The notes below the pieces were generated by a model. That model saw only the letters and a list, made by a program, of their open reading frames with translations, was not told the DNA's origin and did no database searches. From contig CAVSJE010000004.1 in assembly GCA_963728115.1 (NCBI GenBank), forward strand, positions 30,982 through 94,981: a stretch of 64,000 bases of DNA. The letters are read 5' to 3'. The DNA is from an uncultured Gemmatimonadaceae bacterium (GTDB lineage: Bacteria; Gemmatimonadota; Gemmatimonadetes; Gemmatimonadales; Gemmatimonadaceae). Below are positions 1 to 64,000 of the stretch, one piece after another (the stretch's first letter is position 1; the number at the start of each line of letters is the position of its first letter). The position numbers were made by a program, and so were the translations under genes.

Positions 1-260
1 CCGGGCTGCAGTTGGAGCGGCCGCAGCTTGAGCGAGGCCTTGGCGAAACCGCCCACCGTGGTGAGACGAATGCCGCCGGTGTTGGGCGACGGGAGCACGT
101 ACACGTCGATGTCCGCAAACGCGTGGTTCGTGATGTCGAGTCGTACGGGCTCGGGCTCCGGAATCGGATGCTTGGGCTTGGAGAAGCAGCCACCGGCCAC
201 GAGCGCCGTGGCCACCGCGGCCAGCATCGCGCTACGTCGTGCACTCCGTCGAGCCGGCAT
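1..260 (-). CDS. Lipoprotein of unknown function (N-terminal part only; the gene runs off the left edge)
   Basis: The minus-strand ATG at 258-260 is preceded by AGGAGGA. The translation MPARRSARRSAMLAAVATALVAGGCFSKPK has a signal peptide and a lipobox (LVAGGC). It is absent from the ORF track because no stop lies inside the window. Confidence 0.5.
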   Translation of the reverse strand, partial: MPARRSARRSAMLAAVATALVAGGCFSKPKHPIPEPEPVRLDITNHAFADIDVYVLPSPNTGGIRLTTVGGFAKASLKLRPLQLQP

Positions 261-363
261 GCGTCCTCCTGAAAGTCGTCGCGGCGCCCATCGATTCCAC
301 GTTCAAGTCTACCAGAAATCGGCGCTCGTCGCCCAGCCACCCGCCTGCCGCCCCCCGGGGGCC

Positions 364-2718
364 TCAGCTCACGGCCAGCCTGGCCGCGGCCACCACCGCC
401 TGTCCGTAGCTGACGGCACCGTCGTTCGGCGACAGCACCTTTGGCGCAAGTACTTCGAGCCCGATCGCTTGCAGGCGCCGGGCGAGCGAGGCCAACAGCC
501 GAACGTTCTGGAAAACGCCGCCACCCAGCGCCACCCGGGTGATACCCTCCCGTGCCGCCAAGGAGCCCACGAACTCGGCGGTGCCTTGGGCGATGCTCTC
601 ATGGAAGGCGGCCGCCAGCCGGCGGACGTCCTCCCCCCGCCGTGCCCGCAGCCCCAGGGCCACCAGCAGGGGCAGCGGATCGAAGCATGCCCTGCCGTCG
701 GCCGCCATGGTGATCTCGTACGGCAGGGGATCGGCGGCTCCGCGGCCCGCACAGGCCTCCAGCCGCATGGCCGCCTCGCCCTCGAAGTGCGACTCCCGGC
801 AGACGCCGAGCACCGCCGCCGCGGCATCGAACAACCGTCCCATGGACGAGGCGAGCGGCGCATTCACCCCGGCGTCGAGCTGCCCTTCCACCAGGTGGCG
901 GGTGCGCGGATCCACGTCGGCAAAGGCGAGCTCGAACGCGTCCCCGTGCTCGGGCGCCAACGACCGGTAGCCGAGAGCCACGCGCCAGGGCGACCGGGCG
1001 GCGACGTCTCCGCCGGGGAGCGGTGCGTAGCGCAACTGCGCCGCCCGGCGATAGGTCACGAGGTCCGCCACCAGAATCTCCGCGCCCCACGTGTTGCCGT
1101 CGTCGCCGTACCCCGTGCCGTCGAACGCCACGCCGATCACCGGGTCGGTGACGCCGTGCTCCGCGGCCACGGCGGCGATGTGGGCATGGTGATGCTGCAC
1201 CGGGATCACCCGCTCCAGCCCCAGGTCCTCGGCGAGGCGCGTGGACAGGTACTGCGGATGGAGGTCTCGCGCGGCGACCACCGGTTCGATTCGGAACAGC
1301 TCGCGGAACGAGGCGTACGTCCGCTCCCAGTGCTCGGCCGTGTCGAGCGTCTCCAGGTCGCCGATGTGCGGACTGACGTACGCATGGTGTCCCGTGGCCA
1401 GCACGAACGTGTTCTTCAGGTGCGGACCGACGGCCACCAGGGGAACCGGCGCCGCCACGGGCAACGACACGGGGAGGGGCGCGAACCCGCGTCCGCGGCG
1501 CATGAGCACGGCGGAGCCGAGCACCGCGCCGTCGGGGCGGAGCGCCGCGGGAACGACCCGCAGCACCGAGTCGTCGATCCGGGCGACGATTTCCCGGTCG
1601 TGCGTCAGGTAGGCGTCGGCCACGTCTCCAAGGTCGCGCACCGCCTCGGCGAGCGACGCCGCGAGCGGCTCGCCGCTGCGGTTGCCGCTGGTCATGACGA
1701 GCGGAGTCCCCGCGGCTTCGAGCAGCAGCAGGTGAACGGGCGTATAGGCGAGCATGAGCCCGATGGTGCCCAACCCGCCCGACACGGGCGGGGCAACGGG
1801 GGAGTGGTGGCTCGCCTGGAGCACGACGATCGGCCGGCTGGGGCGCTCCAGCCACGCGGCCTCCTCGCTCGAGATTTCCGCCAGGCGCCGCCCCTCCTCG
1901 ACGGACCGCACCATGACGGCGAGCGGCTTGCCGTCCCGGTGCTTGCCCCGGCGCAGCCGTTCCACGGCCTCCACCGCCGTGGCGTCGCAGGCCAGGTGGA
2001 AGCCGCCCACGCCGCGCACGGCGACGATGCCGCCGGCCCGGAGCCGGGCGCCGGCCCGCGCGATGGGATCTCCGGCACCAACCGGGTGGCCCCGGCGGTC
2101 GAGGTACGACAGTCGTGGCCCGCACAGCGGACAGCTGTTGGTCTCCGAGTGATAGCGCCGGTCGCCGATGTTGGCGTACTCGCGCGCGCAGGCGGGGCAC
2201 TGCGGGAACGCGCGCATGCTGGTGCGTTCGCGGTCATACGGCATGTGCTCGATGACGGTGTACCGCGGCCCGCAGTTGGTGCAGGTGATGAACGGATACC
2301 CGTAGCGGCGGTTGGTGGGATCGAAGAGTTCCGCCTCGCAATCGGGACAGGTGGCGACGTCGGGGGAGACCCACTGCCCCTCCTGGCCGGAGCCGTCGCT
2401 CTCGACGATGCGGAAGGCGCCGAGGATGGCGTCGCCCAGGGCCTCGCGTTCCACGCGGTCGATGCGGGCCAGCGGCGGCGCCTCGAGGCTGAGGGCCCGC
2501 ACGAAGCGATCGACGTCGCAGGCGTCGCCGGCGACGGCGATCTCGACGTCGCCAGTGGTGTTGCGGACCCACCCGCGAAGGCCGTGGCGCACGGCCAGCC
2601 GGTGCACGAACGGGCGGAACCCGACCCCCTGCACCACCCCGGTCACACGAAGGCGGAGTCCGTCCGTCAGCCGCCCGGCCCTCGACTCCGCCCCGCCCGC
2701 TTCGACCGCCCGGTGCAT
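364..2718 (-). CDS. hypF: [NiFe] hydrogenase maturation carbamoyltransferase HypF
   Basis: 784 aa. It has an acylphosphatase-like N-terminus (VTGVVQGVGFRPFV), two CxxC-x18-CxxC zinc-finger pairs (CPDCEAE...CTNCGPRY and CPACAREY...CPLCGPRL), then YrdC-like and Kae1-like regions. Confidence 0.95.
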   Translation of the reverse strand: MHRAVEAGGAESRAGRLTDGLRLRVTGVVQGVGFRPFVHRLAVRHGLRGWVRNTTGDVEIAVAGDACDVDRFVRALSLEAPPLARIDRVEREALGDAILGAFRIVESDGSGQEGQWVSPDVATCPDCEAELFDPTNRRYGYPFITCTNCGPRYTVIEHMPYDRERTSMRAFPQCPACAREYANIGDRRYHSETNSCPLCGPRLSYLDRRGHPVGAGDPIARAGARLRAGGIVAVRGVGGFHLACDATAVEAVERLRRGKHRDGKPLAVMVRSVEEGRRLAEISSEEAAWLERPSRPIVVLQASHHSPVAPPVSGGLGTIGLMLAYTPVHLLLLEAAGTPLVMTSGNRSGEPLAASLAEAVRDLGDVADAYLTHDREIVARIDDSVLRVVPAALRPDGAVLGSAVLMRRGRGFAPLPVSLPVAAPVPLVAVGPHLKNTFVLATGHHAYVSPHIGDLETLDTAEHWERTYASFRELFRIEPVVAARDLHPQYLSTRLAEDLGLERVIPVQHHHAHIAAVAAEHGVTDPVIGVAFDGTGYGDDGNTWGAEILVADLVTYRRAAQLRYAPLPGGDVAARSPWRVALGYRSLAPEHGDAFELAFADVDPRTRHLVEGQLDAGVNAPLASSMGRLFDAAAAVLGVCRESHFEGEAAMRLEACAGRGAADPLPYEITMAADGRACFDPLPLLVALGLRARRGEDVRRLAAAFHESIAQGTAEFVGSLAAREGITRVALGGGVFQNVRLLASLARRLQAIGLEVLAPKVLSPNDGAVSYGQAVVAAARLAVS

Positions 2719-2721
2719 GCG

Positions 2722-3420
2722 CTAGGCGCGCGCCGCGGCCGGCGCGCGCTCCGGTGCTCGCCGCGCGCGCGCGGTCCGGCGGATGAAGTCGTACCACGCA
2801 TCGAGGCCGGTCCCCGTGGTGGCCGACGTGAAGTAGAACTCCAGCGCCGGATTCACCTCGCGGGCGAACGCGACGGCGCGGTCGACGTCGAAGGGCACGT
2901 AGGGCAGCAGATCCATCTTGTTCAGCACCGCGTAGCGGGCCTCGCGGAACATCTTGGGATACTTGAGCGGCTTGTCCTCTCCCTCGGTCACCGAGAACAC
3001 GACGACTTTCGCATCCTCGCCCAGGTACCACGACGCGGGACAGACGAGGTTGCCGACGTTCTCGATGAACAGCAGGTCGGTGTCGTCGAGGTCCACGGCC
3101 TCGAGCCCGTTGTCGATCTGGCGGGCGTCGAGGTGGCAAGCGCCACCGGTGACCACCGCCTGCACGAGCCGGTTGGTGTGGCGGGCCAGGCGTTCGGCGT
3201 CGTTCTGCGTCTGCACGTCGCCGGTGATGACGGCCATCCGCAGCTCGTCGCCGAGCGCGTCCAGCGTCCGTTCGAGGAGCAGCGTCTTGCCGGCGCCGGG
3301 CGACGACACGAGGTTGAGCGCCGCGACGCCGCGGGCGTCGAGACGGGACCGGATGTCACGGGCAATGGCGTCGTTCTTCTCCATGACGCGTTCGCGGACG
3401 TCGATCGTTCTAATGGCCAT
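2722..3420 (-). CDS. hypB: Hydrogenase nickel-incorporation GTPase HypB
   Basis: 232 aa with P-loop SSPGAGKT, an ENVGNLVCP motif and an NKMDL motif. There is no His-rich N-terminus. Confidence 0.93.
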   Translation of the reverse strand: MAIRTIDVRERVMEKNDAIARDIRSRLDARGVAALNLVSSPGAGKTLLLERTLDALGDELRMAVITGDVQTQNDAERLARHTNRLVQAVVTGGACHLDARQIDNGLEAVDLDDTDLLFIENVGNLVCPASWYLGEDAKVVVFSVTEGEDKPLKYPKMFREARYAVLNKMDLLPYVPFDVDRAVAFAREVNPALEFYFTSATTGTGLDAWYDFIRRTARARRAPERAPAAARA

Positions 3421-3658
3421 CGTCCAACTCCAGGTAGCTGACCCGCAGCACGTCGCCGGGCTTGCGGTCGAGGAACGGTTTGGCGCCGCCGAAGTGCGGC
3501 TGCGAGAGCAGCGCCTCGAGGCAGAATTCCAGATTTTCGATTTCGAGTCCCGCGTCGTCGCCGACCTCGACTCCCACCGTCACCAGGGTGCCGGCGTCGC
3601 GGTCGTACTTCTCGTCCACGATACGGCAGATTTCCATGGCGACGCTCATCTCGTGCAT
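3410..3658 (-). CDS. hypA: Short HypA-like nickel metallochaperone lacking the zinc-binding domain
   Basis: 82 aa starting MHEMSVAMEICRIV (the HypA MHE N-terminus). It has no CxxC...CxxC motifs. Its last 11 nt overlap the hypB start, and its start overlaps the hupD end by 13 nt. Confidence 0.75.
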   Translation of the reverse strand: MHEMSVAMEICRIVDEKYDRDAGTLVTVGVEVGDDAGLEIENLEFCLEALLSQPHFGGAKPFLDRKPGDVLRVSYLELDDGH

Positions 3659-4230
3659 GATGGCGTCCCCGGCGCCGCCGGCCATCCGGTGGTCGGGAGC
3701 GCCCAATCGCCGGCCGGAACCCGACGCCCGCCCGTGCGCGGCCGGCAGACGTGGCCCCACGACCGGAGCTGATCCACCGCCAACTCCACCAGCCGGTCGA
3801 TCTTCTCGGCGACGCGGGGGGAGAGGCCGTCGCCCATCTCGAATCCCGCCGGCTGGAGGCCGATGGCGACGGTCACCGCCGGCAGGGTGCCGCGAAGCTG
3901 CGCGACGGCCAGCACGTCGCGCAGGTCGAGCTGGTGCGGGGAGAGCTTCATCGCCAACGCCCGCGGAATCTCGTCGCCCTCGAGCACCGCCTCGGTCCCC
4001 GGCGGCATGCCGGTGCGGATCGCGTCCAGAAAGAGCACGCGGTCCGCCGTCTCGATCATCGGCAGCAGCATCATCCCCCAGGTGCCGCCGTCCACCAACT
4101 CCACGCTCTCGGGCACCCGCCACCGGTCACGCAGCCGTTCCAGCGCTACGAGACCGGTGCCGTCGTCCCCGAGCAGGGGATTCCCGAGCCCGATGACCAG
4201 GTCGCCGTGGCGGGGTTCAGCCGTCGGCAT
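3646..4230 (-). CDS. hupD: Hydrogenase maturation endopeptidase (HyaD/HupD family)
   Basis: The sequence DLVIGLGNPLLGDDGTGLVA...VELVDGGTWGM...LFLDA is typical of the family. I chose the internal ATG at 4230 as the start; it overlaps the hupC end by 14 nt. Confidence 0.85.
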   Translation of the reverse strand: MPTAEPRHGDLVIGLGNPLLGDDGTGLVALERLRDRWRVPESVELVDGGTWGMMLLPMIETADRVLFLDAIRTGMPPGTEAVLEGDEIPRALAMKLSPHQLDLRDVLAVAQLRGTLPAVTVAIGLQPAGFEMGDGLSPRVAEKIDRLVELAVDQLRSWGHVCRPRTGGRRVPAGDWALPTTGWPAAPGTPSCTR

Positions 4231-4993
4231 AGTGCTCGTCGGTGGGCACGAACCGTCCCCCGCTGACGATGGACGACATCGTGCCGCTGCGTTCCAGCAG
4301 GTCGGCACGGATGGCGAGGTACACGTGCAGAATGATGAAGAACGGGAAGTACCAGGTGGCCACGTGGTGGATCACGCGCACGCCCTGGAATCCGCCCAGG
4401 TACGGCGCGAGGTGGCCCACCGTGTGCATGAACACGCCGTGCGGGTTGGCCTCACCGAACATGATGAACCCGGTGACCACCATGATGCCGGCCACCACGT
4501 AGGTGAAGGTGTAGGCCAACTGCTGCAGGGGATTGTGGCCGAGGTAGCGCGGCGAACGCTCGGGATGGATCATCAGGTAGAACTTGACCATCTTGACGAG
4601 GTTCACCCAATCCCGTTTGTGCACCGGGAACAGCGCCGGGAGCCGCTCGAAGCGATTGCCGGCGAAGAGCCAGTACACGCGGACGATCGCCGTGGCCACC
4701 AGCACGCCGGCGGCGATGAAGTGGACGAGGCGCACCCATTGCAGCCCGAAATTCGGGCTGGGTCCGACGGACAGGAAGTATGGCCGCCCGATCCAGAGCC
4801 CGGTGACGACGAGCGTGACGATGCTGATCGCCGCCGCCCAATGCATCGCGCGAATGGGCCAGTGCCACAGGTACACCCAGCGATGCTCGGGGTACCCGCC
4901 GCCGAGCGGTTGCTCATAGGTCGTCGTCAGCGCCCGCTGATCGATGGACGGCCAATGCGGTTCCCGCTGCTGCTTGGCGTCGCGGGGGTTCAT
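4217..4993 (-). CDS. hupC: Ni/Fe-hydrogenase b-type cytochrome subunit (HyaC/HupC family)
   Basis: 258 aa from the ATG at 4993, which overlaps the hupL stop as ATGA. It has four TM helices with conserved His residues (RAMHWAAA, HNPLQQ, RVIHHVATW, ILHVYLA). Confidence 0.85.
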   Translation of the reverse strand: MNPRDAKQQREPHWPSIDQRALTTTYEQPLGGGYPEHRWVYLWHWPIRAMHWAAAISIVTLVVTGLWIGRPYFLSVGPSPNFGLQWVRLVHFIAAGVLVATAIVRVYWLFAGNRFERLPALFPVHKRDWVNLVKMVKFYLMIHPERSPRYLGHNPLQQLAYTFTYVVAGIMVVTGFIMFGEANPHGVFMHTVGHLAPYLGGFQGVRVIHHVATWYFPFFIILHVYLAIRADLLERSGTMSSIVSGGRFVPTDEHYADG

Positions 4994-6705
4994 TGCACGC
5001 GCACCTCCGTCACCGTGTCCCCTTCGGCATCGAGCACGTGGACGCCGCAGGCGATACACGGATCGAACGAGTGGACCGTGCGCAGGATCTCGAGCGGCTG
5101 CTCGGGGTCCGCGAGCGGGTGGTTGTCGGTCAGCGCGGCTTCATACGGGCCGAGCTGGCCGCCGGCGTCGCGCGGCGACGCGTTCCACGTGGTGGGGACC
5201 ACGCACTGGTAGCGCGAGATCTTGCCGTCCTCGATCTCCACCCAGTGGCCGAGCGCGCCGCGCGGCGCATCGAGCACGCCGTAGCCGCGGCTGGTCTTGG
5301 GCCAGCTCGAGGGCTCCCACTTGGACTTGGCGAAGGTCGAGACGTCGCCGGCCTTGATGCGGGCCACGAGATTGTCGAACCAGACGCTCATCCGGCGGGC
5401 CAGCAGCACGGTTTCCATGCCGCGGGCGGCGGTCCGGCCGAGCGTCGAGAAGAGCGCGGCGGGCGGGGCATTCAGCGCCTTGAGTGTGTCGCCGACGATC
5501 TCCTTCACTTCCTTGTGACCGCTGGCGTAGGCCACGAGCATGCGCGCCAGCGGACCCACTTCCATGGATTTGCCGTCGTACCGTGGCGCCTTCATCCACG
5601 TGTACTTCTGCTCATCCTGGAGGTACGTCCAGGGAGCCGCCGGGCCGGTGTAGTGGGGCTTCGTCTCCCCTTCCCACGGGTGCAGCGCCGCCTCGGGCCC
5701 CTTGTCGTAGTCGTACCACGAACTGTGGATCGACTCGGTGACGCTCGTATGGTCGTACGGCAGCACCTTGCTCAGATCCTTGTTCATCACGATCCCGCGC
5801 GGCAGGTACAGCGAGTTGACGTCGCGGATGTCGGTCTCCGGGAACTCGCCCACGGAGAGGTAGTTGCCGGTGCCGCCGCCGATACCCGCCCACTCCTTGT
5901 AGTAGCCGGCGATGGCGACGAGATCGGGCCAGTACACCTGCTCGACGAACCGCTGGGCCCGGGTGATCATGTCCTTGATCTCGGTGAGCTTGGCGGCGTT
6001 GATCGTCGCCGTACCCTCGAGATTGATCGCGCTGGCCATGCCGCCCACGAGGAAGTTCGGGTGCGGGTTCTTGCCGCCGAAGATCGTGTGCAGGCGGATG
6101 ACGTCACGCTGCCAGTCGAGCGCCTCCAGATAGTGCGCCACGGCGAGGAGGTTGACCTCGGGCGGCAGCTTGTAGGCCGGGTGGCCCCAGTAGCCGTTGC
6201 TGAAGATCCCGAGCTGTCCGCTGCCCACGAACGTCTTCACGCGCTCCTGCACCTCGCGGAAGTGCGTGGGGGAGTTGTTGGGCCACGGCGAGATCGACGC
6301 CGCGATCTTCGCCGTCTGCGCTGGATCGGCCTTGAGGGCGCTCACCACGTCCACCCAGTCGAGCGCGTGCAGATGATAGAAGTGGATCACGTGATCCTGC
6401 ACGAACTGCATGCCGTGCACGAGATTCCGGATCGTATTGGCGTTCGGTGGAATGTGGATGTCGAGCGCGTCCTCCACGGCGCGGCACGACGCCACGGCGT
6501 GCACCACGGTGCAGACGCCGCAGATGCGCTGGGCGAACGCCCAAGCGTCACGCGGGTCGCGGCCCTGGAGCACGATCTCGATGCCCCGGAACTGCGTGGC
6601 CGACGCCCAGGCGTTGGCCACCTTGCCGTTCTCGGCCTGGGCCTCGATGCGCAGGTGCCCCTCGATGCGCGTGATCGGATCGATCACGACCTTAGTTTTC
6701 GCCAT
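4990..6705 (-). CDS. hupL: [NiFe] hydrogenase large subunit, group 1 (periplasmic uptake type)
   Basis: 571 aa. It carries the N-terminal RIEGHLRIE and RICGVCT motifs and the C-terminal DPCIACGVH motif, followed by a cleavable extension. It closely resembles HybC/HydB-like proteins. Confidence 0.97.
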   Translation of the reverse strand: MAKTKVVIDPITRIEGHLRIEAQAENGKVANAWASATQFRGIEIVLQGRDPRDAWAFAQRICGVCTVVHAVASCRAVEDALDIHIPPNANTIRNLVHGMQFVQDHVIHFYHLHALDWVDVVSALKADPAQTAKIAASISPWPNNSPTHFREVQERVKTFVGSGQLGIFSNGYWGHPAYKLPPEVNLLAVAHYLEALDWQRDVIRLHTIFGGKNPHPNFLVGGMASAINLEGTATINAAKLTEIKDMITRAQRFVEQVYWPDLVAIAGYYKEWAGIGGGTGNYLSVGEFPETDIRDVNSLYLPRGIVMNKDLSKVLPYDHTSVTESIHSSWYDYDKGPEAALHPWEGETKPHYTGPAAPWTYLQDEQKYTWMKAPRYDGKSMEVGPLARMLVAYASGHKEVKEIVGDTLKALNAPPAALFSTLGRTAARGMETVLLARRMSVWFDNLVARIKAGDVSTFAKSKWEPSSWPKTSRGYGVLDAPRGALGHWVEIEDGKISRYQCVVPTTWNASPRDAGGQLGPYEAALTDNHPLADPEQPLEILRTVHSFDPCIACGVHVLDAEGDTVTEVRVQ

Positions 6706-7849
6706 GGCTGTCCTCCCGGCCGGTTGCGCTCGGCGAGTGATCGGCGCGCGCTTCGGCGCGCCGCGAACGGATCTGATACAACCCCGTCGCCGCCGCGTGA
6801 GCGGCGACGCCGGCAGCGGCTCCGACGGCCAGCGCGGCCCCGAGGATGTCCGCCGTGTGCTCCACGCCCACGCCGGCCACGTTGGGCAGGCGGTTGTAGA
6901 ACGGCGTCATCGTATCCCAGAAATTGCGCTCGGTGCAGCCGATGCACGGGTGCCCGGCGCCGATCGGGAAGTCGGTGTGCGAATTCCACATGAAGATCGG
7001 ACAGGGCGAGAACGTGGCCGGCCCCTTGCAGCCCACTTCGTACAAGCACCAGCCCTCGCGGGCGCCATTGTCGTCGAAGGTGCGCACGAACTGGCCGGCG
7101 TCGTAGTGGGCCCGCCGCGGGCACTGATCGTGAATCCGGTTGCCGTAGGCGAACAGTGGCCGTCCGTCGGAATCGGTCTCGGGCAAGCGCCCGAAGGTGA
7201 GGAAGTGCACCACGGTCGCCGTGATCACGTCGGCAATCGGGGGGCAGCCGGCGATGTTGAGCACCGGCTTGTCCTTGATGATTTCCGAGACGCCCACCGC
7301 GCCGGTGGGATTCGGCTTCGCGGCCTGCACGCTGCCCCAGTGGGCACAGGCGCCCACGGCGATCACGGCCGCCGCGTCCTTGGCGGTCTCCTCGAGGAGC
7401 GTGCGCGCCGTCTTCCCGGCGATGGTGGTGTAGATCCCGTTCTCGTTGGTCGGCACCGAGCCGGTGACGATCAGCACGTACTTGCCGGCGTTCTCCTTGC
7501 GGGCATTCTCCAGCGCCTGCTCGGCGTGGTGCCCGGCCGCCGCCATGAGGGTATCCATGAAGTCGAGCGAGATCGTGTCGAGCACGAGGTCGCCGATGGT
7601 CGGATCCGCGGTGCGGATGACACTCTCCACGCACCCCGTGCATTCCTGCAATTGCAGCCAGATGACGCTGGGCCGCTTCAGGGCTTGCATGGCCTCGGCG
7701 ATTCGCGGCACCGCCAGGCTGCTGAGTCCGAGGACAGCGGCCATCTGTCCACAGAATTCGATGAAGTCGCGCCGGCTGATGCCGCGGCGGCCGAGAAATC
7801 CGCCAAGCGCCTCATCGTCTGACCACGCGTGCGTGGTTGGCGTGAGCAT
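6692..7849 (-). CDS. hupS: [NiFe] hydrogenase small subunit with Tat signal and C-terminal membrane anchor
   Basis: It has the twin-arginine motif SRRDFIEF, the proximal-cluster motif LQECTGCVES, and a C-terminal hydrophobic helix. I prefer the ATG at 7849 over the upstream GTG at 7882. Confidence 0.93.
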   Translation of the reverse strand: MLTPTTHAWSDDEALGGFLGRRGISRRDFIEFCGQMAAVLGLSSLAVPRIAEAMQALKRPSVIWLQLQECTGCVESVIRTADPTIGDLVLDTISLDFMDTLMAAAGHHAEQALENARKENAGKYVLIVTGSVPTNENGIYTTIAGKTARTLLEETAKDAAAVIAVGACAHWGSVQAAKPNPTGAVGVSEIIKDKPVLNIAGCPPIADVITATVVHFLTFGRLPETDSDGRPLFAYGNRIHDQCPRRAHYDAGQFVRTFDDNGAREGWCLYEVGCKGPATFSPCPIFMWNSHTDFPIGAGHPCIGCTERNFWDTMTPFYNRLPNVAGVGVEHTADILGAALAVGAAAGVAAHAAATGLYQIRSRRAEARADHSPSATGREDSHGEN

Positions 7850-8133
7850 GACACAACCCCCTAGGATGGGTTGGCGTAGCACGGCACCGCACGGTCGGCG
7901 TTTCCGATCCCGGATGCCGTTTGAATGGACGATCGCGTGTGTACATGATCGGGGGCCCCGCGGAAGGGGTACAGAAGCGAAAGCCTGAACCGGGTGCGGG
8001 GTTGCGCCGACGGGCCTGTGGGGGAAATGCTTACTCCGGGGGCGGCAAACGTCCGGCTGCGTCGGAAGCCCCCGTTCCGCGATACTCCTGCCCAGTCAGT
8101 GCAGCTTTCGTCGCCCACGACCCGAGGTCAGTC

Positions 8134-8583
8134 ATGTTCGAGCATTCCCGCGGCGCGTCGCGCGCCATCGGTCTCCTCGCGCTGCCGGCGCTGCTCGCCG
8201 CCGGCGCGTGCAAGCAGCAGGGCCAGGATCCGGCCAAGTTGCCCCTGTCCGCAATGGCGGCGGGAAGCACCGGGACGGCCAATCCGCACACCACGATGTC
8301 GCCCGAGGCCCGGGCGGCCCTGGACAGCGGCAACGCCCAGTACCGCGCCGGCAACTACGCCGCCGCCCTCAAGAGCTACCGCCAGTCGTCGGACCTCGCG
8401 CCGCTGAACGCCGCGCCCTTCTTCGGCATCTACATGGCCGCCGACAAGCTGGGCAACAAGGCGCTGGCCGACAGCGCGAGCGCCGAGATCAAGCGGCGCG
8501 AGAGCACGAGCACCGAGATGCTCACCGACAGCGCCCTCCGGAAGATGCACGAGACAGGCGCGAAGAAGCCGTCGGCAAACTGA
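8134..8583 (+). CDS. Small lipoprotein with a TPR-like repeat
   Basis: The ATG at 8134 gives MFEHSRGASRAIGLLALPALLAAGAC (lipobox LAAGAC). GNAQYRAGNYAAALKSYRQS looks like a TPR repeat. Confidence 0.5.
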   Translation: MFEHSRGASRAIGLLALPALLAAGACKQQGQDPAKLPLSAMAAGSTGTANPHTTMSPEARAALDSGNAQYRAGNYAAALKSYRQSSDLAPLNAAPFFGIYMAADKLGNKALADSASAEIKRRESTSTEMLTDSALRKMHETGAKKPSAN

Positions 8584-8601
8584 CCGCCCCGGCGAAGCAG
8601 C

Positions 8602-8642
8602 GAGGCACGGAGTCCCGGTTCGGGCTCCGTGCCTCGTTTCGT
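8602..8642. terminator. Strong GC hairpin between convergent genes (candidate bidirectional terminator)
   Basis: GAGGCACGGAG(T)CCCG-GTT-CGGGCTCCGTGCCTC gives 15 bp of pairing with one bulge. It is followed by GTTTCGT on the plus strand. Confidence 0.5.
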
Positions 8643-8679
8643 ACCCCCACTCAATGGCCGGTCCGCGCCGGTCGGCGCC

Positions 8680-10224
8680 TCACTTCTTCAGCGGATTGGT
8701 CAGGTGGCACACGAGGCACATCTGCATGTTCCGCGACCCCATGGCCTCGGCGTTGAAGTCGGGCCCGTGCGGGTTGACGTGCAGCCCGAGGCTCGAGTGG
8801 CAGCGCAGGCAGTCTCGCTGCTGGTGGCAGGCAGTGCACGAGGCGAGCCCCTGGCGCGCGGCCTGTCCGTGCTGGAGCAGCCAGAGCGGCTGTCCGGTGT
8901 GCGCGGTGCCGCGGACTCCGCCGGTGTTGGCGATCCCGGACTTCTGGTGGCACGACCGGCAGAACGTTTCCACGCGGTGACAGGTGCTGCAGTTCTGTTC
9001 CTGCGCGTAGGCGCTCGTGGCGTGCCGCGCCATGAAGTCGGCCGGATGGTAGTTGCCGCGGGTGGAGACGCCGTCGTGACAGGCGGTGCAGTCGCGGGGC
9101 TGGTGGCAGCCCTGGCAGTTCAGCTGCCCGCTCGCCGCCACCGTCTTGTGGTTGGTGGCGAACCCGTCGGGATGGACGTGGACCACCGCTGACCGCACGG
9201 TGTCGCGGCCGCTGGCCAGCAACACCGGCCCCGCGGCCGCCGCCGGTGCCGGCGCGGACCGGGCGGCGAGCATGGCCGGGCCGGCGGCGGGCGGCGCCGC
9301 GCGCTGGCCGGCGTGGATGAGCACGACCCCAGGGGCGCGCCCGGGCTTGGGCTCGGGCAATTGGTCGATCACGTCGCGCCCCATCTGCCCGGTATGGCAG
9401 CTGGTGCAGCTGGTGCGTGTGTGACAGCTGGCGCAGGTCTGCGGCGCGGCGCGGGCGCCGGCCGCGTGCGCGTAGCTCCAGGTGTACGCCTTGTGGGACG
9501 CCGGTGTGAAGTACGCCGGCTCGACGCCGCGCTCCAACTCGGCCACCCGCGCGTCATGGTCGAGCGCCTGGATGGCGGGGAGCCGTTCCGCGTTCGCGTG
9601 ACAGCGTTCGCAACTTTCCCGGGCGTGACAGATGGCGCACTGGGCAATCTGGGCGTCGTTCTTCGGCGCGTGCGTGGCCAGCCAGGTTGGATCGCTATGC
9701 GACGCCGGCTTCGGGAACGCCGCGATGGTGGCCGCCGAAAGGTTGGCCGCCTGCACCAGCGTCTTGTGGCAGGTCTTGCAATCCGCCGAGGCCGCCAGAT
9801 GCTCCGGCGCCTGATGGCGGTGGCAGGCGATGCAGGCGCTCGGATTGGCACCGGCCACGTGCATCCACGCCGTATCGGTCCCCGCCTGCTGGCCGTGACA
9901 GTTCACGCACGTGGCGGGCGACCCGCCCTGGGCCGACATCAATTCATGGTCGGTGTGCGAGAACTTGAGATTGGTGGCGCGTTCCACGTGCCCGCTCCAC
10001 GCCACGCGGCGGACGTCGGTGCCGTTGTGGCACTGGGCGCAGGCGTCCGATGTCGGAAACATGCGGGCCGAATCGCCGTCGGTGATTCCGGCATGGCATC
10101 CGGCGCAGGTCGGGAAGAGTTTCGCGTGCCGCGCGTGCGGAAACGCTCCCCGCGGCTGTTGGGTGCCGAGGGTGGCGGTGGCCACCGCGAGCACCAGCGG
10201 GACGAGCAGGCGTCGAATCTTCAT
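8680..10224 (-). CDS. Periplasmic 16-haem c-type cytochrome
   Basis: The ATG at 10224 overlaps the stop of the upstream gene as ATGA. It has a Sec signal (MKIRRLLVPLVLAVATATLG) and 16 CxxCH motifs, many as paired CxxCH-x4/5-CxxCH units. Confidence 0.9.
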   Translation of the reverse strand: MKIRRLLVPLVLAVATATLGTQQPRGAFPHARHAKLFPTCAGCHAGITDGDSARMFPTSDACAQCHNGTDVRRVAWSGHVERATNLKFSHTDHELMSAQGGSPATCVNCHGQQAGTDTAWMHVAGANPSACIACHRHQAPEHLAASADCKTCHKTLVQAANLSAATIAAFPKPASHSDPTWLATHAPKNDAQIAQCAICHARESCERCHANAERLPAIQALDHDARVAELERGVEPAYFTPASHKAYTWSYAHAAGARAAPQTCASCHTRTSCTSCHTGQMGRDVIDQLPEPKPGRAPGVVLIHAGQRAAPPAAGPAMLAARSAPAPAAAAGPVLLASGRDTVRSAVVHVHPDGFATNHKTVAASGQLNCQGCHQPRDCTACHDGVSTRGNYHPADFMARHATSAYAQEQNCSTCHRVETFCRSCHQKSGIANTGGVRGTAHTGQPLWLLQHGQAARQGLASCTACHQQRDCLRCHSSLGLHVNPHGPDFNAEAMGSRNMQMCLVCHLTNPLKK

Positions 10225-11777
10225 GGCCGCCTCACCGGACCGACGGTCCACGAACCGGTCCCCGGTTCCCCGCCCACCCGCCACTCGAGGCGCAGGCTGG
10301 CGCGGCGCTGGTTCCAGTCCGCGAGGTCGGGTTCGTTCCGGCCCGTGTGGTGATACAGGGTGGCATCGCCGACCAGGCGCAGGTCCGGCCGAATCCGGTA
10401 GGCGCCCTCGAGGCCGGTGCCCCACACGCGCCCCTCACCCACCGAGAATTCGTAGATGTTCTGGAACGCCGTCCCGTGGACGGCCAGGGAACCGCGATCG
10501 CTGGGTTGCCAGCGGATCGAGACATCGCCGTCGGTGCTCGACGCCCCGAAATTGATGTCCATGTCGTAGCTGCCCTGCACCGACCAGGCATCGGTGGCGC
10601 GGAGGGAGCCGTTGGCCCCCACGCGCCAGCCGCTGGTGCGGAGCGGGAGCGAGGCGACGCCGGTGTACGTGTCCGCGTATGAGCGGTATCCGCCGGTGAG
10701 GCCGAACGCCATCCGGGTGCCGGGCGTGCTCCAGTTGAGATTCCCGGTCATCTCGTTGTAGCCCACCGGTGAGAACGCCCCCCAGATGGTCCACAGATCG
10801 AAGTAGGGTGAGTAGTGACGGAATTCGAGGCGGGACCCGATGCGGTGCCAGGGATTGAAGGCGACGTGCGCCGTCAGATCGTTGAAGGTCTCGGTGGCCA
10901 GATCGCGCGTCGCCGCCCCGCCGAAGCTGGCGAGCGAGGAGCGGAATTCGGCGGTCGCCGCCAGTCGCTCCGAGTACAGCGCACCCCGATCGTTCCGGAT
11001 CTCCCGCTGGTACTGCACCTGCACGGCGGTTCCCGGTCCCGGCCGGAACTGCATGGTACCGCCCACCAGGAACGACTTGTCCACGGGCGGGATGTCCTCC
11101 ACCGGGGAGAGGGCGGCGGCGCCGAGCGGGCGGTCGAGCCCCTGCACGAGCGTGCCGCCGCCGTAGGCACTGAGGCCCAGCATCGGAATCGGGCGCACGG
11201 TCACCGACGCCCCGTCGAAGTTGAAAACGCCGAGCGCGGAGGTGACCCACTGCCGTCCGAGGCGGGCCAGCACCGGCGCGCGGTCGTACTCGGCGTACGC
11301 GGCCAGGACGTCGAAGTTCTGGTTGGCCTGCGGCCAGAGATCGCGGGCGTCGCCCTGGGCGGTTCGTCCTCGCAATTGCGCATGGATGCTGAGCCCGGGC
11401 CGCAGCCCCCACGCCGTCACGTCGAGGTCCTGCATCAGCGCCGTGAGGCTGGCGCGTGGTGCCGAGCGGTAGAAATAGCAGTACGGGTCGCCCACCGTGC
11501 ACGTGGTGATCACGCCGCTCGGCGTCCGGCGGAAGAGCGTCGACACCGAGTCGGTGGAGCCGAACGGCACACTGTCCGTCACCAGGGGCCGCATATCGAG
11601 GAACTGCGCCCAACTCGAGCCCTGGATGACGTATCCCTGGGCACGTGCCGGCGCCGCCGACACCGTGGGCAGTCCGACGGCGAGCGCGGCCCAGAGCATG
11701 CGCCGCGTCCATCGAGCCAGCCCCTTCGGTCGAGATCCACGGCCACTGGCGTCGTGTGCTCGATCGCGCGCGATCAT
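10221..11777 (-). CDS. Predicted outer-membrane beta-barrel protein of unknown family
   Basis: The ATG at 11777 has GGAGG 6 nt upstream. A long signal peptide ends AAPARAQG. It has many amphipathic alternating strands (AVQVQYQREIRN, IGSRLEFRHY, MAFGLTGGYRSY, DVSIRWQP, LRLVGDATLYHH) and is rich in G, Y, W and R. Confidence 0.6.
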   Translation of the reverse strand: MIARDRAHDASGRGSRPKGLARWTRRMLWAALAVGLPTVSAAPARAQGYVIQGSSWAQFLDMRPLVTDSVPFGSTDSVSTLFRRTPSGVITTCTVGDPYCYFYRSAPRASLTALMQDLDVTAWGLRPGLSIHAQLRGRTAQGDARDLWPQANQNFDVLAAYAEYDRAPVLARLGRQWVTSALGVFNFDGASVTVRPIPMLGLSAYGGGTLVQGLDRPLGAAALSPVEDIPPVDKSFLVGGTMQFRPGPGTAVQVQYQREIRNDRGALYSERLAATAEFRSSLASFGGAATRDLATETFNDLTAHVAFNPWHRIGSRLEFRHYSPYFDLWTIWGAFSPVGYNEMTGNLNWSTPGTRMAFGLTGGYRSYADTYTGVASLPLRTSGWRVGANGSLRATDAWSVQGSYDMDINFGASSTDGDVSIRWQPSDRGSLAVHGTAFQNIYEFSVGEGRVWGTGLEGAYRIRPDLRLVGDATLYHHTGRNEPDLADWNQRRASLRLEWRVGGEPGTGSWTVGPVRRP

Positions 11778-11840
11778 CGTCGCCTCCGGTACCGCTGCAC
11801 CGGTTCGAGGTCCGGGCACCGGGCCCTGGGGCCCGGTGCT

Positions 11841-11878
11841 GGTGCGGGCCGGGAAGGTGTTCGTTCCCGGCCCGCACC
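11841..11878 (-). terminator. Perfect 15-bp GC hairpin between cytochrome A and the beta-barrel gene (attenuator or mRNA-stability element)
   Basis: GGTGCGGGCCGGGAA-ggtgttcg-TTCCCGGCCCGCACC. No U-tract follows it. Confidence 0.4.
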
Positions 11879-11914
11879 GAGTGAGTCTACTGCGTCATGC
11901 CAGCCCCGCCCCGA

Positions 11915-13360
11915 TCACTTGTGGAACATCGTGGGCAGGATGTTGTTGAGGTTCACGCCAACCTGCGGCGCGATGCCATAGTCCTTCTGCATCTGGTTGA
12001 TGCTCGCCGTCAGCAGCGCCTCGATGAGGAACGGGTTGTGAACCACCGACCCCGGCTCCTCGGCGAGTTGCAGATTGAACTGCGCGCCCTTGGCGGTGGT
12101 GAGCGTGGTGCTCACCGCCAGCTCCGCCGGATCCACCTGCGCCAGCTGGTGCGCCAGCGTCGAGTCGAGGAGCGCCAGGCGCCCCCGCGTGGCCGTCAGT
12201 GCCGACTGGGCGACGGCGTCGCTGCCGTGGCAGCCGCTCGCCGTGCAGGCGCTGAAGGAGCGTGCCGAGATATCGCACGTGTTGTCCGTGGTCGGCAGCC
12301 CGCTGGCATCGAGACACGGGATGGCGACGAACAGGTGGCCGGTCGCCTGGAAGGCGAAGTTGCCGGTGTTCGGATCGGTGACCGTGAAGCGGTTGACGTG
12401 ACAGGTCACGCAGAGGCCAGGATTACGGCTCGACCCGTGGGTAGCAACGATGGTGTCGGGCAGATTGAGCTGGGTGCCCGGGGGCCACCAACCAGCGGTT
12501 CCGATGAGGAGTGGGCCTTCCGGCGAGTGCGGCCCGTGGGTGTTGGTCGGGTCGGCCACCGCGTTCCGCTGGTGGCACTTCATGCACAGGTTCTGCGTCG
12601 GGTCCGTGCTGTTGATCGGGAACCGAAGCTGGGCCGGATTGTCGCTGCCGTGCGGATCGTGGCACACCGCGCAGACGATCGGCAGCGGGTTGGTGGCGAC
12701 CTGGTCCTTCTCGAGATAGGCCGTGTTGACGTTGAAGGCCGCCAGCGCACCTTGCGCCGTGTGGCAGGGCTGGCAACTCGCGTTCCCCATCGCGTGCGAG
12801 TTCATCTGCCCGTGCATCGACTGCTTCCACTCGTCGACGAACGGTTCGTGCGTGCCGCTGTGGCATTCGCCGCAGCCATCGCCGAACGCCGCACCGGTAT
12901 CGACGGCGATCGAGGCCAACGGACGATTGCCGAGCCCTGGCGAGGTGATGTGGGCCAGCCCCGGGCCGTGGCAGCTCTCGCACTGCACGTCTTCGTAGCG
13001 CGCGTCGTGCGTGGAGGTGTAGCCGACCTGATCCTGCGTGACCGCGTTGCCGTTCTTGCTGATCGTGTGGCAGGGTTCGCAGGAGGCGCCGGCGTGCCCG
13101 CTGGCCTGCAGGTCGGCCCATGCCGAGGCGTGCTTCGTGCCGGCCCACTGCCCCTGCTTCTCGACGTGACAGTTGCCGCAGACGGTCTGCTTGGTGACCG
13201 TGTCGGAGTACCCGACGAAGTCACCCGCCGCCGTCGGGGGCGTCGTGAAACTCGGCTCGCTCCGGTAGACGATCTTTTCGCTGGTACACGAAGAGGCGAC
13301 CACCGCTGCGATCAGCACCGCGGTAAGCCGCCCCAAAACCGGATTTCTCGAGACTCTCAT
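11915..13360 (-). CDS. Multihaem c-type cytochrome lipoprotein, paralogue A (8 CxxCH plus 1 CxxxxCH)
   Basis: The start at 13360 was chosen by homology to paralogue B (MRVSRNPVLGRL). It has the lipobox VASSC, eight CxxCH motifs (CGNCH, CEPCH, CESCH, CGECH, CQPCH, CAVCH, CMKCH, CVTCH) and one CTASGCH. Confidence 0.9.
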   Translation of the reverse strand: MRVSRNPVLGRLTAVLIAAVVASSCTSEKIVYRSEPSFTTPPTAAGDFVGYSDTVTKQTVCGNCHVEKQGQWAGTKHASAWADLQASGHAGASCEPCHTISKNGNAVTQDQVGYTSTHDARYEDVQCESCHGPGLAHITSPGLGNRPLASIAVDTGAAFGDGCGECHSGTHEPFVDEWKQSMHGQMNSHAMGNASCQPCHTAQGALAAFNVNTAYLEKDQVATNPLPIVCAVCHDPHGSDNPAQLRFPINSTDPTQNLCMKCHQRNAVADPTNTHGPHSPEGPLLIGTAGWWPPGTQLNLPDTIVATHGSSRNPGLCVTCHVNRFTVTDPNTGNFAFQATGHLFVAIPCLDASGLPTTDNTCDISARSFSACTASGCHGSDAVAQSALTATRGRLALLDSTLAHQLAQVDPAELAVSTTLTTAKGAQFNLQLAEEPGSVVHNPFLIEALLTASINQMQKDYGIAPQVGVNLNNILPTMFHK

Positions 13361-13493
13361 ATCTACTCTCCGCACACCGTTGGGGGACGTGGGATCAGAC
13401 TGCCCTGCGTTCGCTACTCCGGCTGCTCCAATTCGATTCGTTCTCGTAACGCCTTCGAGTGACGCGAAATGTGGTGTCTGCTCGAATGCCCCA

Positions 13494-13522
13494 CCGTCGG
13501 AGGATGCCGGAGTTTTGTGGGG
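13494..13522 (-). promoter_or_regulatory. Conserved 29-nt upstream box, copy 1, about 135-160 nt upstream of cytochrome A
   Basis: On the plus strand it reads CCGTCGGaggatgCCGGAGTTTTGTGGGG. It matches 25 of 29 positions of the box at 15284-15312. Confidence 0.35.
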
Positions 13523-13637
13523 GAAAGCCCTACGCGCGCGTCATCCGTTTCCCACTCCCGGCGTTACTATAGGTAGCACCGTGACGGCAGACGGCAATAC
13601 CGGTTCTCCCTCAGTCCATCCGGCTGCGGGACGACGA

Positions 13638-13673
13638 CAGGGGGTGGAGCCGGTATGCTGGCTTCACCCCCTG
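13638..13673 (-). terminator. GC hairpin 22-57 nt downstream of the cytochrome B stop
   Basis: A CAGGGGGTG/CACCCCCTG 9-bp stem is extended by an inner GAGCC/GGCTT pairing, with an 8-nt loop. Confidence 0.45.
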
Positions 13674-13694
13674 CCGCCCACCCATCCCCACTCG

Positions 13695-15143
13695 TTAGCG
13701 GTAGTTGGCCGCTCCCTGCGGCAGAATGTTGGCGAGATTCACGCTGATCGTCGGCGCGATCCCGTAGTCCGTCTGGATCTGCTGGATGCTCTTGGTGAGC
13801 AGCGTTTCCATCAGGAACGGATTGTGGACTTCACTGCCCGGCTTCTCGGCCAGTTGCAGATTGAACTTTGCCCCGATGGCCGAATTCATGGTCGTGCTCT
13901 GGAATTCGGTGGCCGGGATCTGAACGAGCTGGCTGTTCAGCGCCGAGTCGAGCAGCGCGAGCCGGCCGGTGACCGCGGTCCAGGCCGACCGAGCGGCGGC
14001 GGGGCTGCCGTGGCAACCACTGGTGGCGCAGGCCGAGAAGGAACGCTGCGAGATGTCGCACTCGCCCGTGGTCGGGACGCCGTTGGCGTCCAGGCACGGG
14101 GCGGCGGCGAACGTGTGCCCCTGGTAGCTGACCACGAACCCACCGGTCGAGTCGGTGATCGTCTGCGTACCCATGTGGCAGGTCACGCAGAGTTTCGCGT
14201 TGGCCGATGAGCCGTGCGTGCCGATGATGGTATCCGGCCCGGTGTAGTTGGCCGGGAAGTAGCCCGCGTAGCCGAGGAGGACCGGACCTTCCGGCGCCAT
14301 CGGGGCGTGGCTGCTCGCCGGGGCGACCGGCTTGCCATTCCGCTGGTGGCAGCGCATGCAGAGGTTGGCAGCGGTGTCGGGGACGTCGACCGGGTAGCGC
14401 AGCTGGGCGACGTTCGGACCGCCGTGCGGGTCGTGGCAAACCGCGCAGGTGATCCCCATCGGGTTGGTGGCTTCCTCGGTGGCTTCCTTGTAGTTGGTGT
14501 TCACGCCCCAGGCGGTCAGGGCGTCCTGGCCGACGTGGCAGTTCGTGCACGCGGCGTTGCCGAGCGCGTGCGCTTCCAGATGCGCGTGGCCGGCATCCTT
14601 GGTCTGGACCCACTCGTCGACGAAGGGATCGTGCGTGCCGGTGTGGCACTCCCCGCACCCGTCGCCGAACGCGGCGCCGGTGTCGACCGCGATCGAGGCC
14701 AACGGGCGGTTGGACAGCCCGGGCGCCGTGACGTGCGTCAGGCCGGCGCCGTGGCAGCTCTCGCACTGGACGTCCTCGTACCGAGTGTCGTTCGTGGAGA
14801 GGTAGCCGGACGCCGAATCGGGCGAGGCGTTGCCGTTGGAGTTCACGGTATGGCAGGGGGCGCACGAGGCGCCGGCGTGGCCGCTGGCCTGGAGATCCGC
14901 CCAGGCATTCGCATGCTTGGTGGTGGACCACTTGGCCTGCTGGTCCACGTGACAATTGCCGCACACGGTCTGCTTGGTGACCGTGTCCGCGTACCCGACG
15001 AAGTTCGCGGCCGCCGCTGGCGGCGTCGTGAAGCTCGGTTCGCTCCGGTAGGCGATTCGTTCGCTGGTACACGAGGAGACGACGACCGCGCCGACCAACA
15101 GCGCGATCAGCCGTCCCAGCACCGGACTCGTAGAGGATTTCAT
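13695..15143 (-). CDS. Multihaem c-type cytochrome lipoprotein, paralogue B (8 CxxCH plus 1 CxxxxCH)
   Basis: The ATG at 15143 gives MKSSTSPVLGRLIALLVGAVVVSSC (lipobox). It is colinear with paralogue A and, by eye, about two-thirds identical. Confidence 0.9.
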   Translation of the reverse strand: MKSSTSPVLGRLIALLVGAVVVSSCTSERIAYRSEPSFTTPPAAAANFVGYADTVTKQTVCGNCHVDQQAKWSTTKHANAWADLQASGHAGASCAPCHTVNSNGNASPDSASGYLSTNDTRYEDVQCESCHGAGLTHVTAPGLSNRPLASIAVDTGAAFGDGCGECHTGTHDPFVDEWVQTKDAGHAHLEAHALGNAACTNCHVGQDALTAWGVNTNYKEATEEATNPMGITCAVCHDPHGGPNVAQLRYPVDVPDTAANLCMRCHQRNGKPVAPASSHAPMAPEGPVLLGYAGYFPANYTGPDTIIGTHGSSANAKLCVTCHMGTQTITDSTGGFVVSYQGHTFAAAPCLDANGVPTTGECDISQRSFSACATSGCHGSPAAARSAWTAVTGRLALLDSALNSQLVQIPATEFQSTTMNSAIGAKFNLQLAEKPGSEVHNPFLMETLLTKSIQQIQTDYGIAPTISVNLANILPQGAANYR

Positions 15144-15283
15144 GTTTATCGTTCTCCGCACTCCGTGGGGGCGTGGGGGGACTGCTCGGTGAAACTCGAG
15201 TGATGGTTCGTACTTGTCCTGCAGCATTTCGTATCGTCACCTGTTGCTGCGGAGTTGAACCTGCCGTTCGCACTTCCGCGCGA

Positions 15284-15312
15284 CCGTCGGCAAATACCGG
15301 AGTTTTGTGGGG
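15284..15312 (-). promoter_or_regulatory. Conserved 29-nt upstream box, copy 2, about 140-170 nt upstream of cytochrome B
   Basis: On the plus strand it reads CCGTCGGcaaataCCGGAGTTTTGTGGGG. It sits at the same relative position as copy 1. Confidence 0.35.
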
Positions 15313-15483
15313 AGCGCACCGACGACCGTGTCATGCGACTTCCCCTATGGTCGTCGGATGCCGACGGCGCGTACGGCTTTCCCTGACACGAACCACCCCG
15401 CTGCCTGACTGACGGACGACGGTGCGATTCCCAGCTTGGGCCCATCGCGCGGGGTCTCGCCCCGCCCGCACCAGGGAGGAACG

Positions 15484-15792
15484 ATGTGCCTCGGGGTTCC
15501 CGGCCGCGTACTGGAAGTGGATGGACAGATCGCGCAGGTCGACTTCTTCGGCATTCGCCGCGAGACACGACTCGACATCATCGATGAGCCCGTGGCGCCC
15601 GGCGACTACATCCTGAATCACGTCGGGTTCGCCATCCGGCGGATTCCCAGCCACGAGATCGCCGAAACGCTCGCGCTGTACGAACTGCTGCTGCGCGAGG
15701 CGGAGAACGACATGATGGCGGCCGACGTGCGCGGCGAGATCGACGCCACCCGCCCATCGGCCGGCAAGCCGGCAGGAGCGAACGGTGCCTGA
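15484..15792 (+). CDS. hypC: Hydrogenase assembly chaperone HypC
   Basis: It starts MCLGVPGRVLEV (the essential N-terminal Cys2). GGGAGGA lies just upstream of the ATG at 15484. Confidence 0.9.
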   Translation: MCLGVPGRVLEVDGQIAQVDFFGIRRETRLDIIDEPVAPGDYILNHVGFAIRRIPSHEIAETLALYELLLREAENDMMAADVRGEIDATRPSAGKPAGANGA

Positions 15793-16933
15793 CGCCCCGG
15801 TGGCGGCGCCCGTGCTGCCGAAGGGCGCGGGCGAGCTGAAGTTCCGCGACCCGGCGCGGGCCCGCGACCTGGCGGGCGCCATCGGCCACATGTGCGACCA
15901 GATCGGGCGCGCGCCGGTGACGGTCATGCACGTGTGCGGCAGCCACGAGCAGGCGATCGCGAAGTTCGGGTTGCGGCAGACCTTTCCAGCCGCGCTCGAC
16001 GTGATCATGGGCCCGGGGTGTCCGGTGTGCGTCACCGACCTCCCGGAAGTGGACGAGGCGGTGGTGCTGGCCGAGGACGGCGTGCGGGTGGTGACCTACG
16101 GCGACATGCTGCGCGTGCCGGGGACGGTGCGCTCCCTGGCCGAGACGCAGTCGATGGGCGCGAACGTGGACGTCGTGTACAGCGCCGCGCAGGCGGTCGA
16201 GATCGCGCGCGACACCGACGAGCCGGTGGTGTTCTTCGCCAGCGGCTTCGAGACCACGGCCGTGGCCACGGCGGCGATTCTGGTGGCCGACCCGCCGCCG
16301 AACTTCTTCGTGCTCTCTGCGCACAAGTACATCCCGCCGGTGATGGAGATCGTAGCCGAGATGCCGGAGACGCGCATCGAAGGGTTCCTCGCCGCGGGCC
16401 ACGCGGCCACGATCACCGGTTGGGGGATCTTCGAGCGATTCGTGGAGCGCCACGGGATTCCCGTGGTCGTCGCCGGGTTCGAGCCGCTGGACATCCTGGC
16501 CGGCCTGGCGCAGCTCGTGGAGCTGATCCGCGACGGGCGCCACGAGGTGGTGAACACCTTCCCGCGCTGCGTCACCAAGGAGGGCAACCGTGTGGCGCAG
16601 GAACAGCTCTGGCGGGTGTTCCGCACCACGGGCGGCAACTGGCGCGGCATCGCGCACGTGCCGAACGGCAACCTGCGGCTGCGCGACGAGTTCGCGCGCT
16701 TCGACGCCCGGCGCCAGTTCATCATCGACCTCAAGCGGCTCTGGACGCAGGCGCCGGCGGCGCTCACGCAGCTCTGCATCTGCGGCGACATCATGGCCGG
16801 CATCTCCTCGCCCGAGAAGTGCTCGCTGTTCGGCAAGGAATGCGTGCCCGATGCGCCGGTGGGCGCCTGCATGGTGAGCAGCGAGGGCACGTGCCGCATC
16901 TGGCACCAGTACGGGGGACATCCGAAACTATGA
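15785..16933 (+). CDS. hypD: Hydrogenase maturation Fe-S protein HypD
   Basis: 382 aa with the motifs MHVCGSHE, GPGCPVCVT, FFASGFETT and the C-terminal CxxxxxxxC region. A GTG start overlaps the hypC end by 8 nt. Confidence 0.94.
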   Translation: MPDAPVAAPVLPKGAGELKFRDPARARDLAGAIGHMCDQIGRAPVTVMHVCGSHEQAIAKFGLRQTFPAALDVIMGPGCPVCVTDLPEVDEAVVLAEDGVRVVTYGDMLRVPGTVRSLAETQSMGANVDVVYSAAQAVEIARDTDEPVVFFASGFETTAVATAAILVADPPPNFFVLSAHKYIPPVMEIVAEMPETRIEGFLAAGHAATITGWGIFERFVERHGIPVVVAGFEPLDILAGLAQLVELIRDGRHEVVNTFPRCVTKEGNRVAQEQLWRVFRTTGGNWRGIAHVPNGNLRLRDEFARFDARRQFIIDLKRLWTQAPAALTQLCICGDIMAGISSPEKCSLFGKECVPDAPVGACMVSSEGTCRIWHQYGGHPKL

Positions 16934-18003
16934 CCAGCGTCGTCAACGAGGCCGCCGTCCGCGCGCATTCCGGACGCCGCGACCCCACGATCGTCATGAA
17001 GCACGGCGCCGGCGGGCGGGCCATGCGGCGCCTCATTCAGGAGACGCTGACGCGCGGCTTCGTCGACGTCGAGGTGGACGGCTTCGGCATCGCCGCCATG
17101 GACGACGGTGCGGCGCTGCGCGTGGGCGATCGCTGGCTCATCGTCACCACCGACTCCCACGTCGTGCAGCCGGTGTTCTTTCCCGGCGGTGACATCGGCC
17201 GCCTGGCCATCGCCGGCACGGTGAACGATCTGGCGATGATGGGCGCCACCGAACCGATGGGCCTCACCTGCGCGCTGATCGTCGAGGAGGGATTCACCTT
17301 CCCGAACCTGGAGCGCGTGCAGCAATCGATGTTCGAGACCTGCCGTCAGGCCGGCACCACGGTGGTCACGGGCGACACGAAGGTCATGGGGCGCGGCGAG
17401 CTGGACGGCGTGGTCATCAATACCACGGGCGTCGCGATGACCGACACCCTCGTCCGCGACTCGGGGCTTCAGGTGGGCGACCACCTCATCGTCACCGGCA
17501 CCGTCGGCGACCACGGCATGGCGCTCATGGTACACCGGCACCGGCTGCAGATCGACGCCGAGCTCAGGTCCGACGTCGCGCCGCTCAACCACATGATCCG
17601 CGACGCGCTCCGCGCGCGGCCGGGCGCCGTGGTGGCGATGAAGGATCCCACCCGCGGGGGCCTCTCCAGCGCCCTGCACGAGATGGCCGAGAAGGCGGGC
17701 GTCGGCATCCTCGTCCGCGAGGCGGACGTGCCGGTGAACCCGGTGGTGGCCGCGGCCGCCGAGATGCTGGGCCTCGATCCGCTGCACGTGGCCAACGAGG
17801 GCAAGGCGGTGATCGGCGTGCGCGGCGACGAGGCGACGGTCGAGGCCGTGCTTGCGGCGCTGCGCCGGCATCCCGAAGGCGCGAACGCCGCGGTGATCGG
17901 CACCTGCGTGCCGACGCGGCCCGGCGACGTGGTGCTCGATACGGGACTCGGCAAGCGACTGCTCTCGGAGTACGAGGGTGAACTGCTCCCCCGCATCTGC
18001 TGA
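16930..18003 (+). CDS. hypE: Hydrogenase maturation carbamoyl dehydratase HypE
   Basis: The ATG at 16930 overlaps the hypD stop as ATGA. It has an AIR-synthase-like fold and ends with the diagnostic ...ELLPRIC. Confidence 0.95.
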   Translation: MTSVVNEAAVRAHSGRRDPTIVMKHGAGGRAMRRLIQETLTRGFVDVEVDGFGIAAMDDGAALRVGDRWLIVTTDSHVVQPVFFPGGDIGRLAIAGTVNDLAMMGATEPMGLTCALIVEEGFTFPNLERVQQSMFETCRQAGTTVVTGDTKVMGRGELDGVVINTTGVAMTDTLVRDSGLQVGDHLIVTGTVGDHGMALMVHRHRLQIDAELRSDVAPLNHMIRDALRARPGAVVAMKDPTRGGLSSALHEMAEKAGVGILVREADVPVNPVVAAAAEMLGLDPLHVANEGKAVIGVRGDEATVEAVLAALRRHPEGANAAVIGTCVPTRPGDVVLDTGLGKRLLSEYEGELLPRIC

Positions 18004-18012
18004 GGACGCGCC

Positions 18013-18855
18013 ATGGCCATGGAACACATCCACATCGAACGCGACGGCCCGGTGGGCACGCTGGTGATCGACCGGCCGGCGCGGTTCAACTCCATGGACG
18101 TCGAGACGGCGCGCGACTTCCGGAAGGCCGGGCTGCAACTGGCGCGCGACCGGGACGTGCGGTGCGTGATCGTGCGCGGCACCAACGGCATCTTCTGCAG
18201 CGGCGCTGACCTCAAGTACATCCGGGCGCAGGGATCGCAGGAGGACTTCGGCTACCTGCGGCCCGAGGGCACCGCCGAGCCGCCGGGATTCGGCGAGGGG
18301 TTCAAGGAGATTCTCGAGTATCTGCACAGCACGATCTCGGAGATCAAGCGGGCCCCGAAGCCGTTCATCGCCGCCGTGGACGGGGTGGCCGCCGCCGGCG
18401 GGTTCGGCATCGCCATGGCGTGCGACCTCGTGTTCGCGTCGGACGACGCCACCTTCGAGTGGGCGTACCACAAGACCGGACTCACGGGCGCCGAGAGCTC
18501 CACGTTCTTCCTCCCCCGCCTGCTGGGGCTGCGGATGGCGATGGGCCTCGTACTGCTCAACCCCCGGCTGTCGGCGGCCGAAGCCAGGGACATGCGGCTC
18601 ATCAACGACGTCCTCCCCCGCGAGCGCTTCGCGGCCGATGTGATGGAGATCGCCCAGCGCATTGCGGCCGGCCCCACGGCGTCGTTCGCCGTCGCCAAGC
18701 AGCTCATCAACCGGGCGGCCGGCGTCGAACAGTTGGACTATCACCTCGACGAGGAATTGCAGCACCTGACCCGCTCCGCCGACGGCGCGGACTTCTCCGA
18801 GGGGCTCAACGCCTTCTTCGGCAAGCGCGCCGCCGTGTTCGAGGGCCAGGGATGA
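18013..18855 (+). CDS. Enoyl-CoA hydratase/isomerase (crotonase) superfamily protein, apparently lacking the hydratase catalytic Glu pair
   Basis: 280 aa with crotonase motifs: FCSGADLK and AAVDGVAAAGGFGIAMACDL. It starts only 9 nt after the hypE stop. Confidence 0.85.
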   Translation: MAMEHIHIERDGPVGTLVIDRPARFNSMDVETARDFRKAGLQLARDRDVRCVIVRGTNGIFCSGADLKYIRAQGSQEDFGYLRPEGTAEPPGFGEGFKEILEYLHSTISEIKRAPKPFIAAVDGVAAAGGFGIAMACDLVFASDDATFEWAYHKTGLTGAESSTFFLPRLLGLRMAMGLVLLNPRLSAAEARDMRLINDVLPRERFAADVMEIAQRIAAGPTASFAVAKQLINRAAGVEQLDYHLDEELQHLTRSADGADFSEGLNAFFGKRAAVFEGQG

Positions 18856-19256
18856 TGCATGACACCGTCGTAGCGCCGCGCGTGGCGGAGTCGATGACTG
18901 GAAGCTGGCCGGGGCCCGGTGCCACGGGGTTCAGCGTGCCGTTGACGTGGCCGCGCGAGGCATCGCGCGAGTGCTGCACGACCACCGGTCGCCGTCAGGC
19001 CGCCTGGATCACCTGGCGGCCCGGACCGATGGTGCCGTACACGCCCACCGGGGACGCGCCCCTGAGCACCAGCCGGGCGTCGCACTACGCCATCCTCCAC
19101 GTTGCTCCGCCCGCTCCCGTCATCCTGCCGTCGCTGCCGCTGCCGGTCCGGTCCAGCTTCGATACCCTGGCGGCCGGCCGCCTCGCAGCACTCCGGGCGG
19201 CGGTGCGACGGCTGGCCGTTCGCGCCGCGATCGTCAGGGCTTCGGGCGTCAACTAG
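18852..19256 (+). CDS. Hypothetical protein (134 aa) translationally coupled to the crotonase gene
   Basis: The ATG overlaps the crotonase stop as ATGA. This frame has about 87% GC3 by my count, and the minus frame that shares third positions contains stops. No domain is recognisable; the protein is rich in P, W, T and R. Confidence 0.3.
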   Translation: MMHDTVVAPRVAESMTGSWPGPGATGFSVPLTWPREASRECCTTTGRRQAAWITWRPGPMVPYTPTGDAPLSTSRASHYAILHVAPPAPVILPSLPLPVRSSFDTLAAGRLAALRAAVRRLAVRAAIVRASGVN

Positions 19257-19425
19257 TCCCGCGCCGGGCGCCCGCGCGGCGCCCACCAACCACCGGGCGC
19301 GGCCCGGTCGGTGAAACCCCGACGGTTTCGGGGCACAGTCCCGATGCCTCCCCCCGCCGCTGCACCGGTAACTACACAGTACGGCCGAAGGCCCGCTGGG
19401 GAGCCCGGACACAGGGGAGCGAGCG

Positions 19426-19785
19426 ATGATGAGATCGAGCAAGAGGCAGGCAATGGCCGCCGCCGATCCGTCGGCCCTGGATGCACTGCTCGACGCGGAA
19501 CGCGCGGTATCGGCCGCCCTCCAGGAGGCGGAGCGGGAAGCCGCGCGCCTCGTGCACGATGCCCGCGATGCCGCGCGAGTGGCCGACGAACGCGCCGCGC
19601 GCGAACTCGAGGAGACCCTGCGCCTGCTCGACCTGCAGGCCGCCCGGCAGCGCGACGCGGATGAGCGCGAGATTCGCGCCGACGCGGAACGGCGCCGCGA
19701 GTTGTACGCGGGCGCGGACGATGCGCGCATTGCCGAGATCGCCGCGCGACTGGCGGCGGCGGTCGCCCCCGTTGCGCCGCCATGA
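19426..19785 (+). CDS. A/V-type ATPase peripheral-stalk subunit (G/H-like coiled coil)
   Basis: 119 aa, Ala/Arg/Glu-rich and predicted helical. It is the first gene of the operon and overlaps the subunit I gene as ATGA. Confidence 0.55.
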   Translation: MMRSSKRQAMAAADPSALDALLDAERAVSAALQEAEREAARLVHDARDAARVADERAARELEETLRLLDLQAARQRDADEREIRADAERRRELYAGADDARIAEIAARLAAAVAPVAPP

Positions 19786-21686
19786 TCATCCCCATGGCAC
19801 GCGTGCGCGTACTCGGCCCCAAGGACCGGTTCGACGCCGCGCTCGGCGCCGTGCAGGACTTCGGCCAGCTCCAGCTGGCCGAGGCCCCGGCGCGCGCCGG
19901 CGTGGAGGCGGCGCGCCTGGAACCCGACATCGAGCGGCGCCGCGCTCAACTGACCCGCGTACTCGACGAGGTGGACGAGGCGCTGCGGTTGCTCGACGCC
20001 GCGGCCGCGCTGCCGAACACGCGCGGGGCAACGGTGGACGACTTCGCGCACTGGGCCCGGCTGGCCAATCGCTCGGCGCGGGACGCACGCGCCCTCCGCC
20101 AGCGAGAGAGCGCGTTGGGCGAGGAACGCGCCCTCATCACCCGCTACCGGGATTTCCTGTCCGCCATCCTGCCCGCGGTGCGAAAGGTGGCGGGTTCGCC
20201 GCGCCTCACGAGCCACGCGGTCGTGGTGCCGGCATCGGCACGCGCAACGGTAGAGGCGCTGGCGGGTGCGTTGCGCGACCAGCTCGGCGCCGCGTTCACG
20301 ATGACGACGCACGACCTGCCGGGGGGCGACCTCGCCGTGCTGCTGGTGCTGCCGCGGGAATTCAGCGACAAGCTGGACGCCCGATTGGCCGAGGCCCGGG
20401 TGCCCGAAGTGCCGCTACCCGAAGGCTACCGGAACATGCCGCTCGAGCAGGCCGTGCCCAGGATGCTCGCCCGCCTGGTAGAGATTCCGGATGAGATCGC
20501 CGCGTGCGGACGCGAGCGACGGGCGCTGGCGGCGGCGCGCGGACCGGAACTGCGCCGCGCCCGGGCCGCGATCGAGGATTGGCTGGCGGCCGTTCAGGCC
20601 CACGAGCGGGCCGCGATGACCCGGTTCGCGTTCGCCATCGAAGGGTGGCTCCCCGAGCGCAGCGTGGCCGAACTCGCACGCCGCGTGACCGGCGCCGCCG
20701 GCCCCGCGGTCGTGGTCGAGACCGTGGCCCGGGAACAATGGGGCTCCGATGACGCGCCCGTCGTGCTCTCCAACCCGCGGCTGTTTCGTCCATTCGAGAA
20801 GCTGATCGCGCTGCTGCCGCTGCCGAAGTACGGCACGATCGACCCGACGCCGTTCGTGGCCGTGTTCTTCCCGCTGATCTTCGGCATGATGCTGGGTGAT
20901 GTCGGGTACGGCGTCCTGCTCGCCGTCCTGGCGCTCGCGCTGCACGCCAGAGCGAAGCCGGGATCGCTGCTCCGGACCGCCGCCGAGATCGCCGGCCCCT
21001 GCGCGGCGTTCGCGATCATCTTCGGTGTACTGTTCGGAGAATACTTCGGCGATCTCGGGACGCGCCTGTTCGGGATTCACCCGATCATCTTCGACCGCGA
21101 GACGGCGGTCTTCGCCACGCTCGCCCTGGCCGTGGGGCTGGGCGTCGCCCACGTCGTGCTCGGGCTCGTGCTCGGGGCGATCACGGCATTCGCCCGCGAA
21201 CCCAAACAGGCCCTCGGGCGCGGGGTCTCGGCCCTCATGGTGCTCCTGGTCGTCGCCGCACTGCTCGCCGCGTTCGAGGTGCTCCCCTCGCGGCTGTTCA
21301 CCCCGGCCGTGATCGCCCTGTTCGTGGTCTTTCCCGTGCTCGTGTTCGCCGAGGGGCTGATTGCGCCGGTGGAGCTGTTGGCGACACTCGGGAACGTGCT
21401 CTCCTATGCGCGTATCATGGCCATCGGCACGGCATCGGTGATGCTCGCGATCGTCGCCAACCAGATGGTGGGAGCGGTGGGAAGCACGATCGTCGGGCTG
21501 GTATTCGCGCTGCTGTTTCACCTCGTGAATTTCGCGATCGGGCTGTTCAGCCCGGCCATTCACGCGCTCCGCCTCCACTACGTGGAGTTCTTTGGAAAAT
21601 TCTACAGCCCGGGTGGGCGCCCGTACGAGCCGTTCGGACACCGACTGGCGCCGCCCGCATCCGAATCCTCGAGGAGAGCCTCATGA
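19782..21686 (+). CDS. ntpI: A/V-type ATPase subunit I (a-subunit, proton channel)
   Basis: 634 aa. It has a soluble N-terminal half (MIIPMARVRVLGPKDRF...) and a polytopic C-terminal half containing LSYARIMAIG. Confidence 0.9.
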   Translation: MIIPMARVRVLGPKDRFDAALGAVQDFGQLQLAEAPARAGVEAARLEPDIERRRAQLTRVLDEVDEALRLLDAAAALPNTRGATVDDFAHWARLANRSARDARALRQRESALGEERALITRYRDFLSAILPAVRKVAGSPRLTSHAVVVPASARATVEALAGALRDQLGAAFTMTTHDLPGGDLAVLLVLPREFSDKLDARLAEARVPEVPLPEGYRNMPLEQAVPRMLARLVEIPDEIAACGRERRALAAARGPELRRARAAIEDWLAAVQAHERAAMTRFAFAIEGWLPERSVAELARRVTGAAGPAVVVETVAREQWGSDDAPVVLSNPRLFRPFEKLIALLPLPKYGTIDPTPFVAVFFPLIFGMMLGDVGYGVLLAVLALALHARAKPGSLLRTAAEIAGPCAAFAIIFGVLFGEYFGDLGTRLFGIHPIIFDRETAVFATLALAVGLGVAHVVLGLVLGAITAFAREPKQALGRGVSALMVLLVVAALLAAFEVLPSRLFTPAVIALFVVFPVLVFAEGLIAPVELLATLGNVLSYARIMAIGTASVMLAIVANQMVGAVGSTIVGLVFALLFHLVNFAIGLFSPAIHALRLHYVEFFGKFYSPGGRPYEPFGHRLAPPASESSRRAS

Positions 21687-21907
21687 ACATGATGTGGATC
21701 GTGATCAGCGCGGCCGCCGTGCTCAGCGTCGCGGCCCTGGCCACCGCCTGGGCCCAATCGAAGATCGGAACGGCCGGCGCGGCGGCGCTCGCCGAGAAGC
21801 CGGAGCTGGCCGGCACGATCATCGTGCTCGTTGCCATTCCGGAAACGATGGTCATCCTCGGGTTCATCGTCGCCGTTCTGATCATCCTGCGCGCCGGCGG
21901 AGCGTAG
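21683..21907 (+). CDS. ntpK: A/V-type ATPase proteolipid subunit K/L (single hairpin)
   Basis: 74 aa with two TM helices. The conserved carboxylate lies in AIPETMVILGF. Confidence 0.85.
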   Translation: MNMMWIVISAAAVLSVAALATAWAQSKIGTAGAAALAEKPELAGTIIVLVAIPETMVILGFIVAVLIILRAGGA

Positions 21908-21910
21908 GGG

Positions 21911-22510
21911 ATGCCGGCGGAAGCCGGGCCGCTGCTCGCCGAACTGCAACGAGACGCGGAGCGCATGATGGCGACGCGGGCCGCCGAGGCCCGCGCCGAG
22001 GCCGCGCGCATCCGCGACTCGGCCGCCATGCAGCGGGAGCGGCGGCGGGCGGCGAGCGTGGGGGAACGCGAGCAGATGTTGGCCCAGCGGCGTGAGGCCG
22101 CGCGCGCCGCGGTGGTTCAGAGCACGTTGCACGACGTCCTCACCGCGCGCGAAGCGTTCGTGACGCGCGCGTTCGCGGAAGCCGAGCGCCAGCTGGATGC
22201 GCTTTCCGCTTCGCCCGACCTCGCGGATCGCCTGGCTCCACTGGTGGCCCAGGCACTGGCCTTTCTGGATGCCGACGACCTTCGGGCGCGCTGCGCGGCA
22301 CCGGCGCGCGCGGCCGTGCAGGGGGCGCTCGCCTCCGCCGGGTGTGCCGGGGTGCCCATCGAGCTCGACGCGACGGTGGCCACGGGGGCCGTGCTCGAGA
22401 ACGCGGCGGGTACCGTTCGCGTGGACGCCACCCTGGCCGCGCGCCTGCGCCGCCTGAAGCCCACGCTCGCCATCGATGCCGTCCGTCAGCTCGAGGGGGC
22501 GACACCATGA
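21911..22510 (+). CDS. A/V-type ATPase subunit E
   Basis: 199 aa with a long N-terminal charged helix followed by a globular C-terminus. Its position in the operon also supports the call. Confidence 0.75.
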   Translation: MPAEAGPLLAELQRDAERMMATRAAEARAEAARIRDSAAMQRERRRAASVGEREQMLAQRREAARAAVVQSTLHDVLTAREAFVTRAFAEAERQLDALSASPDLADRLAPLVAQALAFLDADDLRARCAAPARAAVQGALASAGCAGVPIELDATVATGAVLENAAGTVRVDATLAARLRRLKPTLAIDAVRQLEGATP

Positions 22511-23520
22511 ACCGCTGGGGCCCGTTGCTCACGCGTGCCCGCGGGCTCGGCGGCCACCTGCTCACGCCGGCCACGATGCGCGTGCTGGTTGCGGCCGGCG
22601 ATCGCCGGGCATTCACCGGCACGCTCGTGGGCATCGGATACCTGGCCTTCGCGCCCAACGCGCCGCCGCCCGACGAGCGAGCGCTCGAGGGCGCCATCCG
22701 CCGCGTCGCCGCGCGCCGGTTCGCGGTGCTGGAGCGGTGGAGCCGTGAGGCCGGAGACGTACTGCGGCCGGTGATCGCCGACGAGGAGCGGCGCTCGATT
22801 CGCGCCATCGCGCGCGGAGCGATGGGCAGTGTGGCCCCGGCGCTCCGCACCGCCGGTCTCATTCCGACGACGCGACTTCCGGCGCGGGCCCTCGACGAAC
22901 TGGCGTTGCTGAACGACCTCGGCGCCATCGGCGCGGCCCTGATCACGCTCGGGCATCCGTGGGGGGCCGTAGTCGCCGATCAGGCCCGACGCGAGCGGCC
23001 GGATCCGTTCGCGCTCGATCAGGCCCTGGTTGCCGCGTGGGCGACGGGTGCCGTGCACGCGACCCGACATGGCGACCGTGCACTGCGCCGGTACGTCGAG
23101 CGCGGCGTGGACCTGGTGAACGCCACCGCCGCCCGGCTGCTTGCCGAGCAGCGTGCGGACGCCGAGCCGGAGGCGATGTTCGTCCCCGGTGGCCGCGTGG
23201 TGACGCTCGACGACCTGCGCTACGCCGCCACCACCGCGAACCTCGATGCGCTGCGCGACCGCATGCACTCCCGGGTGGGTGGCACCCCGCTGGCGCCGGC
23301 CGTCGAGCCCGGCTCGGAATCTCCGGACGATGCCGTCCAGCACGCCCTGCTCGCCGAATTTCGCGCGTTGGCGCGGCGCGAGCCGCTCGGGTTGGCGCCG
23401 GCGCTCGTGTACGTGATGCGCCTTCGCGCCGAGTTCCGGGCGCTGCAACGGATCCTCTGGCAACTGTCGCTGGGCGTCCCCGTCGCGCTTCGGAGCCGCG
23501 AATGGGAGACGGCGGCATGA
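22507..23520 (+). CDS. A/V-type ATPase subunit C (d)
   Basis: 337 aa, predicted helical. It has ATGA overlaps at both ends. The call rests on operon position. Confidence 0.78.
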   Translation: MNRWGPLLTRARGLGGHLLTPATMRVLVAAGDRRAFTGTLVGIGYLAFAPNAPPPDERALEGAIRRVAARRFAVLERWSREAGDVLRPVIADEERRSIRAIARGAMGSVAPALRTAGLIPTTRLPARALDELALLNDLGAIGAALITLGHPWGAVVADQARRERPDPFALDQALVAAWATGAVHATRHGDRALRRYVERGVDLVNATAARLLAEQRADAEPEAMFVPGGRVVTLDDLRYAATTANLDALRDRMHSRVGGTPLAPAVEPGSESPDDAVQHALLAEFRALARREPLGLAPALVYVMRLRAEFRALQRILWQLSLGVPVALRSREWETAA

Positions 23521-23846
23521 GCTATCGAGTGCGCGCCGTCGCCTCCCCCGCGCTCGCGGCGGGACTTCGCCTGGCCGGGGTGCCGGTGGACGAGGCCGAG
23601 ACCGTGCTCGCGACCGCCGACCGCATGGCCGCGCTCGCCGCGCAACCGGATGTGGGGATCGTCCTCGTCGAGCAACCGCTCTTCGACGCCCTTCCCGCGG
23701 CCGTGCGGCACGAACTCGAGAATCGCGCCCTGCCCATCGTCGTGCCCGTGCCCCACGCCACATGGGGTGCACCCGCCGACCGCGCCGAAGCCTATATCCT
23801 GGAGCTGCTGCGCCGGGCGATCGGGTATCGGGTACGGCTGCAATGA
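23517..23846 (+). CDS. A/V-type ATPase subunit F
   Basis: 109 aa with the sequence VGIVLVEQPLFDALP...LPIVVPVP, which is typical of subunit F. Confidence 0.8.
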   Translation: MSYRVRAVASPALAAGLRLAGVPVDEAETVLATADRMAALAAQPDVGIVLVEQPLFDALPAAVRHELENRALPIVVPVPHATWGAPADRAEAYILELLRRAIGYRVRLQ

Positions 23847-25609
23847 ACGCCGCCGTCACCCGTATCGCCGGTGCGCTCGTCGAGGCGCGCCCCTGCGCTC
23901 CCGCGCTCTACGAGTTGGCGTACGTGGGCGAGCATCGGCTCCTGGCCGAGGTCGTCCGCCTGCAGGGAGACCTCGCCACACTGCAGGTCTACGAGGACAC
24001 GACGGGACTCCGGCTCGGCGCCCCGGTGGAGTTCTCGGGCACCACGCTCACGGCACAGCTCGGCCCGGGGCTGCTCGGCGCGGTGCTCGACGGCGTGGGC
24101 CGGCCGCTGGCCCGGGTCGCCGAAGCGACCGGCGATTTCATCGCGCCCGGCGCCGCCGCCGACACGCTGGATCCCGGCGACCTCTGGGCGTTCACGGCAA
24201 CGGTCGACGCAGGAACCACCGTGGGTCCCGGAGACGTACTCGGCACCGTTCCCGAACGCGCCGGCTTCACGCATCGGGTGCTGGTTCCGCCCGACGTTCG
24301 GGGCCGGGTGGCGCGGCTGGTCTCCGGCTCGTACCACGTGGGTGAAGTGATCGGCGAACTCGACGACGGCACGCCGCTGCGGCTCGCCCATCGATGGCCG
24401 GTCCGGATTCCCCGCCCCGTCGCCGAGCGACTGGGGTACGAACGCCCCTTCGTTACGGGTCAGCGCGTCTTCGATCTCTTCTTTCCGGTGGCCGAAGGAG
24501 GAAACGCGGCCGTGCCGGGAGGCTTCGGCACCGGCAAGACGATCATCGAACAGTCGCTGGCCAAGCATGCCGACGCCGACATCATCGTGTACGTGGGATG
24601 CGGAGAGCGTGGCAACGAGATGACCGACGTGCTCACCGAATTCCCGGCGCTCGTCGACCCGCGCACGGGTCGTGCGCTGATGGAACGGGCCGTGCTCGTC
24701 GCCAACACCTCCAACATGCCGGTGGCGGCGCGGGAAGCGAGCATCTACGTCGGCGTCACGATCGCCGAGTACTTTCGCGACCAGGGCTGCCGGGTGGCGT
24801 TGATGATCGACAGCACGTCGCGGTGGGCCGAAGCCCTGCGCGAGATGGCCGCCCGCCTGCAGGAGATGCCGGGAGAGGAGGGGTATCCCACCTACCTGGC
24901 CAGCCGCCTGGGGCAGTTCTTCGAGCGTGCGGGCCGCGCACGGGTGAACGGCGTTCCCGAGCGCGGCGGAGCGGTCACGATCATCGGCGCGGTCTCGCCG
25001 CCGGGTGGAGACTTCTCGGAGCCGGTCACGCAGGCATCGCTGCGCGTGGCCGGCGCGATGTGGGCGCTCGACCCCGCGCTGGCGCACCAGCGCCACTTTC
25101 CCGCCGTCGACTGGGAGACGAGCTACTCGCTCTACGTGGAGCGCATCGCGCCCTGGTTCACCGACCAGACCGGCGCCGATTGGCCGGCGGTGCGCGTGGG
25201 CCTCATGGATCTCATGCAGCGCGAGCGGGAGCTGCGCGACATCGCGAGCCTCGTGGGCCCCGATGCGCTCGAAGACACCGACCGTCTCACCATGGCCTGC
25301 GCCGACCTGGTGCGCGACGTCGTCCTGCGGCAGAACGCGTTCCATGAACACGACGCACGGTCGAGCGTGCAGAAGACCCACGCCCTCGCCGGCGGGGCGT
25401 TGGAAGCGCACCGCGCCGGCGTGCGGGCGCTGGAGGCCGGCACCGCCTTCGCCGCGCTCGACCTGGCGCCGGTTCGCCGCGCCCTGAGCGCGCTTCGCGA
25501 CTGCCCGGAAGCGGAGGTCGCCGCACGCGCCGCCGAGGCCATGGCCGCCGCGCGCCGCCTCTCGCCGGCGGGCGCCGCCGCGGCGAAACCCGCGGGAGCC
25601 ACGACATGA
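23843..25609 (+). CDS. ntpA: A/V-type ATPase catalytic subunit A
   Basis: 588 aa with Walker A PGGFGTGKT and the motifs CGERGNEM and LMIDSTSRWAEALREM. Confidence 0.96.
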   Translation: MNAAVTRIAGALVEARPCAPALYELAYVGEHRLLAEVVRLQGDLATLQVYEDTTGLRLGAPVEFSGTTLTAQLGPGLLGAVLDGVGRPLARVAEATGDFIAPGAAADTLDPGDLWAFTATVDAGTTVGPGDVLGTVPERAGFTHRVLVPPDVRGRVARLVSGSYHVGEVIGELDDGTPLRLAHRWPVRIPRPVAERLGYERPFVTGQRVFDLFFPVAEGGNAAVPGGFGTGKTIIEQSLAKHADADIIVYVGCGERGNEMTDVLTEFPALVDPRTGRALMERAVLVANTSNMPVAAREASIYVGVTIAEYFRDQGCRVALMIDSTSRWAEALREMAARLQEMPGEEGYPTYLASRLGQFFERAGRARVNGVPERGGAVTIIGAVSPPGGDFSEPVTQASLRVAGAMWALDPALAHQRHFPAVDWETSYSLYVERIAPWFTDQTGADWPAVRVGLMDLMQRERELRDIASLVGPDALEDTDRLTMACADLVRDVVLRQNAFHEHDARSSVQKTHALAGGALEAHRAGVRALEAGTAFAALDLAPVRRALSALRDCPEAEVAARAAEAMAAARRLSPAGAAAAKPAGATT

Positions 25610-27036
25610 GCATCGCCCCGGAACGCCGCTACCACGGCGCCGCCGCCGCGGCGGGCCCCCTGCTCTTTCTCGAGCGCACCCGGCACGTGGCGCTCGGCGA
25701 GTGGGTGCGGGTGGAGATGCCCGGACAGCCCGACCGCCGCGGCCAGGTGATCGACGCCGGCGAGCGGATCACCACCATTCAACTGCTGGACAGCACCGTG
25801 GGCCTGGCCCCCGACCGCGCCGACGTGGTGCTCACCGGCGACGTGGCGAGCACCGTGGTCGGGCGTGAACTGCTCGGCCGCGCCTTCGACGGGCACGGCG
25901 CTCCCGTCGACGGGCTGCCGGCACCGATCGGCGACGCCGTGCGTCCCATCAACGGGGCACCGATCAACCCCATCCGCCGGGCGCGGCCGCGCGACTTCAT
26001 CGAAACCGGCATCAGCGCCATCGACGCCATGAATACGCTCGTCCGGGGGCAGAAACTCCCGGTGTTCGGCGGCCCCGGGCTTCCGGCCCTGGATCTCGCC
26101 GCCCGCATCGTGGAGTGGGCACGCGCGCCGCGCGGAGAAGCGTTCGCCGTCGTGTTCGCCGGCGTCGGCATCACGGCGCGCGAGACGCGCGAGTTTCTCG
26201 ACCGCGTGCGGGCGAGCGGGGCGATGCCGCGCACGGTGCTCTACCTCAACGAAGCCGCGCATCCGGCCGTGGAACGCCTGCTCGCGCCACGACTGGCGTT
26301 GACGGCCGCCGAATTTCTGGCGTTCGATTGCGGCATCCACGTGCTGGTGGTGATCGCGGACATGACCCACTACTGCGAGGCCCTCCGGGAAATCGCGACG
26401 GCGCGCGAGGAGATTCCAGGCCGGCGCGGGTACCCGGGCTACATGTACACCGATCTCGCCACGATCTACGAGCGGGCAGGCATCATCGCCGGCAAGGCCG
26501 GGTCGATCACGCAGATCCCGATCGTCACGATGCCCGACGACGACCTCACGCATCCGATCCCCGATCTCACCGGCTACATCACCGAAGGACAGCTCGTGCT
26601 CTCGCGCGAACTCCACCGCGCCGGCATCGTCCCACCCATCGACGTGTTGCCGTCGCTGTCGCGCCTCATGAACGCCGGCATCGGTGCCGAGCGTACGCGG
26701 CCCGAGCATCGGGAATGGAGCGATCAGCTCTACGCCACCTACGCCCGTGGCCGCGAGGCGCGCACGATGGCGGCGATCGTCGGCGAGTCGGGACTTCCCG
26801 ACGTGGACCGCCGGGCAATGCAGTTCGCCGAGCGGCTCGAACGCGAGTTCGTGGGCCAACCCGACGGGCGGCGGACCATCGCCGAGACCTTCGAGCGCGG
26901 GTGGGAGTTGCTGGACGCGCTCCCGCGTGACGATCTGGTCCGGATCGACGACTCGGTACTTGCCGCGCGCCGCGACGCGCTGGCCCGACGGGCGGCCGAA
27001 GCCGAGCCGCCGGCGGGTCCGGAGCCGGCCGCATGA
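25606..27036 (+). CDS. ntpB: A/V-type ATPase subunit B
   Basis: 476 aa with the motifs ISAIDAMNTLVRGQKLPVF, DMTHYCEALREI and RRGYPGYMYTDLA. Confidence 0.96.
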   Translation: MSIAPERRYHGAAAAAGPLLFLERTRHVALGEWVRVEMPGQPDRRGQVIDAGERITTIQLLDSTVGLAPDRADVVLTGDVASTVVGRELLGRAFDGHGAPVDGLPAPIGDAVRPINGAPINPIRRARPRDFIETGISAIDAMNTLVRGQKLPVFGGPGLPALDLAARIVEWARAPRGEAFAVVFAGVGITARETREFLDRVRASGAMPRTVLYLNEAAHPAVERLLAPRLALTAAEFLAFDCGIHVLVVIADMTHYCEALREIATAREEIPGRRGYPGYMYTDLATIYERAGIIAGKAGSITQIPIVTMPDDDLTHPIPDLTGYITEGQLVLSRELHRAGIVPPIDVLPSLSRLMNAGIGAERTRPEHREWSDQLYATYARGREARTMAAIVGESGLPDVDRRAMQFAERLEREFVGQPDGRRTIAETFERGWELLDALPRDDLVRIDDSVLAARRDALARRAAEAEPPAGPEPAA

Positions 27037-27677
27037 GCGCCGGCAACCGCCTGCCCCCCACGCGCGCCGGATTGCTCGGGGCGCGCCGCCGCCTGGCGCG
27101 CGTGGTCAAGGGCGCCGCGCTCACCCGCCGCAAACGAGAGGCGCTGGTGGCGGAGCTGTTCAAGCTGGCGCGGCCGGCCGTGGACGTGCGGCAGCGGCTG
27201 GCCGAGCACGCCAACGACGCCGCCGCGGCGCTGGCCGACGCGCTCGGCATTCACGGTATCTCCGGGCTGTCGGCCATGGCGTGGCCGGTGGGCGAACCAC
27301 GCGTCGAGATCCGGCCGGCCCAGGTGTGGGGCCTGGCCGTCAGCGACGTCACCGAACGGCCGGCCCTGCAGCGGACCCTCGACGCGCGCGGGCTGGCACC
27401 GGGTGACGCCGGGGTTGCCATGGAGGACGCGGCGCGCCGATACGAGATGTTGGCAGAGTTGCTCATCGAAGCGGCGCCGCGCGAGCAGCGGGTTCGCCGA
27501 CTGAGCGACGCCGTGGCCACCACGTCCCGCCGGTTGCGCACCCTGGAGCAGCGCGTCGCGCCGGCGCTCGAGTCCCAGATCCTGCGGGTGCGGCGGGATC
27601 TCGACGAACGGGCGCGGGAAGAACGACTGCGGCTGCAGCGGCTGATGGCGAAGCGACGGAGCCCGACGGAGAACTAG
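27033..27677 (+). CDS. ntpD: A/V-type ATPase central-stalk subunit D
   Basis: 214 aa with PTRAGLLGARRRLARVVKGAALTRRKREAL, which is typical of subunit D. Confidence 0.9.
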   Translation: MSAGNRLPPTRAGLLGARRRLARVVKGAALTRRKREALVAELFKLARPAVDVRQRLAEHANDAAAALADALGIHGISGLSAMAWPVGEPRVEIRPAQVWGLAVSDVTERPALQRTLDARGLAPGDAGVAMEDAARRYEMLAELLIEAAPREQRVRRLSDAVATTSRRLRTLEQRVAPALESQILRVRRDLDERAREERLRLQRLMAKRRSPTEN

Positions 27678-29119
27678 GCGTCCGCCGTCAGCAGGTAGTC
27701 CAGCACCTCGCCGGCCGCGTAGTGCGTCCGCCCGTGCAGGAACGGCGCCATGGCCATGAGATCGTCGCCGCTCGTGAGCAGCGGGAGTTCGTCGTCGGAT
27801 TGCCGTCGCACCTGCGCCTGGCCGATGTTCGCGAGCAGGGCGTTGCACAGGCACCGGCGCCCCTCGGTCGCCTCGGGCGCGCCCCCCTTGGCCACGAACG
27901 CGTCCACCGGCTCCGCCGGGCACCGGTATCCGATTCCGCCGTCGGCCTTCCGGTACGCCGTCCGCAGGTATCCCAGATCGCAGACCCGCGCGCGGCCGGC
28001 ATCCTGAAAGCTCGCTTCCTCACCCGCGACCTCGACGAGCTTGAACGGATATCCGGTGGGCGAGGCCCGGGGGTCGGTGCGCACACGCACGGCACCGTGG
28101 TTCACGCCCGCCAGCACCCGCGACTTGAGGTCCGGCGTCACCCCCGATTCGTCCGCGAACGCGAACAGGGTGCCCACCTGGATGCCGGCCGCGCCGGCGT
28201 CGACGGCGGCGCGGAGGGCCGCCGGCGAGCCAGTGCCGCCGGCCAGCCAGAACGGGAGGCCGAGGTCGCGGACCTTTGCCAGATCCACGGCATCGCGATC
28301 GCCGTATACCGGCTCACCCGTTTCCGACAGTTGCATCGTGCCGCGCGGCGGGGCGTTGTGACCGCCCGCCGTCGGGCCCTCGATCACGAAGCCATCCACG
28401 CGGCCGTTCGCCTTGCGGGCGAGCGTGGTGGCGAGCGAATTGGCCGAGACGATGGGGTAGAACTTCGGGCGAGTGAGGGGCGCCGTGTCCGTCGGAACCC
28501 CATGCGCGCCCGGCTCGAAGGTCAGGACGTCGGTGTCGCCGCCCGGGCCCTCGACGTCGAATCGAATCTCGGCCGGCCGGTGGTTGGCGAGGGCGTCGAG
28601 CGCACCGGGGATCTCGCGGGGGATGCCGGCCCCCATCAGCACCACGTCCACGCCGGCCAGCATGGCGCCGTAGAGCGTGGCGAGGTTGGGCATCTGGACC
28701 TTGGTGAGCAGGTTGATGCCCACGGGATTGCCATGCCCCTCGCGCGCCAGCCAGACCTCGACGAAGCTGGCGAGCATCGTGAGCTGTTGGCGGGCCACGC
28801 TCACGACCTGCTTGTACGTGGGGAGCGCCCTGTACGGGGTCCCCGGCGCGCGCCCCTCGGGGTGGAAGTAGCGTTTGAGCGCCGCTTCGGCCACCGGCGG
28901 ACAGGGAAAGTGCGCCATCGCGCGCCGCAGGTGTCCGCCCGGGTCTCCGTCCTGCAGCCGCCGGGCGAAGATCGTGTCGATGACGGTGCCCGACACGACC
29001 CCCAGCTGTCCCCGCAGGGACACGGCCCGAGCGAGCATCCAGTTGGAGACGCCGGCGCCCATGCCCCCCTGAATTACCCGGGGGAGCTCAAATCCCGTGG
29101 CGGCCATGCCGTTGGTCAT
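27674..29119 (-). CDS. Nitronate monooxygenase / 2-nitropropane dioxygenase-like FMN enzyme
   Basis: It has VIQGGMGAGVSNWMLARAVS and a TIM-barrel NMO-like sequence. I chose the ATG at 29119. Its stop overlaps the ntpD stop within CTAG. Confidence 0.78.
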   Translation of the reverse strand: MTNGMAATGFELPRVIQGGMGAGVSNWMLARAVSLRGQLGVVSGTVIDTIFARRLQDGDPGGHLRRAMAHFPCPPVAEAALKRYFHPEGRAPGTPYRALPTYKQVVSVARQQLTMLASFVEVWLAREGHGNPVGINLLTKVQMPNLATLYGAMLAGVDVVLMGAGIPREIPGALDALANHRPAEIRFDVEGPGGDTDVLTFEPGAHGVPTDTAPLTRPKFYPIVSANSLATTLARKANGRVDGFVIEGPTAGGHNAPPRGTMQLSETGEPVYGDRDAVDLAKVRDLGLPFWLAGGTGSPAALRAAVDAGAAGIQVGTLFAFADESGVTPDLKSRVLAGVNHGAVRVRTDPRASPTGYPFKLVEVAGEEASFQDAGRARVCDLGYLRTAYRKADGGIGYRCPAEPVDAFVAKGGAPEATEGRRCLCNALLANIGQAQVRRQSDDELPLLTSGDDLMAMAPFLHGRTHYAAGEVLDYLLTADA

Positions 29120-29376
29120 CGGTAGTTGGTCATCGAGTATCAGGGGATCGTGTGTTCGCGCACCCCAGGCTAGCGAAAGTCCCGGCCGCTCGATGTCAGG
29201 GAATCCCTCGCATTGGTTGGGGAAAAACGCTGAATGCGCCCCGGGACATTCCTGATCAGGTTGGTCGCAACCCAAGCACGACTCCAGCAGCGACCGCACG
29301 CGACCGATGGGCGCGCAGCCGCCGGCGGGAGCCCCGTGGTGCCACTCATCATCAGCCTCTCACCGGACACTCCTCG

Positions 29377-31677
29377 ATGACGCTCTCTGAAGGCGCGGCG
29401 GACGCCCCCGGCGCCAGCGCGACGCGCCCGCCGAACGTCCCACACGTCACGTCCGTGGGCCTGGACTCGTTCTCGTACGACGACGACATCGTCCGCAAGT
29501 TCATGGTCGCCACCTTCGTGTGGGGCCTCGTCGGGATGCTCGTGGGTCTGGTGATCGCGCTCCAGCTCGTGCTCCCGTCGCTGGACTTCGCGCCCTGGTT
29601 CTCGTTCGGCCGCCTGCGGCCGCTGCATACGAACGCCGTGATCTTCGCGTTCGCCGGCAACGCATTCTTCACCGGCGCCTACTACTCGACGCAGCGGCTG
29701 TGCAAGACGCGGATGTTCTCCGACTTCATGGGGCGATTCCACTTCTGGGGATGGCAGTCGATCATCGTCGCCGCGGCGATCACGCTCCCCATGGGCTTCA
29801 CCCAGGCCAAGGAGTACGCGGAGCTCGAGTGGCCCATCGACATCGCGATCGCGATCGTGTGGGTCGTGTTCGCCGTGAACTTCTTCGGCACGCTCAAGAA
29901 GCGGCGCGAGCGGCATCTCTACGTCGCCATCTGGTTCTACATCGCCAGCATCATCACCGTCGCCATCCTGCACATCTTCAACAACCTCGTCATTCCCGCC
30001 GGCTGGCTGAAGAGCTACTCGCTGTACGCCGGCGTGCAGGACGCGTTCATGCAGTGGTGGTACGGGCACAATGCCGTCGCGTTCTTCCTCACGACGCCGT
30101 TCCTCGGGCTCATGTACTACTTCATGCCCAAGGCCGCCGAACGCCCGGTCTATTCGTACAAGCTGTCCATCCTGCACTTCTGGTCGCTGGTGTTCATCTA
30201 CATCTGGGCCGGCCCACACCACCTGCACTACACGGCGCTGCCCGAGTGGGCCTCGACGTTGGGCATGGTATTCTCGGTGATGCTGTGGATGCCGAGTTGG
30301 GGCGGCATGATCAACGGCCTGCTGACCCTGCGCGGCGCCTGGAACAAGGTGGTCGAGGATCCCGTTCTCAAGTTCTTCGTCGTCGCCGTCACGGCGTACG
30401 GTATGTCGACGTTCGAAGGCCCGATGCTCTCGGTGAAGAGCGTCAACGCCCTGGCGCACTACAGCGACTGGATCATTGCCCACGTCCACACCGGCACCCT
30501 GGGGTGGAACGGGTTCATGACCTTCGGCATGATCTACTGGCTGCTCCCGCGGCTGTTCCAGACCAAGCTCTACAGCAAGAAGCTCGCGGAGTGGCACTTC
30601 TGGATCGGCAGCTTCGGCATTCTGCTCTACGTCGTGGCCATCTACAGCGCCGGCGTCACCGAAGGGCTGATGTGGCGCGCCTTCGACCAGACGGGCCGGT
30701 TGGCCTATCCCGACTGGATCGAGACGGTGGTCAAGGTCATTCCGATGTGGTGGATGCGTGCCGTGGGCGGCGCCCTCTACATCGTCGGCATGTTCATGTT
30801 CGGCTGGAACATCCTCATGACGTGGCGCAACCGGCCGGCCGTGTACGACGTGCCGGTCATCCAGGCGCCGCCGCTGACCGCGCAGTACGTGGAACAGCCG
30901 CATCGCGAGCGCCCGGCCAGTGCCTTCGGGCGGTTCGTGGACCTCGGCTGGCACCGGATGTGGGAGGGGCGGTGGCTGCTGTTCACGGTGATGGTGATCG
31001 TGGCCGTGGCCGTGGCATCGCTGTTCGAGATCATTCCCACCTTTCTCATCCGCGAGAACGTCCCCACCATCTCCTCGGTCAAGCCGTACACGCCGCTGGA
31101 GCTGGCGGGGCGTGACATCTACGTTCGCGAGGGCTGCTTCAACTGCCACTCGCAGATGATCCGGCCCTTCCGGTGGGAAACCGAGCGGTTCGGCGAATAC
31201 TCGAAGCCGGGTGAATTCGTCTACGACCACCCCTTCCTCTGGGGCTCGCGGCGCATCGGCCCCGATCTGGCGCGGGAGGGGGGCAAGTATCCGGACCTCT
31301 GGCACGTGCGGCACATGCAGGATCCGCGCTCGATCACACCCAAATCGATCATGCCGACCTACGCGTTCCTCCTGACGCAGGATCTCGACTTCGCGTCGAT
31401 CCAGTCCAAGGTGGACGCGATGGCCATGCTCGGGGTGCCCTACGGCCCCGCGGTGCTCCAGGGCAACGCGCCCCGGTTGGCGCGCGCCCAGGCGGCGCTG
31501 ATCGCCGACACGATCGCCCAGCAGGGCGGGCCGAAGAACCTGCAGGGCAAGGAGATCATTGCGCTCGTGGCCTATCTGCAGCGGCTCGGATGGGACGCCA
31601 CCCACGTCTCGGCGCCGGCCGCGACGACGGGATCGGCGGCGGCGGCACCGGCCGGCAACGGCGGCGGCACGCCATGA
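29377..31677 (+). CDS. ccoNO: cbb3-type cytochrome c oxidase, fused subunits I and II (CcoN-CcoO)
   Basis: The haem-copper oxidase core (FGRLRPLHTNAVIF, HFW, GMSTFEGP, HYSDWIIAHVH) continues in frame into the CcoO TM helix and KPYTPLELAGRDIYVREGCFNCHSQMIRP. The start at 29377 is tentative because no clear SD is present. Confidence 0.9.
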   Translation: MTLSEGAADAPGASATRPPNVPHVTSVGLDSFSYDDDIVRKFMVATFVWGLVGMLVGLVIALQLVLPSLDFAPWFSFGRLRPLHTNAVIFAFAGNAFFTGAYYSTQRLCKTRMFSDFMGRFHFWGWQSIIVAAAITLPMGFTQAKEYAELEWPIDIAIAIVWVVFAVNFFGTLKKRRERHLYVAIWFYIASIITVAILHIFNNLVIPAGWLKSYSLYAGVQDAFMQWWYGHNAVAFFLTTPFLGLMYYFMPKAAERPVYSYKLSILHFWSLVFIYIWAGPHHLHYTALPEWASTLGMVFSVMLWMPSWGGMINGLLTLRGAWNKVVEDPVLKFFVVAVTAYGMSTFEGPMLSVKSVNALAHYSDWIIAHVHTGTLGWNGFMTFGMIYWLLPRLFQTKLYSKKLAEWHFWIGSFGILLYVVAIYSAGVTEGLMWRAFDQTGRLAYPDWIETVVKVIPMWWMRAVGGALYIVGMFMFGWNILMTWRNRPAVYDVPVIQAPPLTAQYVEQPHRERPASAFGRFVDLGWHRMWEGRWLLFTVMVIVAVAVASLFEIIPTFLIRENVPTISSVKPYTPLELAGRDIYVREGCFNCHSQMIRPFRWETERFGEYSKPGEFVYDHPFLWGSRRIGPDLAREGGKYPDLWHVRHMQDPRSITPKSIMPTYAFLLTQDLDFASIQSKVDAMAMLGVPYGPAVLQGNAPRLARAQAALIADTIAQQGGPKNLQGKEIIALVAYLQRLGWDATHVSAPAATTGSAAAAPAGNGGGTP

Positions 31678-31892
31678 AGTCGCTCTCCGACGTCGTGGCG
31701 GGTGCCGGCCTGCACATCTATGCCGACATCGCCCTCATCATCTTCCTCGCGGTGTTCGTCGCCATTCTCGCCCGCGTGATGCTGGCCAAGCGCTCCACAT
31801 GGGAGCACGAGGCCAACCTCCCGCTGGAGGACGACACCGCTTTCCCCGAAACGCCATCGCACCGCGGACAGGGACATGACGACCAACCGTAA
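31674..31892 (+). CDS. Small single-TM protein in the CcoQ position
   Basis: 72 aa with the TM segment IYADIALIIFLAVFVAILARV. It overlaps the ccoNO stop as ATGA. Confidence 0.5.
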   Translation: MKSLSDVVAGAGLHIYADIALIIFLAVFVAILARVMLAKRSTWEHEANLPLEDDTAFPETPSHRGQGHDDQP

Positions 31893-32451
31893 CGATCAGG
31901 ACCGCCTGCTCGAGCACAACTACGACGGCATTCAGGAGTACGACAATCCGATGCCGCGGTGGTGGGTCTGGATCTTCTGGGCCACGATCGTGTTCGCGGT
32001 CGTGTACGGCCTCGACCCGTGGCACGTGCTGCGCGGCCCGGGACGCATCGCCGACTACAATGCGTCGGTGGCCGAAGCGGCGAAGCTCTTTCCGGCACCG
32101 GCCGCGGGCGGCGACGCCGTCGCGCTCGCCGCGCTCGGCAGGAATCCCCAGGCACTGGCCGCCGGCAAGCAGACCTTCGTCACCACCTGCGCGCCCTGCC
32201 ACCGCGCCGACGGCGGCGGCATCATCGGTCCGAACCTCACCGATGACTACTGGCTGCATGGTGGCACGCTCACCGATATCCACAAGACGATCACCGAGGG
32301 CGTGCTCGACAAGGGGATGCCCAACTGGGGCAAGTTCCTCAAACCGTCGCAGGTGGACGACGTGGCCGTCTATGTCTACTACGGATTGTACGGCACCAAT
32401 CCGCCGAATCCCAAAGCGCCCCAGGGCGTGAAGGTCGAGCGAGAGAAATGA
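31876..32451 (+). CDS. ccoP: cbb3 oxidase subunit III, short monohaem form
   Basis: It has LLEHNYDGIQEYDNPMPRWWVWIF and a single CAPCH motif. It is 191 aa. Confidence 0.85.
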   Translation: MTTNRNDQDRLLEHNYDGIQEYDNPMPRWWVWIFWATIVFAVVYGLDPWHVLRGPGRIADYNASVAEAAKLFPAPAAGGDAVALAALGRNPQALAAGKQTFVTTCAPCHRADGGGIIGPNLTDDYWLHGGTLTDIHKTITEGVLDKGMPNWGKFLKPSQVDDVAVYVYYGLYGTNPPNPKAPQGVKVEREK

Positions 32452-33893
32452 TGAGCGCCGCCCCCACGCCGGCCCCGGCCCCGACGGGCCGGGTGCTGCC
32501 GACCCTGAACGAGGACGGATCGCGCCGGTGGATCCGGCCGAAACCGTCGCCCGGCAAGTTCTGGCACCGGCGGCGCGTGGTGGCGTACGTGCTGATGTTC
32601 GTGTTCTTCATCATCCCGTACCTGCGGATGCACGGAAAGCCGCTCGTGCTGCTCGACCTCCCGCGGCGCCAGTTCACGCTGTTCGGCACCACGTTCCTGC
32701 CCACCGACACGCTGCTGTTGATGCTGCTCATGGCGAGCATCCTCATCGGCATCTTTCTCATGACGGCGCTCGCCGGCCGGGTCTGGTGCGGCTGGTCGTG
32801 TCCGCAGACGGTATATCTGGAGTTCCTCTACCGGCCCATCGAGCGGCTGTTCGAAGGCGGCCGGAGCGGCTCGATGCAACTCGACCGCGAGGGCATGCGC
32901 GGCCAGCTGCACGGGCGCCGGATCGCCAAGTACGGCGTCTACCTGCTGCTCTCGCTCTTTCTGGCGCACACCTTCCTCGCCTACTTCGTGGGCATCGATC
33001 GCCTGGTGGAGTGGGTCCAGCAGTCGCCGTTCGAGCACCCGACGTCGTTCGCCATCATGGCACTCACGACGTTCGGCATCATGGCCGACTTCACCTGGTT
33101 CCGGGAACAGACCTGTCTCGTGGCGTGTCCGTACGGCCGTTGGCAGTCCGTCCTGCTCGACCGGCAGTCGCTGATCGTCGCCTACGACCGCACGCGCGGC
33201 GAGCCGCGGGCCAAGGGCAAGGATCGCACGGACGCCGGCGACTGCATCGACTGTGGGGCCTGTGTCATCACCTGCCCCACCGGCATCGACATCCGGGACG
33301 GCCTCCAGATGGAGTGCATCCATTGCACGCAGTGCGCCGACGCGTGCGACGCGATCATGGCCCGCGTGGGCAAGCCCCCCGGCCTCATTCGCTATTCCTC
33401 GCAGGCCGCGCTCCAGGGGGAGAAGGTCCGGCGCCTCCGGCCGCGGGTGGTGCTCTATCCGGCGGCGCTCGCGCTCACCTTCGGTGGGTTCCTGTTCGCC
33501 CTCGGCACCAAGGCGCCAGCCGACGTGACCGTGCTCCGCGGACGCGGCGAGCCCTACGTGATCGAGGCCGACGGCCGGGTGGCCAACCAGCTCCGCGTGA
33601 AGATCACCAATCGCTCGTCGCACGATCAGCAGTACCGCGTCACGGTGACCGGGGCCGACGAAGCTTCAGTGATCGCGCCCCAGAACCCGCTGGCAGTGGC
33701 GGCCGGCGCCACCGAATCGATGGGGTTGTTCGTGATGCTGCCGCCGTCCGCCTTCCATGACGGGGCGCGCAACATCACCATCCGGGTCAGCGACGGCGGG
33801 AAGTTCGCCGAGGGCGTTCCCTACCGCCTCGTGGGCCCCGAACACGACGACGACGACCACGGCACCCGCCACCCGGAGGATGGAAGACGATGA
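32448..33893 (+). CDS. ccoG: Cytochrome c oxidase accessory ferredoxin CcoG/FixG
   Basis: 481 aa with the motifs WCGWSCPQT, CLVACPYGR, CIDCGACVITCPTGIDIR and CIHCTQCADAC. Confidence 0.9.
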   Translation: MMSAAPTPAPAPTGRVLPTLNEDGSRRWIRPKPSPGKFWHRRRVVAYVLMFVFFIIPYLRMHGKPLVLLDLPRRQFTLFGTTFLPTDTLLLMLLMASILIGIFLMTALAGRVWCGWSCPQTVYLEFLYRPIERLFEGGRSGSMQLDREGMRGQLHGRRIAKYGVYLLLSLFLAHTFLAYFVGIDRLVEWVQQSPFEHPTSFAIMALTTFGIMADFTWFREQTCLVACPYGRWQSVLLDRQSLIVAYDRTRGEPRAKGKDRTDAGDCIDCGACVITCPTGIDIRDGLQMECIHCTQCADACDAIMARVGKPPGLIRYSSQAALQGEKVRRLRPRVVLYPAALALTFGGFLFALGTKAPADVTVLRGRGEPYVIEADGRVANQLRVKITNRSSHDQQYRVTVTGADEASVIAPQNPLAVAAGATESMGLFVMLPPSAFHDGARNITIRVSDGGKFAEGVPYRLVGPEHDDDDHGTRHPEDGRR

Positions 33894-34378
33894 AGCGAGG
33901 ATTCGGCTGGCCCCTGGGCGTCATCGCCATTCTCACGGCGACCGTCGGGCTCAACATCTGGGTGTTTCGCGTGGCCAACGACGACCCCTCGTTCGCCATC
34001 GAGCCCGACTACTACCAGAAGGCCGTGAACTGGGACAGCACGATGGCACAGCAGCGCGAGAATCTGGCCCTCGGGTGGCACCTCGCCCCGACACTCGGCG
34101 CGTTCACGCCGCACGATGGCGCCCGGCTGCAGGTAACGCTCACCGACGCGTCGGGGGCGGCGATCGGTGACGCGACGGTGAAGGTCGCCGCGTTCTTCAA
34201 CGCGCGCGCCAACGACATCATCGACACGACGCTGCACCGGGACTCCGCCGGATACGTCGCCACGCTCCCCGTCACGCGCGGCGGGGTGTGGGAACTGCAA
34301 TTCGACGTGCGGCGCGGGACCACGCGCTTCACCGCGACGTCCCGCATCGAAGCCGTTCCGGCCGGCCCCGGCACGTGA
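33890..34378 (+). CDS. FixH/CcoH-like protein
   Basis: 162 aa with an N-terminal TM helix and the sequence PSFAIEPDYYQKAVNWD. Confidence 0.72.
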   Translation: MKRGFGWPLGVIAILTATVGLNIWVFRVANDDPSFAIEPDYYQKAVNWDSTMAQQRENLALGWHLAPTLGAFTPHDGARLQVTLTDASGAAIGDATVKVAAFFNARANDIIDTTLHRDSAGYVATLPVTRGGVWELQFDVRRGTTRFTATSRIEAVPAGPGT

Positions 34379-35097
34379 CCCTGCTGTTCGGCGTGCTCGT
34401 CGCCAGCCTGGTGGGGAGCATCCACTGCGCGGCGATGTGCGGCGGGTTCGTGTGCATCTACTCCGGAGCCTCCGCCCCGCGCGGGCTCGCCAACCTGCCC
34501 GCGCATCTGGCGTACAACGGCGGGCGGCTGTTGTCGTACGTCGCGCTCGGCGTGCTCGCCGGCGCGATCGGCGCCCGCGTTGACGACCTGGGCCGTCTCG
34601 CCGGATTCAGCCGCGGGGCCGCGGTCCTCGCCGGCGCGCTGATGGTGCTCTGGGCGCTGGGGATCATCGCCGCTTCGCTCGGCGTCCGGGTGCCCGGCAC
34701 GCTGGCGCCGGCATGGGCCAAGCGCCGCCTCGGGGGAGCGCTCGTCGCGATGCGCGACCGCCCGCCCGTGGCGCGGGCCGCCGTCACCGGCCTCCTGACC
34801 ACGCTGCTGCCCTGCGGCTGGTTGTACACCTTCGTCGTGACGGCCGGCGGCACCGGCAGCCCGCTCGCCGGCGCCGGCGTGATGGCCGCCTTCTGGCTCG
34901 GCACCGTGCCCATCCTGCTGGCGCTCGGCCTCGGCGCCCAACGGCTGCTCGGTCCGATGGCGCGGCGACTGCCGCTGGCCAGCGCCGCGCTGGTGCTGGT
35001 CCTGGGGCTGCTCTCCATCGCCGGCCGCGTGCATCCGCCGGCCATGCACATGGGCGCGCACGCCGCGCCGCCGGTCGCGGGACATGTCGCTCGCTGA
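34375..35097 (+). CDS. DsbD_2 / TauE-like integral membrane protein commonly linked to ccoI
   Basis: A GTG start overlaps the fixH stop as GTGA. It has the motif SIHCAAMCGGF and is polytopic. Confidence 0.62.
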   Translation: MTLLFGVLVASLVGSIHCAAMCGGFVCIYSGASAPRGLANLPAHLAYNGGRLLSYVALGVLAGAIGARVDDLGRLAGFSRGAAVLAGALMVLWALGIIAASLGVRVPGTLAPAWAKRRLGGALVAMRDRPPVARAAVTGLLTTLLPCGWLYTFVVTAGGTGSPLAGAGVMAAFWLGTVPILLALGLGAQRLLGPMARRLPLASAALVLVLGLLSIAGRVHPPAMHMGAHAAPPVAGHVAR

Positions 35098-37549
35098 GCC
35101 CACCGCATTCGCCGCCGGCGCGATGCCGGGAGCGCGCACGCGCGCCGGCGTCCACTGCACCCACTGCGGCCTCGTCGTCCCGAGCGGGCTCGTCGTCGAG
35201 GGCGCCGATCGGCAGTTCTGCTGCACGGGATGCCGGTGCGCCTTCGAGATTCTGCACGACCATGGCCTCGATCAGTACTACCGGCTCGGCGAGCTGCGCG
35301 AAGCCGCGGTAACCCCGACCGGGCGAACGTACGAGGAGTTCGACCACGACGCCTTCCAGGCGCTGTACGTACGCGGATTGCCGAACGGACTCGCCCAGGT
35401 GGAGCTGTATCTCGAGGGCGTGCACTGCGCATCGTGCGTGTGGTTGGTAGAGCGCGTGCCGCTGCTGCTGCCGGGCGTGGCGGCGGCGGAGTTGGAGATC
35501 CGACGGTCACTGGCCCGCGTGATCTGGGATCCCGCCGCCGTGCCCCTGTCGCAGGTTGCCCGGATGCTCGACTCGCTGGGCTATCCGCCGCACCCCTTCC
35601 GGGGCGTGCAGCGCGACGCGATCCGGCGCCGCGAGGACCGAGCCATGCTCGTGCGGATCGGCGTCGCCGGCGCCATCGCCGGCAACATCATGCTGGCCGC
35701 GTTCGCGCTGTATGCGGGATGGCTGGGCGGCATGGAACACGAGTGGCAGCAATTCTTCCGCTGGCTCAGCCTGCTGCTGGTCACGCCCGCCCTACTCTGG
35801 CCCGGCCGCGTGTTCTTCTCCGGTGCCTGGGCAGCCCTCCGGACGCGGACCCTTCATATGGATGTGCCCGTGGCTCTCGGGCTCGCCGTCGGATATCTCC
35901 AGGGCGCCGTGAACACGGTGCGCGACTCCGGCCCGATCTACTTCGACGGCCTCGCGCTGCTGATCTTTCTCCTGCTCGTGGGGCGCTACCTGCAGCAGCG
36001 CGGCCAGCGGGCGGCCGCGGACGGCGCCGAGCTGCTCTACTCGCTCACCCCGTCCACGGCGCGTGTAGCCGACGACGCCGGGCAGGTGCGCGAGATCCCC
36101 TCCGACGCCCTCCTCCCCGGCATGGTGCTCGACGTACGGCCGGGCGAGACGCTGGCCGCCGACGGCGTGGTCACGCGCGGCGAATCGCGGATCGACACCG
36201 CCCTGCTCACCGGCGAATCGCGTCCCGTCCCCGCCGCCGAAGGCAGCGCGGTGTTCGCCGGCACGGTGAACCTCTCGTCACCGCTGCGCGTGCGGGTCGA
36301 ACAGGCGGGTGAGTCGAGCCGCGTGGCCAGAATCCTCCAACAGGTCGAAGAGAGCGCACGTCGACGCGCTCCGGTGGTGGAGACGGCCAACCGGATGGCG
36401 GCCTGGTTCGTGGGTGCGGTCCTGCTCCTGGCGGGAATCACCTTTGTGATCTGGGAGATCCGCGATCCCTCCCGGGCCGTGGACAACGCCATCTCGCTGC
36501 TCATCGTCACCTGTCCCTGCGCGCTGGCGCTGTCCACCCCGCTCGCGGTCTCGATGGCCATCGGACGGGCGGCGCGCCGGGGGATCTTCATCAAGGGCGG
36601 CGACGTCGTGGAGACGCTCGCCCGCCCCGGCACGATGCTGCTCGACAAGACGGGGACGATCACGGAGGGAAGCACGGCGCTGGTCCACTGGGAGGGGCCG
36701 GATTGGGTGAGGCCTCTCGTCCTCGGTCTGGAAGCCGAGTCGACGCACCCGCTGGCGGCGGGCTTTCGCGCCGCGTGGGCCGAACTGCCGGCGCCGCCGG
36801 CGGAGCGGTCGACGCACGTCGTGGGCGGCGGCGTGGAGGGAGTCGTACGGGGCCACGCCGTCGTGATCGGCTCGCCGGCGTTCGTCCGCTCGCGCGCGAC
36901 GCGCGCCGAGCTGACCGACGCGCTGGCCGGCACGCTCGATCCCTCGCTCACGCCGGTGCTCGTGGCGGTCGATGACCGGGTGTGCGCGGCCGCCGGCTTC
37001 GGCGATCCGCTGCGCCCCGACGCCGGCGAGGCCGTGCGGGCACTTCGCGCGCGTGGCTGGGCCGTGGGCGTGCTGTCGGGTGACGCGCCGACGGTGGTCG
37101 CGCGCATCGGTCGCGAACTCGGGCTGCCCGCCGACGCCTGCGTCGGCGGCGCGTCGCCGGAGGACAAGATGCGGGCGGTGGAAGCGGCGCGGGGACCGCG
37201 TCCGGTCGTCATGGTCGGCGACGGCGTGAACGACGCGGCGGCGATCGCCGCCGCGTCGGTGGGAATCGGCGTGCACGGCGGGGCCGAAACCTGCCTCGCG
37301 ACGGCCGATGTGTATCTCACGCAGCCGGGGCTGGCCCCCCTGGTCCACCTGATCCGCGGCGCGGAGCGGACGATGCACGTAATCCGCCGCAATCTGGCCT
37401 TTTCCCTCGCCTACAACCTGGTCGGCGCCGGGCTGGCCATGGCTGGCGCTATCAATCCGCTGGTCGCAGCTTTGATGATGCCGGCGAGTTCGCTCACCGT
37501 GGTCGTCAGTTCGTGGCGGACGCGTACGTTTGACGGAGGCGGGCATTGA
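35084..37549 (+). CDS. ccoI: Copper-translocating P1B-type ATPase CcoI/FixI
   Basis: 821 aa. It has an N-terminal CTHCG...FCCTGC motif and the CPC, DKTGT and GDGVNDA motifs. Confidence 0.93.
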   Translation: MSLAEPTAFAAGAMPGARTRAGVHCTHCGLVVPSGLVVEGADRQFCCTGCRCAFEILHDHGLDQYYRLGELREAAVTPTGRTYEEFDHDAFQALYVRGLPNGLAQVELYLEGVHCASCVWLVERVPLLLPGVAAAELEIRRSLARVIWDPAAVPLSQVARMLDSLGYPPHPFRGVQRDAIRRREDRAMLVRIGVAGAIAGNIMLAAFALYAGWLGGMEHEWQQFFRWLSLLLVTPALLWPGRVFFSGAWAALRTRTLHMDVPVALGLAVGYLQGAVNTVRDSGPIYFDGLALLIFLLLVGRYLQQRGQRAAADGAELLYSLTPSTARVADDAGQVREIPSDALLPGMVLDVRPGETLAADGVVTRGESRIDTALLTGESRPVPAAEGSAVFAGTVNLSSPLRVRVEQAGESSRVARILQQVEESARRRAPVVETANRMAAWFVGAVLLLAGITFVIWEIRDPSRAVDNAISLLIVTCPCALALSTPLAVSMAIGRAARRGIFIKGGDVVETLARPGTMLLDKTGTITEGSTALVHWEGPDWVRPLVLGLEAESTHPLAAGFRAAWAELPAPPAERSTHVVGGGVEGVVRGHAVVIGSPAFVRSRATRAELTDALAGTLDPSLTPVLVAVDDRVCAAAGFGDPLRPDAGEAVRALRARGWAVGVLSGDAPTVVARIGRELGLPADACVGGASPEDKMRAVEAARGPRPVVMVGDGVNDAAAIAAASVGIGVHGGAETCLATADVYLTQPGLAPLVHLIRGAERTMHVIRRNLAFSLAYNLVGAGLAMAGAINPLVAALMMPASSLTVVVSSWRTRTFDGGGH

Positions 37550-37725
37550 GTGTCATCTACATCGTGGTGCCGCTGGCGCTGCTCGTCGTTGGTGCGGCGG
37601 TGGCGGCGTTCGTGTGGGCCGCGAACCGCGGCCAGTTCGACGATCTCGAGACGCCGGCGGTGCGAATGCTGCACGACGATGAACAACGAACGCCCCCGGC
37701 GACGAAACGTGGACCCCGGGATTGA
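37546..37725 (+). CDS. ccoS: cbb3 oxidase maturation protein CcoS/FixS (59 aa, TTG start)
   Basis: It is not in the ORF track. My own translation from the TTG at 37546 is (M)SVIYIVVPLALLVVGAAVAAFVWAANRGQFDDLETPAVRMLHDD..., which is the canonical CcoS signature. It overlaps the ccoI stop as TTGA. Confidence 0.8.
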   Translation: MSVIYIVVPLALLVVGAAVAAFVWAANRGQFDDLETPAVRMLHDDEQRTPPATKRGPRD

Positions 37726-37944
37726 CCCCGGTGGCAGTGCCGGCGGGCCCTACACAGATTCAGGTGTTTCCCGACACCTGGGTGTCGGGGGACGGATAGG
37801 TTCAGCCGCGACTACTAGGAAGCACCGCCGGACCGGGCGCCAGTCGCCGGCGCCGGCGATGCGCGAGACGCCGGAGCATTCGGCGCATGCAAACTCATTC
37901 CGGATCGGAACGATGAGATCTCGCATGGAAGGAGCGCTACGCTC

Positions 37945-38412
37945 GTGACCTCTCCGGCGGCGGACCCCGACAACGGCGGCGTGTCATGGGAGGCCGGTTT
38001 CAGCGAGCACCTGCTCGGCGGCATCATCATCCTGATGGTGGTGGCCGCGGCGCTGATCGGCTTCCTGTACCTGCTGCCCCCCGAGCGCCTCCAGCTTCCC
38101 GAACTGCAACCCGCGTTCGTCGTCGCCCCGGTCGCGCAATTCCCGGTGGGTGCGAGTCGCGTGGTGGACTGGGGGGAACAGGTCATTCTCGTCGTCCGGA
38201 CGGGCGAACAGGCGTACTCCGGCGTGCAGGGCGCTTCCCCCGCCGACGGATGCATCCTGGACTGGGATCCGACCTCGCTCCGCGTGCTCTCGCCGTGCAG
38301 CTACATCGTCTATGATCTGCAGGGCAACGTCGTCCGCGGATTGACCACGGTGCCGCTCCAGCGGTACCCGGTGTTCGTGCGCGATTCCGTCGTCTACGTG
38401 GGGAGGCCATAG
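37945..38412 (+). CDS. Rieske-fold protein with degenerate cluster-binding boxes (no Cys/His ligands)
   Basis: The GTG start is preceded by GGAAGGAG. It has one N-terminal TM helix. The C-terminal region aligns to the Rieske boxes as SPADGC-x12-SPCSYIVYDLQGNVVRG. Confidence 0.7.
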   Translation: MTSPAADPDNGGVSWEAGFSEHLLGGIIILMVVAAALIGFLYLLPPERLQLPELQPAFVVAPVAQFPVGASRVVDWGEQVILVVRTGEQAYSGVQGASPADGCILDWDPTSLRVLSPCSYIVYDLQGNVVRGLTTVPLQRYPVFVRDSVVYVGRP

Positions 38413-38413
38413 C

Positions 38414-39703
38414 ATGCTCGGTCGTGCATGGAAGGCCGTGATGGCCTGGGCCGGGCGGTTCTGGGACGATCTCAAGTCGAGCACCGACGCCAGCCTGCTC
38501 TCGTTCCTGCGATTCCTGGGGCTGCTGTACGGGCGCATCGACACCCGGCTGCCCATCGATCAGGCGTTCCGCAAGGCGCTGAACCACAGGATGTCGCGGC
38601 ACACCGGCTGGCGGCAGGCCTTCGGCGGCATCACCTATCTGCTGTTCATGGTGCTCGTCGTCACCGGTGTGTTGCTCTCGTTCTACTATCGGCCGTCGGC
38701 CGAGGAGGCGTACCAGAGCATCCAGCACGTCGTCACCGGGGTGAGCCTCGGCTGGCTCATGCGCGACATGCACGTCTGGGCGGCCAACCTCGTGGTCCTC
38801 GCGGCGCTGGTGCACATGGGGCGCGTGTTCTTCGATGCCGCCTACAAGCCGCCCCGCGAAACGAACTGGCTCATCGGACTGCTCCTGCTGTTCGTGATCT
38901 TCGCCTTCGGCGCCACGGGCTACCTCCTGCCGTGGGATCAGTGGTCCTACTGGACGGTGACGGAGGGGTTGAGCATCCTCGGCCACGTGCCGCTCGTCGG
39001 CGGTGCGCTGGTGGAGATCCTGCGCGGCGATCCCCTGGTTACCGGGGCCACGCTGAGCCGGTTCTTCGCCCTCCACGTGATCGTACTGCCGTGGCTCGCC
39101 CTGGGGTTGTTGGTGCTGCACTTCGCGCTCGTACGGAAGCACGGCATCGCCCCGCCCCGGGATCTGCCGGCCGACGAGGCCGGCGCGCCCGATGCATCGG
39201 GCGTTCCGTTCTTCCCCAACCATTTCCTCCGTTCGCTCATCGTGGGCGTGCTCGTGTTGACGGTGGTGATCACGGCCGCGGCGCTCTATCCCCGCGATCT
39301 GGCGGCGCCGGCAAGCGCCGCCCAACCGCCGGAGACGCTGCGTTCCACCTGGATCGTGGCCGACGTGTCGCGGGCTCTGTTCTACTACCTGGGGGCCTGG
39401 GGCTTCATCGGCTTCGTCGCCCTGGGAGCGGTCATGGTGCTGCTGCCGCTCTTCGATCGATCGGCGGAACGCCGGCTGCGAAAGCGTCCGTTGGTGGCCG
39501 GGCTCGGCATCGTCTTCTTCGCGGGATTCTTCGTCGCGTGGGCCGCCGGATGGCAACTCCGGTCGGTGCCGGTCGCGACCTCCGGCGAATTGGCGCCGGT
39601 CATCCAGCCCCTGTCGGCGCCGGGGCCCACGCTTCCGCGCTTCACGCCACTGGCTCCGACCGCGCAACCGGCGGGCACGACGAGCACGAGGGTTCCGAAA
39701 TGA
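38414..39703 (+). CDS. Cytochrome b, b6-type, fused with a subunit-IV-like C-terminal half
   Basis: 429 aa. It has His pairs H-x13-H (RDMHVWAANLVVLAALVHMGR) and H-x14-H (LHVIVLPWLALGLLVLHF), and the motif YLLPWDQWSYW. Confidence 0.9.
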   Translation: MLGRAWKAVMAWAGRFWDDLKSSTDASLLSFLRFLGLLYGRIDTRLPIDQAFRKALNHRMSRHTGWRQAFGGITYLLFMVLVVTGVLLSFYYRPSAEEAYQSIQHVVTGVSLGWLMRDMHVWAANLVVLAALVHMGRVFFDAAYKPPRETNWLIGLLLLFVIFAFGATGYLLPWDQWSYWTVTEGLSILGHVPLVGGALVEILRGDPLVTGATLSRFFALHVIVLPWLALGLLVLHFALVRKHGIAPPRDLPADEAGAPDASGVPFFPNHFLRSLIVGVLVLTVVITAAALYPRDLAAPASAAQPPETLRSTWIVADVSRALFYYLGAWGFIGFVALGAVMVLLPLFDRSAERRLRKRPLVAGLGIVFFAGFFVAWAAGWQLRSVPVATSGELAPVIQPLSAPGPTLPRFTPLAPTAQPAGTTSTRVPK

Positions 39704-40962
39704 GATCCGCCGCGATCAGCACCCTGTTGGCGGTCGCCGTCCTCGCCGTCCATCCCGCTCCGACGCGGGCCATGCAGGCGCCGGTGGGCCAGAGTACGAC
39801 GGGTGTCGATTCGACCAACGGCTGCCTGGCCTGCCACGCCGCCCAGCGCGAAGCGGCGACCACGGGTGTGCACTCGCAGCACGGCATCCGCTGCGTCGAC
39901 TGCCATGGCGGCGACGCGTCGGTCCGCACGCTGCCCGGCGCCCATCGCGGTGGATTCATCGGCACGCCGGACAAGCTCCAGACGGCGCAGCTCTGCGGCT
40001 CCTGCCACTCCGACCCGAACCGGATGCGCGAGTACGGCCTGCCCACCGGCCAACTCTCGCAATTCCGGACGAGCCGGCACGGCCAGCTCCTGTTCGGCCA
40101 GCACAACACCGACGCGCCGACCTGCACCGACTGCCACGGCACGCACATCATCTATCCCCCGTACGACGCCCGGAGCCGGGTGTACCCGACCAACATCCCG
40201 AGTACCTGTGCGCACTGCCATTCGGATACCAAGCTGATGGCGAAGTACCATCTGCGCACCGACCAACTGGACCAGTTCCGCAACAGTGCGCACGGGGTGG
40301 CGCTCTTCCAGAAACAGAACTTCGCGGCGCCCACGTGCATCGGCTGCCACGGCGCGCACTCCGCGCTGCCACCCAAAGCCACCGAGGTCGCCAGCGTCTG
40401 CGGCCAGTGCCATGCGCTCGTCGATCAGGCGTTCGAGGCGGGGCCGCACGGCACCGCCGCCCGATCCGGCAAGCTTCACGGCTGTCTGGGATGCCACACC
40501 AATCACAGCACCGAGCGCGTGGCCATCGACAAGATCGGGGCGACGTGCGACCAGTGCCACGCGGCGAACACCCGCCTGCATCAGATGGGCGTCGACCTGC
40601 AGCGGAGCGTCTCGCAGGCGAGCGACGACATGCAGTCGGCGCGGCGAGCGGTGGACGAGATGGCCGTAGCCGGCAAGCAGGTGGGCTACTACCGGTTCCG
40701 GTTGCAGTCCGCCCTCACGAGCTACGAACAGATCGCCCAGGCGCAGCACAGTCTCGACCTCGAGCGGGTGGATGCCCTGGCGCGCAAGGTGCGCTCCATT
40801 TCCGTGGACCTGAACGACGCCGCGAACACCACGCGCGACGACCGCTGGGAGCACAAGCTGTTGCTGGTGCCGGTGTGGTTCCTCTCGCTGTCGGCCGTGG
40901 TGCTGGCGTGGCTGGCCCTGCGGGCGCTGCGCAGAGCGGGCGACACCCGCCGGGACGGGTAG
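39700..40962 (+). CDS. 9-haem c-type cytochrome with signal peptide and C-terminal TM anchor
   Basis: The ATG overlaps the cytochrome b stop as ATGA. It has nine CxxCH motifs and a C-terminal helix LLLVPVWFLSLSAVVLAWLAL. Confidence 0.88.
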   Translation: MRSAAISTLLAVAVLAVHPAPTRAMQAPVGQSTTGVDSTNGCLACHAAQREAATTGVHSQHGIRCVDCHGGDASVRTLPGAHRGGFIGTPDKLQTAQLCGSCHSDPNRMREYGLPTGQLSQFRTSRHGQLLFGQHNTDAPTCTDCHGTHIIYPPYDARSRVYPTNIPSTCAHCHSDTKLMAKYHLRTDQLDQFRNSAHGVALFQKQNFAAPTCIGCHGAHSALPPKATEVASVCGQCHALVDQAFEAGPHGTAARSGKLHGCLGCHTNHSTERVAIDKIGATCDQCHAANTRLHQMGVDLQRSVSQASDDMQSARRAVDEMAVAGKQVGYYRFRLQSALTSYEQIAQAQHSLDLERVDALARKVRSISVDLNDAANTTRDDRWEHKLLLVPVWFLSLSAVVLAWLALRALRRAGDTRRDG

Positions 40963-40966
40963 GGTC

Positions 40967-42997
40967 ATGTCTCCCGCCGTCCGCCGGCGCCTCTCCCGGG
41001 TCGCCCGCGTCCTGATCCCGGTTGGCATCCTTTCCGTCATCCTCGTGACCGTGGGGACGGTGACGTTCGTGCAGGTGTCCAGCCAGCCCTGGTTCTGCGG
41101 CAGCTGCCACATCATGCAGCCGTACTACAAGTCGTGGAGCACGTCCACCCACCGGAACGTGGCCTGCATCAAGTGCCACATCGCCCCCGGCGTGAAGGCC
41201 GAGGCGATGAAGAAGTTCCAGGCCGCCAACATGGTAGTGAAGGACTTCACCGGGCAGACGAAGACCCGCCCCTGGGCCGAGATCGAGGACGCCTCCTGCC
41301 TCCGCTCCGGGTGCCACACCGACCGGCTGATCGAGGGCCGCGTCGACTTCAAGGGCGTGAAGTTCGACCACACCAAGCACCTGGGCGAGGTGCGCGAAGG
41401 CATGCAGCTGCACTGCACGAGCTGCCACTCGCAGATCGTGCAGGGCACGCACATCGCCGTCACCGAGGGCACCTGCTTCCTCTGCCACTTCAAGGGGCAG
41501 CCGGCGGGGCGGCCGCTCGGCGGCTGCATCGGCTGTCACCCGTCGCCGCCCACGGTCACGTCGCCGGAAGGCTACGTCATCGACCACACCCAGTACGTCA
41601 AGAACCGGATCGACTGTCTCTCCTGCCACAACCAGGTGACCCAGGGCACCGGCGCCGCGGACCAGGCCCGGTGCGTGAGCTGCCACAACGAACCGGCCCG
41701 CCTGGCGCAGTTCAACGATCCGACGATGCTCCACAAGGTGCACGTCTCCACGCACAACATCGCGTGCATCCAGTGCCATACGTCGCTCGATCACCGCATC
41801 GTGGCGCTGACGACGAACGTCGAGCTGGATTGCAAGAGCTGCCACACCGCCGTCCACAAGGACGAGCAGAAGCTCTACGCCGGCATCGGCGGGCACGGGG
41901 TGCAGCAGACGCCGAGCGCGATGTACATGGCACGGGTGGCCTGCGTGGCCTGTCACAACCAGGCGTCGAGGCTGCCGGGGCACGACACCGTGCACGTCAC
42001 CAGCGACGCGTCGTGCATGTCGTGCCACGGCATCAAGTACGCCAACGTGCTGCCGGGGTGGGAACAGCAGATGGAGCGCAAGGTGCGGTTGGTGGGACCG
42101 GTCGTGGAGGCCGCCCAGAGCGCCGCCGCCACCCTGCCCCTGCGCAGCCGCAACCGCGCCGACAGCCTGCTCGGCATGGCGCGCGAGAACGTGGAATTCG
42201 TCCGCGCCGGCAAGGGCGCGCACAACATCGTGTACGCCGACCAGCTGCTCCGCGCCTCGGTGAGCCTGGTGCGGCAGGCCGTGAAGGACGCCGGGGTGCC
42301 CTATCGCATGCCGGCCGTGGATCTCGGACCGCCGGTGAGCGAGAACCAGTGCCTCCAGTGCCACCTCGGCGTGGAGCAGCAGAAGGCCACCTTCGACGGG
42401 CGCAATTTCGACCACACCGCGCACGTCCTCCAGGGCGGACTGCAGTGCAGCACCTGCCACACGCCGTTCGCGCAGCACGGCGGGATCACCCTCACGTCCG
42501 CCGCCAGCTGCGACGGCTGCCACCACCCGACGGTGCAGCCGGTGGCCAACTGCGCGCGCTGCCACGCCGGCCCCGGCGGCGCGCCGACCGACACCTTCCA
42601 CCTCGCCAAGGGTGACTTCTCGCACGGCGCCCACGTGGCCGCCAACGTTGACTGCAAGGCGTGCCACACGGCGCCGGTGATGAGCGCGCGGACCCTCGAC
42701 TGCGACAACTGCCACGAACAACACCATCAGCCGCAGACCGCGTGTCTGAGTTGTCACCGCGGCGGCGTGCTCGCCAAGCACAAGGTCACGGATCACGTGG
42801 CGTGCAACGCCTGTCACAAAACGGTGCCCGACCTCGGCCACTGGAGCCGCCAGGTCTGCACTGCCTGTCACGCCACGCGCACCGATCACTTCCCGGGCAA
42901 GGCGTGCGAGACCTGCCACCGGGTCCCGGCCATGGGCACCGTGCGTTCCGCGAAGCCGGCTCCGGGGAAAGCGGTCCAGACGCCCCACCCCATGTGA
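40967..42997 (+). CDS. NapC/NirT-type membrane-anchored cytochrome fused to a long multihaem extension (21 CxxCH plus 1 CxxxxCH)
   Basis: The N-terminal TM helix and WFCGSCHIM...W..S.H....CIKCH match the NapC/NirT/NrfH signature. The protein is 676 aa. Confidence 0.9.
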   Translation: MSPAVRRRLSRVARVLIPVGILSVILVTVGTVTFVQVSSQPWFCGSCHIMQPYYKSWSTSTHRNVACIKCHIAPGVKAEAMKKFQAANMVVKDFTGQTKTRPWAEIEDASCLRSGCHTDRLIEGRVDFKGVKFDHTKHLGEVREGMQLHCTSCHSQIVQGTHIAVTEGTCFLCHFKGQPAGRPLGGCIGCHPSPPTVTSPEGYVIDHTQYVKNRIDCLSCHNQVTQGTGAADQARCVSCHNEPARLAQFNDPTMLHKVHVSTHNIACIQCHTSLDHRIVALTTNVELDCKSCHTAVHKDEQKLYAGIGGHGVQQTPSAMYMARVACVACHNQASRLPGHDTVHVTSDASCMSCHGIKYANVLPGWEQQMERKVRLVGPVVEAAQSAAATLPLRSRNRADSLLGMARENVEFVRAGKGAHNIVYADQLLRASVSLVRQAVKDAGVPYRMPAVDLGPPVSENQCLQCHLGVEQQKATFDGRNFDHTAHVLQGGLQCSTCHTPFAQHGGITLTSAASCDGCHHPTVQPVANCARCHAGPGGAPTDTFHLAKGDFSHGAHVAANVDCKACHTAPVMSARTLDCDNCHEQHHQPQTACLSCHRGGVLAKHKVTDHVACNACHKTVPDLGHWSRQVCTACHATRTDHFPGKACETCHRVPAMGTVRSAKPAPGKAVQTPHPM

Positions 42998-43085
42998 CGC
43001 GCCCGCGGCGGCGCACGGCCTCCCCCAGGGCGCCGCGCGCCGGCCGCGACAGCGGCCGTGAGTCGAGGGAAGGAGATTGCGCGCA

Positions 43086-44843
43086 GTGAGTCAGCCGGAC
43101 GTCGTTCTCATCCATCCGCCGAGCATCTTCGACTTTCGCGACCGCACGATCTTCTACGGCCCGATCAGCGACGTCGTGCCGTCATCGCCGATCTTCGAGA
43201 TGTACCCCATCGGGTTCGCGACCCTGGCGGCCTACCTCCGCCGCCACGGGTACCGCACGCGGATCGTGAATCTGGCGCTCCGCATGATGCGGAGCCGGCG
43301 GTTCGACGTCGAGCGGTACCTCGCGCGGTTCCACCCCACGCTGTTCGGCATCGACCTCCACTGGCTGCCGCATGCCCACGGCGGCCCCGAGATCGCCAAA
43401 CTGCTCAAGCGCCTGCACCCCGACGTTCCGATCGTCTTCGGCGGCATCTCGTCCAGCTACTTTCACGAAGAACTGATCCAGGATCCGGCCGTCGACTTCG
43501 TGCTGCGGGGCAGCGTCACCGAACCCTGCCTCGTGGCGCTGCTGCGCGAGTTGGAAGGGGAACGGCGGTTCGAGCGGGTGCCGAACCTCACGTGGAAGGA
43601 CCGCGGACAGGTGCGGGTGAATCCAGCCTCGTTCGCCCCGCCCACGCTCGACCCGTACGACCTCGACGCCGGGATGATCATCGGTTCGGTGGTGGGGCAT
43701 CTCGATTTCTGGACGAGCATTCCCTTCCACGCCTGGTGGCGGCACCCGATCACCGCAGTGCTCACCGTGCGCGGGTGCGCGCGCGGGTGCGTCACCTGTG
43801 GCGCGTCCAACGGCGCCTTCAAGCGCTTCATGCAGGCGCACCACCCGCTGCTCCGCGGGCCCGAGGCGATCGCCTCGCAGATTCGCCAGTTCGCCTCCTT
43901 CACCCGCGCGCCGGTCTTCCTGGTGGGCGACATCAACGACGGCGGACCGGCGTATGCCCACGCCGTGGTCGACGCGATCGGCCGGCAACCCGTCTCCAAT
44001 CGCATCATCTTCGAGTTCTTCGAGCCGCCGCCGGCCGATCTCCTGCAGCGCATCGACGCGTCGATTCCCCACTGGGGGGCCGAACTCTCGCCTGAGAGCC
44101 ACGACGAGGCGGTGCGGGCCCGATTGGGCAAGGCCGACTACACGAACGCCGAACTCGAGGCGGGCATCGCCCGCATGCTGGCCCTCCGCTGCGAGAACCT
44201 GGACATGTTCTTCATGATCGGGCTGCCGGGCCAGACCTACGACAACGTGATGCAGATGACCGACGCCATCGAAGGGCTCTTCGAGCGCTTCGACCGGCGC
44301 CTCTCGGCGTTCATCACGCCCATGGGACCGTTCATCGACCCCGGCAGCGAGGGCTTCGAGCACGCCGAGGCCCAGGGCTACCGGCTGCGCGCCCACACGC
44401 TGGCCGAACATCGCGCCCTGCTCGAGGACGGCCGCGACTGGGAGTCGTTCCTCAACTACTCCACCGACGCGATGTCGCGTGCCGAAATCGTGGACGCCAC
44501 CTATGACGGCGCCGAACGCTTGAACGCGCTCAAGCAGCGGTACGGACGCATCGACGCCGCGCAGGCCAACGCGGTGGCGGCCCGGATGCAGGGCGCCCGC
44601 GAGCTGCGGCGGCGGTTCGGGGAGGCCGGCGGCCGTGCGCTCGATCCCGCGCTGCACCGCGAACTGCTGGGCGACGTCCGCGCCTATTCCGAGGACACGG
44701 TGAACGCCAAGGCCGAGTTGTTTCCGCCCGGGGCGTTCATCCGCAACTTCCGGCTGGGGGGGATTCTCCGCCTGCTCGCCCGCGAGGCGTGGCTGAACGT
44801 CGGGCGCCGCCGGCGGCCGGTGCCCGCCGTCCCCGCAGACTGA
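43086..44843 (+). CDS. B12-binding-domain radical SAM protein
   Basis: The GTG at 43086 lies 10 nt after GGGAAGGAG. The N-terminus resembles a B12-binding Rossmann fold (VVLIHPPS...IVFGGISSSYF). The radical SAM motif is CARGCVTC (Cx3Cx2C). Confidence 0.85.
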   Translation: MSQPDVVLIHPPSIFDFRDRTIFYGPISDVVPSSPIFEMYPIGFATLAAYLRRHGYRTRIVNLALRMMRSRRFDVERYLARFHPTLFGIDLHWLPHAHGGPEIAKLLKRLHPDVPIVFGGISSSYFHEELIQDPAVDFVLRGSVTEPCLVALLRELEGERRFERVPNLTWKDRGQVRVNPASFAPPTLDPYDLDAGMIIGSVVGHLDFWTSIPFHAWWRHPITAVLTVRGCARGCVTCGASNGAFKRFMQAHHPLLRGPEAIASQIRQFASFTRAPVFLVGDINDGGPAYAHAVVDAIGRQPVSNRIIFEFFEPPPADLLQRIDASIPHWGAELSPESHDEAVRARLGKADYTNAELEAGIARMLALRCENLDMFFMIGLPGQTYDNVMQMTDAIEGLFERFDRRLSAFITPMGPFIDPGSEGFEHAEAQGYRLRAHTLAEHRALLEDGRDWESFLNYSTDAMSRAEIVDATYDGAERLNALKQRYGRIDAAQANAVAARMQGARELRRRFGEAGGRALDPALHRELLGDVRAYSEDTVNAKAELFPPGAFIRNFRLGGILRLLAREAWLNVGRRRRPVPAVPAD

Positions 44844-44847
44844 CCGG

Positions 44848-46248
44848 CTACGGCCGGCGCCCGAGGATCCGGGCCCGAACCTCGGCCGGCGACATCTGCA
44901 GATGACAGGGCGCGCACTCGCGGCTCGGGTGGTGGTCCCGGCGGTCGGCGTGGCAGGTCAGGCAGAACGTGCGGTCCCCGGTGAGCAGGGCGAGCGTCTC
45001 GGTGGCGTGGCACTCGGCGCAGGCGAAGTGGTCCGCGGACTTGTGGACCGCCGCGACCGTCGTCCCGTGGCACCCCGTGCAGTCGCGGGCATCGCGGTGG
45101 TGCGACGCGTGACACGTCGCGCACGCGGCCACCGTCCCGATGGCCGACGGCGTGGTGTGGCAATCCGCGCAGGCTACGGCGGCATGCGCGTCGTGCCGGA
45201 AAACGACGGCGCGGCTCGCCGGCGCGCCGGCGGCTTTCAGACGCAGTGGCAGCGTCACCGGTTCCGGACGGCCCGCCAGCACGGCCGGTGGATGGCAGGT
45301 GGCGCAGGCCAGCGTCGAGGTCACGTGGTGGCAGCTGTTGCAGGCGGCGGCAGTCACCGTGGTCTTCCCGTGGCCCAAGTCGACGTTGTGGCCGCCGGCC
45401 GCAAAGTACGTGGCCGCGGAATGGCATCCGCTGCAGGCGAGCCCGGCGTTCACCACGTGGCCGCCGTGATTGAACGGCTGGCCGAACGCGGTGTCGCGCC
45501 CCGCTTCGATGCCATAGTGACAATAGGCGCACACGTTGGACGCGGGATCGGGGCCGAGCGCCGGAACGGGCGGCGCCTGTTCCCCGGCGCTTCGGTACGC
45601 GCCGGCGGCCGAACCGAGCGCCGAGCGCAGCAACGCATCGGCCCCCGCCACGTTGTGCAGGGCCACCCCCCTGCGCACCAGCCCCAGCGCCGTCGCGGCG
45701 TCGCGCAGTTGCGCCTGCGGCTGCGAACGGCCGGCGAGCGCCGCATCGCCGTTGGCGGCGGCTACGTACGCCTCCACGGCTCGCATGCGCCAATCCAGTC
45801 CCGCCGCCCAGCGTGGCAGCATCGAGTCGAAGCGAGCGCCGTGGCACGCCGTGCAGGCACGGCCGATGGCAGCCAGCCGGGGGGCGCCCGGCCGGGCAGC
45901 GAGCGCCGAATCGGTATGGCAGCCCCGGCAATCGACGCGGGCCAGGGACATGCGGTCGGCGCGCACCGCCGGGTCGGCGCGATTCCCATCGTACAGGATC
46001 TTCACGGCGTCGTGTGCCTGCGCGTGGCAGGTGACGCAGCGGGCCGCCTTTTCCCGCGCCGTGCCGACCATCGTGGCGTGGACCGCCGGATGGCAACTCG
46101 TGCAGTCGAGACGGCCGCTATCGCTCGACGCCTGCCCCTGTTGGGCGGGCGCCGGCGGTGGTTGGCGGTTCGGCGACCAGCCGACGAGTGATCCCATGGC
46201 CACGACGGCCAGGAACCCCTCGACGAGTCGGCGCCGAACCTCAGTCAT
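44848..46248 (-). CDS. 14-haem c-type cytochrome with N-terminal signal/anchor
   Basis: 466 aa with 14 CxxCH motifs. It is colinear with the C-terminal two-thirds of the 21-haem protein. Confidence 0.88.
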   Translation of the reverse strand: MTEVRRRLVEGFLAVVAMGSLVGWSPNRQPPPAPAQQGQASSDSGRLDCTSCHPAVHATMVGTAREKAARCVTCHAQAHDAVKILYDGNRADPAVRADRMSLARVDCRGCHTDSALAARPGAPRLAAIGRACTACHGARFDSMLPRWAAGLDWRMRAVEAYVAAANGDAALAGRSQPQAQLRDAATALGLVRRGVALHNVAGADALLRSALGSAAGAYRSAGEQAPPVPALGPDPASNVCAYCHYGIEAGRDTAFGQPFNHGGHVVNAGLACSGCHSAATYFAAGGHNVDLGHGKTTVTAAACNSCHHVTSTLACATCHPPAVLAGRPEPVTLPLRLKAAGAPASRAVVFRHDAHAAVACADCHTTPSAIGTVAACATCHASHHRDARDCTGCHGTTVAAVHKSADHFACAECHATETLALLTGDRTFCLTCHADRRDHHPSRECAPCHLQMSPAEVRARILGRRP

Positions 46249-46252
46249 GGCA

Positions 46253-47101
46253 TCAGCTCAGCAGGGCGTAGATCACGAGCAGGACGAGAAACACGCCGAC
46301 CGCGAGCGAGGCAAAGCCGAGCCCCATGGACCAGAGATACGTGGCGCGTGAGGGTTCCGGCGCCTCGAGCTTGGCGAGACTGCCGTCCTGTACTTCACGC
46401 TCGTACTCCAGCGGATGCTCCTCCTCGAAGTACTCGGCGCGCGCCCGCCCCGTGAAGATCACGAGATCGATGGGGAACTTGCCGGGGCGCAGATGGACGT
46501 TGAAGAAGTGGATGGTGAAGATGAACCCGAGCGCGAGCAGCGCCTCGTCGCCGTGCACGATGGTGGCCACGTTGAACAACCAGCCGGGCAGGAAGCGCGC
46601 GAAGAAGGTCGGGAACCAGAGCAGGAGGCCGGAGCCGCCGATGATCGCCACCCCCCAGAACACCGCCCAGTAGTCGAACTTCTCCATGTAGCTGAAGCGG
46701 TCGAACTTCGGCTGCGGGCCGAGCCCCAGGAACCACTTGAACATGCCCATGACGTCGCGGATGTCCTTGGGTTGGGGCACCATGCTCCGCGGCCCCCAGA
46801 AGATCGACAGCTTGTGGTCGGTCCTGATCAGCTTGCGGACCACCGATACCAGGTGGATGAAGAAGTATCCGAAGGTGATCGCGGCGCACACGCGGTGGAT
46901 GAAGGCCGCCGACGCGGGGCCGCCGAGCACCTTCATGAGCGGCGTGGCCCACCCGGCGTACGCGAAGCGCAGCGGCACGCCGGTGATGACGAGGCCGAGG
47001 AACGAGATGATCACGAGCGCGTGGGTGGTACGCTCGATGGGACCGAAGCGGGTGATGTACGGACCCTTGCCCTGGTCCGAAACGGCCATGGGCTTTTTCA
47101 T
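46253..47101 (-). CDS. FdnI/HydC-type (PF01292-like) membrane b-type cytochrome
   Basis: 282 aa with RFGPIERTTHALVIISFLGLVITG, and conserved His residues in helices (FIHRV, IVHGDEA, FTIHFFNVH). It overlaps the upstream cytochrome stop as ATGA. Confidence 0.8.
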   Translation of the reverse strand: MKKPMAVSDQGKGPYITRFGPIERTTHALVIISFLGLVITGVPLRFAYAGWATPLMKVLGGPASAAFIHRVCAAITFGYFFIHLVSVVRKLIRTDHKLSIFWGPRSMVPQPKDIRDVMGMFKWFLGLGPQPKFDRFSYMEKFDYWAVFWGVAIIGGSGLLLWFPTFFARFLPGWLFNVATIVHGDEALLALGFIFTIHFFNVHLRPGKFPIDLVIFTGRARAEYFEEEHPLEYEREVQDGSLAKLEAPEPSRATYLWSMGLGFASLAVGVFLVLLVIYALLS

Positions 47102-48387
47102 GGGTGGTCCTCCTGCGATCCGGGTCCGGCCTGGCCCGGCGGGGGCGCGTCATGGGGGCCGCGCCCGCGCACACGGTCCAGAATCAGGCGTCCCAGCCAG
47201 AGCAGGGTGTGCGCGCCGAAGAAAACGAATACGCTCACCAGCAGCGTGGTCATGAACAGCCAGGTCCAGAACAGGAGCGGGAACCCGGTCCGGTCCTTCG
47301 GATCGCCGTGGGGCTGGTACTTCACGAAGTTCGCGTTGGCGTTCGGATGACAGGCGCCGCAGGTCGCCACCAGATTCGCCGGATTGGTGGACGACTTGGG
47401 ATCGGTCACGGGCCGCATGTCGTGCGCCGTGTGGCAGTCGCTGCACTTTGCCGTGAGTCCGAACCCGAGTTCGGTGACCTGGCCGTGATACGTCTCGAAG
47501 TACGTGCCGTATTCCTTCTCATGGCACGATCCGCACTCCTGCACCACGCCACGGAACCAGACGGGGTCCGACGCCGGCACCAGATGGTGCGCCGGATGGC
47601 AGTCCACGCACACCGGCGCGCTGTGCCCGGTGGGGGTGGTGGCGCCCGTGCGCCGCGCCTGTCCGTGCGACGACTGGTTGAAGGTCTCGAGCACGCCGGC
47701 GTGGCACTTGCCGCAGGTCTCGGCGATGTTGTCGCGGTTGATCGAGGACTGCGCGGAATCCGGCGGCAGGATGAGGTGCGCGCCGTGGCAGTCGTTGCAG
47801 GTGGCCGATACAACCAGCCCCGCCTTCGTCATCGCCATGCCGTGCACGGTCTTGTAGTACGCATTGACGGCGGTGCGCGCCGCCGTGTCCTTGGGCTGAT
47901 TGAAGTAGGTGCCGACGATCTGAGGATTGGCGTGACAGCTGCCGCACAATCCCGCCACGTTCAATGGATACGTCGGCGAACGCGGGTCGGTGGCCGCAAG
48001 CACGTGATGGGTGCCGTGGCAGGTGGCACACGTGGGCGCGTTGCCCCGTGTCACCGCGTCGAGCGCATGGATCGAGCGCGCCCAGTCGTCGCCTTCCTTC
48101 TGGTGGCAGCTCTGGCAGGGCACGGCCACCACGGTCGTCACGCGGTGCGGATACCCGTTCGCGAAATCCGGGTGACAGCTCGCGCAACTGAGCCCCGCGT
48201 GCTTCGAATCGCGGAGCACGGAGTCGGGCACGAACAGTACGGAGTCGGGCTTGACCGAACGGCCCTTGCCGATGAGGAATTCCCGGTTCGCGTGACAGTT
48301 GCGGCACGCGACCACGCCGTCCTGCCGCTGGGCCGCGGCCGGCAATGCCAGCGTGAGGCCGAGGGCGGCGGCGGCGATCGCGCGCAT
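47098..48387 (-). CDS. 11-haem c-type cytochrome with signal peptide and C-terminal TM anchor
   Basis: The ATG at 48387 gives MRAIAAAALGLTLALPAAAQ. It has 11 CxxCH motifs and a C-terminal helix LLFWTWLFMTTLLVSVFVFFGA. Confidence 0.88.
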   Translation of the reverse strand: MRAIAAAALGLTLALPAAAQRQDGVVACRNCHANREFLIGKGRSVKPDSVLFVPDSVLRDSKHAGLSCASCHPDFANGYPHRVTTVVAVPCQSCHQKEGDDWARSIHALDAVTRGNAPTCATCHGTHHVLAATDPRSPTYPLNVAGLCGSCHANPQIVGTYFNQPKDTAARTAVNAYYKTVHGMAMTKAGLVVSATCNDCHGAHLILPPDSAQSSINRDNIAETCGKCHAGVLETFNQSSHGQARRTGATTPTGHSAPVCVDCHPAHHLVPASDPVWFRGVVQECGSCHEKEYGTYFETYHGQVTELGFGLTAKCSDCHTAHDMRPVTDPKSSTNPANLVATCGACHPNANANFVKYQPHGDPKDRTGFPLLFWTWLFMTTLLVSVFVFFGAHTLLWLGRLILDRVRGRGPHDAPPPGQAGPGSQEDHP

Positions 48388-48591
48388 CGCGCCCGCTACT
48401 CTCCGCTCCGGCCAATGACGAGGGCGTGTCCTACTGCGATCGGACCCGCCCTCCGGTTGCAATCGTTTCACGGTGACCTGTCCGCTGTACGTTCGCGTTT
48501 GGCTCGCCTGGATTCTCGAAGCACCTGCTCGTTCATCAGTTTCGGCCGTCCTGCAGCCACCGATAAGGAACGGCCGCGGGTGCATTGCAAC

Positions 48592-48628
48592 TAGCGGAAT
48601 TGCCCTGAGCCCACGTAGGGGAATTGCC
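48592..48628. promoter_or_regulatory. Two direct repeats TAGSGGAATTGCC spaced 24 nt apart, in the divergent promoter region
   Basis: The copies are at 48592-48604 (TAGCGGAATTGCC) and 48616-48628 (TAGGGGAATTGCC). They lie between the cytochrome operon and the sigma factor gene. Confidence 0.3.
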
Positions 48629-48791
48629 GCGTGCGCCGAGCCCCGGCTTCGCAGGGCGCCGCGCGCGGCGCCCGCCACAGCCGATGGGCCAAGGGAAAGC
48701 CCTCACGAAGTATCAGGCTTCGGCTGATGCGGACGCCCACCCGCGAAGGGAAGATTGCGCACACCCCAAACGGACGTCGAAGGTGTGAGCC

Positions 48792-49679
48792 ATGACACGT
48801 GCCATTCGTGACCGCAGCATTGGGGTGCCGGCGTCGATGCCGGCACATCCGCGGCACCCCGACATCCTCGATCAGTATCTGTTCGAGGTCAATCGCTACC
48901 CGTTGCTCACAGCCGCCGAGGAACTCGCGCTCGCCCGCCGCATACACGCCGGCGACACCGCGGCGCTCGACGAACTGGTGCAGCGGAACCTGCGCTTCGT
49001 GATCTCCGTGGCCAAGAAGTACCGCCACCGCGGGCTGTCGCTCCTCGACCTGATCGAAGAGGGCAACATCGGCCTCATGACCGCCGCCCGGCGGTTCGAT
49101 CCCGATCGCGGGGTCAAGTTCATCTCGTACGCCGTGTGGTGGGTACGCCAGTCCATCCTCGCCGCACTCGCGCGGCAGAGCCGCACGGTGCGGTTGCCGC
49201 TCAACCGCACCGGCGACCTGTCCCGGGTGGTGAAGACGTCGGCCTCGCTGCGCCAGGAACTCGACCGCGAGCCCACGGAGGAGGAGTTGTCGCGGGTGAC
49301 CGGCCTGTCGCAGGAGGTCGTGCGATCGTTGGTCGGCGTCAACCGGAACGAACTCCGCCTCGACGCCCCGTTGAATCGCGAGGGCGACCGCGCCCTGGTG
49401 GAGCAGTTCGTCCACGCCGAAGCCCCGGATATCGAGGAGGAGGCCGCCCGCCACCTGCTGCGGGACGATCTCGAGTTCGCCATGCAGGCGCTCTCGCCGC
49501 GCCACCAGCGCGTGCTCCGGCTCTACTTCGGATTCGACGATGGCCGCGAGCGCACGCTGGAGGAAATCGGGGAACTGTTCGGGGTCACCCGCGAACGCAT
49601 CCGGCAGCTCCGCGACCGGGCCCTCAAACACCTGCACGACGGCCGGTCCGGCCGGGCTCTGGAGACGTACGTGGGATGA
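48792..49679 (+). CDS. Alternative sigma-70 family RNA polymerase sigma factor (regions 1.2 to 4, no region 1.1)
   Basis: It has the motifs NLRFVISVAKKYRHRGLSLLDLIEEGNIGLMTAARRFDPDRGVKFISYAVWWVRQSI and EEIGELFGVTRERIRQL. Confidence 0.9.
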   Translation: MTRAIRDRSIGVPASMPAHPRHPDILDQYLFEVNRYPLLTAAEELALARRIHAGDTAALDELVQRNLRFVISVAKKYRHRGLSLLDLIEEGNIGLMTAARRFDPDRGVKFISYAVWWVRQSILAALARQSRTVRLPLNRTGDLSRVVKTSASLRQELDREPTEEELSRVTGLSQEVVRSLVGVNRNELRLDAPLNREGDRALVEQFVHAEAPDIEEEAARHLLRDDLEFAMQALSPRHQRVLRLYFGFDDGRERTLEEIGELFGVTRERIRQLRDRALKHLHDGRSGRALETYVG

Positions 49680-49682
49680 TGC

Positions 49683-49706
49683 CGCGGCGGGGATGGTGCC
49701 GCCGCG
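49683..49706 (+). terminator. GC hairpin directly after the sigma factor stop
   Basis: CGCGGCGG-ggatggtg-CCGCCGCG forms an 8-bp stem. No U-tract follows it. Confidence 0.3.
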
Positions 49707-49753
49707 TCGCCCCGGCCCCGCCGGCCCACCTCCTCCGCCGCCCGGGTCGACGG

Positions 49754-49785
49754 CCGTCTGTCAGGGAATCCCCGGCAATTCCTAC
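49754..49785. promoter_or_regulatory. Cluster of GGNAATTCC-like motifs upstream of feoA
   Basis: The motifs are GGGAATCC at 49754, GGCAATTCC at 49764 (the reverse complement of GGAATTGCC) and GGGAATTCC at 49777. Confidence 0.3.
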
Positions 49786-49898
49786 CGGGAATTCCGATTG
49801 TTCTGCTTCCCTCGCCGGCTACTCTTCGCTCAGCGCTGGAGCGGGTCGCGGCCGGCGCTGAGGGTGGCTTCCGCGGCCCCAGATCGCCCGCAATCACC

Positions 49899-50192
49899 GT
49901 GCTGAAATTCTGGAGACGTCGGCCTCACATCCCGAGCCTTTCGAGCGCGCGGTTCACCTGTCCGGAGGACTGTCCGCTCGCGGCGTGTCCGATCGGCTAC
50001 TGCGCGCTCGTGGTGGGGCTGTCGTGCCCCGTGGAAGAGGCCCGCCGCCTGCGCACCCTGGGAGTGTTCGAAGGGGCGCGCGTGGGCATCGTCGATACAC
50101 GCAGCGGCATCCTGCTCGACGTGCGCGGGTCGCGGCTGGCGCTCGACGTCTCGGTGGCACGTACGATTCGCGTGCGGCCCCTGGCGGCATGA
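49899..50192 (+). CDS. feoA: FeoA-domain protein
   Basis: The C-terminal region LRTLGVFEGARVGIVDTRSGILLDVRGSRLALDVSVARTIRV is a FeoA SH3-like domain. The GTG start is uncertain. Confidence 0.7.
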   Translation: MLKFWRRRPHIPSLSSARFTCPEDCPLAACPIGYCALVVGLSCPVEEARRLRTLGVFEGARVGIVDTRSGILLDVRGSRLALDVSVARTIRVRPLAA

Positions 50193-52171
50193 GCGCGGCT
50201 GCCGGGCTGGCGCCCCTGGCCTCCCGGAACGACCCGTCGCCGCGCCCCCTCCGCATCGCGCTGGTCGGGAACCCGAATTGCGGCAAGAGCACGCTGTTCA
50301 ATGCGCTCACGGGACGCCGCCAGCGGGTGGCCAACTTCCCCGGCGTCACGGTGGAGCGCGCCGAGGGTGAGTACCGCACCGAGTCCGGGTCGGTGTCGGT
50401 CATCGATCTGCCGGGCACGTACAGCCTGTCCCCCGAATCGCCGGACGAGGCCATTGCCCTCGAGGTGCTGGAGGGCCGCGCCGCCGGCGTCCCCGCGCTC
50501 GACGTGATCGTGATCGTGGCGGACGCCGAGAACCTCGAGCGGAATCTCTTCCTGGCCACCGAGGTGCTGGAGCTGGGACGCCCCACCGTGATCGCGTTGA
50601 ACCGCGTGGACCGGTTGGAACGCGCCGGACTGCAAATCGACGTCGTGGAACTGATTCACGAGCTTGGCGTGGTGGTGGTGCCGGTGGTCGCGACGCGCGG
50701 CGAGGGGATCGACCGCCTGCGGCACGCCATCGACCGGGCAGCCGCCCTCCCCCGCACGGCGCTGCACCTCACCGGCGACGACGAGACGGGCGACGCCGAC
50801 CGCGATGCCCACCGGCGGTACCGGTGGATCTCCGAGGTCATGGATCGCACCGTGACGCGCCGTGGCCCGCGGGCGCAGTCGCTGAGCGACCGCGTGGACG
50901 CCGTCGTGCTCCACCGGGTGTGGGGACCGGTCATCTTCCTGGCGCTCATGCTGCTGGTCTTCCAGGCGATGTTCAGTTGGGCGCAGCCGCTGGCGAACGG
51001 CATCCAGGCAGCGGTGGGACTCACCGCCGGCGGGGTGCGTGCGCTCGTACCGCCGGGCCAGTTGCGGAGCCTGCTCGTGGATGGAGCGCTTGGCGGCGTC
51101 GGGAGCGTGCTCGTCTTCCTGCCGCAGATTGCCATCCTCTTCCTGTTCATCGGCCTCCTCGAGGATTCGGGATACATGGCGCGGGCGGCGTTCGTGATGG
51201 ACCGCTACATGCGGCCCCTGGGCCTGCACGGCAAGAGCTTCATCCCCCTGATCTCCGGCTACGCGTGCGCGGTGCCCGCCATCATGTCCACGCGCACCAT
51301 CCAGCATCCCAAGGAGCGGTTGGCCACCATCATGGTGGTGCCGCTCATGAGCTGCTCGGCGCGGCTGCCGGTGTACACGCTGCTCGTGGCGGCGTTCGTT
51401 CCCGCCGTCGCGGTCGGCGGGCTGTTCAGCCTGCAGGGGCTGACGATGCTCGGCATGTATCTGATGGGGACGGTCGCCGCGCTCGCGGCGGCGGCGGTAT
51501 TCCGCCGTACGCTTCTGCGCTCCGACACGCGCGCCCTGATCATCGAACTGCCGGCGTATTCCGTGCCGAGCCTGCGCGTGCTCCTCAACTCCGTGTGGCA
51601 GCGGGTGCGGCTGTTCCTGCGGCGCGCGGGCACCGTGATCTTCGCCATCTCCATTCTGCTCTGGGGGCTGGCCAGCTACCCCAAGCCGGCCGCGGCCCCC
51701 GGGCAGCGGATCACGCAGGAGCAGCAGCTCTCGCAGTCGGCCCTCGGCCGTCTGGGCCACGCCATCGAGCCGGCGGTGCGCCCCCTGGGCTACGACTGGA
51801 AGATCGGCGTCTCGATGGTGGCGTCGTTCGCCGCCCGCGAAGTGTTCGTGAGCACCATGGGGACCATCTACGGCGTGGGCCACGACGGGGACGATACGCA
51901 GGCCCTGGCCCAGCGCCTCCGCGAGGAACGCGACCCGGCCACCGGGCGGCTGGCCTACACGCCCCTCATCGCCATCGGCCTCATGGCGTTCTACGTCTTC
52001 GCCCTCATGTGCACCAGCACGATCACGATCACGCACAAGGAGACCGGCGGCGGCTGGCGGGGCGCCCGCTGGGCGGCCCTGCAGTTCACGTACATGCTGC
52101 TGCTCGCCTACGGCGTGGCGTTCCTGATCTATCACGGAGGCCTGGCGCTCGGCCTCGGAGGCGCGGCATGA
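50189..52171 (+). CDS. feoB: Ferrous iron transporter FeoB
   Basis: The ATG overlaps the feoA stop as ATGA. It has the G-domain motif ALVGNPNCGKSTLFNALTG and a polytopic C-terminal region. Confidence 0.95.
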   Translation: MSAAAGLAPLASRNDPSPRPLRIALVGNPNCGKSTLFNALTGRRQRVANFPGVTVERAEGEYRTESGSVSVIDLPGTYSLSPESPDEAIALEVLEGRAAGVPALDVIVIVADAENLERNLFLATEVLELGRPTVIALNRVDRLERAGLQIDVVELIHELGVVVVPVVATRGEGIDRLRHAIDRAAALPRTALHLTGDDETGDADRDAHRRYRWISEVMDRTVTRRGPRAQSLSDRVDAVVLHRVWGPVIFLALMLLVFQAMFSWAQPLANGIQAAVGLTAGGVRALVPPGQLRSLLVDGALGGVGSVLVFLPQIAILFLFIGLLEDSGYMARAAFVMDRYMRPLGLHGKSFIPLISGYACAVPAIMSTRTIQHPKERLATIMVVPLMSCSARLPVYTLLVAAFVPAVAVGGLFSLQGLTMLGMYLMGTVAALAAAAVFRRTLLRSDTRALIIELPAYSVPSLRVLLNSVWQRVRLFLRRAGTVIFAISILLWGLASYPKPAAAPGQRITQEQQLSQSALGRLGHAIEPAVRPLGYDWKIGVSMVASFAAREVFVSTMGTIYGVGHDGDDTQALAQRLREERDPATGRLAYTPLIAIGLMAFYVFALMCTSTITITHKETGGGWRGARWAALQFTYMLLLAYGVAFLIYHGGLALGLGGAA

Positions 52172-52317
52172 GCAACGCCGTCGTGCAGAACCTCCTCGTC
52201 GCCCTGGTCATGTGCGCGGCCGGCGGGTATCTGGCCCGCCGCGCCTGGGTACGCCTCCGGCGCGCCCGCGCGCCGCAGTCCGGTCCCTGCGGACCGAACT
52301 GCGGCTGCGACGGCTAG
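52168..52317 (+). CDS. FeoB-associated Cys-rich small membrane protein
   Basis: 49 aa: MSNAVVQNLLVALVMCAAGGYLARRAW...GPCGPNCGCDG. It overlaps the feoB stop as ATGA. Confidence 0.6.
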   Translation: MSNAVVQNLLVALVMCAAGGYLARRAWVRLRRARAPQSGPCGPNCGCDG

Positions 52318-53243
52318 GCCGGCTCGGGGCGGACGACCAGCAGCGCCCGCGGTCCACCGCGGAGCACCTTGTCGGCCACGCTCCCCATGACCAGACGCGA
52401 CATGCCGCGGCCGTGCGTGGTCATGGCGACGATGTCGGTGCCCTGGGCCGCGGCCGTTTCGAGAATCACCCGGGCGGGCGAGGCCTCGGTGCGGATTTCC
52501 GTCTGGATATCCAGCGTGGCGTGCTGGCGGCGCAGCTTGGTGGCCAGCGACGAAACGTACGACGCGGCGCGCTCCACAAGCGCCTCAGTGGCGTCCAGCG
52601 CGTACTCCTCGGGCGGTGCGTAGGTACCGGCGATCTCCAGCGCCGGCGTGAACGCGGGTGTGAACACCGGCTTCACCACCTCGAGCAACAGGACCTGGGC
52701 CTCGGTGAGTTCGGCGAGCGCCATCGCATGCGGCACGACCTGTTCCGAGTATCCCGACCCGTCCAGCGGCACCAGCATGCGATGGAAGACGCCAAGCGGT
52801 TCGAGGATCCCGTCCGGGGCTTCCTCGGGGCGCAACATCAACACCGGGCTCGACGTCTGTCGGATCACGCCGTCGGCCACGCTGCCCATCCAGGCACGGC
52901 TGAATCCCGTGCGGCCGTGCGTGGACATCACCAACAACGCGTCCTTCAGGTTGCGCACGAATTCGCAGATGGCGTGCGCCGGCGGCCCATCCACGATCTC
53001 CGTGCGCGGCGTCAGCCCGATCTCCCCGTGAATGCCTTGGGCGGTCCGGTCCAGATAATCCTCCGCCTCCTCGCGCATCGCCTGCTCCAGCACCACCTGA
53101 TCCCCCAGATCGTGGAGCATCAGTTGGTGCGCCCGCACGAGCACGACCTCCGCTCCAGCCCGCTCGGCAAGCATGGTGGCGGTGGCAATCGCGTGCTCGG
53201 CCAGTGGCGATCCATCCAGCGGCACTACAACGGTGCGAAACAT
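52314..53243 (-). CDS. Tandem universal stress protein (two UspA domains)
   Basis: 309 aa. Two repeats of the pattern ...VPLDGS..(S/A)E.....A..LA......V.LL.V... each end in G(S/M)VAD.V(I/L)R. Confidence 0.85.
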   Translation of the reverse strand: MFRTVVVPLDGSPLAEHAIATATMLAERAGAEVVLVRAHQLMLHDLGDQVVLEQAMREEAEDYLDRTAQGIHGEIGLTPRTEIVDGPPAHAICEFVRNLKDALLVMSTHGRTGFSRAWMGSVADGVIRQTSSPVLMLRPEEAPDGILEPLGVFHRMLVPLDGSGYSEQVVPHAMALAELTEAQVLLLEVVKPVFTPAFTPALEIAGTYAPPEEYALDATEALVERAASYVSSLATKLRRQHATLDIQTEIRTEASPARVILETAAAQGTDIVAMTTHGRGMSRLVMGSVADKVLRGGPRALLVVRPEPA

Positions 53244-53275
53244 GGGTCCCTCCTCCGCCCGCAGGCGGCCGTGTG

Positions 53276-53893
53276 TCAGGACCAGGGCTCGCGGAACTCC
53301 CGGTCGCGATTGAACACGTACGTCCTTCCACTCACCTTGCGCTCGGCCACGGCGCGCGCGATGTCGGACACAGTCACGATGCCGACCAGAGTCCCGTCAT
53401 CGACCACGAGCACGCGGTGAATGCCCGCGCGGTGCATCAACTCGGCCGCCTGCTCCACCGTGTCGTCCGGCCGCAGCGCCCAGAGCCGGCGGGTCATGAC
53501 CTCGCGCACCTCGTGCTCCTCGAGGGTGTTCCATTCGGGGCCATCCGCGCGCTCCATCCGCGCCGACACGTCGGCACCTGCGTCCTCCCACAGATCGGTG
53601 AAGAATTCCGCGGACGGATCGTTCTCCTCGTCGCTGCGATCGGGGAGCGGCAACTCGCTCCAGTCGCGCCACTCGGTGTCCTCGGCTTCCTCGCGTTCGC
53701 GCGGCACCCCGGGGTCGGAGGCGGCGAACCCGATCAGGTCGGCGGCCGACACCACGCCCACCACGCGGTCGCCCGCCAGCACCGGCGCGCCACTCACGTG
53801 CTGCCGCGCCAGCAACTCCATGGCGTCACGCAGCGTGGTCAGCGGCGTAACGGAGACGACGTCGGTCGTCATGATGTTGCGGAGCTTCAGCAT
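53276..53893 (-). CDS. CBS-domain pair protein
   Basis: The ATG at 53893 is preceded by GGAGGTGA. The sequences IMTTDVVSVTP...HVSGAPVL and VMTRRLWALRP...HRVLVVDDGTLVGIVT form two CBS domains. Confidence 0.85.
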   Translation of the reverse strand: MLKLRNIMTTDVVSVTPLTTLRDAMELLARQHVSGAPVLAGDRVVGVVSAADLIGFAASDPGVPREREEAEDTEWRDWSELPLPDRSDEENDPSAEFFTDLWEDAGADVSARMERADGPEWNTLEEHEVREVMTRRLWALRPDDTVEQAAELMHRAGIHRVLVVDDGTLVGIVTVSDIARAVAERKVSGRTYVFNRDREFREPWS

Positions 53894-54115
53894 GGTCACC
53901 TCCCGCCCTCTCGGGCCGAGTGCGGCGGGCCCCAACGCCCACCGGTGCGTATGGAAGATGCCCACGCCTCCGCGACGTCTCTGTCGGCAGGGACCCGCGA
54001 GTGTGTAGGGGATTGGCGGCAGGCCCGTCGCCGCCCGGCGCGCGTGAGCAACCGGCGCGCACGGCCGCAGCCGTAAACGATTGGCGGCCGGCCGGTCACC
54101 GCGTGCCGCGCGCCG

Positions 54116-54496
54116 TCAGTCTCCGGGCTCCGTGGGCCTGAACGAGAGGTCCCACGCCAGCCAGATGCAGCGCGTGAACGGGAAGGTGAGCACCGGCGCG
54201 AGCACGGCGAGCAGCGGACCGACCACCTCCAGCACCGTCCACGGGACGCCGGGAAACGTGACCACGATCAGGATGACCACCGTGCCCATGCTGAGCAGTT
54301 CGGCGGCGATGATGTTGAACATGAACCCGCCGTACCAGTAGTCCTCGCCCTCTCCCCGCTCCAGCGCCAGTGCGCAGGTGGGGCACGCCGGCCGCATGTG
54401 GAACCACGACCGGAACACGCCCCGGCCACCGCACCGCGGGCAGCGGAGCAAGAGGGCGCGGAGAAACGAGACGAAGACGCGGTTGCGCAGAGCCAT
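54116..54496 (-). CDS. DUF983-like small membrane protein with a CxxC...CxxC zinc ribbon
   Basis: MALRNRVFVSFLRALLLRCPRCGGRGVF...CPTCAL is followed by two TM helices. Confidence 0.6.
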   Translation of the reverse strand: MALRNRVFVSFLRALLLRCPRCGGRGVFRSWFHMRPACPTCALALERGEGEDYWYGGFMFNIIAAELLSMGTVVILIVVTFPGVPWTVLEVVGPLLAVLAPVLTFPFTRCIWLAWDLSFRPTEPGD

Positions 54497-54638
54497 GGGA
54501 AGCGGTTGAGGATGATTCGGTCTCGGTCGAACGCGGATCGGCGGAATCCGTTGCCGGCGGGCCCTCGACGGTGGCCCACCAACGGACGCCGGTGCGCGCT
54601 CAGTATCCGTTCCACACAATTTACGGTAAGATGAAGCG

Positions 54639-56081
54639 ATGATGTCCTCCGGCTCGCTTCAGCTCCTGATCGGCACCGTCCATCTCGTGCTGGCGATCGG
54701 CGTGACGGCCCACATCGTGCTCACCAAGCACGACCCGCGGGCCGCCATCGGCTGGATCGGCCTGGTGTGGCTCACGCCGGTGATCGGATCGGTCATGTAC
54801 GTCTTTCTGGGCGTGAACCGCATCCGGCGGCGGGCCGGCGAACTGCGCCGCGACCGCGTGGGCGCCGGCGCCAGCCCCACGGGATCGCACGCTCTCCCAC
54901 ATGTGGGCGCGCCCGCGGAGACGATTCCGGCGTCCTTTCGCCCGATGGCGGCATTGACGGGCCGCATCACCGGCGCCCCCCTGACGCACGGGAACACGGT
55001 GGATCCCCTGGTTGGGGGCGACGAGGGCTACCCGGCGATGCTCGAGGCGATCGACGGCGCGCAGCGCACCGTGGCGTTCGCCACCTACATCTTCGACCGC
55101 GGCGTGGTGGCGGACCGCTTCGTGGACTCCCTGGCCCGGGCCGTGCAGCGCGGCGTCGAGGTGCGCGTGCTCATCGACGGCGTGGGCGCGCGCTACAGCC
55201 GCCCGTCGATCGTCGGCTCCCTCCGCGGGCGAGGCATCCGGGTGGCGGAATTCCTCCCCTCCGCATTCCCCTTCTCGCACCCGTACTTCAACCTGCGGAA
55301 TCACCGCAAGTTGATGATCGTCGACGGGACGATTGGATTCTGTGGCGGGCTGAACATCCGCGACGCCTGCATGCTGTCGCTCCATCCCCCCAACGCCACG
55401 CAGGACGTGCACTTCAGATTCCGGGGCCCGGTGGTGCGCCAGTTGGCCGCCGCCTTCGCGTTCGACTGGCAGTATGCGGCCCGAGAATCCCTCGATCACG
55501 AGGTCTGGATTCCGCCCATCGAACCCGACGGTCCGGTGCTCGCCCGGGGCATCCCCGACGGGCCGGACGAGGACTTCGAGGCTCTCCTGTTCACCTTCCT
55601 GGGCGCGATCGCACAGGCCAAGGAGCGGATTCGCATCGTCACCCCGTATTTTCTCCCCGATCCGCCGATCATCGACGCGCTCAAGGTGGCGGCGCTGCGC
55701 GGCGTGTCGGTGGAGATCATCCTCCCCGAGCGCAGCAATCTGCGCACCGTGCAGTGGGCGCAGACGGCGCAGTTGGGCCGGGTGCTCCGCGGCGGGTGCG
55801 ACGTGTTCCTCACCCCACCACCCTTCGACCACTCCAAGCTGTTCACCGTAGACGGCACCTGGTCGCTCGTCGGGTCCACCAACTGGGACCCCCGCAGTCT
55901 GCGTCTCAACTTCGAATACGCCGTCGAATGCTACTGCGGGCAGTTCGCGTCGCGAATCGACGCGATGATCGACGCCAAACGGGCCGCCGCCCGCCCGTGC
56001 ACGATGGCCGACTGGCAGCGGCGCCGGCTCCCCGCCCGGCTGCGCGACGGACTGGTCTGGCTGGCGCAGCCGTACCTATGA
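54639..56081 (+). CDS. cls: Cardiolipin synthase (PLD superfamily)
   Basis: It has two N-terminal TM helices and two HKD motifs (NHRKLMIVDG and DHSKLFTVDG). Confidence 0.9.
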   Translation: MMSSGSLQLLIGTVHLVLAIGVTAHIVLTKHDPRAAIGWIGLVWLTPVIGSVMYVFLGVNRIRRRAGELRRDRVGAGASPTGSHALPHVGAPAETIPASFRPMAALTGRITGAPLTHGNTVDPLVGGDEGYPAMLEAIDGAQRTVAFATYIFDRGVVADRFVDSLARAVQRGVEVRVLIDGVGARYSRPSIVGSLRGRGIRVAEFLPSAFPFSHPYFNLRNHRKLMIVDGTIGFCGGLNIRDACMLSLHPPNATQDVHFRFRGPVVRQLAAAFAFDWQYAARESLDHEVWIPPIEPDGPVLARGIPDGPDEDFEALLFTFLGAIAQAKERIRIVTPYFLPDPPIIDALKVAALRGVSVEIILPERSNLRTVQWAQTAQLGRVLRGGCDVFLTPPPFDHSKLFTVDGTWSLVGSTNWDPRSLRLNFEYAVECYCGQFASRIDAMIDAKRAAARPCTMADWQRRRLPARLRDGLVWLAQPYL

Positions 56082-57616
56082 GCCATTCCGAGCGGACGGA
56101 TCGAACACCCGCCCCGGCCGCGGCGACGCCGCACGTGCTGGGACTGGACGTCGGCACGAGCGGCGTGAAGGCCCTGCTCGTGCGGCCGTCGGGCGAGGTG
56201 ACCGCCGCCGCCACGATGCCGCTCACCATCCAGACGCCGCATCCCGGATGGGCCGAGCAGGACCCGGTGGCCTGGTGGGAGGCCGTCGGCGGCGCGGTAC
56301 GCGCCGTGCTGGCCAGGGTGCCGGGCGCGTCCGTCGACGCGATCGGAATTTCCGGGCAGATGCATTCCTCGGTGTTCCTCGATGCGCGCGGCGAGGTGAT
56401 CCGCCCCGCCCTGCTCTGGTGCGACGGACGCACCACGGTCGAGTGCCGGGAGATTTCGGACCGCGTGGGCGGCGAGGACCGGCTCCGCGACCTGGTCTCC
56501 AATCCGGCCCTCGAAGGGTTCACGCTGCCCAAGGTGCTCTGGCTCCGCCGCCGCGAGCCATCGGCGTTCGCACGGCTGGCCAAGGTGCTGCTGCCCAAGG
56601 ACTACATCCGCTACCGCCTCACCGGCACGCTCGCCACGGAGCCGTCGGACGCGTCCGGCACCCTGATGTTCGACACGGCGCGGCGGCGGTGGAGCCCCGC
56701 CGTGCTCGACGCGCTCGAGCTGCCGCACTCGCTGCTGCCGGATGTCGGCGGTTCGGCGGAGATCCTCGGCCGGGTGACCGCGGAGGCCGCCGGATTCACG
56801 GGGCTCGCACCGGGCACCCCGGTCGTGGGCGGTGGCAGCGACAACGCGTGCGGGGCGGCCGGGGTCGGCGCCGTGGCCCCGGGCAATACCGTCGCGAGTT
56901 GGGGCACGTCGGGCACGGTGCTCGCCCCGATGAACGAGCCGCGCGTCGACCCGCGCCTGCGGGCCCACACCTTCTGCCACGTGGCCGACGACCGCTGGTA
57001 CCTGATCGGGGTCGTCCTCTCGGCGGGCAGTGCCTTTGCCTGGTACCGGGACCAGTTCGCGCGCGAATACGGGGATGCGACGGCGGCCAGTGAGGCGTTG
57101 CGGGATGAGGCGGCCGCGATCCCACCCGGCGCCGGCGGCGTGACCTTTCTGCCGTACCTGCAGGGCGAGCGCACGCCGCACCGGGACGCCGCGCTGCGCG
57201 GCGCGCTCCTGGGACTCAGTCTCGCCCATACACGGGCCCACGTTACGCGCGCCGTGCTGGAGGGCGTCGCGTTCGCGCTGCGCGACTCGGTGGAGATCCT
57301 CCGGGAACTCGGTCTGCCCCTGGGCGAGATGTTGCTCACCGGAGGGGGTGCCCGCCACGCCCTGCTGCGGCAGTTGCAGGCCGACGTATTCGGCCTGCCC
57401 GTGGTCACCGTGAATCGCGAGGAGGGATCGGCCTACGGCGCGGCCCTGCTCGCCATGGTCGGCGCCGGTGCCTACCCCGACCTCGACGCCGCGGCGCATG
57501 CCACGATCACGCGACAGGCACCCGAACTGCCGCAACCGGAGGCCCGGGACCGCTACGAAGAGCTCTTCGCCCGATTCCGGAGCGCCTACCTGCCGGGTGG
57601 CGTCCGTATTGCCTAG
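56078..57616 (+). CDS. xylB: Xylulokinase (FGGY carbohydrate kinase)
   Basis: The ATG overlaps the cls stop as ATGA. It has the motifs LGLDVGTSGVKALLV and GGGSDNACGAAGVG. Confidence 0.87.
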   Translation: MSHSERTDRTPAPAAATPHVLGLDVGTSGVKALLVRPSGEVTAAATMPLTIQTPHPGWAEQDPVAWWEAVGGAVRAVLARVPGASVDAIGISGQMHSSVFLDARGEVIRPALLWCDGRTTVECREISDRVGGEDRLRDLVSNPALEGFTLPKVLWLRRREPSAFARLAKVLLPKDYIRYRLTGTLATEPSDASGTLMFDTARRRWSPAVLDALELPHSLLPDVGGSAEILGRVTAEAAGFTGLAPGTPVVGGGSDNACGAAGVGAVAPGNTVASWGTSGTVLAPMNEPRVDPRLRAHTFCHVADDRWYLIGVVLSAGSAFAWYRDQFAREYGDATAASEALRDEAAAIPPGAGGVTFLPYLQGERTPHRDAALRGALLGLSLAHTRAHVTRAVLEGVAFALRDSVEILRELGLPLGEMLLTGGGARHALLRQLQADVFGLPVVTVNREEGSAYGAALLAMVGAGAYPDLDAAAHATITRQAPELPQPEARDRYEELFARFRSAYLPGGVRIA

Positions 57617-57652
57617 AATTGGGCGGGACCAGAAGCCGGAGAGCCGGAAGCT

Positions 57653-58390
57653 ATGACCGACGTATTCGAACCGGTGGCGAAGCGGGGCCTTGCCGATCGC
57701 CTGGCGTTCCGCATCCGGGAGCTGATCCGGGACCGGCCCTACGCGCAGGGCGACCGGCTCCCGGCGATCATGGAAATGGCCCGTCAATTCGGGGTCGGCC
57801 ATCCCACCATCCGCGAGGCGCTCAAGAAGCTCGAGACGATGGGGATCGTCGAGATCCGTCACGGCTCCGGCGTCTACGTGTCCCGTTGCGACGAAGTGCT
57901 GCTCGTGGCCGCCCCCGACTATGCCGGTGCGGTGACCAAGAAACTGCTGCTCGACCTCGTGCGCACCCGGCTGCCGCTGGAACTCGTGGCCGTGAGCGAC
58001 GCGGCGCGGAACGCCACACCGGCCCAGGTGGAGGAGATGCGTCGCATTCTCGAGGTGGTCGGGCGCGGTGGCGCCGATCCGGACGCGATGCGCATGACCA
58101 ACCTGGCTTTCCACCGCCAGATCGCGCTCGCCTCCGGCAATCGGGTGCTCGCGCAGCTGCTTGCCGTGCTCCACGACCTGTTCCCGCGCGAACAGAAGCT
58201 CGTGCTCGGCATCGGGGGATCGCGGGCCCGCGACCACGAGGAGCATCTGGCGATCCTTGCCGCCGTGGAACAGCGCGACGAGCCGCTCGCCGTGGACCGC
58301 ATGCGGAAGCACATGCGCGGCGTGGAACAGGCCGTCGAGCAGTGGGACCCGGAGCAATTTCCCGTCGCGGAACTGCGGGACGCCGGGTGA
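57653..58390 (+). CDS. GntR-family transcriptional regulator with FCD (FadR C-terminal) domain
   Basis: It has a winged HTH (LPAIMEMARQFGVGHPTIREALKKLETMGIVEIRHGSGVYV) and a helical C-terminal domain. Confidence 0.88.
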   Translation: MTDVFEPVAKRGLADRLAFRIRELIRDRPYAQGDRLPAIMEMARQFGVGHPTIREALKKLETMGIVEIRHGSGVYVSRCDEVLLVAAPDYAGAVTKKLLLDLVRTRLPLELVAVSDAARNATPAQVEEMRRILEVVGRGGADPDAMRMTNLAFHRQIALASGNRVLAQLLAVLHDLFPREQKLVLGIGGSRARDHEEHLAILAAVEQRDEPLAVDRMRKHMRGVEQAVEQWDPEQFPVAELRDAG

Positions 58391-60639
58391 ACCGGCGCGG
58401 CGGCACTCCGGGCCGCGCACCGGCGCGCGCGGTGACGATCGCCGGCACCTGTTGCGCCCTCGCCGTCGTCTTCGCCCCGCCGCTCCACGGTCAAACGCCC
58501 ACCCGCCAGCCCCAATACCTCGACGTGCGGCTGCCGTTCGCGACGCGCGCCGACGACCTCGTGGCGCAGATGACGCTGCCCGAGAAGATCTCACAGATGA
58601 TGAACGACGCGGCGGCGATTCCGCGGCTCGGCGTTCCCGCGTACGGGTGGTGGAACGAGGCCCTGCACGGCGTGGCGCGCGCCGGCCTCGCGACATCGTT
58701 CCCCCAGGCCATCGGCATGGCGGCCACCTGGGACACGGCCCTGGTCCACGACGAGGGGCGCGTGATTTCCAATGAGGCCCGCGGCAAGTACAACGATGCC
58801 GTCGCCCACGGGCGTCGCGCGAGCTACGAGGGCCTCACGTTCTGGTCGCCCAACATCAACATCTTCCGCGACCCCCGCTGGGGACGCGGCCAGGAAACCT
58901 ACGGCGAGGACCCGTTCCTCACCGCGCGCATCGCCGTCCAGTTCATCCGCGGCGTGCAGGGCGACGACCCGAAATATCTGCAGGCCGTCGCGACGGTGAA
59001 GCACTACGCGGTGCACAGCGGGCCCGAGCCGGGCCGCCACGTCTACAATGCCGTGGTCAGCGCCCGCGACCTGTACGAGACCTACCTGCCGCAGTTCCGC
59101 GCGGCGATCGAGGAGGGCGGCGCGTACTCGCTGATGTGCGCCTACAACGCGCTGTACGGGCACGCCGCCTGCGGCAGTTCCCTGCTCCTCGACAGCATCC
59201 TCCGGCGGCAGTGGCGATTCCCGGGCTACACGGTGTCCGACTGCGACGCCGTGAGCGACATCTACCGCACCCATCGGTTCGCGGCCAGCGCCGCGGCGGC
59301 GAGCGCGCGGGCGGTGGCGGCCGGCACCGATCTCGACTGCGGGCGTACGTACCGGGCGCTAGGCGCCGCCGTGGACTCGGGCTTCGTCTCCGAAGCCCGG
59401 ATCGATACGGCCGTCGACCGGCTGTTCCTCGCCCGCATGAAACTCGGCATGTTCGATCCGCCGGATTCGGTGCCCTGGTCGACGATGGGAATGGACGACG
59501 TCGACACGCCGGCCAACCGCGCCCTCGCCCTGCGCGCCGCGCGTGAGTCGATGGTGCTGCTCCGAAATCGCGATCACGCGCTGCCGCTCGAGAAGTCGCT
59601 GGGCACGATTGCCGTCATCGGCCCCAACGCCGACCGGGCCGAGGTGCTGCTGGGCAACTACAACGGCACGCCGGCCGACCCCGTGACGCCGCTGCGCGGC
59701 ATCCGCGACGCGGTCTCCCCGCAAACGCGCGTACTGTACGCGCCCGGGTCGGCGCTGGCTCCGGGACTGCCGGGAACCGCGGATACCCTCGCCGACTCGG
59801 TGCTGCTGGCGAACGCCGTGGACCTCGCGCGGCAGGCCGATGCCGTCGTGCTCGTCCTCGGGCTCACGGCGCGCATGGAAGGCGAGGAGATGCGGCTGCA
59901 CATCGACGGATTCGACGGCGGCGACCGGACCAAGCTCACGCTGCCCGATCCGCAGGAGGCCCTGCTGCAGCACATCGTCGCCCTCGGCAAGCCCACGGTG
60001 CTGGTGCTGCTCAACGGAAGCGCGCTCGCCATTCCGTGGGCCGACGATCACGTACCGGCCATCCTCGAAGCGTGGTACCCGGGCCAGGCCGGCGGCACCG
60101 CCATCGCCGAAACGCTATTCGGCGATTACAACCCGGGTGGGCGTCTGCCGATCACGTTCTACCGCAGCGTGAACGATCTGCCGCCGTTCGACAGCTACGA
60201 CATGGCGGGGCGAACCTATCGCTACTTCGACGGCCGGCCCCTGTATCCTTTCGGCTACGGTCTGAGCTACACCACGTTCGCGTATTCGGACCTGCGCACC
60301 AGCGCCGACTCGATCGGCGCCGGCGACACCGTGACCGTGCAGGTGGACGTGCGGAACACCGGCGCGCGGGCCGGCGACGAGGTGGTCCAACTGTACGTCC
60401 GGTACCCCGAATCGGTGGTCGCCCGCCCCAACGAGGATCTGCGCGGCTTCGCCCGCGTGTCGCTCGGCCCCGGCGAGATCCGCACCGTGCGGATGCGGCT
60501 GCCGGCCGCGGCGCTCGCGTACTGGAATCCGAACGCCGGGGCGTGGCGCCTGGAGACGACGCCGGTGGAACTCGCCGTCGGCGCCTCATCGGCGGACCTC
60601 CGCCTCCGGACGACGCTCCGGGTGACCGGGGGCAGGTAG
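58387..60639 (+). CDS. Secreted glycoside hydrolase family 3 (beta-glucosidase/beta-xylosidase type)
   Basis: A GTG start overlaps the regulator stop as GTGA. It has a signal peptide and the motifs TLPEKISQMMN, GWWNEALHGVAR, KHYAVHSGPE and SDCDAV. Confidence 0.9.
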   Translation: MNRRGGTPGRAPARAVTIAGTCCALAVVFAPPLHGQTPTRQPQYLDVRLPFATRADDLVAQMTLPEKISQMMNDAAAIPRLGVPAYGWWNEALHGVARAGLATSFPQAIGMAATWDTALVHDEGRVISNEARGKYNDAVAHGRRASYEGLTFWSPNINIFRDPRWGRGQETYGEDPFLTARIAVQFIRGVQGDDPKYLQAVATVKHYAVHSGPEPGRHVYNAVVSARDLYETYLPQFRAAIEEGGAYSLMCAYNALYGHAACGSSLLLDSILRRQWRFPGYTVSDCDAVSDIYRTHRFAASAAAASARAVAAGTDLDCGRTYRALGAAVDSGFVSEARIDTAVDRLFLARMKLGMFDPPDSVPWSTMGMDDVDTPANRALALRAARESMVLLRNRDHALPLEKSLGTIAVIGPNADRAEVLLGNYNGTPADPVTPLRGIRDAVSPQTRVLYAPGSALAPGLPGTADTLADSVLLANAVDLARQADAVVLVLGLTARMEGEEMRLHIDGFDGGDRTKLTLPDPQEALLQHIVALGKPTVLVLLNGSALAIPWADDHVPAILEAWYPGQAGGTAIAETLFGDYNPGGRLPITFYRSVNDLPPFDSYDMAGRTYRYFDGRPLYPFGYGLSYTTFAYSDLRTSADSIGAGDTVTVQVDVRNTGARAGDEVVQLYVRYPESVVARPNEDLRGFARVSLGPGEIRTVRMRLPAAALAYWNPNAGAWRLETTPVELAVGASSADLRLRTTLRVTGGR

Positions 60640-60673
60640 CGCTGCGCCCCCACCCCCGGCCCCCGATTGCCCG

Positions 60674-61387
60674 TCAGCGCCTGAGCGCGAACTCGAACCG
60701 CTGCTGTACCACCTGGCGCACCCGGTGGCCACGCACCTCCGCCGGCCGATAGCGCGAGTGGCGCAGCACATCGCGCACCGCGTCGGCAAACAGCGGGTGC
60801 GTGGCCGCGATCACGTGAATCGACGCCGGTTCGGCACGGCCCGTCGTGTCGACGATGAACTGGACGTCCACGTGCCCTTCGAGATGCGCCGCGCGCATCG
60901 TCTCCGGGTACACCGGCAGCGGGTTGCCGGCGTTCGGCACCGCCGCGCGGTCCACCGTCGACACGTCCCAGGCGCCGTTCACCGGTCCCGACGAGAGACC
61001 CGACCCGGGCGTTTCGCCCCCGGCATGGGGCGGCGCCGGCTTCGTGTCGTACCAGTGCTGGTCGACCACGATCGTCGCCGGATCGATCGTCGGCAGCGTC
61101 GTCGGCACCGTGGTCGGCGCGATCATCCGATCGGGAATTCTCGGCATCGGAACCTCAGGCGGGGTCGGGAGCGACGGTGTGGGCGCCGGATCCGCCGGCG
61201 CCGGCGCCGGAGGGGTAACCACGTACACCAACGGCGTCGCCGGCACCACGGGGCGCGGCCGTGGGGTGGCGCGCGCCGTCATCACCACGGCGAGACCGAT
61301 GATCGACGTGTGCAGCGCAATGCTCACCAGCGTCCCGCCCACCCGGCGCTGCCGCGCGCCCCGCGTTTCGATGAGTGTGCCCAGCAT
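60674..61387 (-). CDS. tonB: Energy transducer TonB-family protein
   Basis: It has an N-terminal anchor, a Pro-rich linker (PAPAPADPAPTPSLPTPPEVP) and a C-terminal TonB domain (YPETMRAAHLEGHVDVQFIVDTTGR). GGGAGGA lies upstream of the ATG. Confidence 0.8.
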   Translation of the reverse strand: MLGTLIETRGARQRRVGGTLVSIALHTSIIGLAVVMTARATPRPRPVVPATPLVYVVTPPAPAPADPAPTPSLPTPPEVPMPRIPDRMIAPTTVPTTLPTIDPATIVVDQHWYDTKPAPPHAGGETPGSGLSSGPVNGAWDVSTVDRAAVPNAGNPLPVYPETMRAAHLEGHVDVQFIVDTTGRAEPASIHVIAATHPLFADAVRDVLRHSRYRPAEVRGHRVRQVVQQRFEFALRR

Positions 61388-61397
61388 GATTCCTCCC

Positions 61398-61418
61398 GTG
61401 TGAATCCCTCATTCACAC
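61398..61418. promoter_or_regulatory. Perfect 8-bp inverted repeat abutting the tonB Shine-Dalgarno sequence
   Basis: GTGTGAAT-ccctc-ATTCACAC lies 11-31 nt upstream of the tonB ATG. Confidence 0.35.
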
Positions 61419-61453
61419 GATTGCGCATCCGGCCGCGCAGTGCATGGAGAAAC

Positions 61454-61530
61454 GATGACCGGGCGATGACGTGATGCTGAACGGGCGGTGAAGTTCCGCT
61501 GAACCACGGATGACGATTCGATGACGGCCG
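61454..61530. repeat. Seven tandem 11-bp units with the conserved core G-N-T-G-A-(C/A)-(C/G)
   Basis: The units start at 61454, 61465, 61476, 61487, 61498, 61509 and 61520. They read GATGACCGGGC, GATGACGTGAT, GCTGAACGGGC, GGTGAAGTTCC, GCTGAACCACG, GATGACGATTC and GATGACGGCCG. Confidence 0.7.
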
Positions 61531-61545
61531 GGAACCCGTGCGGCG

Positions 61546-61555
61546 CCCCCCCCCC
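61546..61555. repeat. Homopolymeric C10 tract in the intergenic region
   Basis: I read cggcg-CCCCCCCCCC-ggcct directly from the sequence. Confidence 0.8.
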
Positions 61556-61690
61556 GGCCTCGTGTCGTGCCCACGCCCCGGACCGGACCGCCCGACTGGC
61601 CACGGCCGTGCCCCGGCCCCATACTCTTGGCATCGCAAACCCAGCCGCTCCGGCACGATCATCCCGCGCAACCTCACGAGGTCGGTTCCC

Positions 61691-64000
61691 GTGCGTTCTT
61701 CCCTGCTCCGTCGCTCCCTCATCCTGATGGCCCTGGCCGGCTCCGCGGCCATCGCGACCGCCCAATCGCCGGCGTTCTATTCCGACATGCACTGGCGGGA
61801 AATCGGCCCCACGCGGGCCGGCCGCGCCCGCGCGCTGGATGGCGTGCCCAGCGAACCCAACGTGTTCTACATCGGCTACGACAACGGCGGCGTCTGGCGG
61901 ACCACCGACTACGGGTCCAGCTGGCATCCGATCTTCGACCAGGAGCCCACCGGGTCGATCGGCGCCATCGGTGTGGCCGCGTCCGACCCGAACATCATCT
62001 ACGTGGGATCGGGCGCCGGCATCATCCGCCCCGATCTCTCCACGGGCGACGGGATGTACAAGTCCACCGACGGCGGCAACACCTGGACCCACCTCGGCCT
62101 GCGCAACACGCAGATGATCGCGCAGATCGCCGTCGATCCCACGAACCCGAACCGCCTCTTCGTGGCCGCCCTCGGCCATCCGTACGGGCCCAACGAGGAA
62201 CGCGGCATCTTCCGTTCCACCGACGGCGGCCGGACGTTCCAGAAGGTGCTCTACAAGGACGAGTACACGAGCGGCAACGACGTTCGCATCGATCCCAGGA
62301 ACCCGAACGTCGTCTACGCCACGCTCTGGCAGCAGCAGGAAGGCTTCTATGAGAACGGCGCGTTCGGCGGCGCCGGCAACGGCATCTTCAAGTCCACCGA
62401 CGGCGGCGACACGTGGACCCAACTCACCGAGGGGCTCCCGGCGGTGATCCAGGCCAACCTCGCCATTGCGCCCAGCAATCCCGACATCATCTACGCGATG
62501 GCCGCCGGGGCCGGCGGGCCGGGCGGCCGCGGTGGCAGCACCACCGGCACCGTCGGGTTCTACCGCTCCACCGACGCCGGCGCCCACTGGCATCTGGCCG
62601 TCGACGATCCGGCGGTCGCCGCCGGCGCGCGGCCCGACCGTCCCGATCCCCGGCCCCTCGGGCGCATCGGCGGCGGCGATCTGCCCACGATCACCGTGGA
62701 CCCGCAGAATCCGAACGTCGTCTACAGCGCCTCGACCGTCATGTGGCGCACCGAGGACGCCGGCCTCACGTGGACGGCGGTGCGCGGGGCGCCCGGCGGC
62801 GACGACTACCAGAAGGTGTGGATCAATCCCGAGCATCCAAACATCATCCTCGCCGTGGCCGACCAGGGCGCCGTGGTGTCGGCCAACCGCGGCGAGTCGT
62901 GGAGCAACTGGTACACCCAGCCCACGGCGGCGATGTACCACGTCACCACCGACAACGCCTTCCCCTACCGCGTCTGCGGCGGGCAGCAGGATTCCGGATC
63001 GGCCTGCGTGGAGAGCCGGTCGATGGATGGCGAGATCACGTTCAACAATTGGCACCCGGTGAACATCCAGGAGTACGGCATCGCGGCGCCGGATCCGCGC
63101 GATCCCGACATGGTGTACGGCGGCAGTCGCAACAACGTCTCGCTCTACAACCGGCGCACCGGGCAGACGCGGAACGTCGGCCCCGACATGGGGCCGCGCG
63201 GCGGCCCCTTCAATCGCGACGTGCGGACGATGCCGCTCATCTGGTCGCCGGTGGATTCGAGCATGCTCTTCTACGTCTCGAACGCCGTGTGGAAGACCAC
63301 CGACCACGCCCACAGCTGGACGCGCATCAGCCCCGATCTGGCGCGGCAGACGTGGCCGGTCCCGGCCAACGCCGGCAAGTACGCCAGCGAGGTGGAGGTC
63401 GCGCCGCGCGGCGTCATCACCGCGCTCTCGCCCTCGCCCCGCGACGTGAACGCCATCTGGGCCGGCACCGACGACGGCAACGTGCAGGTGACGTGGGACG
63501 GTGGAGCGCACTGGAACAACGTCACCCCGTCGGGCATCAAGCCGTGGACCCGCATCTTCAACATGGACGCCGGCCACTTCGACACGAAGACGGCGTACGT
63601 GGCCGCGAATACCATGCGGCTGGACGACATGAATCCCCACTTCTGGCGCACGCACGACGGCGGCAAGACGTGGACCGAGATCGACGACGGCATCGCGCCG
63701 GGCGCAGTCGCCAATTCGATTCGCGAGGACCCGCGGGTGAAGGGCGTGCTCTATGCCGCCACCGAGACCCAGGTGTGGGTCTCGTTCGACGACGGCGACC
63801 ACTGGCATTCCCTGCGCCTCGACATGCCCGCGGTTTCCGTTCGCGACATCACGATCAAGGACGACGCCACCTGCCAGTGCGCCGATCTCGTGGCCGGCAC
63901 GCACGGGCGCGGCTTCTGGATTCTCGATGACATCACGCCCCTGCGGCAGATGGCGGCCGCCCAGGCCGCGCGCGACGCGTACCTCTTCGAGCCGGAAACG
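61691..64000 (+). CDS. Secreted BNR/Asp-box repeat, sortilin/VPS10-like (GH74-like) protein; partial, continues past the right edge
   Basis: It is not in the ORF track. My own translation from the GTG at 61691 gives a signal peptide (VRSSLLRRSLILMALAGSAAIATAQS), then HWREIGPTRAGRA...FYIGYDNGGVWRTTDYGSSW and repeated S-x-D-x-G-x-T-W boxes (KSTDGGNTW, RSTDGGRTF, KSTDGGDTW, RTEDAGLTW, THDGGKTW). The frame stays open to position 64000. Confidence 0.85.
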   Translation, partial: MRSSLLRRSLILMALAGSAAIATAQSPAFYSDMHWREIGPTRAGRARALDGVPSEPNVFYIGYDNGGVWRTTDYGSSWHPIFDQEPTGSIGAIGVAASDPNIIYVGSGAGIIRPDLSTGDGMYKSTDGGNTWTHLGLRNTQMIAQIAVDPTNPNRLFVAALGHPYGPNEERGIFRSTDGGRTFQKVLYKDEYTSGNDVRIDPRNPNVVYATLWQQQEGFYENGAFGGAGNGIFKSTDGGDTWTQLTEGLPAVIQANLAIAPSNPDIIYAMAAGAGGPGGRGGSTTGTVGFYRSTDAGAHWHLAVDDPAVAAGARPDRPDPRPLGRIGGGDLPTITVDPQNPNVVYSASTVMWRTEDAGLTWTAVRGAPGGDDYQKVWINPEHPNIILAVADQGAVVSANRGESWSNWYTQPTAAMYHVTTDNAFPYRVCGGQQDSGSACVESRSMDGEITFNNWHPVNIQEYGIAAPDPRDPDMVYGGSRNNVSLYNRRTGQTRNVGPDMGPRGGPFNRDVRTMPLIWSPVDSSMLFYVSNAVWKTTDHAHSWTRISPDLARQTWPVPANAGKYASEVEVAPRGVITALSPSPRDVNAIWAGTDDGNVQVTWDGGAHWNNVTPSGIKPWTRIFNMDAGHFDTKTAYVAANTMRLDDMNPHFWRTHDGGKTWTEIDDGIAPGAVANSIREDPRVKGVLYAATETQVWVSFDDGDHWHSLRLDMPAVSVRDITIKDDATCQCADLVAGTHGRGFWILDDITPLRQMAAAQAARDAYLFEPET

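What the first reader, a model, noticed from the sequence alone, without database searches (positions are those of the whole stretch)
61454..61530. Seven-unit array of 11-bp phased repeats (G-N-T-G-A-M-S) in the tonB / BNR-protein intergenic region
The units start exactly every 11 nt, at 61454, 61465, 61476, 61487, 61498, 61509 and 61520. They read GATGACC, GATGACG, GCTGAAC, GGTGAAG, GCTGAAC, GATGACG and GATGACG, each followed by 4 variable bases. The arrangement of subtypes is symmetric (A A B b B A A). On the opposite strand, which is the tonB sense, the cores read GTCATC and GTTCAGC/CTTCACC. That resembles the 11-nt direct-repeat units bound by PhoB/PhoP-type (OmpR-family) regulators, whose core is GTTCACC-like in high-GC bacteria. 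One repeat per helical turn over seven turns would place all sites on one face of the DNA. That is characteristic of cooperative regulator arrays or iteron-like elements, and it is not explained by any coding feature.
Basis: partly seen in the sequence, partly recalled or inferred. Interest (0 to 1): 0.6.

Follow-up and report, generated by a model that had tools for sequence, protein, structure and literature searches.

The report
Regulator docking array before tonB
The seven 11-base repeats are real and conserved; they are most likely a row of docking sites for a two-component response regulator that switches on a spare TonB motor gene in soil Gemmatimonadota, which is a known kind of switch in an undescribed regulon.

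Summary
Seven units start exactly every 11 nt at 61454-61530. This is the only chain of three or more in the 4.4-Mb genome, and the TGA core (TCA on the tonB strand) is invariant in 68 of 68 units across ten genomes of the genus.

The array is not a one-off. A five-unit array precedes a standalone exbD in the same genome. In other genera of the family, 21 of 33 non-perfect arrays examined lie directly upstream of TonB_C or ExbD genes, always in the same orientation. The units keep a fixed register with a -10-like hexamer (11 of 13 TAnnnT at one phase, p about 2e-10). No -35 consensus is present. This is the layout of OmpR/PhoB/SARP-type activator sites.

The Pho reading is not supported, because the pst operon carries no such units and no wider regulon appears.

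The best candidate binder is an OmpR-type response regulator. It is encoded with its kinase directly upstream of the main tonB-exbB-exbD-exbD cluster. That synteny holds across the order, and the main tonB promoter carries three related units in the same register.

The parts
61454..61530 (-). Seven 11-bp direct-repeat units. On the tonB sense strand they read CCGTCATCGAA TCGTCATCCGT GGTTCAGCGGA ACTTCACCGCC CGTTCAGCATC ACGTCATCGCC CGGTCATCGTT. The T of each TCA lies at about -114 to -48 if AATCGT is the -10.
   Evidence: unique chain. (TGA invariant in 68/68 units of 10 genomes while spacers vary). (register).
61443..61453 (-). An eighth, degenerate unit in phase (sense TCTCCATGCAC, with CCA in place of TCA) at about -37. 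The same CCAT sits at the same position in the main tonB promoter and in the tonB promoter of genus g41.
   Evidence: (alignment A2), plus my count in the report.
61423..61442 (-). Spacer of about two unit lengths without a TCA core, lying between the array and the -10-like hexamer. Its sequence is poorly conserved in the genus.
61417..61422 (-). A -10-like hexamer, AATCGT (CATCGT in relatives). It lies 36 nt (3 + 3x11) downstream of the T of the proximal TCA and 29 nt before the ATG.
   Evidence: 19 of 20 promoters have xAnnnT at this phase, and 11 of 13 strict TAnnnT fall at phase 3 (p=2.3e-10); no sigma-70 -35/-10 consensus pair.
61398..61418 (.). Perfect 8-bp inverted repeat GTGTGAAT-5-ATTCACAC. 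It overlaps the -10-like hexamer and the expected start site. The arms are not well kept in relatives.
61391..61397 (-). Shine-Dalgarno sequence GGGAGGA of tonB.
   Evidence: conserved.
60674..61387 (-). Standalone (orphan) tonB paralog of 237 aa with a TonB_C domain. It is the gene served by the array.
   Evidence: Pfam; orthologs at 53-75% identity only in part of the genus, and 38% identity to the main TonB on C3.

Best explanation
The array is a cis-regulatory operator. It is a row of seven to eight helically phased docking sites (core TCA on the tonB strand, consensus ssyTCAYss) for a winged-helix regulator of the OmpR/PhoB type. That regulator would bind head-to-tail along one face of the DNA and activate an otherwise -35-less promoter of an orphan tonB gene.

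Shown: the same element, in the same orientation and in a fixed register with a -10-like hexamer, precedes orphan tonB and exbD genes in many genera of the family.

Inferred: the binder is the OmpR-type response regulator encoded with its histidine kinase directly upstream of the main tonB-exbB-exbD-exbD cluster (G000 C3:520119-520790). On an unknown envelope or nutrient signal, this regulator would raise the supply of TonB and ExbD motor parts. The number of units would set the threshold and steepness of the response.

Sub-odds: operator for a winged-helix activator, about 0.8; this particular regulator, about 0.45.
For: (1) Non-random and conserved. It is the only chain in the genome. The TGA core is invariant in 68/68 units of ten genomes while the spacers drift. 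The non-coding stretch is 82-87% identical where the TonB protein is 69-75% identical.

(2) A second array of 5 units lies 46 nt before a standalone ExbD gene, with cores invariant in four orthologous loci.

(3) Family-wide pattern. The pattern hits 121/301 genomes, against few for the reversed control. Of 33 non-perfect arrays examined, 21 are directly upstream of TonB-like or ExbD-like genes, always with TCA on the sense strand. Pfam confirmed 6/6 TonB_C and 4/4 ExbD.

(4) Register. 11 of 13 strict TAnnnT hexamers between the first unit and the ATG in 20 promoters lie at phase 3 relative to the T of TCA (p=2.3e-10), and 19/20 promoters have xAnnnT there. The proximal TCA falls at -26..-24 in exbD and in tonB of genus g41. 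This is the same register as the afs box DRdown (-29..-19, PMC10936776) and, from my memory, as the E. coli pho box 10 bp from the -10. No -35 consensus is present.

(5) Not an RNA structure: z=+0.84, and no Rfam hit.

(6) Candidate regulator. The cluster RR-HK-tonB-exbB-exbD-exbD was confirmed by Pfam. HK-tonB-exbB synteny is kept in 10/10 relatives, and the RR is kept upstream in three further genomes. The RR is a single-copy ortholog at 65-93% identity in 135/138 genomes of the order and is absent at that level from 63 other genomes of the phylum. The HK-tonB spacer carries conserved units CTAAC-N6-TTCAT-N6-TTAAT (TGTCAT/TGTAAT in sister families), then CCAT, then TAG(C/G)TT, in the same phase as the orphan promoter.
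Against: The link to the neighbouring regulator rests on gene neighbourhood and motif likeness only. The genome holds 9 other Trans_reg_C genes and at least 6 SARP-like ones.

Long arrays are confined to family f1, although the regulator is present throughout the order, so the regulator's presence does not predict long arrays.

In this genome's tonB promoter the units stop at -48/-37 instead of reaching -26, which is a less classical position.

Twelve of the 33 arrays examined are not next to tonB or exbD.
Confidence: 0.6

Rival explanations
1. Pho box array: PhoB binds the units and induces this tonB under phosphate starvation.
For: The units resemble the E. coli CTGTCAT (from memory) and the Streptomyces G(G/T)TCAY direct-repeat units (PMC2275107). 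The distal pair reads CCGTCATCGAATCGTCATC. A PhoB-like regulator exists at C6:~427000-427720 (TIGR02154, 245 bits, below the cut-off).
Against: The upstream region of the porin-pstSCABB locus (C3:325336-325490) has no 11-spaced TCA/TGA. Two-unit sites show no genome-wide excess. Only tonB and exbD carry arrays.
Confidence: 0.1
2. SARP-type box: one of the membrane-anchored wHTH+BTAD (+TPR) regulators that are abundant in this phylum binds the units.
For: SARPs bind repeats 11 or 22 bp apart at a fixed distance from the -10, and the afsS -35 region reads TTCAGC (PMC10936776), like the units GTTCAGC here. G000 has at least 6 such genes. One of them (C13:427795-430122) has a 3-unit site 8 nt upstream that shares the 12-mer GAAACGATGACC with the tonB array. 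Earlier notes e1-4061694 and e1-4624555 report SARP-type boxes in this phylum.
Against: That C13 gene has no close ortholog in the other array-bearing genomes (best 36-40% identity). Three-unit chains are no more frequent than at control periods. TGACG pairs at 11 bp are not enriched. No SARP gene is linked to the tonB/exbD loci.
Confidence: 0.12
3. Operator for a non-winged-helix protein that polymerises on tandem repeats (for example a ribbon-helix-helix protein as in ParR/parC of plasmid R1, or a repressor or silencer), or iterons.
For: Arrays of up to 10-11 tandem 11-bp units (G271, G318) are longer than most response-regulator operators. ParR binds 11-bp repeats (from memory).
Against: There are no partition, replication or RHH genes nearby. 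The phase lock to a -10-like hexamer and the absence of a -35 fit activation by RNA polymerase recruitment. The site is chromosomal and conserved with tonB/exbD across genera.
Confidence: 0.08
4. No dedicated protein is involved. The phased TG/CA steps make a bendable or curved upstream element, or the sequence acts as RNA in the tonB leader.
For: Only the trinucleotide is strictly invariant. TG/CA steps are flexible (general knowledge).
Against: The positions flanking the core are biased: never A after TCA, and S at +2 and +3 (n=111). The -10-like hexamer lies downstream of the array, so the array should not be transcribed. There is no stable fold and no Rfam match.
Confidence: 0.05

Closest known systems
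PHO boxes of Streptomyces coelicolor PhoP (11-nt direct repeat units; PMC2275107)
   Same: Strict 11-nt units with a 6-7 nt conserved core containing TCA plus a variable spacer. Operators hold 2 to 6-8 units, including poorly conserved 'extension' units. Binding spreads cooperatively from core units. Sites lie next to or over the -35.
   Different: Here the conserved core is shorter (TCAY). The targets are tonB/exbD, not phosphate genes. The pst operon lacks the units. Arrays reach 10-11 units.
E. coli PhoB pho box (CTGTCAT-N4-CTGTCAT; from memory; seven units at ugp are cited in PMC2275107)
   Same: The half-site TGTCAT is nearly identical to CGTCAT here and to TGTCAT/TGTAAT in the main tonB promoter of sister families. 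It uses the same register to the -10, and the -35 is replaced.
   Different: There is no link to the Pho regulon in this genome.
afs box of AfsR and other SARP boxes (PMC10936776)
   Same: 11-bp direct repeats that overlap the -35. The downstream repeat is at -29..-19, which is the same register as the proximal unit of the exbD promoter. The repeat contains TTCAGC.
   Different: SARP boxes have 2-3 repeats and usually sit beside the SARP gene. No conserved SARP gene partners these arrays.
CusR/CopR-type heavy-metal response regulators and their boxes (family assignment from NCBIfam; box sequence from memory only)
   Same: The candidate regulator scores best against this subfamily (237 bits, below the 279 cut-off). 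These regulators recognise TGTCAT/TGACA-type half-sites.
   Different: The regulator is linked to tonB-exbBD, not to metal efflux genes. Membership of the equivalog is not met.
VgrRS (ColRS) of Xanthomonas campestris (PMC5231390)
   Same: It is an OmpR-family two-component system that couples an envelope signal (iron) to TonB-dependent uptake genes.
   Different: VgrR targets a TonB-dependent receptor and hundreds of genes. Here the apparent targets are the motor genes themselves, and the signal is unknown.

Membership tests
OmpR/PhoB-family operator (tandem direct-repeat array) | Direct repeats with a 10-11 bp centre-to-centre spacing | tested here: met
   The spacing is exactly 11 nt over 7 (8) units. 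The same period is seen in 20 further promoters.
OmpR/PhoB-family operator (tandem direct-repeat array) | A conserved short core with a variable spacer, kept by selection | tested here: met
   TGA is invariant in 68/68 units across 10 genomes while positions 8-11 vary. The logo from 111 units across genera is ssyTCAYss.
OmpR/PhoB-family operator (tandem direct-repeat array) | A fixed register with the -10 element, with the -35 weak or replaced | tested here: met
   11/13 TAnnnT hexamers lie at phase 3, p=2.3e-10. No -35/-10 consensus pair is present. The -10 itself is inferred, not mapped.
OmpR/PhoB-family operator (tandem direct-repeat array) | Bound by a response regulator of that family | not testable with these tools
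   This needs EMSA, footprinting or DAP-seq. Candidate genes exist.
Pho regulon (Pho box) | The same box upstream of the pstS operon and other phosphate genes of the genome | tested here: not met
   The pst upstream region lacks phased TCA/TGA. A genome scan for two units plus the -10 finds only exbD.
Pho regulon (Pho box) | Unit sequence like known PhoB/PhoP units | tested here: inconclusive
   CGTCATC and GTTCAGC resemble CTGTCAT and GTTCACC. Only the TCA is conserved, and the phylum's own pst sites look like TTAC (note e1-2331830).
SARP box | Repeats 11/22 bp apart, with the 3' repeat at a fixed short distance from the -10 | tested here: met
   The register equals the afs box DRdown in the exbD and g41 tonB promoters. 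In this window the nearest good unit is two turns further upstream.
SARP box | A cognate SARP (wHTH+BTAD) regulator conserved with the sites | tested here: not met
   The only SARP-like gene with a look-alike site has no ortholog in the other array-bearing genomes.
Iterons / partition-site repeats | Adjacent replication or partition genes, on a plasmid or at an origin | tested here: not met
   The neighbours are GH3, tonB and a BNR/sortilin gene. The locus is chromosomal and syntenic in relatives.
Structured RNA element | A stable or covarying fold, or an Rfam match | tested here: not met
   z=+0.84 against shuffles. Only chance-level Rfam hits elsewhere.

The most novel reading that the evidence does not exclude
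An order-wide, dedicated two-component system is built into the tonB-exbB-exbD operon of these Gemmatimonadota and controls how many TonB/ExbD motor parts the cell makes. In one family, spare tonB and exbD copies have acquired expandable rows of 5-11 regulator sites that act as a rheostat. The many perfect 11-nt tandem repeats carrying the same TCA core in these genomes would be the raw material from which such rows grow by slippage.
Probability: 0.3. Interest if true: 0.6.

Novelty: new member of a known kind. Interest (0 to 1): 0.42.

Why it matters
Gemmatimonadota are abundant in soil but have almost no experimental genetics. This finding gives a concrete, testable regulatory circuit: a defined DNA element, a small regulon (tonB and exbD paralogs plus the main tonB cluster) and a named candidate sensor-regulator pair.

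It also suggests that in this lineage the TonB energy-transducing motor is governed by a two-component activator. In the model systems it is governed by a Fur-type repressor.

The phased-array signature (T(C/A)A every 11 nt, with the -10 at phase 3) can be used to annotate promoters in hundreds of uncultured genomes.

Tried and rejected
(1) TRF found nothing at the site because the units are too degenerate.

(2) An Rfam scan and RNA folding gave no RNA element.

(3) Pho reading. I located pst and read its promoter, which has no units. A TTAC-N7-TTAC scan gave 8 genome hits, 2 of them in pst, but one of those is a hairpin, so the Pho-box identity stays uncertain.

(4) SARP-like C13 gene as the regulator. 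Its domains were confirmed, but it has no orthologs in array-bearing relatives, so I dropped it as the general binder.

(5) Motif leads from earlier notes. TGACG x2 and TTCAS x2 are not enriched at 11 bp in this genome.

(6) The three-unit chains at C6:418022, C5:148959 and C18:17575 are in coding sequence or in the opposite orientation. Their number equals that at control periods.

(7) Co-occurrence of long arrays with the candidate regulator across the phylum. The regulator is order-wide but long arrays occur only in family f1, so the test is uninformative.

(9) A literature look-up of the CusR box sequence did not return the sequence, so that resemblance rests on memory.

(10) My first alignment mixed strands, because genome-search loci are not oriented. 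I redid it.

(11) A first version of the phase statistic had an indexing error. I recomputed it.

Full report
OBSERVATION. The degenerate heptamer GNTGAMS occurs 17,918 times on the two strands of the 4.42-Mb genome (69% G+C). This is nevertheless the only place with three or more copies 11 nt apart, and no period from 6 to 19 nt gives anything similar. Reduced to the bare core TGA, the genome has just two long period-11 chains: this one and a five-unit one on contig C10. TRF missed the array because the units are only about 60% alike. One more unit length towards tonB (61443-61453, CATGGAG) continues the phase with TGG in place of TGA.

SURROUNDINGS. The minus-strand gene 60674-61387 encodes a 237-aa protein with a TonB_C domain. 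The plus-strand gene starting at GTG 61691 is a secreted BNR/sortilin-type protein. A GH3 glycosidase converges on tonB from the other side. This tonB is therefore monocistronic and has no exbB or exbD beside it.

CONSERVATION. The stretch from the tonB start codon to the far end of the array is 78-87% identical in nine other genomes of the genus. The TonB protein itself is only 53-75% identical. Across 68 units in ten genomes the TGA is invariant. Position 1 is mostly G, position 2 is never T, position 6 is A or C, and positions 8-11 drift. The part of the spacer next to the BNR gene is conserved separately. In G011 it lies 1.1 kb away from the array, with an extra membrane-protein ORF between them. 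The array therefore travels with tonB.

A SECOND ARRAY, AND MANY MORE. The C10 chain (five units) lies 46 nt upstream of a standalone 137-aa ExbD gene, again with TCA on the gene's sense strand. In the four genomes that have this exbD ortholog, all five cores are kept while the spacers change.

A pattern search for five TGA cores 11 nt apart in 121 genomes of the family hit 23 genomes, against 6 for the reversed control. A six-core pattern with up to two mismatches hit 121 of 301 genomes, again far above the control. The hits fall into two classes.

- Perfect 11-nt tandem repeats with no consistent gene context.
- Degenerate arrays like the one here.

Of 33 degenerate arrays whose context I read, 21 lie directly upstream of a gene that starts M..LLES...RR (TonB-like) or ..(I/P)N(V/I)TP(F/M)(L/I)DV(L/M)LVL.. 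(ExbD-like), always in the same orientation. Pfam confirmed TonB_C for 6 of 6 and ExbD for 4 of 4 that I submitted. None of these loci has an ExbB or the kinase described below within 1.5 kb, so they are orphan copies. The arrays have 4 to 11 units. The pooled logo of 111 units is ssyTCAYssrs, with no A ever following TCA.

PROMOTER GEOMETRY. I wrote each sense strand in 11-mers with T(C/A)A at positions 4-6. A -10-like hexamer then falls at positions 7-12 of a later 11-mer. Examples are TAACGT, TATGGT, TATCCT and TATTCT before exbD, CAACGT before the tonB of G062, and AATCGT/CATCGT before the tonB of this genus.

I tested this on all 20 promoters. Of the 13 strict TAnnnT hexamers found anywhere between the first unit and the start codon, 11 lie at that one phase of eleven (binomial p=2.3e-10). 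In addition, 19 of 20 promoters have xAnnnT there, typically 27-30 nt before the ATG. The phase had been noticed on three promoter families before the other promoters were examined.

If the hexamer is -12..-7, the cores sit at -26, -37, -48 and so on. In exbD and in the tonB of genus g41 the array reaches -26. In this window the good units run from -48 to -114, with CCA at -37. There is no -35/-10 consensus pair.

This is the geometry of activators of the OmpR/PhoB fold. Streptomyces PhoP binds 11-nt units G(G/T)TCAYYYR(G/C)G in operators of two to six or eight units, with weak 'extension' units filled cooperatively (PMC2275107). SARP regulators bind repeats 11 or 22 bp apart; the afs box repeat lies at -29..-19 and the -35 reads TTCAGC (PMC10936776). 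By these published coordinates the proximal exbD unit GCGTTCATTCC occupies the same place.

Because the hexamer lies downstream of the array, the array should not be transcribed. In line with that, the sense strand has no unusual fold (z=+0.84) and there is no Rfam match.

IS IT A PHO BOX? The units look like Pho boxes, so I tested the idea. The pst locus (porin, pstS, pstC, pstA and two pstB genes) is at C3:325491-331227. Its 155-nt upstream region has no TCA or TGA 11 nt apart. It has CTTTACC-cgcc-CGTTACG instead. TTAC-N7-TTAC occurs only 8 times in the genome, twice in pst, though the second copy may be a hairpin. Genome-wide, two-unit sites of the tonB type are no more common at 11 bp than at control spacings. 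The composite 'two units plus -10' finds only exbD. The detectable regulon in this genome is tonB plus exbD, which is not what a global phosphate regulator would give.

WHO BINDS? The genome has ten Trans_reg_C genes and at least six membrane-anchored SARP-like genes.

One SARP-like gene (C13:427795-430122) has a three-unit site 8 nt upstream that shares the 12-mer GAAACGATGACC with the tonB array. However, it has no ortholog in the other array-bearing genomes, and three-unit chains are no more frequent than at control periods.

A better candidate emerged from the main TonB locus. On C3 the minus strand reads response regulator (Response_reg + Trans_reg_C), histidine kinase (HAMP-HisKA-HATPase), tonB, exbB, exbD, exbD. 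The evidence for this candidate is as follows.

- Kinase-tonB-exbB synteny is kept in all ten relatives whose main tonB locus I held, including two other genera. The regulator sits upstream of the kinase in the three further genomes I checked.
- The regulator is single-copy and 65-93% identical in 135 of 138 genomes of the order. It has no counterpart at that level in 63 other genomes of the phylum. Comparing its coordinates with the TonB coordinates shows the same adjacency in the two sister families.
- Its best NCBIfam matches are the CopR/CusR-type subfamily, below the cut-off.
- The 100-nt spacer between kinase and tonB is strongly conserved. It contains CTAAC-N6-TTCAT-N6-TTAAT, then (C)CAT one turn later, then TAG(C/G)TT. 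In the sister families the same boxes read CTAATC, CTGTCATC and TTGTAATC. By my count the T's fall at -70, -59, -48 and -37 relative to TAGGTT, which is the same phase (3 mod 11) and the same CCAT at -37 as in the orphan tonB promoter of this window.

The orphan promoter thus looks like an expanded copy of the main one, and the neighbouring two-component system is the natural candidate regulator of both. This step is inference from neighbourhood and motif likeness. Nothing here shows binding.

LIMITS. The following points remain open.

- The -10, the start site and the sign of regulation are inferred.
- Long arrays are confined to this family although the regulator is order-wide.
- Twelve of the 33 arrays are next to other genes (a lipoprotein, a Tat-signal protein and others). 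These may be further regulon members or chance hits.

VERDICT. The PhoB/phosphate part and the iteron alternative are not supported. The element is a new member of a known kind of operator, and it defines a previously undescribed TonB/ExbD regulon in a little-studied phylum.

Noticed in passing
Related genomes, e.g. G104:C5:170668-170736, G129:C2:875794-875884, G238:C26:15378-15479, G092:C5:71396-71475, G212:C1:4667570-4667682: Perfect or near-perfect tandem repeats with an 11-nt unit that contains TCA/TGA are common in this family. They are far more common than repeats matching the reversed control pattern. They lie between genes, often starting at a stop codon, with no consistent neighbour. 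Whether they are young regulator-site arrays or plain minisatellites is open.
   Followed up: partly
G000:C13:430133-430165 (L036:3634-3666): Three phased units TTTGAGGAAAC GATGACCAGCC GTTGAGCCGGC lie 8 nt upstream of a 775-aa wHTH+BTAD(+TPR) SARP-like gene. They share the 12-mer GAAACGATGACC with the tonB array. The gene has no close ortholog in the genus.
   Followed up: partly
window 61398-61418: A perfect 8-bp inverted repeat GTGTGAAT-5-ATTCACAC overlaps the -10-like hexamer and the expected tonB start site. In relatives the arms differ in a way that gives C-A mismatches on the tonB strand, so it may be a DNA operator or a coincidence.
   Followed up: partly
window 61546-61555: A run of ten C lies 16 nt beyond the array. 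The region is not conserved in relatives.
   Followed up: no
window 61591-61690: The 100 nt before the BNR/sortilin gene are conserved on their own (GACTGGCC ... CCATACTCT). In G003 and G011 they occur away from the array, so that gene has its own promoter region.
   Followed up: partly
G000:C3:325384-325398 and 327660-327674: TTAC-N7-TTAC occurs 8 times in the genome, twice in the pst locus. The first (CTTTACCCGCCCGTTACG, 13 nt before CATCGT) is a candidate Pho box. The second sits in a GGCCG...CGGCC hairpin between pstS and pstC.
   Followed up: partly
G000:C8:71430 (minus strand); G000:C3:207314 and C21:10890: There are four tandem copies of GCTGACGC (period 8), and a 14-nt-period triple (GGTGAGCGCCGCGG CATGAAGGAACGTG GATGAAGGAACGAA) present in two identical copies on two contigs.
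   Followed up: no
L007:433-1479 (G011:C7): In G011 a 348-aa multi-pass membrane protein ORF is inserted between the tonB array and the BNR gene's upstream region.
   Followed up: no
G415:C2:418985-419064, 108725-108793, 1523613-1523684 (L156): A class-level relative without a close ortholog of the candidate regulator has three arrays of TCATCGTT-type units. The one examined lies near an integrase gene, not near tonB/exbD.
   Followed up: partly
G000:C6:416379-420270: A three-unit TGA chain (TCTGATCGGGG CGTGACACGGG CGTGACGTCCC) sits between a PhoU-like/PiT phosphate transporter pair and polyphosphate kinase, in the opposite orientation to the tonB case. It is probably chance.
   Followed up: no
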